From positions 558,001 to 622,000 of the forward strand of contig NW_027117351.1 in the NCBI RefSeq assembly GCF_038025025.1: a stretch of 64,000 bases of DNA. Reading direction: 5' to 3'. The translations under genes were made by a program, and so were the position numbers. The stretch comes from Phyllosticta citribraziliensis (lineage: Eukaryota). Below are positions 1 to 64,000 of the stretch, in pieces (position 1 is the stretch's first letter; every line of letters starts with the position of its first letter). The notes beneath the pieces were generated by a model. That model was not told the origin of the DNA and did no database searches. It worked only from the letters and a program-made list of their open reading frames with translations.

Positions 1-3000
1 GACTGCCTTGCGCGAGTCGCGCCCAAAGACGGCAGGGTGGTTCATCCACTCGAGCGCAGCCTCGAGCTCGGCGTCGAGCGCCGACATGGTGTTGGGGTCG
101 ATGCCGGCGGCAGGGTGGAAGTTGCTGTCCACGTGAGGAGAAGGCAAAAGGGAGGGGGTGTGTGGCCTGTTTTGCACGTCCGAGGGAGTAGGCGAGGGCT
201 GCGCTGGGGTGTCGGAGCTAGGGTTGCCGGGTGTGGGAGGCAGGCCGGATGGTGGCGGACCAGGCGGTGGCGGCAGTGGCGGGAGTCCACCCTTTGCCAG
301 ACCCTTCAAGATACTCCTCGTCTCGCTGAGCAGGTGGTGGGCGCGCTCGTGCTGACCGCGGGACACTAGAGTAAGCGCTCGCGTGAGCATGTCTGACGTC
401 AAAAGCTCCATCCGCCTCTGGACGACAGAGGGATGCGGCGGGATCGGAGGTGTCGCAGGCCTGTTTTTGGAATGTCTCCGAGAAGCGGGAAGAACCGTGA
501 TAGCCAGAAGAGATGGCCTTGGAAGGTGAGAAAGGGTGCCATCTCGCATAATGTCGCCAAAGGTTAGATCCGCTTGAATCAGAGGCACTTCTTCCACACT
601 TAGGCTGCGCTGGTCATCCTGGTCAAGCGGGCCTCCGAGTGCCTCGAGTCCAGAAACAATAGTTTCCCAAGGATCCTGAGGGACGTGCTCCGGCGTGCTG
701 TTGTCGGGCGTTATGGCCAACTGGACGAGAATGTCTGACCAACGTTAGCTGCGAGTTGTGCATGCGCTCAGCCCAACGGCCAACTTACCCCTCTTGTCGC
801 CAAAGCGCAGGTCGCCAAGGGCTGCTTCCGCATCTTTGCCAGTTGCTCGCTTGGTTATCTGCAGAGCCCCGCTGATTTTTACAAACTTGGCCGGGGATCC
901 TTCGGGTAGCCGCAACTTGAGCTTGACGTTTTGGTGGGAAACGGTCTGCAGCGAGCCGAGGGTTCCGGCGACGCATTCGCGCAGCATCATCCAATCCTTG
1001 ACGTACGTGTAGGACGCTTTGGTGCGGGTGGATAATTCAATCATCGTGTCGGGCTTGTGGGTCAACCCCAGCCCAAAAGAGTGGATGGTGACCCTGGAGA
1101 ATGTCAGCGCGCTATTCCTTTCGAGGCAAGTCGGAACCAGGGGTGACCTACTTGGCGGCTTCTGCTCTAGACACGACAAAGTCGACGCTCTCGCCATCCG
1201 ACGTCGAAGAGTCGCTAATCAGCAGGATGCTGGCGACGGGATTCGACGATCTCCGCTGCATGAGTAGGTCCATGGCCACGTTGGCGCCTTCGACCACGTC
1301 GGCGCGCAAACTCTTTTGACCAACCGGCCTTACGGAATCCAGCACTTTGGACCATCCGCTCCATTTCTTCGTTGTCATGCCCACCATTGGCACCCCTCCA
1401 CCACTGGACCCAAACGAGACGAGGCCCATGCGATCTCTGTCGCCGAGATTGGATACTAGAAATCTGAGCGCATCCCGCAGCAGCGAGATCTTGAGGCCCT
1501 GCATGGACGACGAGACTGGAATGACGACGACAATGTCGATCGGGACATGGGGCGATGCGGGTACTGCGCCTTCTTGGAAGCCTGCACGCGAGCTCGTGTA
1601 TTCCGTAGGTGCGGTAATTGTCGAACGGGCTCCAGCATACGAGTTGACAGATGACACCCTCCTCTTGGTCGACCGGTAGTCTTCATCGTCAGTGCCCGAA
1701 TTTTCTTGATCCGCGTCTTGAATGCGCACTTGCGGTTCGCTGTGAATTTCGATCAAGGCGCGCTTCCACAGCTCGAGTTTCTTGGGATCCTTGAAGTGCA
1801 GGTGGAATGCGGGGAGTTCGGCAACGGACAGGGACAAGGTCAAGATGCCGTCTTCAGGGAAAGATTCCACGTGGTTCAAGTGCTTCTTGATGAGAATGGA
1901 GCCCTTTAATGTGCATTTTGCGCGCTTGCTGTTGGAAGGGTCGTGTCCATTATACGAGTGGTGCTTCTTCTCCTTGACGCAAATGAGCATGTCAGAGAAG
2001 AGGTAGCACTCCAAGTCTTGCCAAGCTTTGCGGTCTTTGCCCACGCGAATGTGGCCATGCAGACGGAGCTTCCCGAACCTATGCTAGTGAGCATCATGCA
2101 TCTCATGAAGAGTAAATTTAACCATACCTGGAGAAATCCAGCCCATGCCAGTTGTCCACGCGCGCGTGCAGCTCTTCGGTGGCATCTTCGAGCAGATCGG
2201 GATTTTGGTAAATCGGCTCGCGCGAGATGGTGGGAGTCTTGCTGGCGCGTCCATAATCGGGAGCCCGCGGAGAAGGCGTTGGCGGGACGTTTGGAAATTC
2301 TTCCGGGTCAGCCCTCCACTTGCCGCCCGGCACCTCGACAGTTACTAAACATGTCAAGCTCTGCTGCTGGCGAGAGCGATTGACGGTTGGAAATTCGCTG
2401 CGCACAGTGACGGTCGGCGGAGGAATCGGATTCTTGATGCCCGAACGCGGGCTGAGGGTGCTCTCCATGGAATGTACATCGTAGTCGTGTCGCCGTCCTG
2501 CCGGGTCGTAGGACTGTTCCGCCGATGAAGCCACACCGGTTGTGCCACTGTCGCTCCTTGCGTGCGCACGCGAGCGCGACCTCATCGGTTCTCGCACATC
2601 TCGGCTATAAGAGCTGTGGTGTCTCCCCACCGTGTCGGCGGTTTGGGCAGTCTGGGCGGTGTGGGCTGTCGCAACGGTTGCGGCGGATGGACGGCGGTCC
2701 CCAAAAGCGGGTGGTAATGTTTGAGCGTCCCATGGCGAGGGAGTGATGGAGTTGCTGCGAAGGCTCTGGTTGTCCTGTTGGGCGGTACGGACTATGGAGC
2801 TCAGCTTCTCTGCAAGGTTGTCAGCCACAAACAGGTCCAAACAATGACGCAGCAGGTCGTACCCAAATCCAGCACGTTCCCACCGCGACTCGTGTCCAGC
2901 GCCAGCGGCGCATTGCAAGTCGGGCAATATTGCGAGTCGAACTCGCGGATGTATTCCCAAAAGCAAGCCTCGTGCGAGACGTGTCCGCAAGACAGCTGCA

Positions 3001-3313
3001 AAATGCGTTCGCCGCGGAGAGTGTGCTCGAGGGGTTCTTCGCATACGGCGCATTCGGTGCCGACAAAAGTTCGATCACGACGGGTGCGATTGCGGTCCAT
3101 TTCGAAGACGCCGGCCATGTTTCTCGAGGAGCGCGCGGGCGGGAGGTCCTGCAGGTACACAGGACCGGCCGTGCTTACGGGCGTGGAGAGGGAGCGGACC
3201 GAGGCAGAGGAGGGCGTGGGAGCAAAGTCGTCGATTGATGGGCGAGAGGAGCGGCTTTGACGGCGCGAACGGGGGCGCGAGGAGGCTATGCGAGACCACA
3301 GGTGGTGAGCCAT
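1..3313 (-). CDS. RING-PH-von Willebrand A domain protein (Far1/Ste5-like architecture); 3' end runs off the window start
   Basis: Exons approx. 3313-2863, 2809-2128, 2078-1152, 1093-789 and 735-<1, joined by GT..AG introns. RING-like CAVCEE..LSCGHVSHEAC..CPTC, PH-like WQDLECYLFSDMLICVKEK..LELWKRAL and vWA DIVVVIPVSSSMQGLK..ILLISDS. Alternative ATG at 3118. Confidence 0.88.
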
Positions 3314-6300
3314 GGCCTGGTGGATTGTCGTGGTGGCGGCGGTACGGGTGGTGGTGGTGGTGTTGTGGGGGAAATGTCGGGGGAGGTGGAAGGGGGAGGG
3401 GAATATACTTTTGAGGCCGAGAGCAGAGATGACCGTGGTGAGGGTGAGCAGCGAGCGTCTGTCGAATGGGTGGGTATGGTTTTTTCGTTTTTCCCTCTGG
3501 CTGCAGATGGATTGGCTTTTTGGGATTCCTTGACGGGAGGCCCAGGTCATGCAGGAAGGGTGGTGGAAGGCCTGTGACACGGCGGGACGTAAATAATGGC
3601 AGTGGTTTTGAGCAACGGACATGGACCTTTCAGTAATGAATGCGACGCACTGGGATCCGGCTTGTTCGCTTCGTCAGTGTGCCGTTTCAGCGCTGAGGTG
3701 GGCTCTGCGCCGGGGAGGGCGACGGGCACGACCAGGGACGGGGACGGGGACAGGGACAGGGAGCCAGCGCAGATGCGGACAGCGACGGCCATTAAGCTCG
3801 TCACGAAACCGTTTCACCAGCCAGAGGACACAGGCCAAGGACCGTGGCATGGCATTTGCCACGGCCCGCGACGAGACGAGACGAGAACAGAAACATTCCC
3901 ATTGATCAATGAGGTTGTGTGTACTCCAGCAGTACGGTAGCGCAGCATAGGGGTCGCGATTGGCAGCCAGCAGGCCCGGGAGCCGACAGCCAGGGCAGGC
4001 CAGGGCAGGCTAGGGCATCGCCAGGGCGAACACGTCCAGGGCCAGGACCAGGGCCTGCCAGCTCAGGGCACTGCAGTTCTCCGCTGTGGCTGTGGCTCCT
4101 CCGGGCCCTCTCGCTCTTCGCCCACCGCCCACCGCCCACCGAGCAACCTGACCTCACCACAACACCACACCCGACCACACCACACCGCTAGCTTAGCCGT
4201 CGTCATCACCACCTTGCCTGTGCTGCGCTACACCCGTTTCCGCCTGGCACTTCGCCTGGTCCGCCTGGAGATCCACCAACCCCGTCTCAACCTTCCCATC
4301 CTTCTCGCGACCTTTCCGCCTTTCCGCCTTTCCGCCCTACCAGCCACGCTTCCGCTTCTTTTTCCGTCCATGAGCTTAACAGCTTTGCCCCAGACATGGT
4401 TTGCCGCTCCAGAAACCTGCTGCCCATACCTTGTGTTTGTTTCCTCGCTCCTCAGCTGTCTACTACACATGTCCCTCTGCGACACCATATGCCTGGACTT
4501 CGTCCCATTGACGCACCACGGCTGACGCTTTCCGCTTCTCTACTTCCCGCTGACCCAGATCTACACTCCCGCCGCCTCTTCTTCCAAAACACTCCGGTCC
4601 GCCCATTCGGTTTCTCGTTTTGCCTGTGGTAGAGTCCAATGCTCCCGTACCCCTCGTGTCATGGCGACGGCCTGTTTAGCCGCCAAGACAACTCTGTGCA
4701 GCCAATGTTTGGCATGTTCAAGACCACACGGCCTCTTGCACACTCGCGACTTGTCCAGGAAACGCCAACATGCACCATGCGTCTAAATCGAGACCCTGTC
4801 ATCTCACTACGGACAACACCAAAAGTCCGAACAGGGAAAGCAATCGTCGCCCCGCAGCCTAGCTAGGCATCCCTTGAATTCGACGTGTCCCAAAAGGGAT
4901 TTATACTCAGCCAGCAGCAGCACAATGGTTATGTTAAACACGTGCCAAGGTGTACCTGGGAGCATAAGCGCGCCAAACCAAGGTCTCGCACACTTAGCAG
5001 GCAACACTTTATTGCTTTCCACACAAAATGACAACGCCTGACGTTGTGGATGATCCAGGACATGTCATGCATCACCTCAGAGGTTTCCACGGAGCAGTCC
5101 TTATCACCACAAATGCTCCCACGTCGCTACCACATCTCTTGACACCCGTTGTGCCATCCCCGCAATTAAAGGTACCCCTCGCCGAACTTAGCAGTTTCCT
5201 AAAACCACACCATTGCCATATTTCGCCAAATACTTGTCCTGTCTCGGCACTCTCGCCTGTCTTGGAACGACAACTCGCTCATTTCAAGTCCGCCAAACTC
5301 GGTCAAAAGCTCAGTCCAGAGCTGCAGTCTCACGGGCAGCTGCGATTGCGTTTGAATGCTGCGTACTATCTTACTACGGCAATGACTGTTGATAGACTGT
5401 CCATGTCCATGTTCATCGTCGTCGCTGTCGCGACAATTACCAGTTGTTTTGCCGAACTTTTTTGGGCCTTAGGCGCTGGACTACGCCCACTTCACCCCAT
5501 ATCTTCAACACTCAGGTGGAAATGAACGCCGACTTCAAGACACGACAGCGACCTGTACTGCAGCACTAGCACAAGGTTGATCTATGCATGTACAACCATT
5601 GACGTGCGCGACGTCTCGCACAGGCGTGTAGGGCTGAGCAATAAAAGCAGGGCTGTCTAGCAATGCTCATTTCTGCGGGCTTCCAGGCCATGCTTGATCA
5701 TCTGAAACTTATCCTGGGACTTATGAGCATATCGCCAACTTACGACGAGGATGACGTGGGAAGCACAAAGACATGCAAGCAATTCCACGCTCTTGGTCCA
5801 ATAGTGTCGCCGGTACAGAACTGGGAATAGTCCTCCTTTTCGCCAGTCGCGTCAGGAACGACTCCGCTATTTCTTTCTCCTGTTTTTACGCCACAGTCGA
5901 TGAGAAAATGGATCGCCGCAGAAATTCCACTTTTGAGGTTTGGCACGCCGAATAGCCGTCTCTGGAAGCGCCAAATGCTTTCAAGGTCCGGAGATTTCAA
6001 AGCCCGCTGATCATTGGCACGTCCACGGTGGGGATGCAGACAGCGCGATGCCTTTCGCCGGATATAACGGGGCATGTTGCACTTCTACTTCCGGTTCCCA
6101 GAATGTGGTAGGATACACGGATACAGACACAGCACGCGCAAGGAACCGAGACAGCCGTTGCCACGCTCAAACCTGTTGTCTCTGGTTCAACAAATCTCAA
6201 CAGAGCTTGGGACAAGAATTTCCATGCCCTGATCTGCCCTTGTTGACCATACCACAGCCCTCCACTTTCAACGATGCACTCTGCCCGCGCATCCGTTTTG

Positions 6301-6883
6301 ACGATCTCGCTCCCATCATTCTGACCATCGCTCCATCACCATTCGTAGCGTTTCAACTCGGCTCCCACACCTGCTCTTCATGACGAACCGTCCGTGGATC
6401 CCGCCGATCAGGGACCTACGGGCGGTGAGCTGCAACAGGCAAGTCGTCGTAGCGGTGGAGATTACACCACCTTCTGCAATGAGCATACACCAGTTTGGAT
6501 CAGCGCTTTTGAGATTTTATTCTTGGATCAGATCTGCCCGCCCTAGGACCACGCTTACGCTAGAGTCTACGTGTGCAGCCTACGCGCTTCCCATCTCCAC
6601 TTTCCGATTTACGAGTACGCAGAAGGGGAACGGCATAGCGTGGTGGTCGACGATAGGTACGAACAGGAGGCTGCTCACAGAAAGGAGGCCCGAGCATCCC
6701 CCGGCTATGCCATTGTTCTACCGCGTTCAGGGCAAGTCGAGCTCAGGCAACAATCGCAGCCGTAAGGCAGAACAACGTGATCGGGATAAACGGAAGCTCC
6801 GAAGGCCCGACGACAGAGAGGAGGCTGACCTGGACCGTCAGCCTGGCTCTCCACCACAAAATGTCCCATCAAACCCCGCCAGA

Positions 6884-9766
6884 ATGGACTCGTCGGCGCA
6901 TCGAGAGTCCCCAGGCAGCGCGGGCGGAAGTACTGCTTCGCCCGCCGATACCATAGCGCATAATCATGCCGCAGGTGCCTTGGTGCGCGCATGCCGGAAT
7001 TGCGCCGTGGCCAAGACAAAATGCGTGGCTAGGGGCGCGGACTCGGGCGGTGATTGTGAACGGTACGCTCCATATTCCTTGCTCCCGTTCGCATTGAGCA
7101 CCTGTGCTCCTCGTGGGAGTGGACTGGGCGTCGGATGTCGCTAATCTTGCACGTTTGGTTTGCTCGGGCACAGATGTCACCGCTTGAAGAAAGCTTGTTC
7201 TCGGGATACGGCAAAGGTGAAGAAGAGAAAGCCTCCGACGGCAAAGTATGTTTTTTTGTTTGACTTTGTCCTCTTTTGGTCCGTTGTCACTTATCTCGCG
7301 CGGCTGCAAAAGTCGATGCGATTCACGCGTCTCTTAAAACTTCGAACAATGCTTGGTTATTTCATGTCGTGACAAAGTCACATGACTTGGACACTTCACC
7401 AAAGAGTCGACATCTTTTGATTCAATTTCTTCAGTGAAGATCAAAGATTGGATCGGGACTCATGCTATCTCAGAAATGCGCGACTCGAACAAAAGTTGGA
7501 TCAGTTGGTCACACTGCTTGCCAATGGCCACCACCGCCAATCTTCATCGTCCGCCACACCAGAGGCGCAACACATTATACAAAGTATTCGACCGACCCCG
7601 AATACTCCTTCAAGCGACCATGACGTTCGAATACCGCCCGAAAATCGGGAACCAGTCCCACCCTCTCAACCACCTTCGACACCTTTTGAACCAATAGATC
7701 TTGACCCAGAAGATAGAGATGTAGCCACCCGTCTGCATCACTACCAGACCCACCTAGCACCACAGTTTCCATTCGTTGTCATTCCTTCAGGTATAACAGT
7801 GGCTCAAATGCGGCAAGAAAAGCCATTTCTGCTCCGGGTCATTGTAACTGTGGCGTCTATCCAAGATCTCGTTCGCCGAAAAGCGCTAGGGGAAGAAGTC
7901 TTGAAGGACATTGCCCATCGACTTTTGTTCCAAGGGGAAAAGACTCTCGATCTACTGCAGGGAATACTGGTTTTTGCAGCATGGTGAGCGACATTCCGAC
8001 AGGGACCGGTTTTGACGTCGTGCCAACCGTCAACGTTGTAGCACAATTGACCGCTAGCCGCCAAGTGGCTGCACCTGTCTATATCTAGAGAAAGCTAACA
8101 GCTTCAATGCAGGTACCACCACCATCTGTTCACCAAGCCTCAGATGACCAATCTGCTGCAGCTCGCCGTCGGTCTGGTGATTGATCTGGGACTCAAAAGG
8201 TCGGCGCGTGCATACGGAAACGACCGTCTTGAGTTGTCCATTGCCCGATCTGCTCATGGAGAAGAGTCCAATTCGGAAATCTCCACATCTGAACAGAGAC
8301 GGGCACTCCTTGGCTGCTTCTACCTGACCACCATGTGCGTAATTCCTGACAAATCTCGCTGCCCCTGGATTGCCCGCTGATGCAAGATCTTAGACTGACC
8401 CAATGGGCCAAACGCTACGATTCGTTGCGTTACAGCGCCCAGCTCGACCAATGCTGTCGTCAAATCGAAGAAGCACAAGAGTACTCGTCGGATCGATTTC
8501 TCGTCCAACTTGTGCGTTTGCAAAGGATAGTGCAGCGGATCGAGAGAAAAGTGCCCATTGATGACCTCACGCCCGAGACAACAATCCCAATCGCAATGTT
8601 TGTAAAATCACTGCATGGAGAGCTTCTCGAGTACAAGAAGTCCCTGCCGCCGGACATGGCCAAACATCGTACGTCGAACCCCCCGATTCCATGACACTTG
8701 TTGACGGTAAACAGCATCCATTCTCCTCCACTACGACAGCGCCGAAGTCTACCTCTACGAAATATCCCTCTCATCCCTCCCCTCCACGAGCCAGTATGGC
8801 GACTACACATACCGCCGCCTCGACCTGCTCAACGCCTGCATGCTCTCCGCCATCAAACTTCTCTCGCACTTTACATCGCAAATCCCTGCCGCCCTCTTCG
8901 CCCACATGCCCTTCCTGCACTTCACGCACTTCACGTCGACGGTCGTGGCCCTCTCCAAGCTGATGCGCCTCGACTGGCCCGGCTGGGACAAGGCGTACGC
9001 GCAGTCCACCATCTCGCTATCCGCGCGCATCGAGGAGGCGGCGCAGCGCTTCGACGCCGGGCGCGCTGCCGCCGCCGCTGCCGACGGCCCGCTCGCCGAC
9101 AACCCGTTGCTCACGGTGCTCGGCCGCAAGATGCGCTTCGTCGCGCTGTGGAATGAGTGCAAGATCAAGGGCATCGAGCACGTCATCCCGGCCCGCGGCA
9201 CCATTGTCGACGATATCAACGCGCAGGCTTGCGCCAATGCTGTGGCGGAGCTGGTGCGCAAGTTGGAGTCGCGGGTGGAGGGCGCGCAGACGTTTTTGGA
9301 GCAGCAGCAGCCCAGGCTGCAGACGCTCATGCAGGGCGTTGGTAGTGGTGGTGGTGGCGATGGCGAGATGCAGCAGCAGCAGCCGCCGCAACAGCAACAG
9401 CAACAGCATCTCACGCCTCTCCCCCTGACCCAACAGCACCAGCATCAGAACCAGCATCAGCACCAGCAAACCCAGCCCTCAAATCCGACACTACTAACCC
9501 AACACCAACAACCTCCTCCCACATCATCGTCCACCGCAGCCGACAATTGGGCCGTCCCGCAAACGCAACCGGCCGTCCCCGGCGCCTTCGACATCATCGA
9601 CCAGCTCGACCCGGCTTTCCTCGACTCGTTCGTCATGGGCGACATCGACCTGGGCGACTGCTGGGACGTGGGCATGCCGTCGACATATTGGACGCCCGCA
9701 CCGCCGCCGCCGCCGCCGCCGCAGTCGACGAACGCTGCCGCGGATCAACGGGAACGCGCTGCGTGA
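6884..9766 (+). CDS. Zn(II)2Cys6 fungal transcription factor with middle homology region and Gln-rich C-terminus
   Basis: ACRNCAVAKTKC..CER|CHRLKKAC binuclear cluster split by an intron, then coiled coil RLEQKLDQLVTLL and fungal TF domain segments (FPFVVIP, KTLDLLQGILVFAAW, EQRRALLGCFYLT). Several introns; polyQ near 9300-9470. Start uncertain because in-frame upstream ATGs exist (6380, 6479, 6707). Confidence 0.88.
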
Positions 9767-10040
9767 GTGGATGCCTCCGGTGGGCGTGCCGAGGCAGATG
9801 TAGAGGCAGTGGCAGAGGTGATGTGTCTGGTGGGTAGGTATATAGACTGGTATAGAGCGCTGAAAGAATGGATTCTGCCTGAGCTCGAACTCGAACTCGA
9901 ACTCGAACGCTGTGCCAAATGCATGCCGCGTAGATTGGATCGTGGCGTCGATTGGACCGTCCGAGAAGTCAGTCGCAGCGTCGAATGGCTCGGCTTCTCT
10001 CGCAGAATGACTTCCTGGATAAGGGGTGTGAGCTACGCAC

Positions 10041-10495
10041 CTGTCGCGCGCGCGCGCACGCTGGCCTTGAGGTCATGGCCATGGTGGCTGCGTGCTTGGT
10101 CGTCTGCGTCTGCGTTGGAAGGGCCAGAGCCACGAGGCTGGCTACAAGGTCCTGCGGCCACGCTGCTGTCGCGCGCGCATGCACGCTGGCATCGAAGTCA
10201 GGCTGTTTCTTGCGACAAAGGCTCGCGCGAGCCACGCGCCTGGCGGGCGTGTCACACACCCCCTGATAACGTTGCTTCCCCTGATACGCCGAAAGGGCGC
10301 GCCTGGTGCGCTGCCCCCTGACGCGTCGCCGCCCCGTTGCTCGCGTCGTGTGGTCTGTCTCTTGCGCACGACTGCACTCGTTCGACGGAGGTGGCCAACC
10401 GCGCGGTCACCTTGGTCGTTACCTTGAGACCAGCGTGCGCGCGCGACAGCTGCGTGGCCGCCCATGTGGCCGGTCCTGTGGCTCTGGCCTTGGGG
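10041..10495. repeat. GC-rich imperfect inverted (foldback) repeat
   Basis: 10041-10092 is the near reverse complement of 10399-10450, and 10118-10190 of 10430-10495. Shared core CTGTCGCGCGCGC(A)CGCTGG / CCAGCGTGCGCGCGCGACAG. Confidence 0.7.
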
Positions 10496-10562
10496 TTGAG
10501 TCGGCTTGCTTCCTGCGCTGAAGGGGGCGTATATGATGGTGCCTCTGGCTTCCTCTTCCCTC

Positions 10563-10643
10563 CTCACTTCTCCGCTTCACTTCTTCACTTCACTTCTTCA
10601 CTTCACTTCTTCACTTCACTTCTTCACTTCACTTCTTCACTTA
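10563..10643 (+). repeat. (CTTCA/CTT)n pyrimidine-rich microsatellite in the leader of the orphan ORF
   Basis: Repeated cttcacttcttcacttcacttctt immediately upstream of the ATG at 10670. Confidence 0.9.
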
Positions 10644-10669
10644 CATCTACCGACAAACCTTGATTCGAC

Positions 10670-11518
10670 ATGCCTTACTACATCTCCAACACTCTCCCTG
10701 GCTTCGACCCGAGCGAATGGGACATCCTCCCGCCCTCCTCCCTGGTCCGACAAAACGAGCTCCCTCCGGGCGTCGAAGCCCTTGCGTTCTCCGTCGCCGC
10801 ACAGGTCCCCGGCGGACGATACTACACCACGCAGCTGCTTGAGCAGTCGCCGAACTCATGTCGGGAAGCCGAAGAGAACCTACACCATTTGACGAGCCGT
10901 GAAGACCTCGAACTGGTGATCTGCAGCACGAATGCTTCCGGTGCCTGGTCATTCAAGAGATTCAAGAACGAGCTGGGACCGTGCCCTGTCCTGGTCATGC
11001 GCAATGGTGGCTGGCGCGCAATGATCAAGAAGATCATGAGGGTCGACGTTTACTTGGATCCGTTGCCGGGGTGGGGGATCGAGGCCGACCCGGGACAACG
11101 ACGCATCTTCCGCGAGCGCACGGCAAACATGACCATACCGGCCATTCCCGCACACGGTCGCCCTCGCTCGCAGTCCCTGTTGGTTCAGCAAGTCGCGCAA
11201 GACTACGCCGAACAAAGAGTTGATCCCCAGACGTACCAGATCTCCGACTACGACATCAACAAGCTGGTGCGGTACTGGAAGCGAGACGTTGATGCTGGGA
11301 AGTATCGACCGCTGCAGTCTTGGGTTTTCCACTGGCATGGGTTCTTGTCGACTTTGACGCCGAGCCAAAGATCGAGGCCTTTCGATGTTACGATTGAGGG
11401 GCTGGACAGGTTGCAGCTTTGGGGGAAGTGGGATGCGGAATTTTTCGATCGATCTGGGGGGTATCCGATGATTGCGGCTATGAACTTCCCGGGGAGCATT
11501 CACTTCGTGGAACAATGA
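10670..11518 (+). CDS. Intronless orphan hypothetical protein, 282 aa
   Basis: Long ATG-initiated ORF with globular-protein composition, TATA-like GTATATGA near 10529 and a CT-rich leader. No recognisable domain. Confidence 0.65.
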   Translation: MPYYISNTLPGFDPSEWDILPPSSLVRQNELPPGVEALAFSVAAQVPGGRYYTTQLLEQSPNSCREAEENLHHLTSREDLELVICSTNASGAWSFKRFKNELGPCPVLVMRNGGWRAMIKKIMRVDVYLDPLPGWGIEADPGQRRIFRERTANMTIPAIPAHGRPRSQSLLVQQVAQDYAEQRVDPQTYQISDYDINKLVRYWKRDVDAGKYRPLQSWVFHWHGFLSTLTPSQRSRPFDVTIEGLDRLQLWGKWDAEFFDRSGGYPMIAAMNFPGSIHFVEQ

Positions 11519-11814
11519 GGCTGGATAGAAAGGGGAGCGAAAGGGGAGTGGAAGGTGAATGGGATTGACAAGGGAGTTTGAGATTGGCTTGGTCTGCGAG
11601 TGGCTTGGTCTGACACAGTGGAATGGATTCTGAATTGATCATTGACGTGGTGTTGACGATGAAATCAACATGCTGGATCAGAACTCAACGCCTTGACTCA
11701 GAACACATGACGATGGTGAGAGACGATAAAATGGGTAAAACTTGTTTCTGACTCTACCCGAGCAGTACCGTCATTTTTGATTCAAAAGCTGCCATCCTTC
11801 GCAAAAGCTTGTGT

Positions 11815-11970
11815 TCCAGTCAAGTCACACTCGCGGTGCTCGCGCCTCAGGACTTTGACGCGGAGGCGGGCGAAGTTGTCCCCATTGATCTTCGCCGCTT
11901 CCTCCCGCTTCTCTTCCTCAACCTCGAGGTCGACTGGAGGATGTCTCAGGAAACTGAACCGGGTGAGTGA
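11815..11970 (-). pseudogene. Fragmentary third copy of the orphan family domain
   Basis: Translates as RFSFLRHPPVDLEVEEEKREEAAKINGDNFARLRVKVLRREHRE, matching RFGFLRDPP..TFASLRVEVLKREHE of the 15.1-15.9 kb gene. Confidence 0.6.
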
Positions 11971-11974
11971 AGAG

Positions 11975-12620
11975 GGAGCTCTAGTCTAAGAGGAGAAGCG
12001 AGTGGCACGGCTGACCATCCGTGGCGCGTCCCTGAGATCGAGTTGGCGGCTGCTTATAAGTACGGGAGCCTAGTGGACGGAGCGCGGCAGATGGGGAGCA
12101 GCCGCGGCGGCGGAGAAGATGGGGATCTGTTCTTGACAGGAGAACCCCAGGACTCTATTGCGCCTCAGGCGTGCCTTCTCGAGGACGCTCTTCTCCTGAG
12201 CCTTGCGAAAGGCATCGAGGCGGCCAGGCAAGGTCTTGTCGCGGTGCTTGCCCTCGAGGACCCGGACAAGCAGACGAGCGAAATTGCCTTCGTTGATGGG
12301 CTTCACCTCGTCGGCAGGAGCAGCAGGCCCGAGAAACCCGAACCGAACAAGCGAAGGGGGGCATGGGGCATGCCGAGCGACTGTAGGGGCAGGGGTCAGG
12401 GGAATGGGTGCCTGGGAGGAGGGCGAAGGAGAGCCAGGGCGACGGGGAACTGAAGTAACGGAGGCGGGACAAGCCCGGGAACGACTGGATGCGGTCGACC
12501 GCATGTAAGAGGGAATTGCAGGCTGAATGACGGAGCCGGCAGAGGGTCGCTGACCTTTCAAGGCGCGCAGGACGACCCGGTTGGGTAGAACAGCGAGTGA
12601 GACTGGAGGGCGTGGGTCGA
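11975..12620 (-). pseudogene. Degenerate paralog of the 15114-15889 orphan gene
   Basis: RPSAGSVIQPAIPSY..RFGFL..NFARLLVRVL..LPGRLDAF..APHLPRSVH*APVLISSRQLDLRDAPRMVSRATRFSS* aligns with the intact copy. TAG stops replace TGG and CAG. Confidence 0.7.
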
Positions 12621-13897
12621 CTGACGGGGAGGAAAGAGAAGAAACGGAGCGTCAGCGTATCTTGAGAACCGGGCTTCGACAGCAACGCCCGAGCAAAGGA
12701 TTGTCGTAAGGAGGTCGAGTAGCCCCTTCAGGCTGAGAGGATCCATCTTGGCCGAGGCTCGAAAGGGTGTCGCAGAAGTGTTCCATGGAGCTCGATCCAG
12801 AATTTGCGTGTGCAGACGCGGCGATGTGGGTCAGGCGCCGGGACCAACGGAGTGAGGTGAGGAGGCAAAGTCTGCGACTGAATCGGCAAGACGGTGTGCC
12901 TGGTGGGCGCGAAGAGACAGGAGAAGACGCCAGACGAGAAGCCGTTTCGCGAGGCAAAGGGAGGACAGGAGAGAGGGTGAACTGATGGCTAGGTAGACGA
13001 GGGAAGTCAGTAATTTGCAAGACCTAGTCGAGATTCCAGTACTTGCCAGTCACATCATTTGTGTTGAAGGTCCAGCTGCGGCGTTGCATTTGGAAATGAG
13101 CGTAAATGCGGAAATGCGAGCATTTTGTCGGTAGGGAATCGAGGCAAGACTCAGAAAGTGGTTTAATAGATGAGGCCGGAGCTGCGCCAGACGAGGACAA
13201 GTAGAGAAATGGAGGTTGTGGAGAGAGTGCATTGGAGAGAGAGAGAGAGGGAAAATGACAAGGGATGGGGAGGACCGCCTCTATATCACTGCGGATCGAA
13301 TGCGACAGCGCGGCAATAGCACCTCCGGTCGCAAGAACCAACCCGAGAAAGAGGCTGTGCACTGCCCGGCTGGGTAAGAGCCTCGGGAAATCTGGCGTCA
13401 GGATCCTGCAGCAGGCACCCATTTCTTCAGAAAGACCGTCGAGGGCTTCCTTCGGGTCCCGACATTGCTTCCCAAATTGGTGATCTGCCGACGTATTTGC
13501 TACCCTTAGCAAGTTCCCTGAGGGAGTTGGTCAGGCAACGAAGGCGTCACTGGGGTGGTAGACAAATGCTTCCAGGGCGTCGCGAGATGGCGGATGACTG
13601 CTCCCACGGGCGAAGCAGAATTGCGACTTTGATGGTTTGATCACTCAAGCAACCTGGCACATATGTACTCAGACACAACTCTGTCATTACAATGCTGTAG
13701 TCTACAATACAATGAACAAAGAGCAAACCCTACCGATGATGGGTATCCACCGAAGACTCGGCTGAATAAAGTGAATGACGTCTCTGCGTTGGCCAGGACT
13801 TGCTTGTCCTGTTTCCAGCCGACACCACGAGGAGGTGCAGAGTCCGATTTCGTCGGCCTGGGCGAGAGGAAGGTGAGGAAGCGAGCGTGTGTAGGAA

Positions 13898-14210
13898 GAG
13901 CGAGCGAATGAAGGAAAGGAGGGTAGCGAGTGACGAGGACCGAGCGAGCGAAGGAAGGAAACCAGGCCAGAGGACAGAACGAGCGAAGGAAGGAGACCAG
14001 ACAACGAGTGGCCAGAGCAGAGGACAGAGCGAGCGATTGAAGGAAACGAGGCAATGAGTGACCAGGGCGGGAAGGAGAGCGAGTGAATGAAGGAAAGGGC
14101 CAGCGAGTGACAGGGCAGAGCGAGCGAATGAGGGAAAAGGGGCAACGAGTGACAAGGGCAGAGACCAGAACGAACGAATGAAGGAAGGGGACAACGAGTG
14201 ACAGAGTGCC
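13898..14210 (+). repeat. Degenerate purine-rich minisatellite, about 7 units of 35-50 nt
   Basis: Recurring GAGCGAGCGAATGAAGGAAA...CAACGAGTGACA. Confidence 0.85.
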
Positions 14211-14715
14211 AACGGAAAGAGGAAAACGAACGACCCATGCCTTGCCTTCGACACGAGCGAAGCTGCACAAAGCGTGAGCGCAAATCAGGAAGGGGAATGA
14301 AGTCATGAACTTACCACAAGCATGCAAGGACCCCGCGTTACCACCGCTCCAGCACCAACACTCGCAAAAACCAACCCAAACGAAGCTGGAAACGTGTTAG
14401 CAGTGGGCAGTGAGCAAGAGACGGCGAACTTACGACGACCAACCGGTAACGAGTGACCCCCAATACACCACCCAGCTCCCACGAGCCTTTTTTAGCCTCC
14501 GCGATTATACCTTTTGAACTTTTTTTGGTGGAAACCAGAGGCTTCCGAATACCGATGACCAAGCGTTTTAGAGGAATGGCCATCGGGTTGAGCACGTTCG
14601 GCGAGTGTCGAAGAAGTCCTTGGGACGGTCTGCCAACCGATGAATTGTCGGACTTCGACGACGAGGTTCCGTAACGATGCTCGATGTGCGCCGGGTTGAA
14701 GGACGGGCACGGGAG

Positions 14716-15100
14716 TTGTGACAAGACGCCAGGGTTCCGTTGCTCGGTGGCGAACGGTGACTTTGCGCCTGTCGTGACGAGGTAGAGGACACGCCAGGGT
14801 TCCGTTGCTCGGTGACAACGATGACTTTGCGGCCTCTAGAGGGAGGTGACGAGACGCCAGGGTTCCGTTGCTCGGTGGCAACGATGACTTTGCGTCCGTC
14901 GGGATGCCGTGGATGTCGAACGGCTGAGGGAGGAGAATGTCGAGGATGACGAGACGCCAGGGTTCCGTTGCTCGGTGACAACGATGACTTTGCGTCCGTC
15001 GGAATGCCGTGGATGTCGAACGGTGAGGAAGGAGAATGACGAGGATGACGAGACGCCAGGGTTCCGTTGCTCGATGGCAACGATGACTTTGCGTCCGTCG
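14716..15100. repeat. Array of 5 palindromic units sharing a 41-nt core
   Basis: Core ACGCCAGGGTTCCGTTGCTCGGTGRCAACGATGACTTTGCG starts at 14726, 14791, 14854, 14954 and 15053 (spacing 65, 63, 100, 99). Confidence 0.92.
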
Positions 15101-15113
15101 GAGGCGAGGGAGC

Positions 15114-15889
15114 TCAAGCCTGAGAAGAGAAGCGGGTGGCAGCACGTCTGACCATGCGCGGCGCCTCCGTGAGGTCGAATTGGCGGCTCCTTGTGAGTAC
15201 GGGAGCCCAGCGGACGGAGCGCGGCGGATGGGGAGCGGCCATGGGAGCGGAGAAGTCGAGGATCGGGTCTGGTGAGATCTCCAGGTCGTCCTCGTGCACC
15301 TCGCGTGCTTCGCCCACGACACGCGCCGCGTCTTTCTTGATGAAAGCGTCGAGACGCCCTGGCAGCTGCGGGTCCTCGTGTTCGCGCTTGAGGACCTCGA
15401 CGCGGAGGCTGGCGAAAGTCTCCCAGCTGACCTCCCCCTCCGGTTCCGAATGCTTGCGCTCAACCGGAGGATCCCTGAGGAAACCGAACCGAGTGAGCGA
15501 CCGAGGTTTCGGGCGACGGGCAGGAGCAGGGGCAGGAGCAGGGGTGGGAGGGCGACGCAGAATGGGACGAGGCTGAGGACGGGGCTGAGGGCGGGCTGGG
15601 AGATGCTGGGGCTGGGACTTGGGCTGGGGCTGGGGCTGGGGCTGAGGACGGGCAGTGGGCTGTGACCGGGCCACACTGGAGACCGTTGGGCGGGCGTACG
15701 AGGGAACGGCAGGCTGGGTAACGGAGCCTGCAGAAGGTCGCGGAGCTTTGCAAGGTCAGACGAGTCAAAGCAAGACATGCACGCGACAGCATTCATACCC
15801 TGACCAGTCTTGCGGGCGCGTGGCAGCACGCTCGCTCGGACCGGTCGGGCAGAAGCAGAGGACGAGGACGAGGTCGAGGAAGACGACAT
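15114..15889 (-). CDS. Orphan Ser/Pro-rich protein, two exons (15889-15799, 15745-15114), about 240 aa
   Basis: Intron GTATGA..CTGAC..AAG joins MSSSSTSSS..RKTGQ in frame to APRPSAGSVTQPAVPSY..(PQ)n..RFGFLRDPP..RFSSQA*. TATATAAA lies upstream, and protein-level similarity to the 12 kb copy supports this frame. Confidence 0.65.
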
Positions 15890-16263
15890 GATGACTGTTT
15901 GCAGGTAAGCATCGCTGTCTGTACTGTGAGAATGGATTCTGATGTGAAAATGTGTGTTTCATTGTCTACATGAATGTGCTGGTGTTGGGAGATGCTGTTG
16001 CTGGGGGATTGCTGTGTGGTGAGCGTGTGAAACAAAGAAACTCAACAAACCAACCGTATGTCGCTTGAGAGGCGGACGGGTACGGTCGGTCGGATCGACT
16101 GAAGAGTCGAGTGCTCGCAGCGAGATCAGAGGCTTTCGAAGCTGGCAGGCGACGGAAGCGTGATCGGATCGTGATATCGTCAAGAGCAGGCAGCAGGCGA
16201 CGATGAGCGATGCGAGCGGGAGGAAGAGGAAGAAGAGAGGTCGCGGCGGGGGGAGAGGAGACC

Positions 16264-16271
16264 TTTATATA
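16264..16271 (-). promoter_or_regulatory. TATA box of the orphan gene
   Basis: Minus strand reads TATATAAA followed by a CT-rich tract, about 375 nt upstream of the ATG at 15889. Confidence 0.5.
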
Positions 16272-16319
16272 CTCAGAGGCATCGGCACTACGACCGAAAG
16301 AGAGTAGCGTTGAGAGAGC

Positions 16320-16575
16320 GAACTACGGCTCGTTGCGTAAGAAAATCACAAGATGAAGAGGAGAGAGGGGGTTGGGAGAGCAAACCACGGTTCGATGCGC
16401 AAGAAAATCACGAGATGAAGAGGGGGAGGGGGCGTTGTTTCGTAAGAAAATCACAAGATGAAGGAAGGGGCTGAGCGTTGGGAAATCAAACTGCGGTTCG
16501 TCGCGTAAGAAAATCACAAGACGAAGAGGGGGCTGGTGCGTTGAAAAGGCGAGCTGCGGTCTGTTGCGTGATAAT
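16320..16575 (+). repeat. Tandem array with core CGTAAGAAAATCACAAGATGAAG
   Basis: Cores at 16336, 16398, 16441 and 16504, plus a degenerate remnant near 16567. Confidence 0.88.
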
Positions 16576-19391
16576 AAGGTAGAATCATAAGACGAATAAA
16601 GGGAGTGGAGGGGTTCCGACTTGCCGACCGGGCTGGAGTCATAAGGACACCAAGGGGTATGGTTCCGCAGGCGCAGACTCCCCGCACTGAACAATACCCA
16701 TGAATGTCTCTCCGAGGGCTGGCCATAGACATGTGCTTGCGCAACAACTTGTCAGAAGTTGTATGTTCGAGGCGTCTTTTCTCCAGTTCGCAATTTGACA
16801 CGTTGTGCAAGCGAAGGTTTTCCATGAGATTGTTGCGTCCAAGACTGTGAGAATAGCAATGGAATGGAGAAGAGAAGAATGAAATAAGGTGACATGAGCC
16901 AGCATAAAGCAGGAAGTTTTTCTTAGCTCGAAACGACTGTGAAAATTGTAAGTGAATTGTCGAGAAGAATGAAAAGGAAAAGGCCTGAAGATGGCGCTTG
17001 TCGAAGCAATGAAGATGAAGTCCCGGATGACCACAAGCCGTCGGATTACAACGGCTCCAGGATTCGAAGATACGGCAGTGCAATCATCGAGAGCTCTTTG
17101 ATGTCTTTGCCACGCTCTGGTCCGATTGATCATGGAAAGGCGCCGTTCTGCCAGCGTTGTTCCGAGAGTCGCAGCATGCTCGCAATTTCTGCATTCCGGT
17201 TGCCGCCGGTCGCATGTTGCTCAGTGCTCGTAGTCCGCGACCGTGGGAGCATGGAACACCAAGGTAGAGGTCGAACGCCCACAACACGACGTCTTTGGGC
17301 GTGGAAGGAAAGCAGAGAGTTCACGATACGTCGATTCAAAGTTTGGAGAAACTCGCTTACGTGCTATTTTAAGAAACATCCCCTGCAAGTGTGACGCCAC
17401 AACCGAGCCGGCCGCTGCATTCCTTCCTGCTGGCCCGCCAAACGACGCCTTTGACCAACTCTGATCCAGCATCTCTAGACCCTGTTTTTGTGCACCTCTC
17501 TTCCAATAAGGTCTGCGAAATTCATCGCGTTCCGACCGGCTCGAGACACGTTCCACCGAGGAGTCTTCTCATACCCTGCGACCTTACAAGTCGACGGAAG
17601 GATGCAAGCGGTGCACTATCGGCTACAAAGCACAGAAACTACGCCATCCAGCGTTTCTTTCTCTTCCTACGTCGAGATCGCATTGCTACCGAAAATCGAG
17701 GTCCTGTTCCACAAAGCCAGCGTGGCCGACCGTCGGTCTCAGTCGACGCAGACAACTCGACAACAACGGTGAGCAGAAAGAGTCGTGTCGTAGGGCTACC
17801 CTGTCGATGATGATTACGAGATTCACGTTTTGCGGCAAGTCCAGGCCGTCTCATCTCGCGATTGACTAGCAACGATGACCACACTCGCCCTCCGCTCGAG
17901 CCTCATCTCGTCACCAGAGTCGACGTTCACTCGCCATAACACTGCGAATATGACGACCGCGGGACGACGTGTAGTGGCAGAGCGAGAGTTCGCGTCCATG
18001 ACCTAAAGGAACAGCACTAAGGCTTCATGTCCCTCACATTGGTGATGACAGGACGGCCTCAGGCTTCAAACCCTTCGGAATCATGGTGACGCTTCAATAC
18101 ATGCCATACTCATTTCCACTTCGCGGAGCGTTGGCCTTATGCCACTTTCTCTTCACTGCGTGCAATACACACGCGCTGCAAGTAGACTTGTATCCCGTTG
18201 CCATGGGAACCGGACGTATTGGGGACGCTTGCCCCTTTTCCGAACCTCACCTTGGCTGCGCTGCACGAGTCGTGCAAGTTTTGATGTGATTTTTGGAGTT
18301 TTTCTGATGTGAAATATTCATGGAGATTCGCCTATAATTATTTGATGCATTGGATGTACTTTGCAGGGTGGAATGTTGCGTTGTAAACTTTTTGAATTTT
18401 TGTTGCAAAACTTGGTAGATTCAGAAATTAAAAAAGATCAAAGAATACTAAGCATCAGCACAACGCGCTTCAGGGGATGGAAACTGCTGCGAATTCGTCT
18501 ATATTTAGATTACTAGAGAATAAATAAACAAGCAGCTACTTGGTCATCAGAACTCTGCGCCCAAAGCCTGTTGTACATCAATCACCCGGTAGCAAGATGC
18601 GCAAAAAGCCCATAGAGTGACGCCCCTGACCAATCCAACCATCTGCTCCTGCCATATCCTGCAACTACCAGTCTACCATGCCTCTCAGTTGTCTCAGCGA
18701 TACCATCAGCGCAGTCAGCCCACGGCACCATCTGGTGCTAGATCCTACACTCTACCGCGCACCCACCGCATCCCTTGAGGCCCCATCGAAGACCACCAGC
18801 ATCACCACTTCCTCCACCACCAGATTACGAATCTTGTCTACGCTCCTCACATCGCACACGAATACGCGTTGACGAGCGAAACTCGCACGTTCTGCGACTG
18901 CTGGCAATAGGGCAACATGGTGGAGCAACGCCGACGAAACAGGCGTTGCGGTTCGATTATTTCGCAATACGTCACGGGTGTCCGACATCAGAGAGCGAGG
19001 ACAATGGACTTGCATGGGCGAAGGCAACGAGCGATTTTGAAAGGTGCAGGGGCATCTAGCATGGCCAACTCGTCTCGTCTGCTCGTCTCAGGGGGTAGCT
19101 GAAGGCACGCAAGAAGTGCCGCGCTCATGGGTAAGCTGGGACGAACACAGGGGCTTACGGCAAGACCTGCAGCGCAGCAACAACGGCAAACAGCTTGCAT
19201 CCAGCGAGAGAGAATCCGTCGTTTCTAATACATCAAACGCAAGCGTCATCTACCTTTGCCTGGGCGAAGCCAACCCACCACATACATACGCACCTCACGC
19301 GATCGCAAGGAACCAGGGAATCACAAAACCAAATCGACAAGTCCACGCCGCACCCTCTCACCGTCGCACCGACCACCCCGCAGCGCTCAAT

Positions 19392-22300
19392 CTAGATACT
19401 GGCTCTACGAGGCGCCATGGTGCGCCTCAGCCTCTTCTCCTTCTCGCCCTCCTCCGCAAGGCCCAACGTGCCCTCCTCCCTCAGACGCGCCAGAAACTCC
19501 TTGCCATACTTGTACCCGACGTCGTAGATTTCGTCAAACTTGGCAAAGTCAAGGGTGCCGTACGCGTCGATAGGCGGACGCATGTAGCGGCAGCCCTTCA
19601 TCGTCTTCGCCTTTTCGAGCGCATCGACGGAGCTGACGTACGCGAGGCGCGCCTGGATGTCGGAGAGGGTGGGCGGGTTGGGGTACGCGGAGAAGGGGTT
19701 CCAGCGGTTGATCAGCGCCCAGAAGCCCGAGAGGCTGTCGCCAAACGCCTGTGGTGTGTCGTCGTCGAGGCTGCCCACGTCGATGGCGAAGATGATGTCG
19801 GCGCCCAGGCTCTTCATGTGCGACACGGTCAGGTTGTCGACGTAGCCACCGTCGACGAGCATGGAGCCTTCGTCGCAGAGCGGCGGCAGCAAGCCCGCTA
19901 GCGTCATCGAGGCCCGCACGTACCGCCACACGTAGCCTGAGTTGTGAATCTCGGAGCGCGACCGCGAGATGTTGGTCGTATTGCAGTAGAACTCAAGCCA
20001 AAAGTCTTCGATTTGGCTGTTGCCGAACGTCTTGAAGATGCCGCGGTTGAATTCGTGACCGGTGGTGTACGAGGCGCTGTGGGTTTGGTCAATTATCTGG
20101 TCTTGGAAGCAGAACTGATGAAGTACTTACGAAGGATAAGTCAGATCCAGGGCGAACCGCCACATACTTCCCATCCGTCCGGCAAACTTCTTTGCCCTGC
20201 CGTACATGGGCACAACGTCTGCATCCCAGGCATATAGGGCGCCAATAAAGCTGCCAATGCTGGTGCCTCCGACGATGTCGATCGGGATGCCCGTCTCTTC
20301 CAGCGCTCTGATGATTCCCACGTGGGCAATACCTCTTGCGCCACCGCCGCCCAGCACCAAACCCACGCTCTTCCCGCACAGGCGGCGCGCAAGTCGATGA
20401 AAGTCGCCCTTGAACGGGGTTTCGGCAGAGTACAAGGGTGTCTGGCGCATGCGTTTCGAAGTGTACTTTTGGATTTCTGCCTGCAAGACTTGGACTCTGT
20501 GTTTGAGGGCAGTGCCGAAGCGTCTATGTGTCGGATGTACAGGTTCTGGTGCCGTTCGGAATGCCATTTGAATGTGGTGATGGCTGCCGTTGATCCACAT
20601 TCGATTGCGGAGCCATTTGCGCGTGAGACCAGGGGGGCAGTACCGCTCGGAATGCAATAGTACGAGCTCTTTTCTTGCCGTCGTCTTGGTTGTGAGGAGA
20701 AAGCGTTCGTATTCGCCAATGGCTGGTGAGCTCTCTGCCAACCCGACGATGAGGATACAGTCAGCCTGGCTTATGCAGGTTTGCGTCCAGGGCGACTTGA
20801 CATTGGTGTCAGCCACGTAGAGCACCATGCTGTACTTCTCTTCAAGATCCGCAAGGTACTGAGAGAGTTTGAGCTTTCCCATTCGACTAAAGGCATGTCT
20901 GCCCAGGTGATTGAGGATCGCTGCTTGGTTGAGAGAAACAACTCTGTTCGGAAGGCCTATTTGCTGTAGCGCATTGACAAGTCGGCCCGCAAAGTCTACG
21001 ACAGGAATGCCCGTAGTCACAGGCAAAACAGCCACAGTGCGAAGGTTGGCCGTCGAAGAAACATTCGTCTTCAATCCGGCTGTCCGTTCAGCTGCTTGCT
21101 CATGTGGGTCTTCCATCAGCTTGCGCATTCGACTTGCGATAATCTTCGAAATTTTGATGGTGATGCCCGGATGCTCCAGCGCGAGACTGTTGAATAGCGT
21201 CTTGGGGAATTTGGCCACCTCGGTGTCACGGATAGCGTGGAGAGACGCCGGGCGAGTGGATTCAGTCAAGACCTCGAGCTCACCCACGCTGTCACCTTGG
21301 CCATATTCTCCAATGACCGTCATGCCCTTTTCCTCTGTTTCCTTGATGGCTCGTAGACGACCATTCAGAACAATGTAGATCGAGTCGCTCTCGTCGGCTT
21401 GATTGTAGATGATTTGACCTGCATTGACCTGCACCCACTCAAGGGCAAAGTCAATGTGCAGAATCAGTCGAGGAAGCAAACTGGTCAGGCGTTTGGCCAT
21501 CGTCAAGAGAACAACAGGATATCTGTCCACGATGCGCTCGATCGAAGCGCGCGGCAAGAAGCCAACGTACACATCTGTCTTTGCAGTAACATCGACAAAC
21601 GATCGATAAGAGGAGACTGTCCCAAGGTAGCCAGCCAGACCACCGGGCTTGGTGAGGAACAGACTTTTTCTTGTCTGCCTTTTTTTCTTGTGGTCGGGGT
21701 GCTTTCCAGTAGAGCCAATCGACGATCCTGTCGTCGTCTTGTGTAATGCTGACCCAAAGATATCGGAAGAGGTGACTCCAGAATGTCCGGCAGCGCTATC
21801 GTGGGAGAAAGTGCCAAGGATGTCGTCGTTATTCTCCCCTTCGACCGGCATTCCCACATCCAAGAATCCATCAATGACGTAGTATAATCCGGGATTGCGC
21901 TCGCCTTGTTCTACAAGAACAGAGCCTTGGGGGAAAAAGACGATTTCGACATCATTGACGAGCTCTTCGTGAATGCTCCGCGAGTCTCTCATACTCATTG
22001 ATGAAAGCGGCACCGATGCAGCAGACTCCGAGTCACCATCAACAGATGCCTCGTAAGGGTCGATGAAGCCAAACGCATTACTAAACGTCGCCCTTTGTCG
22101 CTTCGAATCAAATGAGACGAGACGAGGGGACTGCTCGACCGAGTCGGCCTTCATTATCGGATTCTTCGTGTTTGTCAACCCTATTGCTTTGAGCATGCAC
22201 TCGAGGACAGATTCGCGGAATATTGCATCCTCATCGAGTGATTCCTGGCGTTGAAGAGGCATGCGGCTTGGAGCGGCGACAAAAGGATTGAACTCGCCGC

Positions 22301-24133
22301 CAGTCAGGGGCGTGTGGGCCGGCTTACGGCCAGGAGCAGGAGAGGTCCCAGAGGGTTGTGACAGAGTCGTCATTGGACTGATTCGACTGCTTCTTCCGCT
22401 CGACAGATTCGTCAAGAGGTCACCTTTGCAAGGTCAATACATTTCTTACATGATTGGATTGAGAGACAGACCTGCGCTCACACCATGTCGATCAGATTCT
22501 TGTGGGCTCATCGTAGCGCTCCGCCGCACAACTTCTGGCGTAGAAGCCAAGCCCGTCGATGGACGTGGTTGAGGTCGGGATGAGGCCAAAACATCCTTTC
22601 TCAGTCCACTGCTGGATCTTCGCCTGCGAACAGCCCCTGGGTTGTGAAGAGCAATTCCGTTCGTCCATTCCCCATCCCCGAGCCGCTGACGTTCCTGCAG
22701 GAATCAGCATAATCGATCATATCCACAGGGGAGTGACATACCCTCGCAAACTTTTCTTTCAATCGTTGGAGAGCAGCATCCCGCAGAAACCCCGGCAAAT
22801 CATAGGTGGTGTACTTGTTCATGAGTCTCTCTGTTCGAAGGACTTCACTAGTCAGCCCCAGGTAGGTGTGACCTGTTGAGAGAGTCACGCGTTGAAGCCT
22901 TGTCAAAATCACCTGCACAATATGCGCAGTTGCCCTTGGGTACAAGCGTGTCAAACGTTTGAAAGCACTTGCGGGAATGACGGCGATTGTTGTGTCGACA
23001 GTAGCTCTTGCGACAATATCCGGATGAGCAGACTTGAGTTTCCTAGTGCGCGAGTCGGATGTGGTCCTCTTGTGCCTCATCGGCTCTTCTCCATCTTGAG
23101 CCGTGTCCAAAGAAAGGGACGGTATTCTTGGAAGGCGGCCACCCACAGTCGGACTGGCAATCGAGGATGCGCGCGTGTGTCTATAATCCGTTCTGGGTGA
23201 CATGTGAGGACTTGGATGACCTGATTGTGGAGTACTGGCCCCGGTTTCGCCTGGTTGTTGAAAGGGAACACCGCCGGCAGTGGTCGGCGTTGAGTCTACT
23301 CCACTGTCTTCGTCATGTCGAAGTTTTACATCTTCGGTGAACAGCGAGAGTATCGAAAAGAGCGAGGACATGGGCGCTCCGTTCTTAACCTCGGTGAGAA
23401 GCTGATAGCCCTGTTGGTGTCCCTGACCTTTGCCGTCATCCTCGTCGGAGCTCTCTGATCCAAGGCCCGAGTCCACTGATGCGTCGTCGCGATTCGATTT
23501 CACAAAGATTTGAACCAAGCCGTCTACAACCAGGCAAAATCCCTTTTCTTCCTCTAGCAAAAGTGTTTCTCCAGCAATCAACTTTCGTGTTTGCATTGTT
23601 CTCGTCAATTCATGAAAGACGGGCCGTTCGAGATAACCAAAGACCTTGATGGCGCTAAGAAACTCGTCCAAGTAATTGGACAGTCCCCGCTTCGAATCTC
23701 CCTCTTGTGTATCCGGAAATACTTCGACGTGGGGCTCCTCGCGTTGCGGCTCGGGGGGCAAGCGGGTGTACATGTTGAGGAAACGATAGCGGACGATCCA
23801 GCTCACGGTGGAGCCAAAGGCGAGGAATATCATGACCCTGAGGAGAGGTTAGAAGTGTCACCAGAAGAAGCAAAAAAATCGGTCTCACAAGGTCGTAGCG
23901 TTCATCGTCACAGTTAGACTCATGGAAGCCACGGTGAAGATCCATGTTGGCAAAGTGATGGTGCCAAAAGTAATGATCCAGAAGAGAAGGCCAGGGATGA
24001 CTTTAAGGATAGCGAGGAGCAAGCGGCCGAGGAGTCCAAGGCTGGACGACGAATTTTGAGCTTCGGCAATAGCATTAGTCGCAGCGGTGCTGGTCTGCGC
24101 CGCGAGGGCAGACCAGTTTGTCGACGCGTCCAT
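19392..24133 (-). CDS. NTE1: Lysophospholipase NTE1 (patatin-like, cyclic-nucleotide-binding domains)
   Basis: N-terminal TM segments, cNMP-binding-like domains, patatin motifs [16 protein letters not shown] and [11 protein letters not shown]-terminus [11 protein letters not shown]. Multi-exon. Confidence 0.95.
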
Positions 24134-24433
24134 GTCCGAGACGGTGCTCGAAACGGGGCAGAGGCGGAGAGTGAGTATGCATCAGCCGGGCTACCAGGAC
24201 AGCAAAAGAAGAGACATGACTGTCAGAATTTGGCGGGTTTCCTGGAGTCCAGAGCAGCTCCCACCAAGGAAGCCGGACGGAGCTTGGTGACGGCGACGCT
24301 CACCCCGGACTAACGTGCTGGCGCCTCCATGTGGCCCGAGCTCGGAGGTCGACTTTCCAGTCCGTGGCCGCCGACGCGTACCAGTAGCTCTCCAACAGCA
24401 CCGCGAGCCTGCATTCAATTCTTAGCTTTCACC

Positions 24434-26505
24434 ATGCCGCCATTCAAGGATGACCAGCTCATCGTATGTGTCGCCGCCTGAGCGCAACCACTCGCCTGTT
24501 CGATCCGACTGACAAGCGCGCCGCAGCTCATCGCACCAGGCTCAGAAACCACCCTCGCGCAGCTCGGTCTGCCCGAGTCGCTAACGCCTGCGCGCCTGCG
24601 CATACGATCGCGCATGTTTCCGGCCGAAAAAGAGGGCGAATTCGAACCGTACAAGGTCCGTAGAAAGGGCGGCGACAAGCCAACATCACAGCCGGCCGGA
24701 GACACCAAGGAGCAGGACAAGAAGCCCGACGGAGCAGAAGAAGAGGTTGAATATGAGGAAGACCACAACTCCGAGGAAGGCGCCGTCTGGCCAATTGTTG
24801 GAGGCAGGATTGTCAACTGGCCATGCTTCTACGCGCTCATGACGCATGTCTACAACACGCTGAACCCGCCGTTCCACACACCCATATTACTAGTCGCGGA
24901 GCCCGTCTGGACGCCCAAAGAAAAGGAACGCCTCACACAGTTCTTCTTTGAAAAGTTCAAGATGCCGGCTTTTACAATTGTCGACTCGGCAACGGCCACA
25001 GCGTACGCATACGGTACGCACACGGCAACTGTAATAGACGTGGGACTGCAAAAGGCAGACATTACGGCCATTAGCGACTTCATCATGCACGAGACTGGCA
25101 GGTCAATATCAGTCCCGGACTGTGGGGGAGACTCAATGACACGACGTCTTCAGGAGCTTCTAAAATCCAAAGGCTTCTCGTACGAAATGTGCGAACAATT
25201 GAAGAAGAACCCCATCTGCGAGGTATTACCGCCTGGCACACCGCTTCCCGGAGCTGGAGAGGGAGCAACAGAACAAGTCACGAATCCAGCTGCGGCGGCA
25301 TCCACTGGTGCGACTGGGTCAGGAGCCGAGGCCGCTTCCAACATCACACAGGCTCCTCGAGGGCCAGGTGCCGACACCGAGGTTGGCGACGAAGGTGAAC
25401 GGGATGATAATGAGGATGGTGTCCTGGATGTCGCCAACATTGTTACCAGCGGAAAAATGAGCGAATACCTGGCCAAAAAGGAAAAGGAAAAGCAAGAAAG
25501 GGCTCTCAACAAGAAAAAGGGGCAGGACGCTGCCAAGGAGGCTGCCGCGAAACCCATTCGCCAACCGAATGCCAAGCGGGAAAAGACTACTTTCATGTAC
25601 GAGGACCACGCACTGCTCACTGCTCTGAAGGACATGAACATGGGCGAGCAGAGATTAGCAGAAGCGCAGGCTGCCCTTGACGAAGGCCCTGCCAAGAGGG
25701 GCGCTGACGGTGAGATACTTCCCGGAGAGGCCATGGAGGGCGTCGAGACAAACGGAGCATCCTCTGCCATCCAAGGGCAAACGACTCGGGGTGCTATCCG
25801 GCGTGAAATTGAAGTTGGGACCGAGCGTTTTCAAGCTGCGAGCGGAGGCATACTTGAGCGCATTGCAGACGCCGTATATCGAACCATTTCGTCTGTCGAT
25901 GAAGTCAACAAACGGAGCGAGCTGTGGGAGTCGCTCATTATTGTCGGCAACGGCGCTAGACTGCGAGGTATGACAAACAATGACCATGGCAGTTTGCGGT
26001 GCTAACAAGACCAACAGGCTTCAAGGAGGCGCTTGTTGCAACTCTTCAATCCAAATACCTCATCTCCCCGTCATCCGCCACCATCTTCACCTCGGAGCTT
26101 CCTTCAAACCTCTCGACGCCTGTCGGCACGGGGGCTAATACTCCCCAGCATCCGGGCATGCAACCCATGGGGCCCAGTGGAGTGAATCCGCTCTTGTATG
26201 CAGCTACCACGGCTCAGAACCCACAAATGATGCACGCCGGAGGCACGCCAGGCCCGATGGGCAGCCTGCACTCTCACAACACGCACTCTTCGCACGGCCA
26301 GTCTCCGACCAACATCAGGCTTGTCAAGACGCCCGAATACTTTCCTGAATGGAAGGAGGTGGGTATGGACGAGGCCATGTTCTTGGGTGCGCAGGTGGCT
26401 GCCAAGGTGCTTTTCATCGTAGACCAGGGTCTGGGCCAGGGATACATGACGCGGACGGACTACAACGATCAGGGTCCTTCTGGCATCCGCGACGTTTGCA
26501 TATGA
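24434..26505 (+). CDS. ARP9: Actin-related protein of SWI/SNF-RSC (Arp9-like)
   Basis: MPPFKDDQLI|intron|LIAPGSETTLAQLGLPES..WPIVGGRIVNWPCF..LLVAEPVW..FFFEKFKMPAF..VIDVG..ELWESLIIVGNG|GFKEAL..PEYFPEWK. Actin-fold motifs with large insertions. Confidence 0.85.
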
Positions 26506-27171
26506 GAGCGCGGGACGGACGGACGGACTGGTTGGAGTTTTGGATGGAGCAATGGTCAAAAGTCCACGGATTTGATTGGTCTCAGCTAGTTATTGGTCGT
26601 GTGCTATCAAGACAATCCTTTTATGAATGATGGTGTTGCAGTGGCTGCCCCAACAAACAGTGCAATGCCCATTGGCCGCCGAGTGGAACGGGCTCTCCAA
26701 CGGCGGAGGATCGGATATTTTTGGGGTGATAGCAACCTAGAGCAGCAAAGAGTCGGGGACCGACAGAGGGCGTCTGATGAGCCGGCGGTAGTTTTGGCAG
26801 CGGCGGACGAATGGAGTCGAGGATGGCGTCTGCAGGCTGACGTCGGGTGTCAGGAACACAGCTTCAACTAGGCGCTTTGTCGACCCTTGGCGCAACCCGG
26901 CTCATCAGCGCTGAGAGGCGCCCGATGCCACGCCACGGCCATTCCAAAGGCTCCGCAGCAGCTCCAAGTACAGTCCTGTCCAGTACAACAAATGCCCGCC
27001 ATGTCCGGTCGAAGGGAGTCGTCGCTGTTCCTTGTCAACCCCGAAACCACATGCGACTTGCGGCCTCGGTAGCTCCAACGCTAGACAATTGCTCCGCCGT
27101 CCGTCCAGTCGCTCCGCCTGGGCTGCTCAACCTCGACTCCGCCTCGACCTCCGCCGTCTGCTCAGTCCGCA

Positions 27172-28697
27172 ATGGCGTCACTGCAGCAGCACGGCGACCG
27201 CGACGCCCTGACAATGAACACGCAGACGCAGAAATTCCATTCCGTCGGCCCAGACGACGACAGCGACGCCGAGGAGGTGAACCGCACCATCAAGCACCCT
27301 GGCAATGTCTACATCAATGTTCAAGGCGCCTTCATAGTCGACGACAATGAGCCGCGTACCCCCTTGACTCCCAACAGCGACGACTACGACTACGAGACCA
27401 AGGACATTCGCCTGCCAAACCACACGGCCGTGGTCAGCCATGTCGCAGTCGACGTGAGTCACTCTTGGCGCCCCAGCTTCCACCTTTCCCTGGCTGACTC
27501 CAGTCGTGCGCTCGCAGATTGGCGGCTCGCTCGCGAAGCTCGTCTACTTTTCGCGCGACCCAACGTCCAAAGAGCTGGGTGGCCGCCTCAACTTTCTCAA
27601 GTTCGAGACGGACCGCATAGACGAGTGCATCGACTTTATGCGCGAGCTCAAGCTCAAATACCAAACCATAAACGGCTCCCCCCCGTCTGACATTACCGTC
27701 ATGGCTACCGGAGGCGGTGCGTTTAAATACTACGACCGCATAAGGGAAGCGTTGGAGGTGGAGGTGCTGCGAGAGGACGAAATGGAATGTTTAATCATTG
27801 GTGCGAGCCGCCCAAGCTGAACCACTTCACAGGCGGAAGCTGACCCTTTCCGCCAGGCCTCGACTTCTTCATCACCGAAATACCCTGCGAAGTCTTTACA
27901 TACAGCCAAGATGACCCAATGCACTTTGAACAAGCGCGGCCCGACATCTATCCTTATCTCCTCGTCAACATTGGCTCGGGTGTCTCCATGGTCAAAGTCT
28001 CTGGGCCACGGCAATACGAACGAATAGGCGGAACCTCGCTCGGCGGCGGCACGCTCTGGGGCCTGCTATCGCTCCTCACGGGCGCCCGCAATTTCGAAGA
28101 CATGCTCAAGCTGGCGGACGCGGGCGACAACACAGCAGTGGATATGCTGGTAGGCGATATTTATGGCACCGGCTACGGCAAGATTGGCCTCAAGAGCACC
28201 ACCATCGCAAGCAGCTTCGGCAAGGTGTACAAGATGAAGCGGCAAGCGGAGCGCGAAGCCGAGGACAGTGGAAACCTCAAGGAAGTCCCGGGCGAGAATG
28301 GTGATGCGTCGACCACGTCGAGTCGCTCATTCAGACCCGAGGACGTCAGCAAGAGCCTGCTGTACGCTGTCAGGTAAGCTTTCCTTACCCTTTCGAAAGA
28401 CTGCAACCTAATTCCCACTTCAGTAACAACATTGGACAAATCGCCTACCTCCACGCTGAAAAGCACAATCTTGAGCGCATCTACTTTGGTGGCTCCTTCA
28501 TTGGCGGCCACCGCCAAACCATGAACACGCTCTCGTACGCCATCAAATTCTGGTCCAAGGGCGAAAAGCAGGCCTACTTTCTGCGCCACGAAGGCTACCT
28601 GGGCGCGGTCGGCGCGTTCCTCAAGCGCCAGCCGCGCAACTGGGGCCGCCGCAACAGCATCGATGGCCGCCCCGTCACGTCAGACTCGAAGGCGTGA
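27172..28697 (+). CDS. CAB1: Type II pantothenate kinase
   Basis: [84 protein letters not shown]. Three introns. Confidence 0.93.
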
Positions 28698-29917
28698 GCA
28701 GCGCGCGAATCTTGCGGCGCGAGGGGCGACATGTAAACGCCAGGACAAAAACGTTGGAGAGGGCGCGCTGCGGCGGCGTGGGGTCAGGGGGCGGGATCGG
28801 AGCGGCTGAGGATGCTGGCAAGCTCCCGCTACCCTCTCCGTTCCTCCAATCTCCCCCTGTCCCGCGGGAACACTCATAGCAAGGACTGGCCCTCAAGTCC
28901 GCGCCAGCTTCTCGCTGCAGCGTCGCTCCCTCCATTGCGTCGGCTTCCGCCGAGTTGCCGATTCGTTGGCACTGGGAGAAGCTAGGGAACATGTGTGCTG
29001 TGCAAAACAGCTCCATCGTTTGAATACGGCTTGTGTGGGTTTGAAGCGCTCATGCAAGGGTACATCTACGTCTACCGACGAGGAGAAGGTCTTGCCATGT
29101 CGTCGGTGTTTACATCTATTCGGAGAGACGAAAGCAAGCGAGCAAGGCAAATTCGTCGTAATGTCTCAAATGCTTGACGCAGTGAGGCAGTCAGCCAGCA
29201 AGCTACCTACCAGCTACCTCCTTTACCATGTAATTCTGTACGCAATAATGTAACCTGGTAGCCATTCTGTTCTTTTGTGGAGCTGCGTCAACCTGCTTGC
29301 AAAAGCAAGGAGGCATGATGCTTTGTTGATGGCCGCACCTTAGGTAGAATGGTGCCGAAGCATGTACGACCTGCGGATGACATCCAGGCCGCGACAGACA
29401 CCTCCATCAGTCCCAAAACCAACACTAACGCATCCTCTTCCTCTTGCATCTCTCACGTATTGCCACACAATCCAGGGCACTCCTCGCGTTCAGGGTATTG
29501 CGTCCATCTTCTGCACTGGCAGCCATCTTCGCACCCTCCTGTTCATGCCTTTTCCCCTCAACTTTTCGGCATCTCCACCTTCTTCTCTTGCATCGGTGTT
29601 ACCGCCTTGGTTTGAGGAGATGTGGGTCGGATCGCAGGGAGTCGATAATATGGAGGCAGTGGCCCAACCAAGCAACATGTTTGGTAAGTCGAAGAGTGCG
29701 TAGCAAGGGAATCGTCGTCTTGCTTGTCTGGTGATTCTACAGGGCGACTGAACACGAATTGTACCATGGTACATTCGAAGCGACGTCCTCTGCGGTTGCT
29801 GGGAGAGTAGGGTTATGGAACCACGCATCTTCCATCCCTCGCTGCCCTTTGCTATAAACTTCCACTTCACTCTCTTTTCCATTTACCACCGCTTTTATCT
29901 TCCAAGATAATCCGACA

Positions 29918-30922
29918 ATGAGGACGCGCCTGCAGTTCTTCGCCCTGTTGGCCGTACTTGGCCACCTCGTCTGGCTCTTTGGAGGTGTGTCGGCCGCGCC
30001 TGTGGCCGTCAGCGCCTCGGAGTCTGAAAATTTTGTTGGCAACTACTCTCAACATGGAAAACGCTCTGGATCTTCTCGGCCACAAATCGAGACCACCCCG
30101 GAGGATCAATTCGTTTCCAATCTCGTCAAGCACCGGGAGGAACCGCTTGCCTCTGAGCGGACCGCTGCTCACGCGTTGGACTCCACAACCTTTGTCCACG
30201 ACGGCTCTCACGTTGGAAAAGACGCTACATCTTCCCCGTCGCCAATCCAGATGACGCGAGAGAAACATGTCTCTAGATATGAGAAGCGCGAGGCGGCGGC
30301 GAAGAAGAAGGAGAAGAAGAAGAAGAAGAAGAAGAAGAAGAAGAACGGCAGCAAGAACGACAAGGAGAGAGAGAAGAACGACAAGGAGATAGAAAAGCAG
30401 CAGGAAGAGGAGGACAGAAGAATCGCGGCATCTCTACCGGACACGGATCACAAAGCGCCAACCCCGGAGCAGACGGAAGCGCTCTCGCTCCTGCAGAAAG
30501 AATTCATCGGAAGAAACCTGACGGCGAGCGACGAGCAATTCATCAGCGGGCTGCCGCCGCACCAGCAGAAGGGCGTCATCGACCGGATCGTCGAACTGCG
30601 GCTCGCCAAGGCGCTCTCGTGGCTCACGGACGCCGAGAAGAACGCCATCCTGATCGAGATCCCGGACGGGCTCGAGGAGAAGCTGTTCCTGGAGCGGTTC
30701 CCCATGTTCGCCAACCCCTCCAGCGCCATCGGTTCCACGCGGGAGCTCAGCCCGCGCGCGCTGGCGCTGTGGAACCGCATCCACGGGATGGTGGCCGACG
30801 ACGAGTTCTTCCTCAAGCACAAGGGCAGCCAGGGCAAACACCCGCGCTGGCCGGACAGCATGAAGCCATCGAATATCATCGGTTGCTGGGCTTTAGGTAA
30901 CTTTAATTGCATACCACCTTAG
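29918..30922 (+). CDS. Orphan secreted protein with poly-Lys tract (effector candidate); 3' end uncertain
   Basis: Hydrophobic signal peptide (FFALLAVLGHLVWLFGGVSA-AP), TATAAA at about 29853, strong GC3 codon bias in the 3' half, dibasic KR sites. Confidence 0.7.
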   Translation: MRTRLQFFALLAVLGHLVWLFGGVSAAPVAVSASESENFVGNYSQHGKRSGSSRPQIETTPEDQFVSNLVKHREEPLASERTAAHALDSTTFVHDGSHVGKDATSSPSPIQMTREKHVSRYEKREAAAKKKEKKKKKKKKKKNGSKNDKEREKNDKEIEKQQEEEDRRIAASLPDTDHKAPTPEQTEALSLLQKEFIGRNLTASDEQFISGLPPHQQKGVIDRIVELRLAKALSWLTDAEKNAILIEIPDGLEEKLFLERFPMFANPSSAIGSTRELSPRALALWNRIHGMVADDEFFLKHKGSQGKHPRWPDSMKPSNIIGCWALGNFNCIPP

Positions 30923-33840
30923 TTGCAAAATTCAAGGCGACGCAAGCTGTCCACCTACCCACCGCCCACCCCACCTTGCTGAGTGCCAACGCAATCAATC
31001 ATGTGGGTAATACTGCGTTGCACTGGTTGCGCTGATGGCACCTAGCCATGTGCCCTTTGGAGGTGATGGCGGGAAGTCGTCGAAGAAGAACGAGCCGCGG
31101 TCTGTGTGTGGTTCCGCCCCCAGGGAATGGTGGGAATGTGACGGACCACGGTGGTGGAAAGCCAAAAGAATGAGAAGGACAAGCCGAAGAAGGAGGGAAA
31201 GGGTTGTCTCGATGGCGAAGGCAGACCGGAGTAGAAACACACCAAAACGTAAAAGAAAAGATGGACTTGGCTACGTTGGCTTCACACCACGCTATCTCAC
31301 AGAGGATGTTGCAAGGAAATAAGGCGGACCTCCTGGCAGCGCGAGTGCACTAGGGAGCAGACATCCATTGCCGCAGCTAGACCCAAGGAGTCTCATTTCT
31401 CTCGAAGCCCACCGTGATAGCATTTCCGCAATCGAGTTTCCTCGCTCTTGAAACACAGTATTATGGCAAAGTGACGCCCTGTGGAGGACAAATGGGATGC
31501 AGGAATGGGCAAGAGGAGAGTTTGGGTTTGAGTGGTAGAGATGGGTGGGCTACAGACGGACAGAGACAGAGATAGGTGAGCGAGGTACCAAAGTACATAG
31601 GTAACCAGTAAAGTTGTATAGATTCGCCGTTCATAACGCAAAAGCTTAGTCCAGCATCGTCTGCCACGGTTGACCAGAAGGTCGTCTTCGCAGCACCATG
31701 ACAGACGTCGTGGACCGGCTGCGTATATCTGTAAGCAATGCAATCATAGTAAACAAGTCAGGAGAAAGTGATCCGTCATCCTCCTCTTTCTAGTCATAGA
31801 AGCAAGCGAACGGCGAGCTAATGACCGACAGATAGACAGGCAGCCAGATGCTTGGATGGAGTGCCCAACCATTTAGAAGCACAGAGGCCGCAACGGAAAC
31901 TCAGCGCAGCATATCATGGTACGTCAAGCTGCATATGCACGCCGTGCAGATTTAGCTCAAGTGCCACGGCGGCAGCGCCGCCCGTCCGTCCGCCCGCCCG
32001 CCTGCCGTGCGCCTCGAGACGAACTTGTCTGCGCTGGGTGGCTGGCTGGCGTCGTGGTTATCTGTATGCATGCATGCACGTATGCAGTAGCAGCGCTGCC
32101 GGCGTACAGTACATAGGCGTATAGTGTGTGGTGGGATATGAGCTGAGCCTTGCGTCTGGAAGGGAGAGCGGCACGGCAGCTGCAGAAGGACAGACAGACG
32201 GATAGATAGACAGGTCCACGCTGTCAGATGTCAAGAGGAGAGGTAGAGTGCTGTGTAAGACCATGGTACAGAAGCTTCTCACCATCCCCTACCACGCTCT
32301 TCACACAACAAAAGAATAGACAGACAACCAGCCAAAAAAGCGCCAACGCGAGTAATAATGCCGACGCGCTCGTGCCTGCGCCCTGTCAAGCACCTCAGGA
32401 GCGTCAGGTTGCGTCATAGGCTGGCTGCATGTGAGAGAGAGAGCTTGGCTGCCTGCGCCTAGTCAGAGTATGAATTGAGTTTTTGCTAATCGATGGTGTC
32501 GTCAGCGCCACCACCACAACCATGACAACCATGGTGGTTCGTGAAAATTCTCAACGCTTCTTCCGGCACTGGCCTTGTCTTTGCCCAAGCAATGACGAGG
32601 AGGCGGCGGCGGCGGCGGCGGTGATGGCTTTTGGCTTCTGGCTCAGAGACACTGCTGGAAAGTTAGAAGAGATTGGGAAGATGTGATGGGCCGAGGGAGT
32701 TGGTTGATTAGTTGGTTGGTTGGGAATGTCCGTTGAGTTGATGGATGGACGGTTAACGGTTGGCGGCGGTGGGTGTGGCGGTGCGGTCGTGCTGTGGAAT
32801 GGGAAGGAAGGGAAGGAAGGAACCACAGCACCAGGCACCGGTACAGTAATATGAAATAAGCCGTACTGTGCGCGTTTTCAGCCAGCTTTACCAAACCAAC
32901 CCAAACCAAATAAAACTAGCTCTCAGGTCCCTGCAGACGTTAGGCTCGACAGCGGGCAGGCAGGCAGGCCGTCTTCAGGCTCCGTCAAACTAAATGAATC
33001 AGCGGCAGCCAGGGCCACAGCAGCCAGCCAATCGAGGCATTACTTGGTACCTATCACTGCTCTTGTCCAAACCAAATGAGAATCTCTCTTCCGTGTACGT
33101 ACCGAGTATGTACCTAGTGCGGCATTTCTGCACACATGGATGCCGCTCGATGCCTCCCCCGGCCGCACGTGCATGAGCTAGGTATAGTATCCATCTACAG
33201 GAATCAACGGACGCGGTCCAATGGCCATCGATTGCGGAATCACTTCTGAGAAGTGATGGAAGGACAGGCGGGCGACGTGGATCCTGGCGCTGACGGCAGG
33301 CAGGGAGGCAGGCAAAACAGCCCAACCAAGTTGCAAGGCAGACCAGACCAGAGACCACCATGGCGGCGGCGGCCGCCGCGGCCGACGACACACGACATGC
33401 TAGCAAGGGAAGGATACATGTACAACCCGCACATGTACCCAGGCACCTGTACTCTTGCCTAGGTAGCTGTGCCTAGCTGACAGCCTCATAGCTACCTATC
33501 AGCCAGACGCGGCCCGTAGCGGAACGCCTTCAAACCAAAACCTCAAACCGCTGAGGACAGGGCGCCTGGGGGTAATCCAACCAACCGTCCAGGCCTCGGC
33601 CTAGATTTCATTCTGCATATTGTTTCCCGAGTGCTGACGCTGAGATGGTGCGTTGTGATGGGTATGTAGGATGGGATGTGTTGGCGAGTCGATGGCGGGT
33701 GTGTCGAGTCGAGGCACGTAAGCCACGCACGAGGCGAGGCAAGGCACCCATAAACGACACGCACTCGGCACGCTTTAGTCTGCCTGTGTGTACGTCCGGG
33801 TAGGCATCGTTTTTCGCTCTTCAGGGTCTTCGTCTGTGGC

Positions 33841-33841
<1 letters not shown>

Positions 33842-33879
<38 letters not shown>
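33842..33879. repeat. Poly-C homopolymer (about 38 nt)
   Basis: Uninterrupted C run. Confidence 0.95.
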
Positions 33880-35646
33880 TTCCACCTAATCCCGCATACA
33901 TACATACATACGTATCTGCCCGCCTGGCCTCCGCGCACCGCGTGTCGTCTTTGCTGCTGGTACCACACACTCCTACCCACCTACCTAGACGTCCCGTATC
34001 CTCCCGAAGCGATCGCCCACCGCGCATCTCGATACACAGGCGCCGAATCGAATCGGTGGGCCGACATGCTTGGCTGCGGCAGGGTGATTGGCTGATGCGC
34101 GGCGGAGCGGAGTGGAGAGCGACGAGCGACGAGCGACGACTGACGAGTGGAGAAGCGACAGGAGTGAAAGCAGAAAGGAGGAGCGGCAGCGCGTTCGAGC
34201 GGGTCAGTGAAGGGTCTCGGATGAGCTGTGGCCCAGTGAGGAAGCAACAGGAGTGATCCATTCGTTGGAATGGGGTCCGTCGTGGTGGTAGTGGTGGGTA
34301 GTAATGTGGTTGGCAGATAGGTAATCAGGGCGCGCTGTTTGGTCGACGCCTCAGGCATGATGGTGCCCCCTTGCCCTCTCCACCAGGGGGTAATATCAAT
34401 CCGCAAGGAACCTCACCTGAATCCACCTGGCCAAGTAGGTATGCCTGAAAAAACCATGTCGTTTTGTTTTGTTTCGTCTCGTCTCAGGCAGTACGTAGGT
34501 AGGTGTCCCACACTTAGCATTCTTCGTCGATGCTAGTCAGACAAGAGCTGCCCACTCGTCCAGACAATTCTTACTTGCCCTGCGTGCCCTCTACGTATCC
34601 ACACGCCTGAAGCCGCGCACCATGACGAGGGCGCAAGAAGCGCGCTCCTGACACCTTGCCTCGCAGCAAGCAAGCAGTACTCCTACGTTGGTCCGAGAGA
34701 CTCTCAAAAACCCCCCACCCGCCAGGCGCACACAGGGGCCAATGGATAGACAGGCGCCCCACGTGCCGGCCCCACGCAGCCCACCCACCGCACCTCACCA
34801 TCCATCGGGCCAATGTGCTCGACCAACGGCGTCATCCGTCGCTACGGATGCCGTACGAGTTGAGTTGAATTGGACGACATGCATCCCCCCTCCTCTCTGC
34901 CTCTTTTTGTGTCGCTGCCTGCACAGCGTGCACAGCACAGATCCCGTCGTCATGATGAAACGAGCGATGCGTGCATGCATCCCAGGTATGCATGCACACA
35001 CCCACATAACACAAGGTATGCACCCATTGCGTTGTGCGAGTACGACGACGTCGTCTTTGTGCCGAGAGACCGAGCGAGTGAGGTGGGTTGGTTGGTGCCA
35101 TGCATGTGCTGCCATGGATGCTGCAGAGCCCCCCAGCCCATCGAGGGGTCGTCGACCCGAAAGAGGAAGTGTGTTTTCCGTGCCCCTCCATCACGTGTCG
35201 TTGCTGGGGAGCCTGGGTGGGCTGGACAGACAAGGACGAGGAAACGGGCGGGACCAACAGTGTCAAATAAATGTCAAGGTGAAAAAACAAATGGCACGCA
35301 CTTCACGACGAATGGAATCAAGCGGTTGCGAAAATTCGCAAGGAGCGTCGCATGTTGATGTTGCGACTGCGGCATCGCGCCGACGTCGGACAGGAACACC
35401 ACGCACCCCGCGCGTACAGCCAGCAGCAAAACAGCAGGAAAGGACGCAAGTCAAACATTCGTGGCGGCATTTCAGCAGTCTATTTACAATGAAATCATGC
35501 TTCTCGTCGTTTGTCTGGATATCTTCATTATTGCTTCACCAGGAAGCCCTCTAAACAACTCGCTTTTGTTGAATATCCCCCCGCGGGAACGGAAAGAAAC
35601 TTTTCTCGTAGAAAGGATAGTCTCCGCATTTCGGAATGGCCCCCAT

Positions 35647-36839
35647 TTAGGCAATCGAGGTGCCGGCCTCGCGCGACTCCTCGGGCCAGACGTTGTAGCC
35701 AAACGTGTCCTTCATGTTGACGAAGCGCGTGTGGCGGCCCTCGGCGACCTTGTTGACGGCCTCAAAGTCCTCGTCCGACAGGTTGGGGATCTGGAAGTTG
35801 CTCTCGATGCGCGAGGGGGTGGAGCTCTTGGGCAGGACGACGTAGCCGCGGCGCAGGCCCCAGGCGAGCAGGACCTGGGCGAGAGTGTGGCCGCTGCGGT
35901 CGGCAACCTCGTTGAGCGTCTTGTTGGTGCGGACCTTTTCGCCGGTCGTGGGAACCTGGTCCTGCGAGCCAAGAGGAGAGTAGGCGGCGGGCAGCACGTC
36001 GTTCTCCTGGCAGAACTTGACCAGAGCCTCGTTGGGGAGGAAGGGGTGGATTTCGACCTGTGGCTCGGGTTAGAAACTTGTCAAATGACCGGGGAGCAGT
36101 AAAAATTTACCTGGTTGACGGTAGGCTTGACCTTGGCAATCTTGAACAGCTGCTGGAGGCCGGGGATGGTCCAGTTGGAGACACCAATGGCCTTGGCCTT
36201 GCCCGAGTTGTAAATCTCCTCCATGGCGCGCCAGGTGGGCTCGGGGTTCTCGGTCAGGTCCTTCTTGAGGATGTACTTGCCATCGGGGCCGATCTTGGGC
36301 ATGTACTCCTCGTTCTTCTCGGCGGCAATGGGCCAGTGGACGAGGAAGAGGTCAACGTAGTCGAGGCCAAAGTTCTTGAGCGAGTTCTCAAAGGACCACT
36401 TGACCTCGTCGGGCTCGTGCAGGTGGTTCCAGACCTTGGTGGTGATGAAGATGTCCTCGCGCTTGACCGAGGGGTTCTCCTTGAGAAAGTCGCGGACGGC
36501 TTGGCCAACCTCCTCCTCGTTCTTGTAGAACCAGGCGCAGTCGAGGTGCCTGTAGCCGACCTTCAGGGCGGCGATGACGGCATTGTAGGACTCGCCCTTG
36601 GAGCCCTCGTTGGCAAAGGTGCCAAAGCCAAGACCGGGGATCTTGACGCCGTTGTTGAGGGTGAAGGTGGTCTTGTTTGAGACGTCCTTGAGCTGAGTGA
36701 AAGGCATGGTGGAGCAGAAGGATCTGACAGGGATGGTGGAGGGTTGAAAGCGTGCAGAAGATGGAACAGCGGTCAGGATGCGGTGGGAGTCAAAACGGGC
36801 AAAATGGGACGAGAAGAGACGGGCACGAGGCAGCGCCAT
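35647..36839 (-). CDS. Aldo-keto reductase, NADP(H)-dependent glycerol dehydrogenase-like (GldB/Gcy1 type)
   Basis: FTLNNGVKIPGLGFGT, GYRHLDCAWFY, EDIFITTKVW, LDYVDLFLVHWP, KAIGVSNW, NQ|VEIHP, AYSPLG, VLPKSSTPSRI. Intron 36110-36058; ATGs at 36839 and 36707. Confidence 0.92.
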
Positions 36840-37082
36840 GGCTGATATAGCAGGCAGGTCGATGAGGGCAACGGCGGGCGGCGGATCGGGTAGCAAGGTG
36901 CAGTGCAGTGTACGGAGAATGGTTGGCCTCCATCGTGTTGAGCTTGAGCACCCACCAGCGGCCGATTGTCTGCACAAGCGACCCGACGTGACGCCCGGAC
37001 AATGGGGCGACCAGGGGGAGGTGATGTCACTGGGTGGATCGCTCCGAAGTGCTGGCGGCAGGAAGCCCGCTTTTCATGGTGG

Positions 37083-37095
37083 TGACGTGACGTAA
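37083..37095. promoter_or_regulatory. Overlapping ATF/CREB-like (CRE) sites in the divergent promoter
   Basis: TGACGTGACGTAA contains TGACGTGA and TGACGTAA. Confidence 0.45.
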
Positions 37096-37750
37096 GAGGG
37101 ATGCGAGTCAGACGGAGGGAGAGTGAAGAGGGAGAGGCAGCGAGAAGAAGAGTTGTGTTTTCTCGCGTATGTATGTATGTATTGAACGACCTCAAGGTTT
37201 GTCGTACGTAACGAATCCTCGGCAGGGATCCGATGGGATGGGCGCCACCACCGCCGCGCCGCCTCAGCACCACCACCTCACCGCGTCCATCCCATCCCGA
37301 CATCCCTCACCGTTGCAACACCACAACCGCACCTTGGTCCTCCTCTGCATTACTCTGCGGACGCTCTTCGGCCCCCCTACGTCAGCCTCCTATCGCCCGC
37401 TGAAACTCATGCACACTAGTCATGACGAAGCGTCCACCGCCCCGCCCCTCAGGGACCTGGTTCTGCCCAGGACCAACCACCGCTCCGCTATTGGTCCCGC
37501 TTTTGGCTGACCAAGGCCCTCCGGCGAGGACCCTTTTTCGTGATACGGCACGATGATGTCGCTGGTGGGCCATGGCTCCAAACACTGCCGGAGCTATACG
37601 GAACCGCCCGTCGTCCCTCGAAACTACACTCGACCGTCAATATATACCTCGTCCGCGCCTGCTCTGCCGTCCGTCTTCTCCACCTGACGTATCCCTTCAC
37701 ACTACCTCGTCTCTTCTCCTCTCCACCTCACCACTCTCACCACCTTCACC

Positions 37751-39175
37751 ATGCCTGCCGAGGAGCAAAAGAACACCAACGGCGAGAGCCACCTCGCCAT
37801 CCCTGGCGAGAACAACGATGGCCCCATCGAAGTCCCTGCCACCAGGTCCTCCATCTCCGAGGCCTCCAAGTACATGCACACCCTCAGCGCCGCTCCCTCC
37901 ATGAAGGATAGGAGAGGCTCGCGCAACTCCTTCGGCGTCTCCCTCCCCATCCCCAGATCCAAGAGGCAGTCGAGGCTGTCCTCTGTCCACTACCCCGATG
38001 GCGAGCGCCCCGCTAGGCCCGGCATGCCCGTCATCCAGCCTTCCCGTGACCTCCTCGCCTCGCAGGTCCAGTCTCTGTCGCTCGACAAGGTCAACAAGGC
38101 CAAGAACATGGCTTTCGCCTTTGACATTGACGGTGTCCTGGTCCACGGCGACCGTCTGATTCCCGAGGGAAAGCGTGCCCTCGAGATTCTCAACGGCGAC
38201 AACGAGCTCGGCATCAAGATCCCCCACATTTTCCTGACCAACGGCTCCGGAAAGCCCGAGAAGGCCCGTTGCGACCAGCTCACCAAGATTCTCAAGAACC
38301 CCGTCTCCATCGACCAGTTCATCCAGTCCCACACGCCCATGCGTGCCCTGGCCGAGTACTACAACACCGTCCTCGTCGTCGGTGGTGAGGGCTACCGCTG
38401 TCGCGAGGTCGCCGAGGAGTACGGCTTCAAGGACATTGTCGTCCCCAACGACATCGTCGCCTGGGACCCCACCATCGCCCCCTACCGCGTTTTCACCGAC
38501 GAGGAGCGTGCCACCTCGAGGCCCCGCGACTTCTCCAAGGTCAACATCGAGGCCATTCTCGTCTTCTCCGACTCGCGCGACTACGCCACCGACATGCAAA
38601 TCATCATGGATCTGCTCCGCAGCGAGAACGGCCGCCTGACCACCCTCGCCAAGGACCCCGTCTCGCAGCGCATCCCCATCTACTTCTCCCAGGGCGACTT
38701 GCTCTGCCCCAGCGAGCACTGGTACCCCCGCATGTCGCAGGGCGCCTTCCGCGTCGGTTTCGAAGCCATGTACAAGGCCCTCACCGGCGTCGACCTCGAG
38801 CGTGTCGTCTATGGCAAGCCCGAATTGGCCACGTACAAGTACGCCGACGAGGTCATGGCCTCGTGGATGGAGCAGCTGCACGGCGAGGAGAAGCTGCCCC
38901 AGAACATCTACATGGTCGGCGACAACCCCGCGTCCGACATCATCGGCGGCAACATGTACGGCTGGAACACGTGCCTTGTCCGCACCGGTGTCTTCCAGGG
39001 CGGCGAGAACGACGAGGAGAACCCGGCCTCGTTTGGCGTCTTCGTCAACGTGCTCGAGGCCGTCAAGACGGCGCTGCGCAAGCAGCTCGGCGACGACTTC
39101 AAGTTCGAGTTCGACGAGAAGAGCATCAACCCTGTCCTTCACGCCGAGAAGGCCGCCGCCTCTGCCATCGAGTAA
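37751..39175 (+). CDS. HAD-superfamily subfamily IIA hydrolase (CECR5/HDHD5-like phosphatase)
   Basis: Motif I AFAFDIDGVL, motif II FLTNG, motif III YGKP, motif IV YMVGDNPASDIIGG. Intronless with strong codon bias; TATA-like sequence at 37640. Confidence 0.93.
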   Translation: MPAEEQKNTNGESHLAIPGENNDGPIEVPATRSSISEASKYMHTLSAAPSMKDRRGSRNSFGVSLPIPRSKRQSRLSSVHYPDGERPARPGMPVIQPSRDLLASQVQSLSLDKVNKAKNMAFAFDIDGVLVHGDRLIPEGKRALEILNGDNELGIKIPHIFLTNGSGKPEKARCDQLTKILKNPVSIDQFIQSHTPMRALAEYYNTVLVVGGEGYRCREVAEEYGFKDIVVPNDIVAWDPTIAPYRVFTDEERATSRPRDFSKVNIEAILVFSDSRDYATDMQIIMDLLRSENGRLTTLAKDPVSQRIPIYFSQGDLLCPSEHWYPRMSQGAFRVGFEAMYKALTGVDLERVVYGKPELATYKYADEVMASWMEQLHGEEKLPQNIYMVGDNPASDIIGGNMYGWNTCLVRTGVFQGGENDEENPASFGVFVNVLEAVKTALRKQLGDDFKFEFDEKSINPVLHAEKAAASAIE

Positions 39176-41000
39176 GCAAGAGCCTTGCTCTCGGCTTTGC
39201 ACCCGTTTGGTAGTGGCGCGCACCGCTGCGCGGTTTTGCCGCTTTCTTGGCTTCTCCTTTCGATACCCAGCTTCCTTGTTGGTCGTTGCTCTCTCCCTCC
39301 CTCTCCCGCTGCCGGGCTGAGCCTGGCACTCGAACCGCACACCCACACCTCTCAATAATGTCGCGCCGCCGCCGCCGCCACCACCTCGACCACGCGCAAG
39401 CATTCGACGAAACACGCAAAAAAGAAACACGATCGGGATTGATCGACGCAACGAAAATCTTTTCTCGTTCGATTTTATCATCATTGTCATGATTGGCTGC
39501 TGTTGTTGCTGTTTTCACGACACACACGCCGCAGCTGCAGAGGGAGGCGGGGGACAACCAGAAGAAAAAAAATGCATTCTAGACTGATAGACTGTGTTTG
39601 GCGTTTTTTGTTGTCCGTTCTGGTTCTAACGTCTTTCCGTTGTTGTTTTTTCTTTTTCATCTATACCACACGCATATCCACCTCACCGACGCACACGCCG
39701 CTTTCGGTTTTGGGGCAGCAGTAGAGCCAAAAGTCTTGTTCGTCCAGGACTATTACTTATCTAGATAGAATTGGAATCAGAGATGGTCTCTCTCGAGTAA
39801 ACGTGTGTTCTCTTTTGATTGGTTGATTGATTGTGCGGTTGAGTCGATGTGTGGCTTGCTGTCTATCTCTCACCCACCTCTCTGTCTCCGTCGCCCTAAT
39901 GCTGTCCGTGCTGTCCGTACCTTCTCTCGGAAGCTCGACGCGCGCCGCGCTGTTTGGAAATAGAGACGCGTCTGTTGGCAAGCGTTGGTTTCGCTTGATG
40001 CTGATTGACAGACTGATGAAGTGATGGACTCTGGTGGACCAATCACAGCGTCTGCACTGGACGAGAGAGAGAGAGAGTAGCTTGATGGTGTGGATACATC
40101 TTGCACACTACAATACAACAGCGTGACGGTGGTCGTGTGTGCATTCTGCCTGTCTGTGTGTTGGCCTGCCTGCCTTTGAAAGCTGTCTCTAGGAATGGAT
40201 GGTGCTTTGACGCGACCTCACCACCACGCTCTCGTGTCGTGCCCCCATCTCACCCCCCCCGCAACAACCCATCCATCCAATCAATCAGTCAGTCAACGAA
40301 GCATTCTCCCGCCACTCCCACGCCTCACTCTGCGCTTCCTTCACGATCGCATATTTAAACCCGTCTCCATCTCACACTCAATCAACTATCCCTCATTCTC
40401 ACGTGTCCTGTGCTGTCATATCCTGTCCCATTTCCTCGCCGCCATACGTGCGTGCATGCATGCATGCCTCTCTTTCCAACCTTCCGCAGATGGGTGACAT
40501 GTCACGCTGCTGATTCGGCCGCTCGCGTGCCGTGTGCTTTGCGGACGACGGACGGCGCGAACGCAAGATTGACCGAGCGGAGCGGGTTGAGTCGACCGTG
40601 GCAGATTAGACGGACTGACAGACTGACAGATAGACCGCGTTGCACCAGCGGCTATCGTTGCTGTTACTCATCCGGCCGTCCGTCTCCTTCACGGCACACT
40701 AGTTCTTAGTCGTCCCAGCGTCCCTGTCTGGTGGACGCGTTGTCGTGCCGGAGGTCAGTCAGAGACGACAGCAAGGCGACGAAGCCGACGAGGGACACCG
40801 AAATGACCGCACACATGCGCCCAAGGCGGCGTCCGCTTAGATGCAACGGGCGGACAGATCAGAAGCCCGGCCATTGCCGCCCGCGCGCCCTCAGACCATC
40901 AAAAAGAGAGCAGACATTCTCGACACAGTCTGGCGGCCAGACGACGCACGACGCACCATCAAGCGGCGTGATGGGCGTCGTGACAACGGTGTCAGAAAAG

Positions 41001-41040
<40 letters not shown>

Positions 41041-41581
41041 GGGAAGATAGTAGAATTTGGATTTCCTGATTCACGCACTGCCCTACTGGTAGCCCATCAC
41101 CAACCAAATGAACAACAAGAGAGGAACGGAAAAGATGGGGAAAAGGGGAGGAAAACCACAAGAGAGCAGCATGAAATAAAACAAAAACGCCGGGTGGATG
41201 TTTGGAGTCCGGATGCATCGCTTTCAAGAGGGACCAGAGAGAACCTTTGTCGTTGTTGTTGCTCGTGTTGCTGCTGCTGTGATTCATGACTCGGGCAACG
41301 ACGGTGACGGTGACGGTGACGGTGACGGGGTTGGGACTTGGGGGGGGAATATTTTGACCTCGCAGTCAGTTGGTGGGATGAATAGTCTTGAAAAAAAAAA
41401 AGTTCAAACGAGGCAGGGCAGGGCAGGCGGGGCAGGCAGGCAGGGAGGGCGGACCCCGTGGCCTGGCTGGCTTGTGATCGTGCAGGTTGTAATTGATTGA
41501 ATTCGAACATGATCGCCTGCGCTGATTCTGAAGGCGTGCTCAATTTGCACTCGGACGGCGTCTCAAGCGGGTGGATCCGAT

Positions 41582-44500
41582 TTATGCGACGGGCGGCTGT
41601 TGGTGGCCGTTGATGAGGTTCTGGCGCTCGACGGCGAGAAGATCCGCCTGGTAAACCGCTCCCTGCACGACCTGCTGCTCCTCCTGGTTGAGGTCCTTGG
41701 TCAGGGTTTCGTACAGCTGCGGCTGCTCCTGTTGAAGTCCTGCCCATTGCTTAGCCTGGTTGTTTCTCAGTTGCAGGAAAATACTCACTTTGAAGAGTGC
41801 CCTTGAACAGGCCGTATGGCTCAAGCTTGTCAAGCGGCGTCTCCAGCAGACTTTCCTCCTCCAGCTCGTCATCGTCGTCTTCGTCAACGATATTGAACTT
41901 ATTGGCCTGCATTGTGGTCAACTGTGCTCTCGTGGGACGAGTCATGGTTTTGCTTGGTACCTCCTCGTTGAGGAACTCGAGGTAGGCGGTGCTCTCGTCC
42001 TTGACGTCCTCTGCCTCTTCACCCTCGTTGTTCCAGTCGCCCTCGCCTTCCCACTCCTCGTCCTCTTCCTCGTCATAGTCTTGCGTGAAAGAAAAGTCCT
42101 CCTCGCGCTTGGCCTCTTCACGGTCTGCTGGGCGTCAGCGGAGAATCGCAATGCATATCGTTTTGACTTACTCTTCATGGCGGCTGGCAGCGTCTGGAAC
42201 AGCCTGACAATGCCATTGAGCAGGCGAGCCCAGCCAGGTTGCACACTGACCGGCACTTCTTGTGCGTTGAGAGTAAGCAGAGCAGCGATGGCAGCGATGG
42301 AGAGCTTCTTGTCGTGGACGCGGGTGAAGCTGTCGATGCTGGAGAACCACAGCGAGAAGAACTTGTTCGTCCAGCCGTTGGTCTCCATGACGTGCAGAGA
42401 CAGGCGCGGGTTGTAGTAAATGGTGTTGATGACCATTTCCATCAGGTGGATGCGGTAGGACTTGACCTTGGGCTCGTCATTCAGCAGGACAGCCATTGGC
42501 AGCGTCACGAACTCGGGGACAAAATCGTCAATGTGGCCGCGGAGGGTCAGCATCAGAATCTCGGCCAGCTTACAACCGCAGATGCGGTCCACCCCGCCGA
42601 CCTTGTCGTCCTTGAAGATGGTGCGGATCATGTCGACGATGGCCTCGAGGTAGGCTCTCTGGGTGATGAGCGCTTCGTAGCCGTAGGTGACAAAGTTTTC
42701 GAGCGCCGGAAGCATATCTTTGGTGTATAAGTATTTGTATGGTTCATCCGGCTCTGGCACGTTGATGCCTGCAAACATACCTTCAAGGTACAGCTCAGCG
42801 CCAGCCTTGAACGTTCTGTGAATCAGCTCAAAGGCTTGCCACATTGTGGGCGAAATGCTCTTGGCGGCGAATGTGCAGCTGTCGATGATTTCAAAGACCT
42901 CATTGTACAAGTCTAAATATGTGTCAGCTCTGCTCGTAGTCAATAAATCAGGGCTAGGTTTACCGTAGAGCTTGTTCTCGAGGGTGATGGAAATTACGGG
43001 CATGAGGATGGTTTCCAAATGAAGCAAGAGCTCCGGCGTGCTCTCCAGAGTCAGGATTAGAGTGCCAATGGTCTGCAACACACCAAGAGCAGTAATGCTC
43101 TTATCGTCCAAGTAGTCGCCGTAGGTGTCGTCATCATCCTTTTGCTGGTTGCGCTCCAGGAGCTCGCGGACAATGCGGAGGTAGGTATCCCGGAGCTGCT
43201 CGCTAAGCGCAACGGCAAAGGGCGTCAACTCGGCCGCAAAGACTTCCACAAAGTCTTCCATTACATTTGCCAGCGCATCCACGTCGACCTCGTTGGCGAG
43301 CTTGAGCAGCTGCTGCATGACTTGAGGAATATTCTGCTGCATCCGGGTGCGAATGACTTCGTGACGGATCAAAGGCTGAAGGGCGAGCGCAGCCTCGACA
43401 CGAACGGGAAGTGCAGTATCAGCCATGGATTCCAAAATGTTGGAGTAAATGACTATCAGGTTGTTTTGGTCCTTGAAGTTGAGCTGCTCAAACTTCTCCA
43501 GAGTGTCGCAAGCACGGGCCCTCAAGAAGCCATGCGGGCTGCGGAATTCGGGGAAGACGTGGCGGACAAAAAAGTACTCGACTTGATCCGCGATAGGGCT
43601 CTTCTTGCCCAAAATCACATTCGCAAGCGTACCAATCATGCGCAAAGCTCCTTCCTTCAGACGCGGGTTCTTTTGGTCATCCGGCGCCGACTCGTACTGG
43701 CTGACGATGCCGTTGATGTAGTTCAGAATCACGAACGTCTGCTTTCGGCGAGCCTTGGTGAGAGTGACGAGGAAGTTTGTTGCCGCGACATCAGGCGACG
43801 AGACTTCTTCGTAAAAGTTGAGCTTGCGGTGGAGGTACTCCTGGGGGTCCGTCTCGAACAACTCAATGTCCTCGTCCGATTGGCACAGAACCGGGAAGAT
43901 GAGATGCGAAATGAGTCCTTCGATGTGGGGCTTGAGGTGGTTCCACATGGACTTTGGCCGCACACACTCGTCCAAGAAGGCCAGGGTATACGAGAGACAC
44001 GCCTTGCTTAACCACGTCGTCTTGGCGACCCATTTCTCAACCTGCTGGAGATAGCCCTTGAGGATTTCTGGCGCAAAGTTCTCGAGGAAGGTTTTGGCGA
44101 CAGCAGAGTAGTCGACCTCGGCGCTCTTGCTCAGCGTTTGCGGGTTGCCGTACCTGGTGGCATTTGTTAGAGCGGGGATGTGCATCGTTCAAACGGGACC
44201 ATACCTAACGAAGAGCCTGTTTAGATTAGCGTAAGCCCACTTCTTTGCCTTCCACCAATGGTTTGTCTCGCGCTCTTCCAGATCTTCGGGCAGCGCGCAC
44301 AGCGGCGCTTCCTTGGCGACCACGTTCAAAAAGAGCGTGCACCATCCGACCATGGTCTGCTGGTCGCGCAGCGGGGTGGGTAGCTCGAACTGCGGAGAAG
44401 GGTCAGAGATGTACAAGGGATCCAAATGACGGGGACTGTGCTCACGTAAATGGCGTGCTTGTAGACCTTGAGAATAGTTCTCAGCATCTCGCCAGCCTCC

Positions 44501-45194
44501 AAGCTAGTTTCGCCAACCAGTCTAGTACCAATGTTCAAAAGCTGGGGGAACGTGACCTGGACGATGCCGTCAAACTCTTGCCGATCCTCGGTGGCCTTGA
44601 AGCGATATATCCTGCAAATGGCGAGTAGACATTGTATGCCGGCGAAGACGGAGTTTGCGTCTCCGGCGTTGAGGAGCTGCTGGGTGATGTCGAGGAATTC
44701 GGGCCATTTGCTAGGAAAGTCGTAGGATAGGATTTTCTGCAGAGTGGGGATGAGTTGAGCGCGAATGGGCGGGGCCGAGGTGGCAAGGACGGGGACGAGG
44801 CGTTTGCGAAAGTTTGCCTTTTCGTCCTCCGGTATGGGCTTCGCGTTTGTCTGCGAGTACTCTTCGGAGACGGACCAGCCCTTGGTTATGCGATTCTTCA
44901 GGTAGACGACGGCTGGCAGGGTCAGCGCGGAGGGGCAAACAGAGCGGGGAGGACGTACTGGAGAGGCGCACGCCAGCCTCTTGCTCGGCTTCGAGGATGT
45001 CGAGGAGGGCGTCTGGAAAGCCGGGCTGGTCTTCTGCCTGGGAGGTGTTGGTACTCAAATTTTCGCCGGAGCGGGCGGTGCGGAGATTTTTGGGGGGAGC
45101 ATACATATTTGAGGTCGATTTCAGCCTGGCGACGGGCATCGGCGTTGCTCTCTAGAGTCGCGGCGATGCGACTTCTGAGTCCAGCGACATCCAT
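41582..45194 (-). CDS. NMD5: Importin-7/Nmd5-like karyopherin beta
   Basis: MDVAGLRSRIAATL..RRQAEIDLK, VYLKNR, DFPSKWP, WWKAKKWAYANLNRLF, KEGALRMIG, FLRARAC and an acidic C-terminal loop. Many introns. Confidence 0.92.
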
Positions 45195-45695
45195 GGTGTT
45201 GAAATTCTTTTGGGGGTGGATGCCGGGATGGAGGGATTCGTCGGCGGCCCAAAGGCAGGGCAGGGCGGATGCAAGACGCAGCGCAGCGCAGCGCGGGCGA
45301 ACCAGAGCAGGTGGGAGCAGCCCGGCGGGACGTGACGGACGAGGCGAGGGAGCACGGAAGACTCGAGATGAGGTGCAGGACAGGGCAAGGCACAAGGCGC
45401 GCGTGTGCGTGTACGTGGGCGTGGGCGTGGGTGTGGGCGTGAGCTTTGCGGTGGGCTGGGCTGGGCTGGGCGGGTGCTGTGCGGTGCTGTGCGGTGCGGT
45501 GCGGTGCCCTCGCTCTTGGCCTCGCCGTGCGCTGTGGGGAGGGGTGGTTCTGCCTGCCTTGTGCGGGCGGTGAGAGGCAGAAAGGGTGGCTTAGGTTGTG
45601 ATTGGACCACACACGAGACCACACGTGTAGATGGATGTATTTGTTTATTTTTTTTTATTCCCCCTACTGCTAACTTCCCAGTACCTAGACTCCCA

Positions 45696-48600
45696 CTACA
45701 AGTACAAGCTCGCCGCGTTGCAAATGTCCCGCTTGATCAGCTCCTGGCACGTCTGCATCTTCGTGTACAGCGTCGGGTCGCCAATGATGCGCGCCGCATT
45801 CTTCACCTCGCGGCACGTCTCGTCCAACCGCGTAATGACGCGCACAATCGTCCCCTCCATGACATCCGTCAAGTCCGTGATGCGGTTGAACGACATGCCC
45901 CTGGCCCACTCGTAGACCACCTCCACCATGCCGAACCGCGGCCGGCTGACAAAGTCGTTAGAGTCCTCGGCCGACAAAATCACCTGGTGAAGCGTCTGCA
46001 TGTGGTTGACCTTTTCCGAAATCTCCACAATCTTGGCCTGCCCTTCTTCCAGCCGGGGCGTTAGCGTTGGCGTCACGTCCGTCTTCTCCTGGAAAACAAA
46101 CGCCGACAGCAGCGCCGCAATCTCCTCTGGCTCAAAGTCTGCCAGCACGTTTTCCAGGATGAGCTCCGTCAAGACCAATTCGTCCGCCGAGTGAATCTAG
46201 CCTCGTTAGTGTCTGCCACCCACCGAGAATCCCAAAGTACTTGCCTCGCATGCGACCTTGCCCTTGAGCTCGACCCGCGACTTGTCGTCAATGAACCCGA
46301 GGTCCTTCAACACCGAAATGCGCTGCTCATAGTCCGGCAGCAGCTGGAGATTCTGGTCCGACATCAGCTGACGCAATTGTGCAATGTTTTCCTTGATGAG
46401 CCATTCGTCGTGCTGCATAGCAAACTGCAAATGTCTGTCAGCGAAGAACGCCACGACGAGGCGTCACAACTCACGTGCTGAAGGAACTTGGGACAGTCGA
46501 GGCATTTCCGATGCTGTGCCGTTTCTGCCTGCTTCTTCCGCTCCTCGAGCACCTGTCTAGACGCCAAATCCTTGACGAATTTGTTCAGATTAATTTCCTC
46601 CCAGTCTTCAAAGGACCAAGATTCGCACAACGGCTGGAACTCTTCCCGAGCCAAAGTGAGAGCGTCTAAGTCACTCTTGAGCACTTCAGCCAAATCAACC
46701 TGGGGGACAGCATGTTAACGTTACCTCTTTTTACTACACTGACAAGTTGATGATAAGAAATTTTTGGGGCGGGTTGATTGACCTTGATGTGGGCGACTGT
46801 GATGCTCTCCACGTCGCTGAGTGGGACGGTAGTTGCCTTGAGATTCATGTCGGATGCCTTTTGCGGCAGTGGCGCAAAGAAGCGCGTAAACTCCGTGAGG
46901 TACGGCAGCAAGTCACTCGGCTGTCGCTTGACGTTTGTACCAATCTCGAGAACTGACACGGTCGGCTCGTGGCCTTTGCTGATGCCGAATCGAAGCAGCA
47001 TACCGGCGGTACGTATGCCATCCTAGCAAAGGTTAGCCTTTCAAGTCGAGCAGGTTGTTGCGTGCTCACCTTGGTCTTGTAGACAATGAGACGACGAGGA
47101 TCAAAGAGTTGCTTGCCAACAGGAGTGGCCAGCAGAGCCAAGTAAATCTCCGTCGTGAGTCTTTGGTAATTCATGCAAGCTTGGTGGCATATTTCAAGAT
47201 CGACGTCGCATATATCGCATGGCTCGCGTTTGATCTTTTCCAAGTCTGCTTCGGATAGCTTGACAGCCTTCTCATGTTCAGGAAGCAGAGCTTGCGTGGC
47301 GTTCTCGCTGAAGCTCCGTTTGATCATCTCTTCAATCTTGAGTGCTTCCACTCTCAGCAAGTTGAGAATCATGTTGTATGTCAACCTGAACTGAGAACGC
47401 AGCTTGGTTGGCTCTCCCAAGATCATTTGGCGTAGGCGTGCAGCAGGAGGCGCTTCATCTGCTCCCGGCGTCACGATAATAACGGATCCTACTGGATCAA
47501 GACCTCTACGGCCAGCCCGACCAGCCATCTGTGTGTATTCTCCAGGCAAGAGGTCTCGGAATTGTCTGCCGTCATGTTTGCGGTAGCCTGAGAAGACAAC
47601 GGTCCTGGTCGGCAGATTCAGCCCCATGGCAAAAGTCTCGGTTGCAAAGAGAACCTTGACAAGAGTCTTCGCAAAGAGAATCTCAACTACCTCCTTGACG
47701 ATGGGGAGCATTCCGCCGTGGTGAACAGCAATGCCGCGACTGAGGAGTTCTCGCAAACGTCGGATCTGAGGGAGGATTCTGTCCTCGGGCTTGAGTCGGG
47801 CAATGGACTTTTCAATCGTCATGTGGATTGCGCTCTTCTCAGAGGCTGTGCAGAAATCGAGGTTGGAGAGGGCGTCGGCATTCTCTTCGCACCGTTTCTT
47901 TGAGAACACAAAGACGCAAGCGGGGAGCAGATTCTCCTTGCGAAGGTGTTGAACGAGATGAACCCAGATGTTCTTGTCCTGGGCAGCTGTGGTTCGTCCT
48001 CCACCACGGCCAGTGCGAGCAATATTTCCCCGTCCACGTTGTGCTGGTGCGCCCCCTCTGCCGCCTTGTTGGCCTCCACGTTGAGCACCACCGCGCTGTC
48101 CACCTCTGCCGCCGCGCTGGTCCTGGCCGCGTCCGCCCCTTGAACTGCCGCCTCGGGATGCGTTGGAATCTTGAGATGTCGACGCTTGCTTGACCTTGTC
48201 TTTGCCTGAAAGTATGTCGTTTGCGTCCTTCCAGCCCTTTTCGATGAAACGTTTCTCCGAGTCGACAATCTTGTGCATGGCCTTGTTCGACCACAAGTAG
48301 TGCTCGAGGGGCACCGGACGCTTGGGAGTCGATATGACGTAAATGTTCTTCTTCTTTGTGCGTCCTACCCACGACGCAAATTCATATGTGTTGGGAACTG
48401 TTGCCGACAGCAGGATGAGGGTGACGTGCTCTGGTAGCATAATGATCACTTCTTCCCAAACGACACCACGCTCCAAGTCATTCACATAGTGAACCTCGTC
48501 GAAAATCACAAATTCGACGTCGCGAATGAGATCGGCACCGCGATAAAGCATGCTTCGGAGAATTTCCGTCGTCATGATGAGGCAGCTAGCCTCTGGACGG

Positions 48601-49778
48601 ATCTGCACATCGCCCGTCAGGATGCCCACGTCGTCAAACTCAGTCTTGAAGTCTCTGAATTTTTGGTTGCTCAGAGCCTTGATGGGAGACGTGTAAATAG
48701 CTTTGGTCATGTGCTTGGCTGCCAGAGCAATTGCATACTCGGCCACGACCGTCTTTCCGGCTGATGTGTGAGCCGCGACAAACACAGAGTCTCCGTTTTC
48801 CAGGTGGTAGATGGCTTCCTTTTGAAAAGTGTCTGGCTCGAAAGGCCACTCACGGGCCATGTCTGGCACCAATTCTCTAAAGTTTGGCATGTCTCTGTTG
48901 ACATCGACCATGTGCGCCCATTCCTTGCCGCTTCTCTTGTTGGCAGCAACTGAAAGAGATCCCCGTGGTGCTAATGCTGGAAATTCGACAGGCAGAAGCG
49001 CGTCAATGTCCTCTTCCTCCTCCGAAGCGTCGTCACTGTCATCACTAGCATTCGGGGGCTTTTCGTCATTGTCAGGAGTCGCGATGCCGTCAATCTTTGG
49101 AGCAGGTGATGCTTCTTCGCCGAGCGCCTTCTCCACTTCATCGGCATTCTGACCGTCTGAGACTGGTTTCTTGCTGAAGTCTAGACCACGGTTGAAGCCC
49201 GGTGCAACCTCGAGCAGGCCTCCTTCGACGCCAAATTGAATAACCCGGTCAAGGCCACCTTGTTTATTCACCCTGTCCAATTGTTGTCCCTGCAAATATT
49301 CGTCTTCGGCGGCGGCGACAGCCTCGACACCGTCCAGACCTCCGGGGGCGAACGGGAAAAAGCCCGCGGCTCCTCGGACGAAGTTGGCTCTATTGGCAGG
49401 CTTCCGAAGTAGCGAAGTCGAGTTCTTTGCAGTCGCGCTACTCGCAGGCACCGTTATCTCTTGATATCCGGTGACACGTCCTTCAAGACCCTCACGAGTG
49501 AAACGAGTGATGGTGCGCGTTTGGGTCGGGGCAAGCTCGAACAAGTCGGCGTAGTTGGTGGGCGCATCCCATCTCTGTTGTACGTCATTCAGCCAGCGAG
49601 TGTTGAACGAAGTTGACGGCGTCAAGAATTCCTCTTCAAGCTCTTGCTTTAGTTCGACTGTGGATCTTCGTGAGCGCTTCCGGGGGCGTCGCGCATCGAG
49701 TACCGCGTCAATCTCGGCGTCACCCAGTGTGCTGGCAGCGAGGCTGACTCGCTCAAAGGATTGGACCAGCGACTCCAT
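45696..49778 (-). CDS. SKI2: Ski2 DExH-box RNA helicase (SKI complex)
   Basis: [57 protein letters not shown] and the DSHCT C-terminus [26 protein letters not shown]. Confidence 0.95.
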
Positions 49779-50219
49779 GTCGGGCGTGCAGAGGCAGTCT
49801 TGGGCGTTGTCGCAAGTGCTGGGTTGTCAACAGAAGGAAGTTGTTCGTGGATCATGTCTGCTGGCGTCATCTCGCCGACCGCCGACAGATAGGCTTATCG
49901 CTTATCGAATGGCGCACTCTCGTTGGCTGGATCAAGCGAGTGCCAACGCCCAATCATCGTGGGCACCTTAACCAAAGCCTCTAAGAGCAACCCAGCCCGG
50001 TCGCTGTTTGGCTGGATTGGGATTGGCATTGCCAAATGCCGTTCTTCATTCTACCACTGCCGACATGCTGTTCTGCAGGGAATAACAGGAACCAGCCGCT
50101 GCATCGCACGTTTCGCGCCACGCGGGACCTGACAGGCACAAGAATGGGATATTCCTTATCCTAGGTACAACGAAACCCTAGCGTCAACATGTGCATGAGA
50201 ATTGAAACAACCTCGGGCA

Positions 50220-51270
50220 CTACCACTCCTCCAACCCTCTCATGGCTTCCATCTCATCGGCAAACTCGTCATCCTGGTCGGGCTGCATATCCCTCTTCTC
50301 GACTGCGGGTTCCTGCGGCCTGATTGGTGCCACTCCGCTCTCCTCCGCTGCGAAAAGGGCATCTAGCTCATCCTCGTCAGGCTCGTCAGGCTTGGGAGAG
50401 CTTGGTGGGCGGGGTTGATAGTCTCCGCCGGCTTCTTCGCTTGCCTCCCCAGTCATGAAGACGTCCAAGTCATCCTGGTCAAGTTCTGTACCTCCCAATC
50501 CAGGCGAATTGTTTGCGTTTTGGTGTGAAGCAGACTGAGATGCAGGGTGCCTGTCATCTCGCCGGGATTCCATTGTCCGATCCTCCACGTCCTCGTGTGC
50601 ACCACTCTCCGGCGTGTTGGCCTTTGTTGTTTCATGGTTTTGCGCTGGCTCGGCTGGTTCCGTCTCCTCCTCGACTGTCGGTTTCGGCTTGCTTTCGTCG
50701 ATCCAAGCTTTCCGCATTATTTGCATGCGTTTCTTGTGTCCAAGTTTCTCGATAATGGCTAGTCCATCGGCGAATTTAGCGCGGGGGTACAAATCGTCCA
50801 GCCAAAGTTGATACATGTTGAGGAGTCGTGCGACATCTGAAAACTGTGACATCGGATTAACAAGTTATCCTAATCGCAGACACGGAGTCTATACCTCATG
50901 TCCTTTGCCCCTGAACCTAAGCTTCTCCTTGCTTATCCTGCGCAGTTTCGGTATTCCGGCCGAAGAGAGAAGTCTGCAATCACAAAGGTTGAGTCAAACC
51001 AGCTCACCGGAGATATTGGGAAAGAGTATACCGTTCTTGATCGAGTTTGGGAATTGGAGTCCGCTTTTTTGCGATTGTAACTTCATCGTCGATGTTGATG
51101 TCGATGCCAGGTCTGGGGTTCCTCTGCTGAGTGGCTATTGCTGGCCTTTCGTCTCTTGCGGGCCTCTCTTCTACATTATCAAACACGTCTTGCATCTCCG
51201 AGTCATTGCCAAAGAGGTCGTCGAGGTCATCGCGTTGACGTGATGGTAGCTGTGCGGCCGGCGAAGGCAT
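50220..51270 (-). CDS. CSM3: Replication fork protection protein Swi3/Csm3 (Tipin family)
   Basis: IPKLDQER|LLSSAGIPKLR..LRFRGKGHE|FSDVARLLNMYQLWLDDLYPRAKFADGLAIIEKLGH, followed by an acidic tail. Confidence 0.9.
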
Positions 51271-51808
51271 TGTTTGCAGGAAACAGTCGAGTGTGGAATG
51301 TGTAGTAGATTCGTGGCCTGATGAAGCAGTTCTGATGATGAATCCAAGTCAGGAAAGCTTGGTTGGTGAGCAGATGCAATGTTTGGGAAGTGAAGTGAGA
51401 CGCGCAGCCGGGGAGACGCGCACCGCGTCTCGCTTAGCGCTTGCGGCGGTGGCCCGTGCGCAAAGCTTGATTCCGCCTCGCCGTCTGGAAACCTCCAGGA
51501 CGACAACATCTTATCCGTACATCACGACAAAGGAAGCTGGATCAGTCGACGACTGTGCCCAATCCGCTCGGATCGACTCTCGCTCAACGCTGGGCTGTCT
51601 ACCATCGCCTGTTCGCATTTTTATCGACTCGCTGGCCTGGCGCAAACTTGACCCGGCTTCATCTTCAGCACCAAACGACACCCCCTGCCAACCAAGCTTC
51701 GTCACGAGACGGTCCATCCGACGCCGACCTTCCTCCGTCTGAAGCCTTGAGCCTGTGATCTCCCCCGGGTACCCTCTCCTAGAGCTTGCTCAATTCTGGC
51801 TGGCTGCA

Positions 51809-53925
51809 ATGGCGTTTCCCGTGGTAGAGTCGGTCGAAGCCGTGACTGCTCGCTTCAAACACCTCCTCCAGCAAGCCCGTCAGATAAAGCCCAGTGATAC
51901 CATTGAGCCGCCTATCTCGGTAGCAGATCTTCTCAAAGAAGAATCGCTTTTGCTGAGCGAAACCATTCAGAATCAAAGTTCTCACAATACTGTGGCCGAG
52001 ACGGCCGCCAAAAGCTTACTGCATCACCTTGTCGTACGCGTGTCATCGCGTCCAATGCCGTTCATAAGCTGATTTCGTGCAGGCCACTACGACCATTGAT
52101 GATCCAGAATTCGTCCAAGTCTGGAATCTGCTTGACATTGTCCTGATCTGCATCGAGCGCGGCCAATGTGACGGGCTCCTCATTTTTTATCTCGCGGAAG
52201 AGCTGTTGGATAGCCAGAGCATAGACGGCTGTCGAAAGGTGTTTGACTACCTCGAATCCAGAAGAGAACGACTTGTTGCAGTAAGTTCAAGGGGTTCTCC
52301 ACCTGATACAGTTGAGCTTACATTACTTAGGGCGATTTCCTTCAAGGAAAAGGGGCGAGCAAGCGCATCGTCGTGTTGAGATTTTGCAACGAATTGCTCC
52401 GCAGACTTTCAAGAGCAGAGGATGCGGTTTTCTGCGGTCGCGTCTTCATCTTCTTATTCCAGACGTTCCCGCTCGGTGACAAGAGTTCGGTGAACTCGCG
52501 GGGAGAGTTTCATGTTGAAAATGTCACCGTCTTTGAGGAACAAATGCCATCCCAGGAAGAGGAGCCGGATGATATGGAGGTTGACTCTGGAAATCAAGAC
52601 CCAGGTTCCGAGGAAGCTGCGACAGCGCTGGAAAGCAAAAAACAGGCCACTGAGAAGGAGAAAGAATCCAAGGTGCTCGACACAGAGACCCTGTATCCCA
52701 TGTTTTGGACGTTGCAGCAAGCTTTTTCCAACCCGCCGAGGCTCTTCACAGAAACACACCTGGCCGAGTTCAAGACTGGAGTTGACCAGACCCTTGCCAA
52801 ATTCAGGGATGTCCCCAAAGTCATCCAGGCCAAATCCGGCGAGGGCCATCGCAGTGCAAAAAGAAAACATGACGATGTGGAAGGACAGTTTGTCAGCAAC
52901 TACAATCCAAAGTATCTGACCAGTCGGGACTTGTTCGAGCTGGAGGTAGGTTCTCTTCCCGTCCCGCACATGTGTTTTCCGTTGACATCCGTACCAGCTG
53001 AGCGACCTTGCCTTCCAAAGACACATACTCGTGCAAGCATTAATATTGATCGACTTTCTGCTATCCTTGACCGAAAAGTCAAAAGAAAGGACGCAAAAAT
53101 GGCTTGCCCAAGTTACATCAGCAAATCGCGCTGTGCAATACAACTACACGTTGAGCATGCAGGACGCGGAGTGGGCAGTCAACGCCAAGAATGTGATCGC
53201 CAACTATCTACAAGAGCTTCCGGATGGAAAGTTCTACTATAGGATGGTTGACACGGTCTTGTCCAGGGACAAAAACTGGGTACGGTGGAAGATGGAGAAT
53301 TGCCCTCCTATCATCCAACCGCCCATCTCGCCTCCAGATTTCCTTGGGGCAAAGTCAGGAGCGCAGAAGGCATGTGCCAACAAGCGGCTCCGAGCCACGC
53401 CCATGGGCTCGCTTGACCTGTCATTCCTAAACGATTCGGCTACGAACAGCGGGGTGGACAGCTTGAAGGACCCCGACAGGTAAGGACGCGTCATGCGGAG
53501 CATGTCTTGGCGCGACACTAACGTGGGACAGGTACACGTTCCCGACGGCCGAGAACCTCTACAACGCGGCTCAGGAAGACAATGACAAGGCGGAAGAGGC
53601 TGGAGAGGGCGAAGATGCAGCGAGCGCACTGCGCGAGGCCCGTGCAAGCAAGACTTGGAGGGCGCTCCGGATTGCGTCAAAGGACAAGTTAAGCATGTTC
53701 GACAAGATCGACGATTACAAGCAGCTGGGAGCATTGTTCCAGCCCGAGGCGGGCGAAGAAGGAGGAAAGGATGAGCGGGCTGGGGTTACGGAGACGGAGA
53801 CGGCGGAGGGCAAGGGTGAAGCGGCAGCAACAGGACCAGCAGCAGCAGCAGCAGCAGCAGCAACATGGCAGGCGGATGTGCAGGAGGAACAACGGCCCGA
53901 GCAAGAGAATCAGATGACGGGGTAG
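51809..53925 (+). CDS. HPR1: THO complex subunit 1 (Hpr1/THOC1)
   Basis: VFDYLESRRERL, LRFCNELLRRLSRAEDAVFCGRVFIFLFQTFPLGDKSSVN, PKYLTSRDLFELE, VLSRDKNWVRWKMENCP. Four introns. Confidence 0.92.
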
Positions 53926-56900
53926 GGCACGGCCAAGTACTTGCGATCGGCTCAGGCATGCAGACAAAAGGCAACCGAAATGATGGAGTTTGGAGGGCGA
54001 TCCAGTGTGGTGGGTGAGGTGTGTGTTTGCAGTGTTTTCTCTGGACAGGGGCACGGAGCTGTGGCTGACACGAGTCAACACCCGTGAGGATGAGCGAGCG
54101 GAATGGCGACAGGATGGGGGATCATCTCGACGACCTGAGAGAGGTGTGGTCGACATGCCCATTCGGCGAACATGTCTCAGCCCAGTGCGGGCGGCGAAGG
54201 AGGGCCAGGCCGTGGCTTCTGCAGCCTGCACTGCGCTGCGCTGCGCTGCGCTGCGCTCTGCAATGCTCTGCACCCAACAACTTCGACGTCGTCCCGGCGG
54301 ATGGCAAGGCCGTGGTGTGCTGCAAGCTTCCGCGCCCACGAGTCCACTGGCACTGCAATTAATTAGTCGAGCTCGCCAGTCGTTGCTGCACGCACGCATC
54401 CGAGATGAAACAGCAGAGGCAGAGGCAGAGGAGAGGGCGCGCGCACCCGCACCGCAGCACACCCACCTCTCAGCCCAACCGAGGCCTATCCCAGAGCACA
54501 TCAAACCACGGCGCAGCGACCCTGGAATAATTTCCGCAGGCGGAGAAGAGGCTCCTTGATTATTTCCCAAGCCCTCTGGACTCTTCGAATTTTTATTTTC
54601 CATTTTTCTTTTTTCTTTTCTCTCTCCCTCTCAGTCGTCGCGCCCACGTCGTTGGATTAGGCCACGGCAACAAAGTCCTGGCCGCTCGGCCCGCTGCTTC
54701 GGTCTCTGAGCACCGCACCGCCCGTCGAGCTCAGGTCACCCCGGAACGTCGTCCGTCTTCAATGTTTTTGGCCCACCTTGCTTGGCCGGCGAAACAGCCA
54801 GCGTAAGAGTCTCTTCTGCACTCTCCGCTCACCTCGTCTCCGGCTGTGCTGTCACGCCTGTCACTGTCCTGTCGGAACTGCCCTGTGCCTGGCATACATC
54901 GTACATAGCCGTTCCCTGCCCACACTTACCTGGGCTCACCGTGTCCAGCCTCGTCCAAATCCGTCTTGGTTCGTTTCTCCCCGGACCTCGTCAGGCATGC
55001 CGCACGGCCGCCCATTGCAACCACCGCTACCTTAGCAAGCTGGCTCCCCTCCCCCCTCCAAGCATCGGGCCCTGGCCGCGGATCAGCTGCCAAGTTCCAG
55101 CTCCCTCCCCTCTCCCAGTCGCTATTCTGACTTACCGCCATCATCTGCAGCGATCATGGTCCGGAGCAGGTGGATCGCTGCTGCGTCAGGGCGCGCTGGA
55201 CAGGTATCCGCCTTGAATCGCACACGTGCCCGCCAAGGCTCCCCTTCGCAGCGTTCCCTCGTCTCCTCCTGCTGGAGAGCGAGATGACGGCTCGTTTCGT
55301 GGGAGACGGGGCGTGGGGGCCGTCGTGTGCTGTTTTTCGTCCTTCTCCCTGTGCGCTGGTTCCGGCTCGCATGCAAACTCTCAAAACACGCCGTGGCGGC
55401 CCGGGAGTGCCCCAACCGCTAAGATCTGTCGACAAGATCTGTGAGCCGCCAACAGTACGGCAGGTCTAGCCTCTCCCAGCACAGAGAATTCCATTTGGCA
55501 GGGGTAGGCTTCCAAGAGGCTTCAGGGCTTATGCACGGGTTTCTTGTTCCTGACGCAATCTCTCGCGCTGCAGCTCTTCTTTTTGCATTTTTGGACGGAG
55601 AGGTTCCGAGCACCGAGAGCGAACCAGTTTAGTTGGTACGCATCAGCAACAGCAGCAGCAGCAGCAACATCATCATTCGCGCCTCTGTGCATGTGCGCCC
55701 AGGTGTGGTTGTGGCCAGCCGGGGCGGCATCCATGACCATGTTCATGACCATGACCTTGACCACCATCAGAGGAAGACCCCGCAACATGCGTTGCCGAGC
55801 TCTGCTTGAACCCAGCGGGTCCCATGGAGCTCTTGTGTCCTCCTTGGGCCAATGATGCGCTGCACGCCACGGATCACCTGTGCTCTTCGGCGCATCCCGT
55901 CCACCACCCTGCCCGAGTGCCTGTCTTGGGCCCGTTCTCTGCGCTGCTTGGGGCCTCCCAAGCATCTGTCGATTCCTTGAGCCTGTCATTCACGGGCTGC
56001 TCTGCTTATGCGTCACTCCCCTTCCTCTAGGAGCCCGTCCCGAGGAACCGCGTGCTCGCCGCCGTGCCGCCTTTTCCTTCACCACCGGGTCATGCTCCCT
56101 CTAGGCCGACTGCTCCAATGTTCCTGCGCCGTGTAACGCCCGCTCCTACCCTTCGTCCAGCCTTTCTTTTGTGAGGTTTGTTTTTTCCCTGGCAGTGCCT
56201 TCAACGGCTAGTCGTCCGATCGTTGTCTGTTCTACGACCTCCTGCTGGTGCAGCTTCTACGCTGGTGACTGGATTTACCCGGCAAGCCACTTGGTCGACC
56301 CGTTCTGCCACTGCCGCCGAACGTTCTGTACGTAGCCACCCTTCCCGCTTGTCGTCAGTCCGCAGAGTTAGCCGCCGCTGATGTTTCGCTCCCCGCTGCC
56401 TCAGGCTTCCTTTCGTCGCTGGACAACCCTGACCCACCGAGACTCGAGCCGCTCGATTAAGATATCTAGTCTCCTTAGCACCAGTCCTCACTGTTTTCTT
56501 TGATTTGGAGCTACTGCAAACCTAATCCTCCACCTGGCCTGTCAATTTGACACTTCTACCTCGACTCTCTTGACAGCAGATCCTGTTGCATACAGGGAAC
56601 CTCGTCTCTTCCTTCCCTCCCGAAGGAACATCGGTGTTCCACGTCGAGAGAACGCCGACTTTTAATTCCACAAAACACACGGCCACCCTGCCACCCTGCC
56701 GAGGAAGGAGCGCCGTTGGAAACGTAACAGGCGTGGAACAGGACTCAACGCCACGACATTGACCTCGCACAAACATCCCCCGGACACGCCCCGTCCACGA
56801 GGAGACCACCCCACTTTGGGACTTGTCTTTTGTTGCTTTTGTGCTGTGCATTCTGGGCTTCGTCTGCATACTGCAAAGGCTTGCGCGCCTCGGGGCACAC

Positions 56901-57152
56901 TGCACGATATCTGCGACCTACAAGGGTTGCCAAGGACGCCTCTAGCCGCTCCCGCCTGCTATCCTTGTTGGTTGGTCATTCGATCTTGACCACCCCGGAG
57001 TCTGTCCTACAGACAGCTTGTGTCTCTTTCTCGGTTTGGAGGGGGGCACTTAATCCTTCTGGATTATCTGACCTGCAGGCCTCTGGTCAGCTCTGCCGAA
57101 CCACGACCAACAACAAACATCAAGACGATTGGATTCCAGATTGGGGTTGCCA

Positions 57153-59094
57153 ATGATTGACGGAAGCCATTCCGTACCGCTTTCTCCACCCAGCTCGCCG
57201 CGAATGTCTGCGTACACCGCGACCCACCCCGACCCTGAATGGCATAGCCAACCCGTCAAGCCAGGTGGAGGAGTGCGTGCTCCCTCCGAAACCGCTGGAA
57301 TGGGCCTCTTACACAATGCTGTTACCACTACCCAGTTCGATATCAAAGATCGACCTCCGCTACATACACATAAGAGTTATCCGTACGCTCTGAACTCAGT
57401 CAGCCACTCTCAACATGATCACCATATTTTACCGCTTGGCCAACGGGACAGAGGGAGCATCGGAAACACGGAACCATCGGATTCAGCATCCCTCAGCGTC
57501 AGTTATGGGGCATCCGCTCCGGCCAGTCCATCTTCAAGGCTGACGCCCGCTTCGCCCGGAAGCGGTGTCAAGCACGAACGGGACGATGATCTGAATGATC
57601 AAAATCTATCTGGCAGCGCTGAAGAAGGAGATCATGACAAGCCAATGACGGCTGCTGAGCTGAGAGCGCACAAACGAAAGATGAAGAGGTTTAGGTATGC
57701 CTTACACAACACCATCAAGGTTAAGGACTCTAGAGCTAGGACACCGAGTTGACACTTGCAGGCTTACCCACAATCAAACCCGGTTTTTGATGAGCGAATT
57801 CGCTCGACAAGCTCATCCTGACGCGGCCCACCGTGAACGTCTGGCGCGAGAGATTCCCGGCCTGAGTCCACGACAAGTGCAGGTTTGGTTTCAAAATAGG
57901 TTCGCACTGCCCACATCGACATAAAATCGATTATCCTAGTTGTACTGACTTGAATCTGTTAGACGAGCAAAACTCAAACGCCTTACTAGCGACGACCGCG
58001 AACGGATGATGAGGTCCAGAGCGCTTCCTGATGACTTTGACATGACGCAGGCTCTTCATTCTCCTTTTGGAACCGCTGGACACCAAAGCGTTGGAGGAAC
58101 TCCAATGGCGTCTCCTGCAACATACTCTCCCAGTTTTCCTGAAGGCAACATGGTCCGACCGTTAACCGTGGACACTTTTCGACGCTTTCCTGACGGCGCT
58201 CAAATTCCGCCTGGCGGAGTCAATCCTCCTTTTGGAAGCTTCTCCTTCACGCCGCCGCAATCTGCCACTGATACGTCGTCTCCCGTGTCTGCAACCGGTG
58301 ACGCCAATGCGTTTCCCTTTTCCTCACAAGGCCAAGGCATCGACGGCGCCAATCCAAGAAGATCCAACCCTTTCATTGGAGGTACTGGGCCAGCTGCTTC
58401 AAGCTTCTCATCTTTCTCGCCAATGCCCCGTGTGCAGCTCGATCGCATGGGTCGAAGCAGGGCAGAATCACTTTGCTCGCCTCTCAGGACCAGTATGTCA
58501 TACAGCAATGATGGAAGCCTGAGCCAATCCACCGCACAGCCTGGAGCAACTCCCGAAGGTCCTGGGATTGGAGATCGCCAAATTCCTCAATCGACCGTGG
58601 CCGGCGGCAGTCTCCCCGGGGTGACTTCTGGGAACGTGCCCTATGGATTGGGCTATTCATGTGAGTTTTGCTGTGGCGCTTGATGATTCCCTACTGACCA
58701 TGCGGTAGACAATCAGATGCCTGGGTTTGAATCTTCGCGGATGCGCTCGATGAGCTCCACCCTGCCCCGTCGGATAGAACTGAGTCAACAAAGCGCACAC
58801 TATAATGCCAGCCGTACCGCCCCCACTAATCCACAGTCGGCTACTCTTCCTAATTACCAGACTTCGCCGCTGGGAACACCGAGCTCTTACCCAAATCCTT
58901 CGATGATGAGCACTCCACACAGCGTTGGCTCTTTCAATAGCTCTCCGTCGTTTACCGAGCCAAACTACAACGCCCCGTCTGGGTCACAGGGCGACCCGTA
59001 CGCGATAGGGAATATACTGGGTGACGGGATTGCCGACCCTCAGCATGCTGAATCCAAGGGCCCTGCCGGTGTGCAGATTCCTCAGCATTACTAG
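57153..59094 (+). CDS. Homeodomain transcription factor
   Basis: KRKMKRFR|LTHNQTRFLMSEFARQAHPDAAHRERLAREIPGLSPRQVQVWFQNR|RAKLKR (WFQNRR helix 3) and a Ser/Pro-rich tail. Three introns. Confidence 0.92.
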
Positions 59095-62000
59095 ATGAGC
59101 GAGGGTCAGCATGCCCTTGCAACTCGAGTCGAGCACCAAATACGAGCGTAAACGACAAGTGTACCCTCGGTCTCTTCCGACCCAACCCTCCGGACGACGT
59201 CTCTGCTTTCACTTGTACGAATCCCTTTGGCCACGAGTAAACGAGGTCCACACCTTGTCCGCCATCGATACATCCAAAAGCATTGTTTTCAGGACATATA
59301 TATCGTTTCCAATCGAATACCGTGTACAAACCTCGGCCTTTTCAAGCATACACAGGAGCATCACCAGCAAAAACCCCGTACAACATCCGTTGCGTCTCCG
59401 GGCATCTTCAGTACATCCATTGAGCTGGAACTCTCGCCCGTTTTGGTGGCTTCACCATCTTCGATCGGGTGGAATTCCGGACATTCGTGACAATCTTCCG
59501 GATTCTTCCATCCCTGTCCGTTCTCCTTCGAACAACCTCTTTCTGGCGGCAGACTTTATTATCCTTCGACCTCGAAATCCCTTTCTCGACTCGCCCTTCT
59601 CTCTGCTTGCCGTGTACAACTAGCTTGTCCTTCTTCCATGTTTCAGCCGTTTCCCCTCGTCTTCAACTCTTATTTTCGGCGCGGAGCGTCATACCCCTTT
59701 ATCTCCCTCGCCAAACTCCTTGTTTGAATCGGAGATTTCACCGACGCTCCGCTCCTGGTCTTTCTGGTTTCGAGCGCCTCAGTATCCATCGTCGTTTGTT
59801 TCGGGCTTTACTTTTGGCCCTGTCGTATTTTTCCTGTTTGGGTGTTTGTTGCGGTGAGCGGACTTCTCCCTGTGTGAATTGGATTGTCTCTTCTCTCGGC
59901 CTATAGTCCCTAGTGCACATACTACGGTATTATATTTGTTTTTGGCAGGCCGAGCTGTATTTACATACAAAAATACAACAACAACAACACGCGATGACAC
60001 CTTGTATTGGATTGGATGGCTTGCAATTTCAACCAATTGAAAATAGCGAGTTGCGAACAGCAACAAGAAAAACGCCTTTATCAACAACTTCTCGGCTGTC
60101 CGGCCCCGCTCGTGTTGGTTACAATGACATTCCTTGAAAACCTTCGCGGGTATAACTCACTGACGTCGTGCCGCTGCCGCTGCCGCCTCCCAAATCTTGA
60201 CGGCAGTCCAAGCGTAACTTTTTGGCTATTCGCAGTCTAAAAAAGCAGATGCTGAACACATAGCTTAGGTACGTCCCGCCGCCGCCGCCGTCCGGCAGCG
60301 CTCCCGAATCCGAGTACATCTCCCGCCGTCAACCTTTCGCACGTCTTCTCTTTTGTCGACTTGACTCGTCCTCCCGCGAGATATCAGCTCGACTCGCTCA
60401 CCACACCACTCCCTCCCTCCGTGCAACGTCGTCGTCTCTGCGGAGCGGCCCTCCCACCCACCCACCAGCCAACTCAACCCATGCCAGTCTTCCAGCAGCA
60501 GGTCAGCAACCAAGCAGACAGGCCACCCATCCCATCCCAAGTCGACGGCCTCACAGCGCGCACGCACCACGCCTTGACTCTTCCATGCCGCCACCGCCGC
60601 CCGTCTTATTTTTTCCCTGCCTGCTTGTCCAGTGTGTCCGCCTTGTTCATTTCTCGCCCCCCTATCCTTTTTTTTTTTTTTTTTTTTTTCCTCCTCCTTC
60701 CTTTCGTTCCCGTGCTTCTTCGGCCGTTGCCGCTCGCATCAGTCACATCACACAGACACAGACACAGACACAGACGACGGATTGACCGCACGCGCCCCGC
60801 GCCCGGCGCCCGCGCACGCGCGCGTTTCGAGCGCGTCTTCCCTGTCTTCGACTGCATATTTGTCCCTCCCCTTCTCATTCCGTGGAGGGCTCCAATCGCA
60901 ACGCCGCCCCCGACGCCACCAGCGAACTGTGTTTCTTTCCTTCGTTCCTTCCTTCTATCCGTGCTTCATTCGATCATGTACGGCGCCCCGCCGGCACCAG
61001 TCAATCCTGCTGCCATGTAGTTAGTCAGATGTTGGCAGCCGTCCAGTCCAGTCCCTGATTCTGGCTCTTCAAGGCACGCTGTCGTCATTGTCACGCTACG
61101 CGCCCACTTGGCGCGCGGCGGCGGCGGTGGCGGCGCGCTGGTCGCATGTGGGTGTTGACTGTCTACTGCCGCTGCTGGTGGTCCTTCTGGGCAGGTCCCC
61201 ATCGTGCTGTGCTATACTTAGCTCCGAATGTCTCTTGTACCTGCAGTAGTGGCTGCCACTTGACTCGGCCGCTCACGACCGCTGAGTAGCCGTGGAGCAC
61301 CAGCACAGCATTGAAGACTCGTACTAGACAGCCAGCTAGTCAGACCGCTTGCTCCCGGCGCAATAAACCGTACTTCACGGCCTCTCTATCGTGGCCGTCG
61401 TGGCCGCGCGTATCCACCTGCCATTTTAAACACGGATCGAGCTAGGCAGAGGAGGGACGTTTGCTCGTCCGTCCGTCCATCTCTCGTCTCCTGCCTCTCC
61501 AGGCTTTTGCGTGATCCTCGCCGGGAACGTGGACGCTTTGATCCGACGTCGTCTCACAGGCGGGAGGAAGACCCTCGCCTTCCCCCTTTTCCTTCTCTCT
61601 CTGCATCTGTCTGTCTCTCGTCAGGGTTCCCCGATAACGCCAGAACGTCTTCCCAGCTCCGCCCTGACCACCCGCCACATGCTTGTTGCGCCAGAGGTCC
61701 CTTGGTCGAGATTGCTGACGGGCAGCACGGGGGACAGATCATGAGACGGCGACGATGCTGCCGTGCGGGCGGCAGGCTGCCTGGCATCCTGAAGCCCCCC
61801 AGCTCGTCCGCGGCATCGTTGCTCTCCATCCGCCGCCGATTGCAGGGTGGTTGGGTTGTTGGGAACGAGGAAACGGTCGTATGTACTGCGTTGGCTGGTC
61901 GTTGATCAACGAGAAGGGAGAGAACGGATATCCATGTCTTGCAGCCACGGAACCAGACTGTGGAGTCTTTGATCACCATTGGCGGTGTGGGTGAATACTG

Positions 62001-62949
62001 AGGGCTGTGATGGTGAGTGGGAGTGGCAGATGAAGTTGGTGGATGGTGCGTGTTGGCTGGGTGGTTGGCGGAGTGGTGGCGGCATCAAAAACCATCATGG
62101 CGAGTCGACTGGCTGCTCTAAGCTGCATTGGCGTGGTTCAGTATGCATTGATGAGATTTACGATCGTGGCCAGCACTCTCACGCGCGAGTCCAGTCGTTG
62201 GAAGGCAAGACAGCTTGAACTGTGCAGGCTAGAAGACGAATGACGTCGAAAAGACTGACACGCTTCTCTTCCTTTGTTTTGGATTTCTGGATACTTCCAT
62301 TGTTGTCCATGTCTCCTTGTCCAGAGCAGAGAAGCCAAAAGAAAGGCATTGATCGGCGTGGGCTACGGTACACTTTTCACATATCATTCAGAAGTAGCGT
62401 CAAGACTTGTGATCACGATGTGCCAACCTCGTCACTTCCAAAACACAACATCAACACTCAAAGCCTGCCTCCTCATGATAGTACAATCGATGGTACCACA
62501 CCAAAACAACGGCCCATAACTCTATCTTTCTTTTCCTCCCCATATCTCCAGCCCTCTCCTACTCCTCTCCTTTCGCGGATGAACACCGCGACACCAGCAT
62601 CACCTCACCCAAGCACGCAGACACGAGGTGCATGGCGCGAGAAAAAGCATATTGATTCCACTCCATCCACATCCACATCCACACATCTCGACAGTGCGTG
62701 CGGTGTGGAGACAGCAGAAGGAGGGTGTCTGGCTATCTCGACTGGCTGAGACTACTACCGGAGGAGCAGACCAAGGGGCAAAGACGACAAGCAAAACTGC
62801 AGAGGCGAGCACCCATGCAGATATCCCGCGGCCCTCCGCAGACGCAGTGGCCGCTGGCGCGGCGAACCGCTTCGAGATGCTGTACTTGAGGGAGGAGAGA
62901 GCGTGATGGGCGTGGGCGTGACGCAGAGCAAGGGACCGTTGGCGCCAGA

Positions 62950-63030
62950 GAGACAGGCAGACAGACAGGGAGGTAGACAGACAGACAGACAGACAGGGAG
63001 GTAGACAGACAGACAGACAGACAGACAGGC
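62950..63030 (+). repeat. (CAGA)n microsatellite with duplicated GGGAGGTA interruption
   Basis: agacagacagggaggtagacagacagacagacagacagggaggtagacagac... Confidence 0.85.
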
Positions 63031-64000
63031 AAGCAGGTCGTTGGTAGACAGCAGGGATGGCTCTTCCGCGAAAGAACTTCGGCTTTTCTAGAAACTTATT
63101 ATTTCCTTTTCTTGCGTTGCTTGTTCTTCTCCTATGCTGAGGGGGGAGGAGTGTGTGGCGCAATGGACGGACGGCCTGATGGCTGCCTGCGTACATGCAC
63201 GCATGCATGCATGTATGGCACGAGCAGCAGCGAGCGCGAGCGCTTCGTGATGTGTGAGAAGAGTGGCTGCGTCTGATCTGCTCCTGGGAAGGATTCGAGT
63301 ATGGTGGTGGTAGGGCAAGTGATGGTCGGCGTGATTGATGGAATGATGGACAGGAAGTGCATGCAGGTGTCTTAGCAGGACGAACCGGCACATCTGAGCT
63401 TGTTGGATTGGACGGTCTCAAGAAGTACTCGATATTCAAACGTCGTTGTTGTCATTTTCTTGACTGTAGTCGCTCAGCTTGTCTCTGTATAGAGCCAGTG
63501 TAGATACGAAAGTGTCTTCATTTTTCCAACTGACGCCGCGTAAAGCGAGCCATGCGATTGGATATAGACTAGGCGAATCCTAAATCTGCCATCCTGCGTA
63601 CCAGTCACATTTTCTCCAACGATCAACGCAAGACCCAGAAGGGGGGGCGGGTACCTTACAGCCCGTCCGCATTGCAGCTGCGCCTAAGAAGCGCTACTGT
63701 GTAGAATGCAAGGCGACGAGTTTTCCCCTTGCTTGATGGCATTCCCAGGGCAACGTCCGCTCAATCTGGCGTGCCAACACAACCCCGGGAGCGTGACAAT
63801 ATGCGTCCCGCGGCGGTCGAATAGGCAGTAGGCTAAGCATTTGCCGCCGTGGGGTTTGCGGGAGGGTAGCTGTCAATTAGGGTTTGGTAAGTAGATTAAT
63901 GGGTTCCCCATGCGGAGACCTCGACGCGATTCGGCTGCGCTGCATTGCGTCAGCGGCGCAGACAGGTAGCGGAAACACTCTTTTTTCGAAGGGACGGAAG

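Follow-up and report, generated by a model that had tools for sequence, protein, structure and literature searches.

Fungal milRNA precursors are known from the milR loci of Neurospora, and several 3' elements, such as the histone stem-loop, the ENE triple helices and the yeast She2 zip codes, take the place of a poly(A) tail, shield it, or direct where an mRNA goes. HDV-like ribozymes to which a role has been assigned mostly free the 5' ends of retrotransposons, and for the majority of genomic HDV-like ribozymes not associated with retrotransposons the role is described as open in the accessible part of PMC6765202. For fungi, the accessible part of Li and Breaker 2017 (PMC5640933) cites 11 conforming canonical examples, and its section 7 gives no role for the fungal HDV-like ribozymes.

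Here we report on an array of five tandem hairpins in the 3' tail of an orphan gene in the window (the whole 64,000-nt stretch of fungal DNA that was analysed), and on a candidate HDV-like ribozyme about 860 nt downstream of the hairpins, which an earlier sequence-only reading of this DNA had overlooked. We give an even chance to the interpretation that the array is a putative 3'-UTR element that offers multivalent protein binding, in an RNA whose end is made by the ribozyme. As far as our searches reach, the hairpin module and the layout of the locus are undescribed, and the ribozyme joins a known class.

Results

An orphan gene adjoins the array

The assembly that was searched is fungal and comprises 31.35 Mb in 22 contigs. 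In the window, the gene adjoining the array lies on the minus strand and has a Pro/Arg-rich product of 240 aa. Its exon 1 (15799..15889, with the ATG at 15889) and the coding part of its exon 2 (15114..15745, with the TGA stop codon at 15114-15116) are separated by a predicted 53-nt GT..AG intron (15746..15798), which is based on the sequence and on agreement with the database protein P0001 and was not seen in reads, the exon 1/intron junction lying outside all aligned RNA contigs. Indeed, the product spliced in silico is identical to P0001, which is labelled Phyllosticta citribraziliensis. A search at E<=0.01 among proteins of 114-366 aa returned homologs of the 240-aa protein in P. citrichinensis (70%) and P. 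citricarpa (46%) and none beyond Phyllosticta, and a profile search gave five matches, three of them strong and two weak. The protein matched no Pfam family, all its matches in the Atlas were below 0.9 with TM values of at most 0.35, and none of 91 viral-contig stretches was related to it. The short motifs SYAxPT and RxVRW are kept in all three species; they may be reminiscent of microtubule-binding and PP1-docking motifs.

A tandem paralog of the orphan gene with 49% identity is located at 11990-12685 (minus strand). It has a TAG at the position of a TGG in the first gene (RSVH* versus RSVRW), and the database protein P0004 stops at this TAG. The codons past it remain similar until a second TAG, which is CAG in the first gene. 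RIP-type mutation is a C-to-T change, and both TAG changes in the paralog are compatible with it, the alternative being stop read-through or A-to-I editing. Directly behind the paralog there is a partial third copy of the coding region (11782-11979, minus strand), with 47% identity and one stop.

Upstream of the gene, a gapless X1 contig of 1445 nt (15874-16600 and beyond, minus strand) terminates at 15874 in adapter and a T-run, which points to polyadenylation five codons inside the orphan ORF, through premature termination or in a separate upstream RNA. The region of about 16000-16460 is also covered by runs X3, X5 and X6, and an unstructured 62-nt tandem array at 16309-16560 lies just upstream of a TATA-like element (about 16265-16270, minus strand).

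The hairpins belong to the minus strand

The RNA data consisted of assembled contigs, taken from filtered records, of four of the 16 runs listed, namely X1 (organism A), X3, X5 and X6, the last two being from a relative that we refer to as organism C. Contigs of X1 and X5 skip two segments of the tail, 14263-14314 (52 nt) and 14386-14433 (48 nt), and the skipped segments have CT..AC ends (both in X1, one in X5), which correspond to GT..AG introns on the minus strand. The 48-nt intron is joined in both X1 and X5, and the 52-nt intron is joined in X1 and has in X5 a joint of similar size that is offset by the alignment. One X1 contig (14965-15294) runs from the coding region past the stop codon and the array start into copies 5 and 4, and further X1 contigs cover 14612-14820 and 13860-14633, with 14821-14964 being absent among the X1 pieces listed. 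Altogether, copies 1, 2 and 5 are traversed by RNA contigs. X1 and X3 also match 14812-14845 and 14929-14962 over 34 nt, with unrelated flanks; we took these matches as chance. Within the array, X3 has just these chance matches, and it has no real cover of the tail. X5 and X6 do not cover the coding region except for a short low-complexity match at 15856-15888. The stretches without cover (13437-13770 in all four runs and 15427-15873 in X1) carry no weight because the records are filtered.

We assign the array to the gene's own minus strand, which is favoured by the polarity of splicing, by the scores for local folding and by conservation between species. The sequence-only reading had folded the wrong strand, and its proposal of a repeated UTR RNA element is borne out on the minus strand. 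Two observations run counter to this assignment: the plus-strand fold is lower in energy, and it shows two double-sided changes versus one on the minus strand. The five tandem copies described in that reading are present, with start-to-start spacings of 65, 63, 100 and 99 nt, and so are the three types of outer arms and the small second hairpins in the two long spacers. The 41-nt length given for the core applies to copy 1 alone, the CGC..GCG core of the other copies being 40 nt, and the first arm lies 14 nt past the stop codon at 15114-15116, not the approximately 20 nt stated. Similarly, the inner stem is perfect on the plus strand in copies 3 and 5 as claimed, but copies 2 and 4 have a C.A mismatch there, which is G.U on the minus strand. 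The middle stem AGGGTT/GACTTT does pair on the plus strand, but on the spliced minus strand these letters form a 7x7 internal loop.

On the minus strand, each unit has a bulged outer stem of 9-10 bp, which leads through the 7x7 internal loop to a 7-bp stem capped by a 6-nt loop. The longest helix on the spliced strand is 7-10 bp. The two sides of the internal loop, AAAGUCA opposite AACCCUG, are invariant at all 14 letters in all five copies, and the outer arms vary. The inner stem is paired at 35 of 35 cells, with C-G/U.G exchanges. Read in the direction of the RNA, the array begins with copy 5 (15047..15099; z = −3.46, helix probabilities of 0.74-0.91 in the spliced RNA), which is followed by a 4-bp spacer hairpin (15007..15023; p = 0.63, z = −0.58, not significant). 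In copy 4 (14948..15000; z = −2.73), the topmost pair of the inner stem is U.G instead of C-G, and a 5-bp spacer hairpin (14906..14924; p = 0.73, z = −2.43, 5/200) separates this copy from copy 3 (14848..14900; z = −3.53). Copy 2 (14783..14838; z = −2.20) has outer arms of its own that are self-specific in an arm-swap test, and copy 1 (14720..14773; z = −2.15), the last in the RNA, has a bulged C and a C-G replacing U.G. Copies 3 to 5 are almost identical to each other, and the unit is free of stop codons in every frame.

Fold tests and pairing of the arms

Single units fold better than shuffled controls, and they do so on both strands. On the plus strand, z is −1.05, −2.53, −3.23, −2.52 and −4.02 for copies 1 to 5, compared to a background of 853 windows of 58 nt of which 5.6% reach −2 and 0.9% reach −3, and these single-unit values, like those for the minus strand, are flattered by unit borders that were picked to fit the hairpins. 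The complete 385 nt fold no better than shuffles on the plus strand (z = −0.78, 23/100) and weakly better on the minus strand (z = −1.54, 8/100). When pairs are limited to 70 nt, the array reaches a z of −1.37 (14/150) on the plus strand versus −3.92 (0/150) on the minus strand, although the copies cannot be counted as independent. Each of the five units is predicted to form in the spliced tail, at probabilities of 0.66-0.93.

The claim that the outer arms co-vary proved partly right, with two divergent copies as its basis, because the arms of copy 2 are specific, those of copy 1 are not, and covariation among the copies stays within the control. The flank compensation is clear for copy 2, whose arms yield −21.6 kcal/mol together versus −16.7 to −19.9 kcal/mol when swapped. 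Copy 1 is a wobble/register variant, the 5' arm of which pairs equally well with the 3' arm of copy 5. Of 2000 random mutants of the copy-5 arms with an equal number of changes, 106 fold as well as the copy-2 arms, and 134 of 2000 fold as well as the copy-1 arms. The pair counts among the five copies do not exceed those of the shuffle control (95/500).

Conservation in organism C

A block of the minus strand (14437..14868) that reaches from the domain downstream of the array through copies 1 and 2 into copy 3 is 99% identical in organism C (X5 contig 17) versus 91-94% nearby. In this contig, 4 of 432 letters differ within the block versus 21 of 371 across the remaining three pieces of the contig (Fisher p = 1.3e-4), a difference that represents one contig of one run and concerns copies 1, 2 and part of 3; other X5 pieces differ at 80 of 871 letters. 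X6 does not cover the block, and the differences of X5 further down are also present in X6. Two of the four changes in the block keep a minus-strand pair: the change at 14579 converts C-G to U.G, which would be an A.C mismatch on the plus strand, and the one at 14768 converts G.U to A-U. The change at 14716 is unpaired, and that at 14838 breaks a terminal minus-strand pair.

A second locus of organism C (X6 contig 22 of 1533 nt, present also in X5) shares 38 of 46 letters with 14725-14770 (0.0015 estimated for chance), as a diverged copy of the hairpin core, and has different flanks, which look complementary by eye. The flanks of this hairpin-like locus were not found in the present genome, and a covariance model gave no match in 47 loci.

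The tail between the array and the ribozyme

The 3' tail of the orphan gene is about 1.25 kb long and contains the two introns (14386..14433 and 14263..14314). Beyond the hairpins, it holds a single-copy folded domain made up of a short hairpin and a long interrupted hairpin (14590..14710, minus strand), which has a z of −4.03 (0/200) versus −1.44 on the plus strand and helix probabilities of 0.89-1.0, and a 10-bp hairpin (14552..14586, minus strand) with a z of −4.70 versus −2.63 on the plus strand. The end of the tail is occupied by a pyrimidine-rich (79%), unstructured tandem array of 41-50-nt units (13860..14210, minus strand), which folds worse than shuffles (z = +4.1). A GTCACTCGTTGYC-like motif that resembles the 5' arm of the hairpins occurs in seven copies in 13934-14457 (minus strand), six of which are inside 13860-14210; of its nine matches in the window, just two are outside 13934-14457. 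This motif may be a second form of the hairpin site or a competitor for the hairpin 3' arm, and common descent, a common binding site or strand exchange might each account for the likeness between the hairpin arm and GTCACTCGTTGYC. Immediately upstream of the predicted cut, the six bases 13859-13864 are predicted to pair with 14469-14474 (p = 0.51), and this modelled pairing could shield the 3' end. The window as a whole is rich in local repeats (35 TRF rows), and two more arrays, both unstructured, are located within 1.5 kb of the hairpins.

A candidate HDV-like ribozyme at the end of the tail

At 13779-13858 of the minus strand, Rfam reports drz-agam-1 (RF01787; 36.6 bits, E = 7.3e-5), together with two related families at the same place. 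The score misses the RF01787 gathering score of 37 by 0.4 bit, and there were no matches at the gathering level. Judged by its sequence, the fold at 13782..13858 is of the canonical HDV-like type with complete helices: P1 has 7 of 7 pairs with a G.U at the cut site, P2 has 6 of 6 and P3 has 3 of 3, and L3 (UCCUCGU), P1.1 (CC/GG) and a 6-bp P4 can be read from the sequence. In J4/2 (GCCAAC), the catalytic cytosine would be C13792 by analogy with a second copy on contig C11 (see below) or C13791 according to the cmscan alignment. The G.U at the cut, the plain P4 and the lack of an insertion between P2 and P3 led us to reject a Li-Breaker fungal variant as its identity. The distance from the stop codon to the ribozyme is 1255 nt.

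The cut is predicted between 13859 and 13858. RNA contigs from three studies end near this position, at 13860 in X1 (1 nt short of the cut), 13867 in X6 and 13874 in X5, where 23 further letters follow the aligned part, which is the length of the adapter elsewhere. No contig piece listed crosses the predicted cut. In filtered records of RNA runs alone, we regard the shared contig ends only as a weak hint of cleavage in vivo. A separate X5 contig contains 13778-13839 followed by 126 unlike letters and may represent the downstream product or another ribozyme locus. Because the RNA cover is upstream of the cut, the ribozyme appears to end rather than start an RNA.

A second ribozyme locus with a similar layout

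A search of the same genome with two core patterns, which would miss ribozymes with another L3, gave 43 rows representing 39 distinct places (four were duplicates). All three helices passed the helix test at 2 of these 39 places, namely 13782-13858 and G000:C11:1077670-1077756. The ribozyme on contig C11 (L009 8670-8757, plus strand) is on the same strand as an orphan ORF (L009 6531-7343) and 1327 nt past its stop codon, and it is preceded by a 70-nt array and then a 13-copy, 38-nt pyrimidine-rich array. The P1 helices of the two ribozymes differ by one two-sided change and by a further change from C-G to U.G. The sequences of the C11 arrays are unrelated to the hairpin array, and these arrays fold no better than shuffles (z = −0.77 and +3.08). 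The layout of ORF, repeat arrays and ribozyme thus recurs in this genome, but the hairpin does not; as the C11 array folds like shuffles, this locus backs the layout and not a requirement for hairpins. Homologs of the C11 orphan protein were found in Phyllosticta only, and it has no match in Pfam. By language-model features, its C-terminal domain resembles clusters of DUF6590 (0.93) and PemK/MazF (0.90), which provides a lead to a DUF6590/PemK-like protein.

Searches for relatives and rejected identities

A genome-wide blastn search, which would miss diverged copies, placed the array at one locus. Of two gapped patterns applied to the same genome, the first had 23 matches versus 22 in the control, 5 being the array and the other 18 lacking the fold of the unit, and the second had 4 matches, all inside the array. 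In metagenome contigs, a gapped loop pattern matched 17 stretches, none of which has the hairpin fold (the best scored 28 bits versus 76-92 for true copies), and a motif pair with a slightly narrower gap had no match in viral contigs. The array being confined to one locus in the blastn and both pattern searches, all of which would miss diverged copies, speaks against the earlier suggestion that the hairpins are recognition elements of a mobile element, and the repeats listed include neither a terminal inverted repeat nor a target duplication on either side of the array.

None of the five Rfam matches at E<=10 falls in 14716-15100, and we therefore rejected the known small ribozymes and riboswitches as identities of the hairpins. 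H/ACA snoRNAs were also rejected: the best site for the internal-loop pocket in the rDNA of the same genome has 8 pairs (3+5), which 128 of 300 shuffled pockets equal or exceed, an ACA follows copy 1 only, and by eye no H box directly follows copies 2-5. A milRNA or Dicer precursor, as proposed in the sequence-only reading, is unsupported, since that proposal relies on the 21-pair fold of the plus strand, nothing in the data indicates transcription of that strand, and the splicing polarity is minus; the spliced strand has helices of 7-10 bp and no long duplex. A tRNA scan found none, and a scan for bacterial promoters and terminators is uninformative in fungal DNA. The published literature, with partial coverage of subscription papers, contained no description of the hairpin element, and the combination of Phyllosticta and ribozyme led to one paper, on group I introns.

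Discussion

Our preferred reading combines the hairpin array and the ribozyme in one RNA. The gene, the array and the tail would be transcribed by Pol II, and the HDV-like ribozyme would cut at 13859/13858, thereby freeing a piece that bears the poly(A) tail. By the mechanism of this ribozyme class, the upstream product would be left with a 2',3'-cyclic-phosphate end and no poly(A). A protein would bind the invariant internal loop, or the GUCA-UCGUUG motif common to the tail repeats, and the five copies would make this binding multivalent and so set the stability, translation or location of the RNA. The array itself probably arose from one hairpin that was multiplied locally by tandem duplication, with selection keeping the pairing and the loop sequence. 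The broader proposal, that HDV-like ribozymes take over from cleavage and polyadenylation in making the mature 3' ends of a class of fungal Pol II genes, with the hairpin array as a protein-bound substitute for poly(A), we consider rather unlikely.

A possible, although less likely, alternative is that the repeats are a protein scaffold, similar to the modules of animal lncRNAs, within a structured lncRNA, or a stable 3' fragment, which accumulates independently of the coding message and ends at the ribozyme. In agreement with this, X5 covers the tail and not the coding region, the X1 contig within the ORF has a depth of 3.5 versus 20-45 further down (although contig depth in filtered records provides no ranking of gene parts), and the adapter and T-run at 15874 may mark a poly(A) site within the ORF. 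The tail is also better conserved than the protein (80% alignment identity), a comparison in which organism C need not be the species that supplied the protein. Nevertheless, an X1 contig joins the stop codon to the array, and inspection of 15100-15450 by eye revealed no TATA-like element. We find it unlikely that the array is a neutral minisatellite with a functionless copy number, grown in a repeat-prone locus by slippage or unequal exchange from one hairpin that is incidental or works as a single copy, next to a ribozyme that acts independently, for example as a terminator or down-regulator. The two unstructured arrays within 1.5 kb, the near-identity of copies 3-5, the covariation that is not significant and the weak z of the whole region would all suit a minisatellite. 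Against it stand the 99% identity over copies 1 and 2 in organism C compared to 91-94% nearby, the retention of arm pairing beyond what neutral mutants achieve (106/2000 and 134/2000), and the loop that is invariant where the arms diverge.

The remaining explanations concern other strands, other molecules or other products. That Dicer processes plus-strand hairpins of a polycistronic milRNA or siRNA precursor is very unlikely: this reading would benefit from a plus-strand fold of about 21 pairs with the lower energy and from the z of −3.2 and −4.0 for copies 3 and 5, but the splicing polarity is minus, the helices of the minus strand do not go beyond 7-10 bp, A.C mismatches arise on the plus strand in copies 2 and 4 and through the X5 change at 14579, and the z of the whole array on that strand is −0.78. 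At the DNA level, the repeats might be protein-binding sites or recognition hairpins of a mobile element. The spacing CCG-N5-CGG is of the kind used by zinc-cluster factors and CCG..CGG is found in four of the five copies, and conservation by itself cannot separate DNA from RNA; nonetheless, we judge a DNA-level element to be highly improbable given the G.U-tolerant changes, the second triplet that is absent from copy 5, the single locus, and the lack of a bracketing inverted repeat or target duplication among the repeats listed. That the repeats encode a peptide repeat seems hardly tenable. If intron 1 were retained, a frame of 465 codons would start from the same ATG (ORF 14492-15889), and the three C/T changes in the core have one codon phase and are synonymous in one frame (chance about 1/9). 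However, long ORFs are to be expected because the unit has no stop in any frame, copies set 65 or 100 nt apart fall into different frames, some of the spacer changes are non-synonymous, and an identity of 99% leaves no room for synonymous divergence of the coding type.

Compared to the known systems, the hairpins on the plus strand are alike to the Neurospora milR precursors in being about 55 nt long, and the spliced strand differs in that its helices of 7-10 bp are split by the 7x7 loop. The array shares with the histone stem-loop, ENE and She2 elements that stem-loop or internal-loop modules in a 3'-UTR, sometimes in multiple copies, are read by a protein or a third strand, whereas its hairpin loop is neither U-rich like an ENE nor a histone tetraloop and has no match in Rfam. 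With the canonical HDV-like ribozymes (RF01787), the ribozyme has in common the nested double pseudoknot, the G.U at the cut, the L3 core, P1.1 and the J4/2 cytosine, but its RNA cover is upstream of the cut. In the R2, L1Tc and RTE cases, as presented in the accessible part of PMC6765202, the ribozyme is followed by a retrotransposon ORF, and among the ORFs listed for the present locus there is none. The variants of Li and Breaker are likewise fungal, are located near varied genes and share class and mechanism (2',3'-cyclic phosphate and 5'-OH), according to the accessible sections of PMC5640933. Those variants carry C-G at the cut, their P4 contains a loop E, and an additional base lies between P2 and P3, whereas the present ribozyme has a G.U, a plain 6-bp P4 and no insertion, and section 7 of PMC5640933 mentions no hairpin array.

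The nearest parallel in layout is the discontinuous hammerhead of mammalian Clec2 genes, which, as far as the account in PMC6765202 goes, likewise cuts past the stop codon and ahead of the poly(A) signal and so removes the poly(A) part. It is of another ribozyme class and from another kingdom, and its effect is to lower expression. In the present locus, by comparison, the contigs show the upstream product, and this product contains a conserved five-fold hairpin array and two introns. The locus is a compact case in which the predicted cut of a canonical ribozyme coincides with an assembled RNA end, behind a conserved five-copy hairpin. If the hairpins stabilise the cut RNA or allow its translation, this would be a natural poly(A)-independent end of a fungal mRNA; if they do not, the locus would combine a new conserved 3'-UTR module with a ribozyme that lowers expression in the manner of Clec2.
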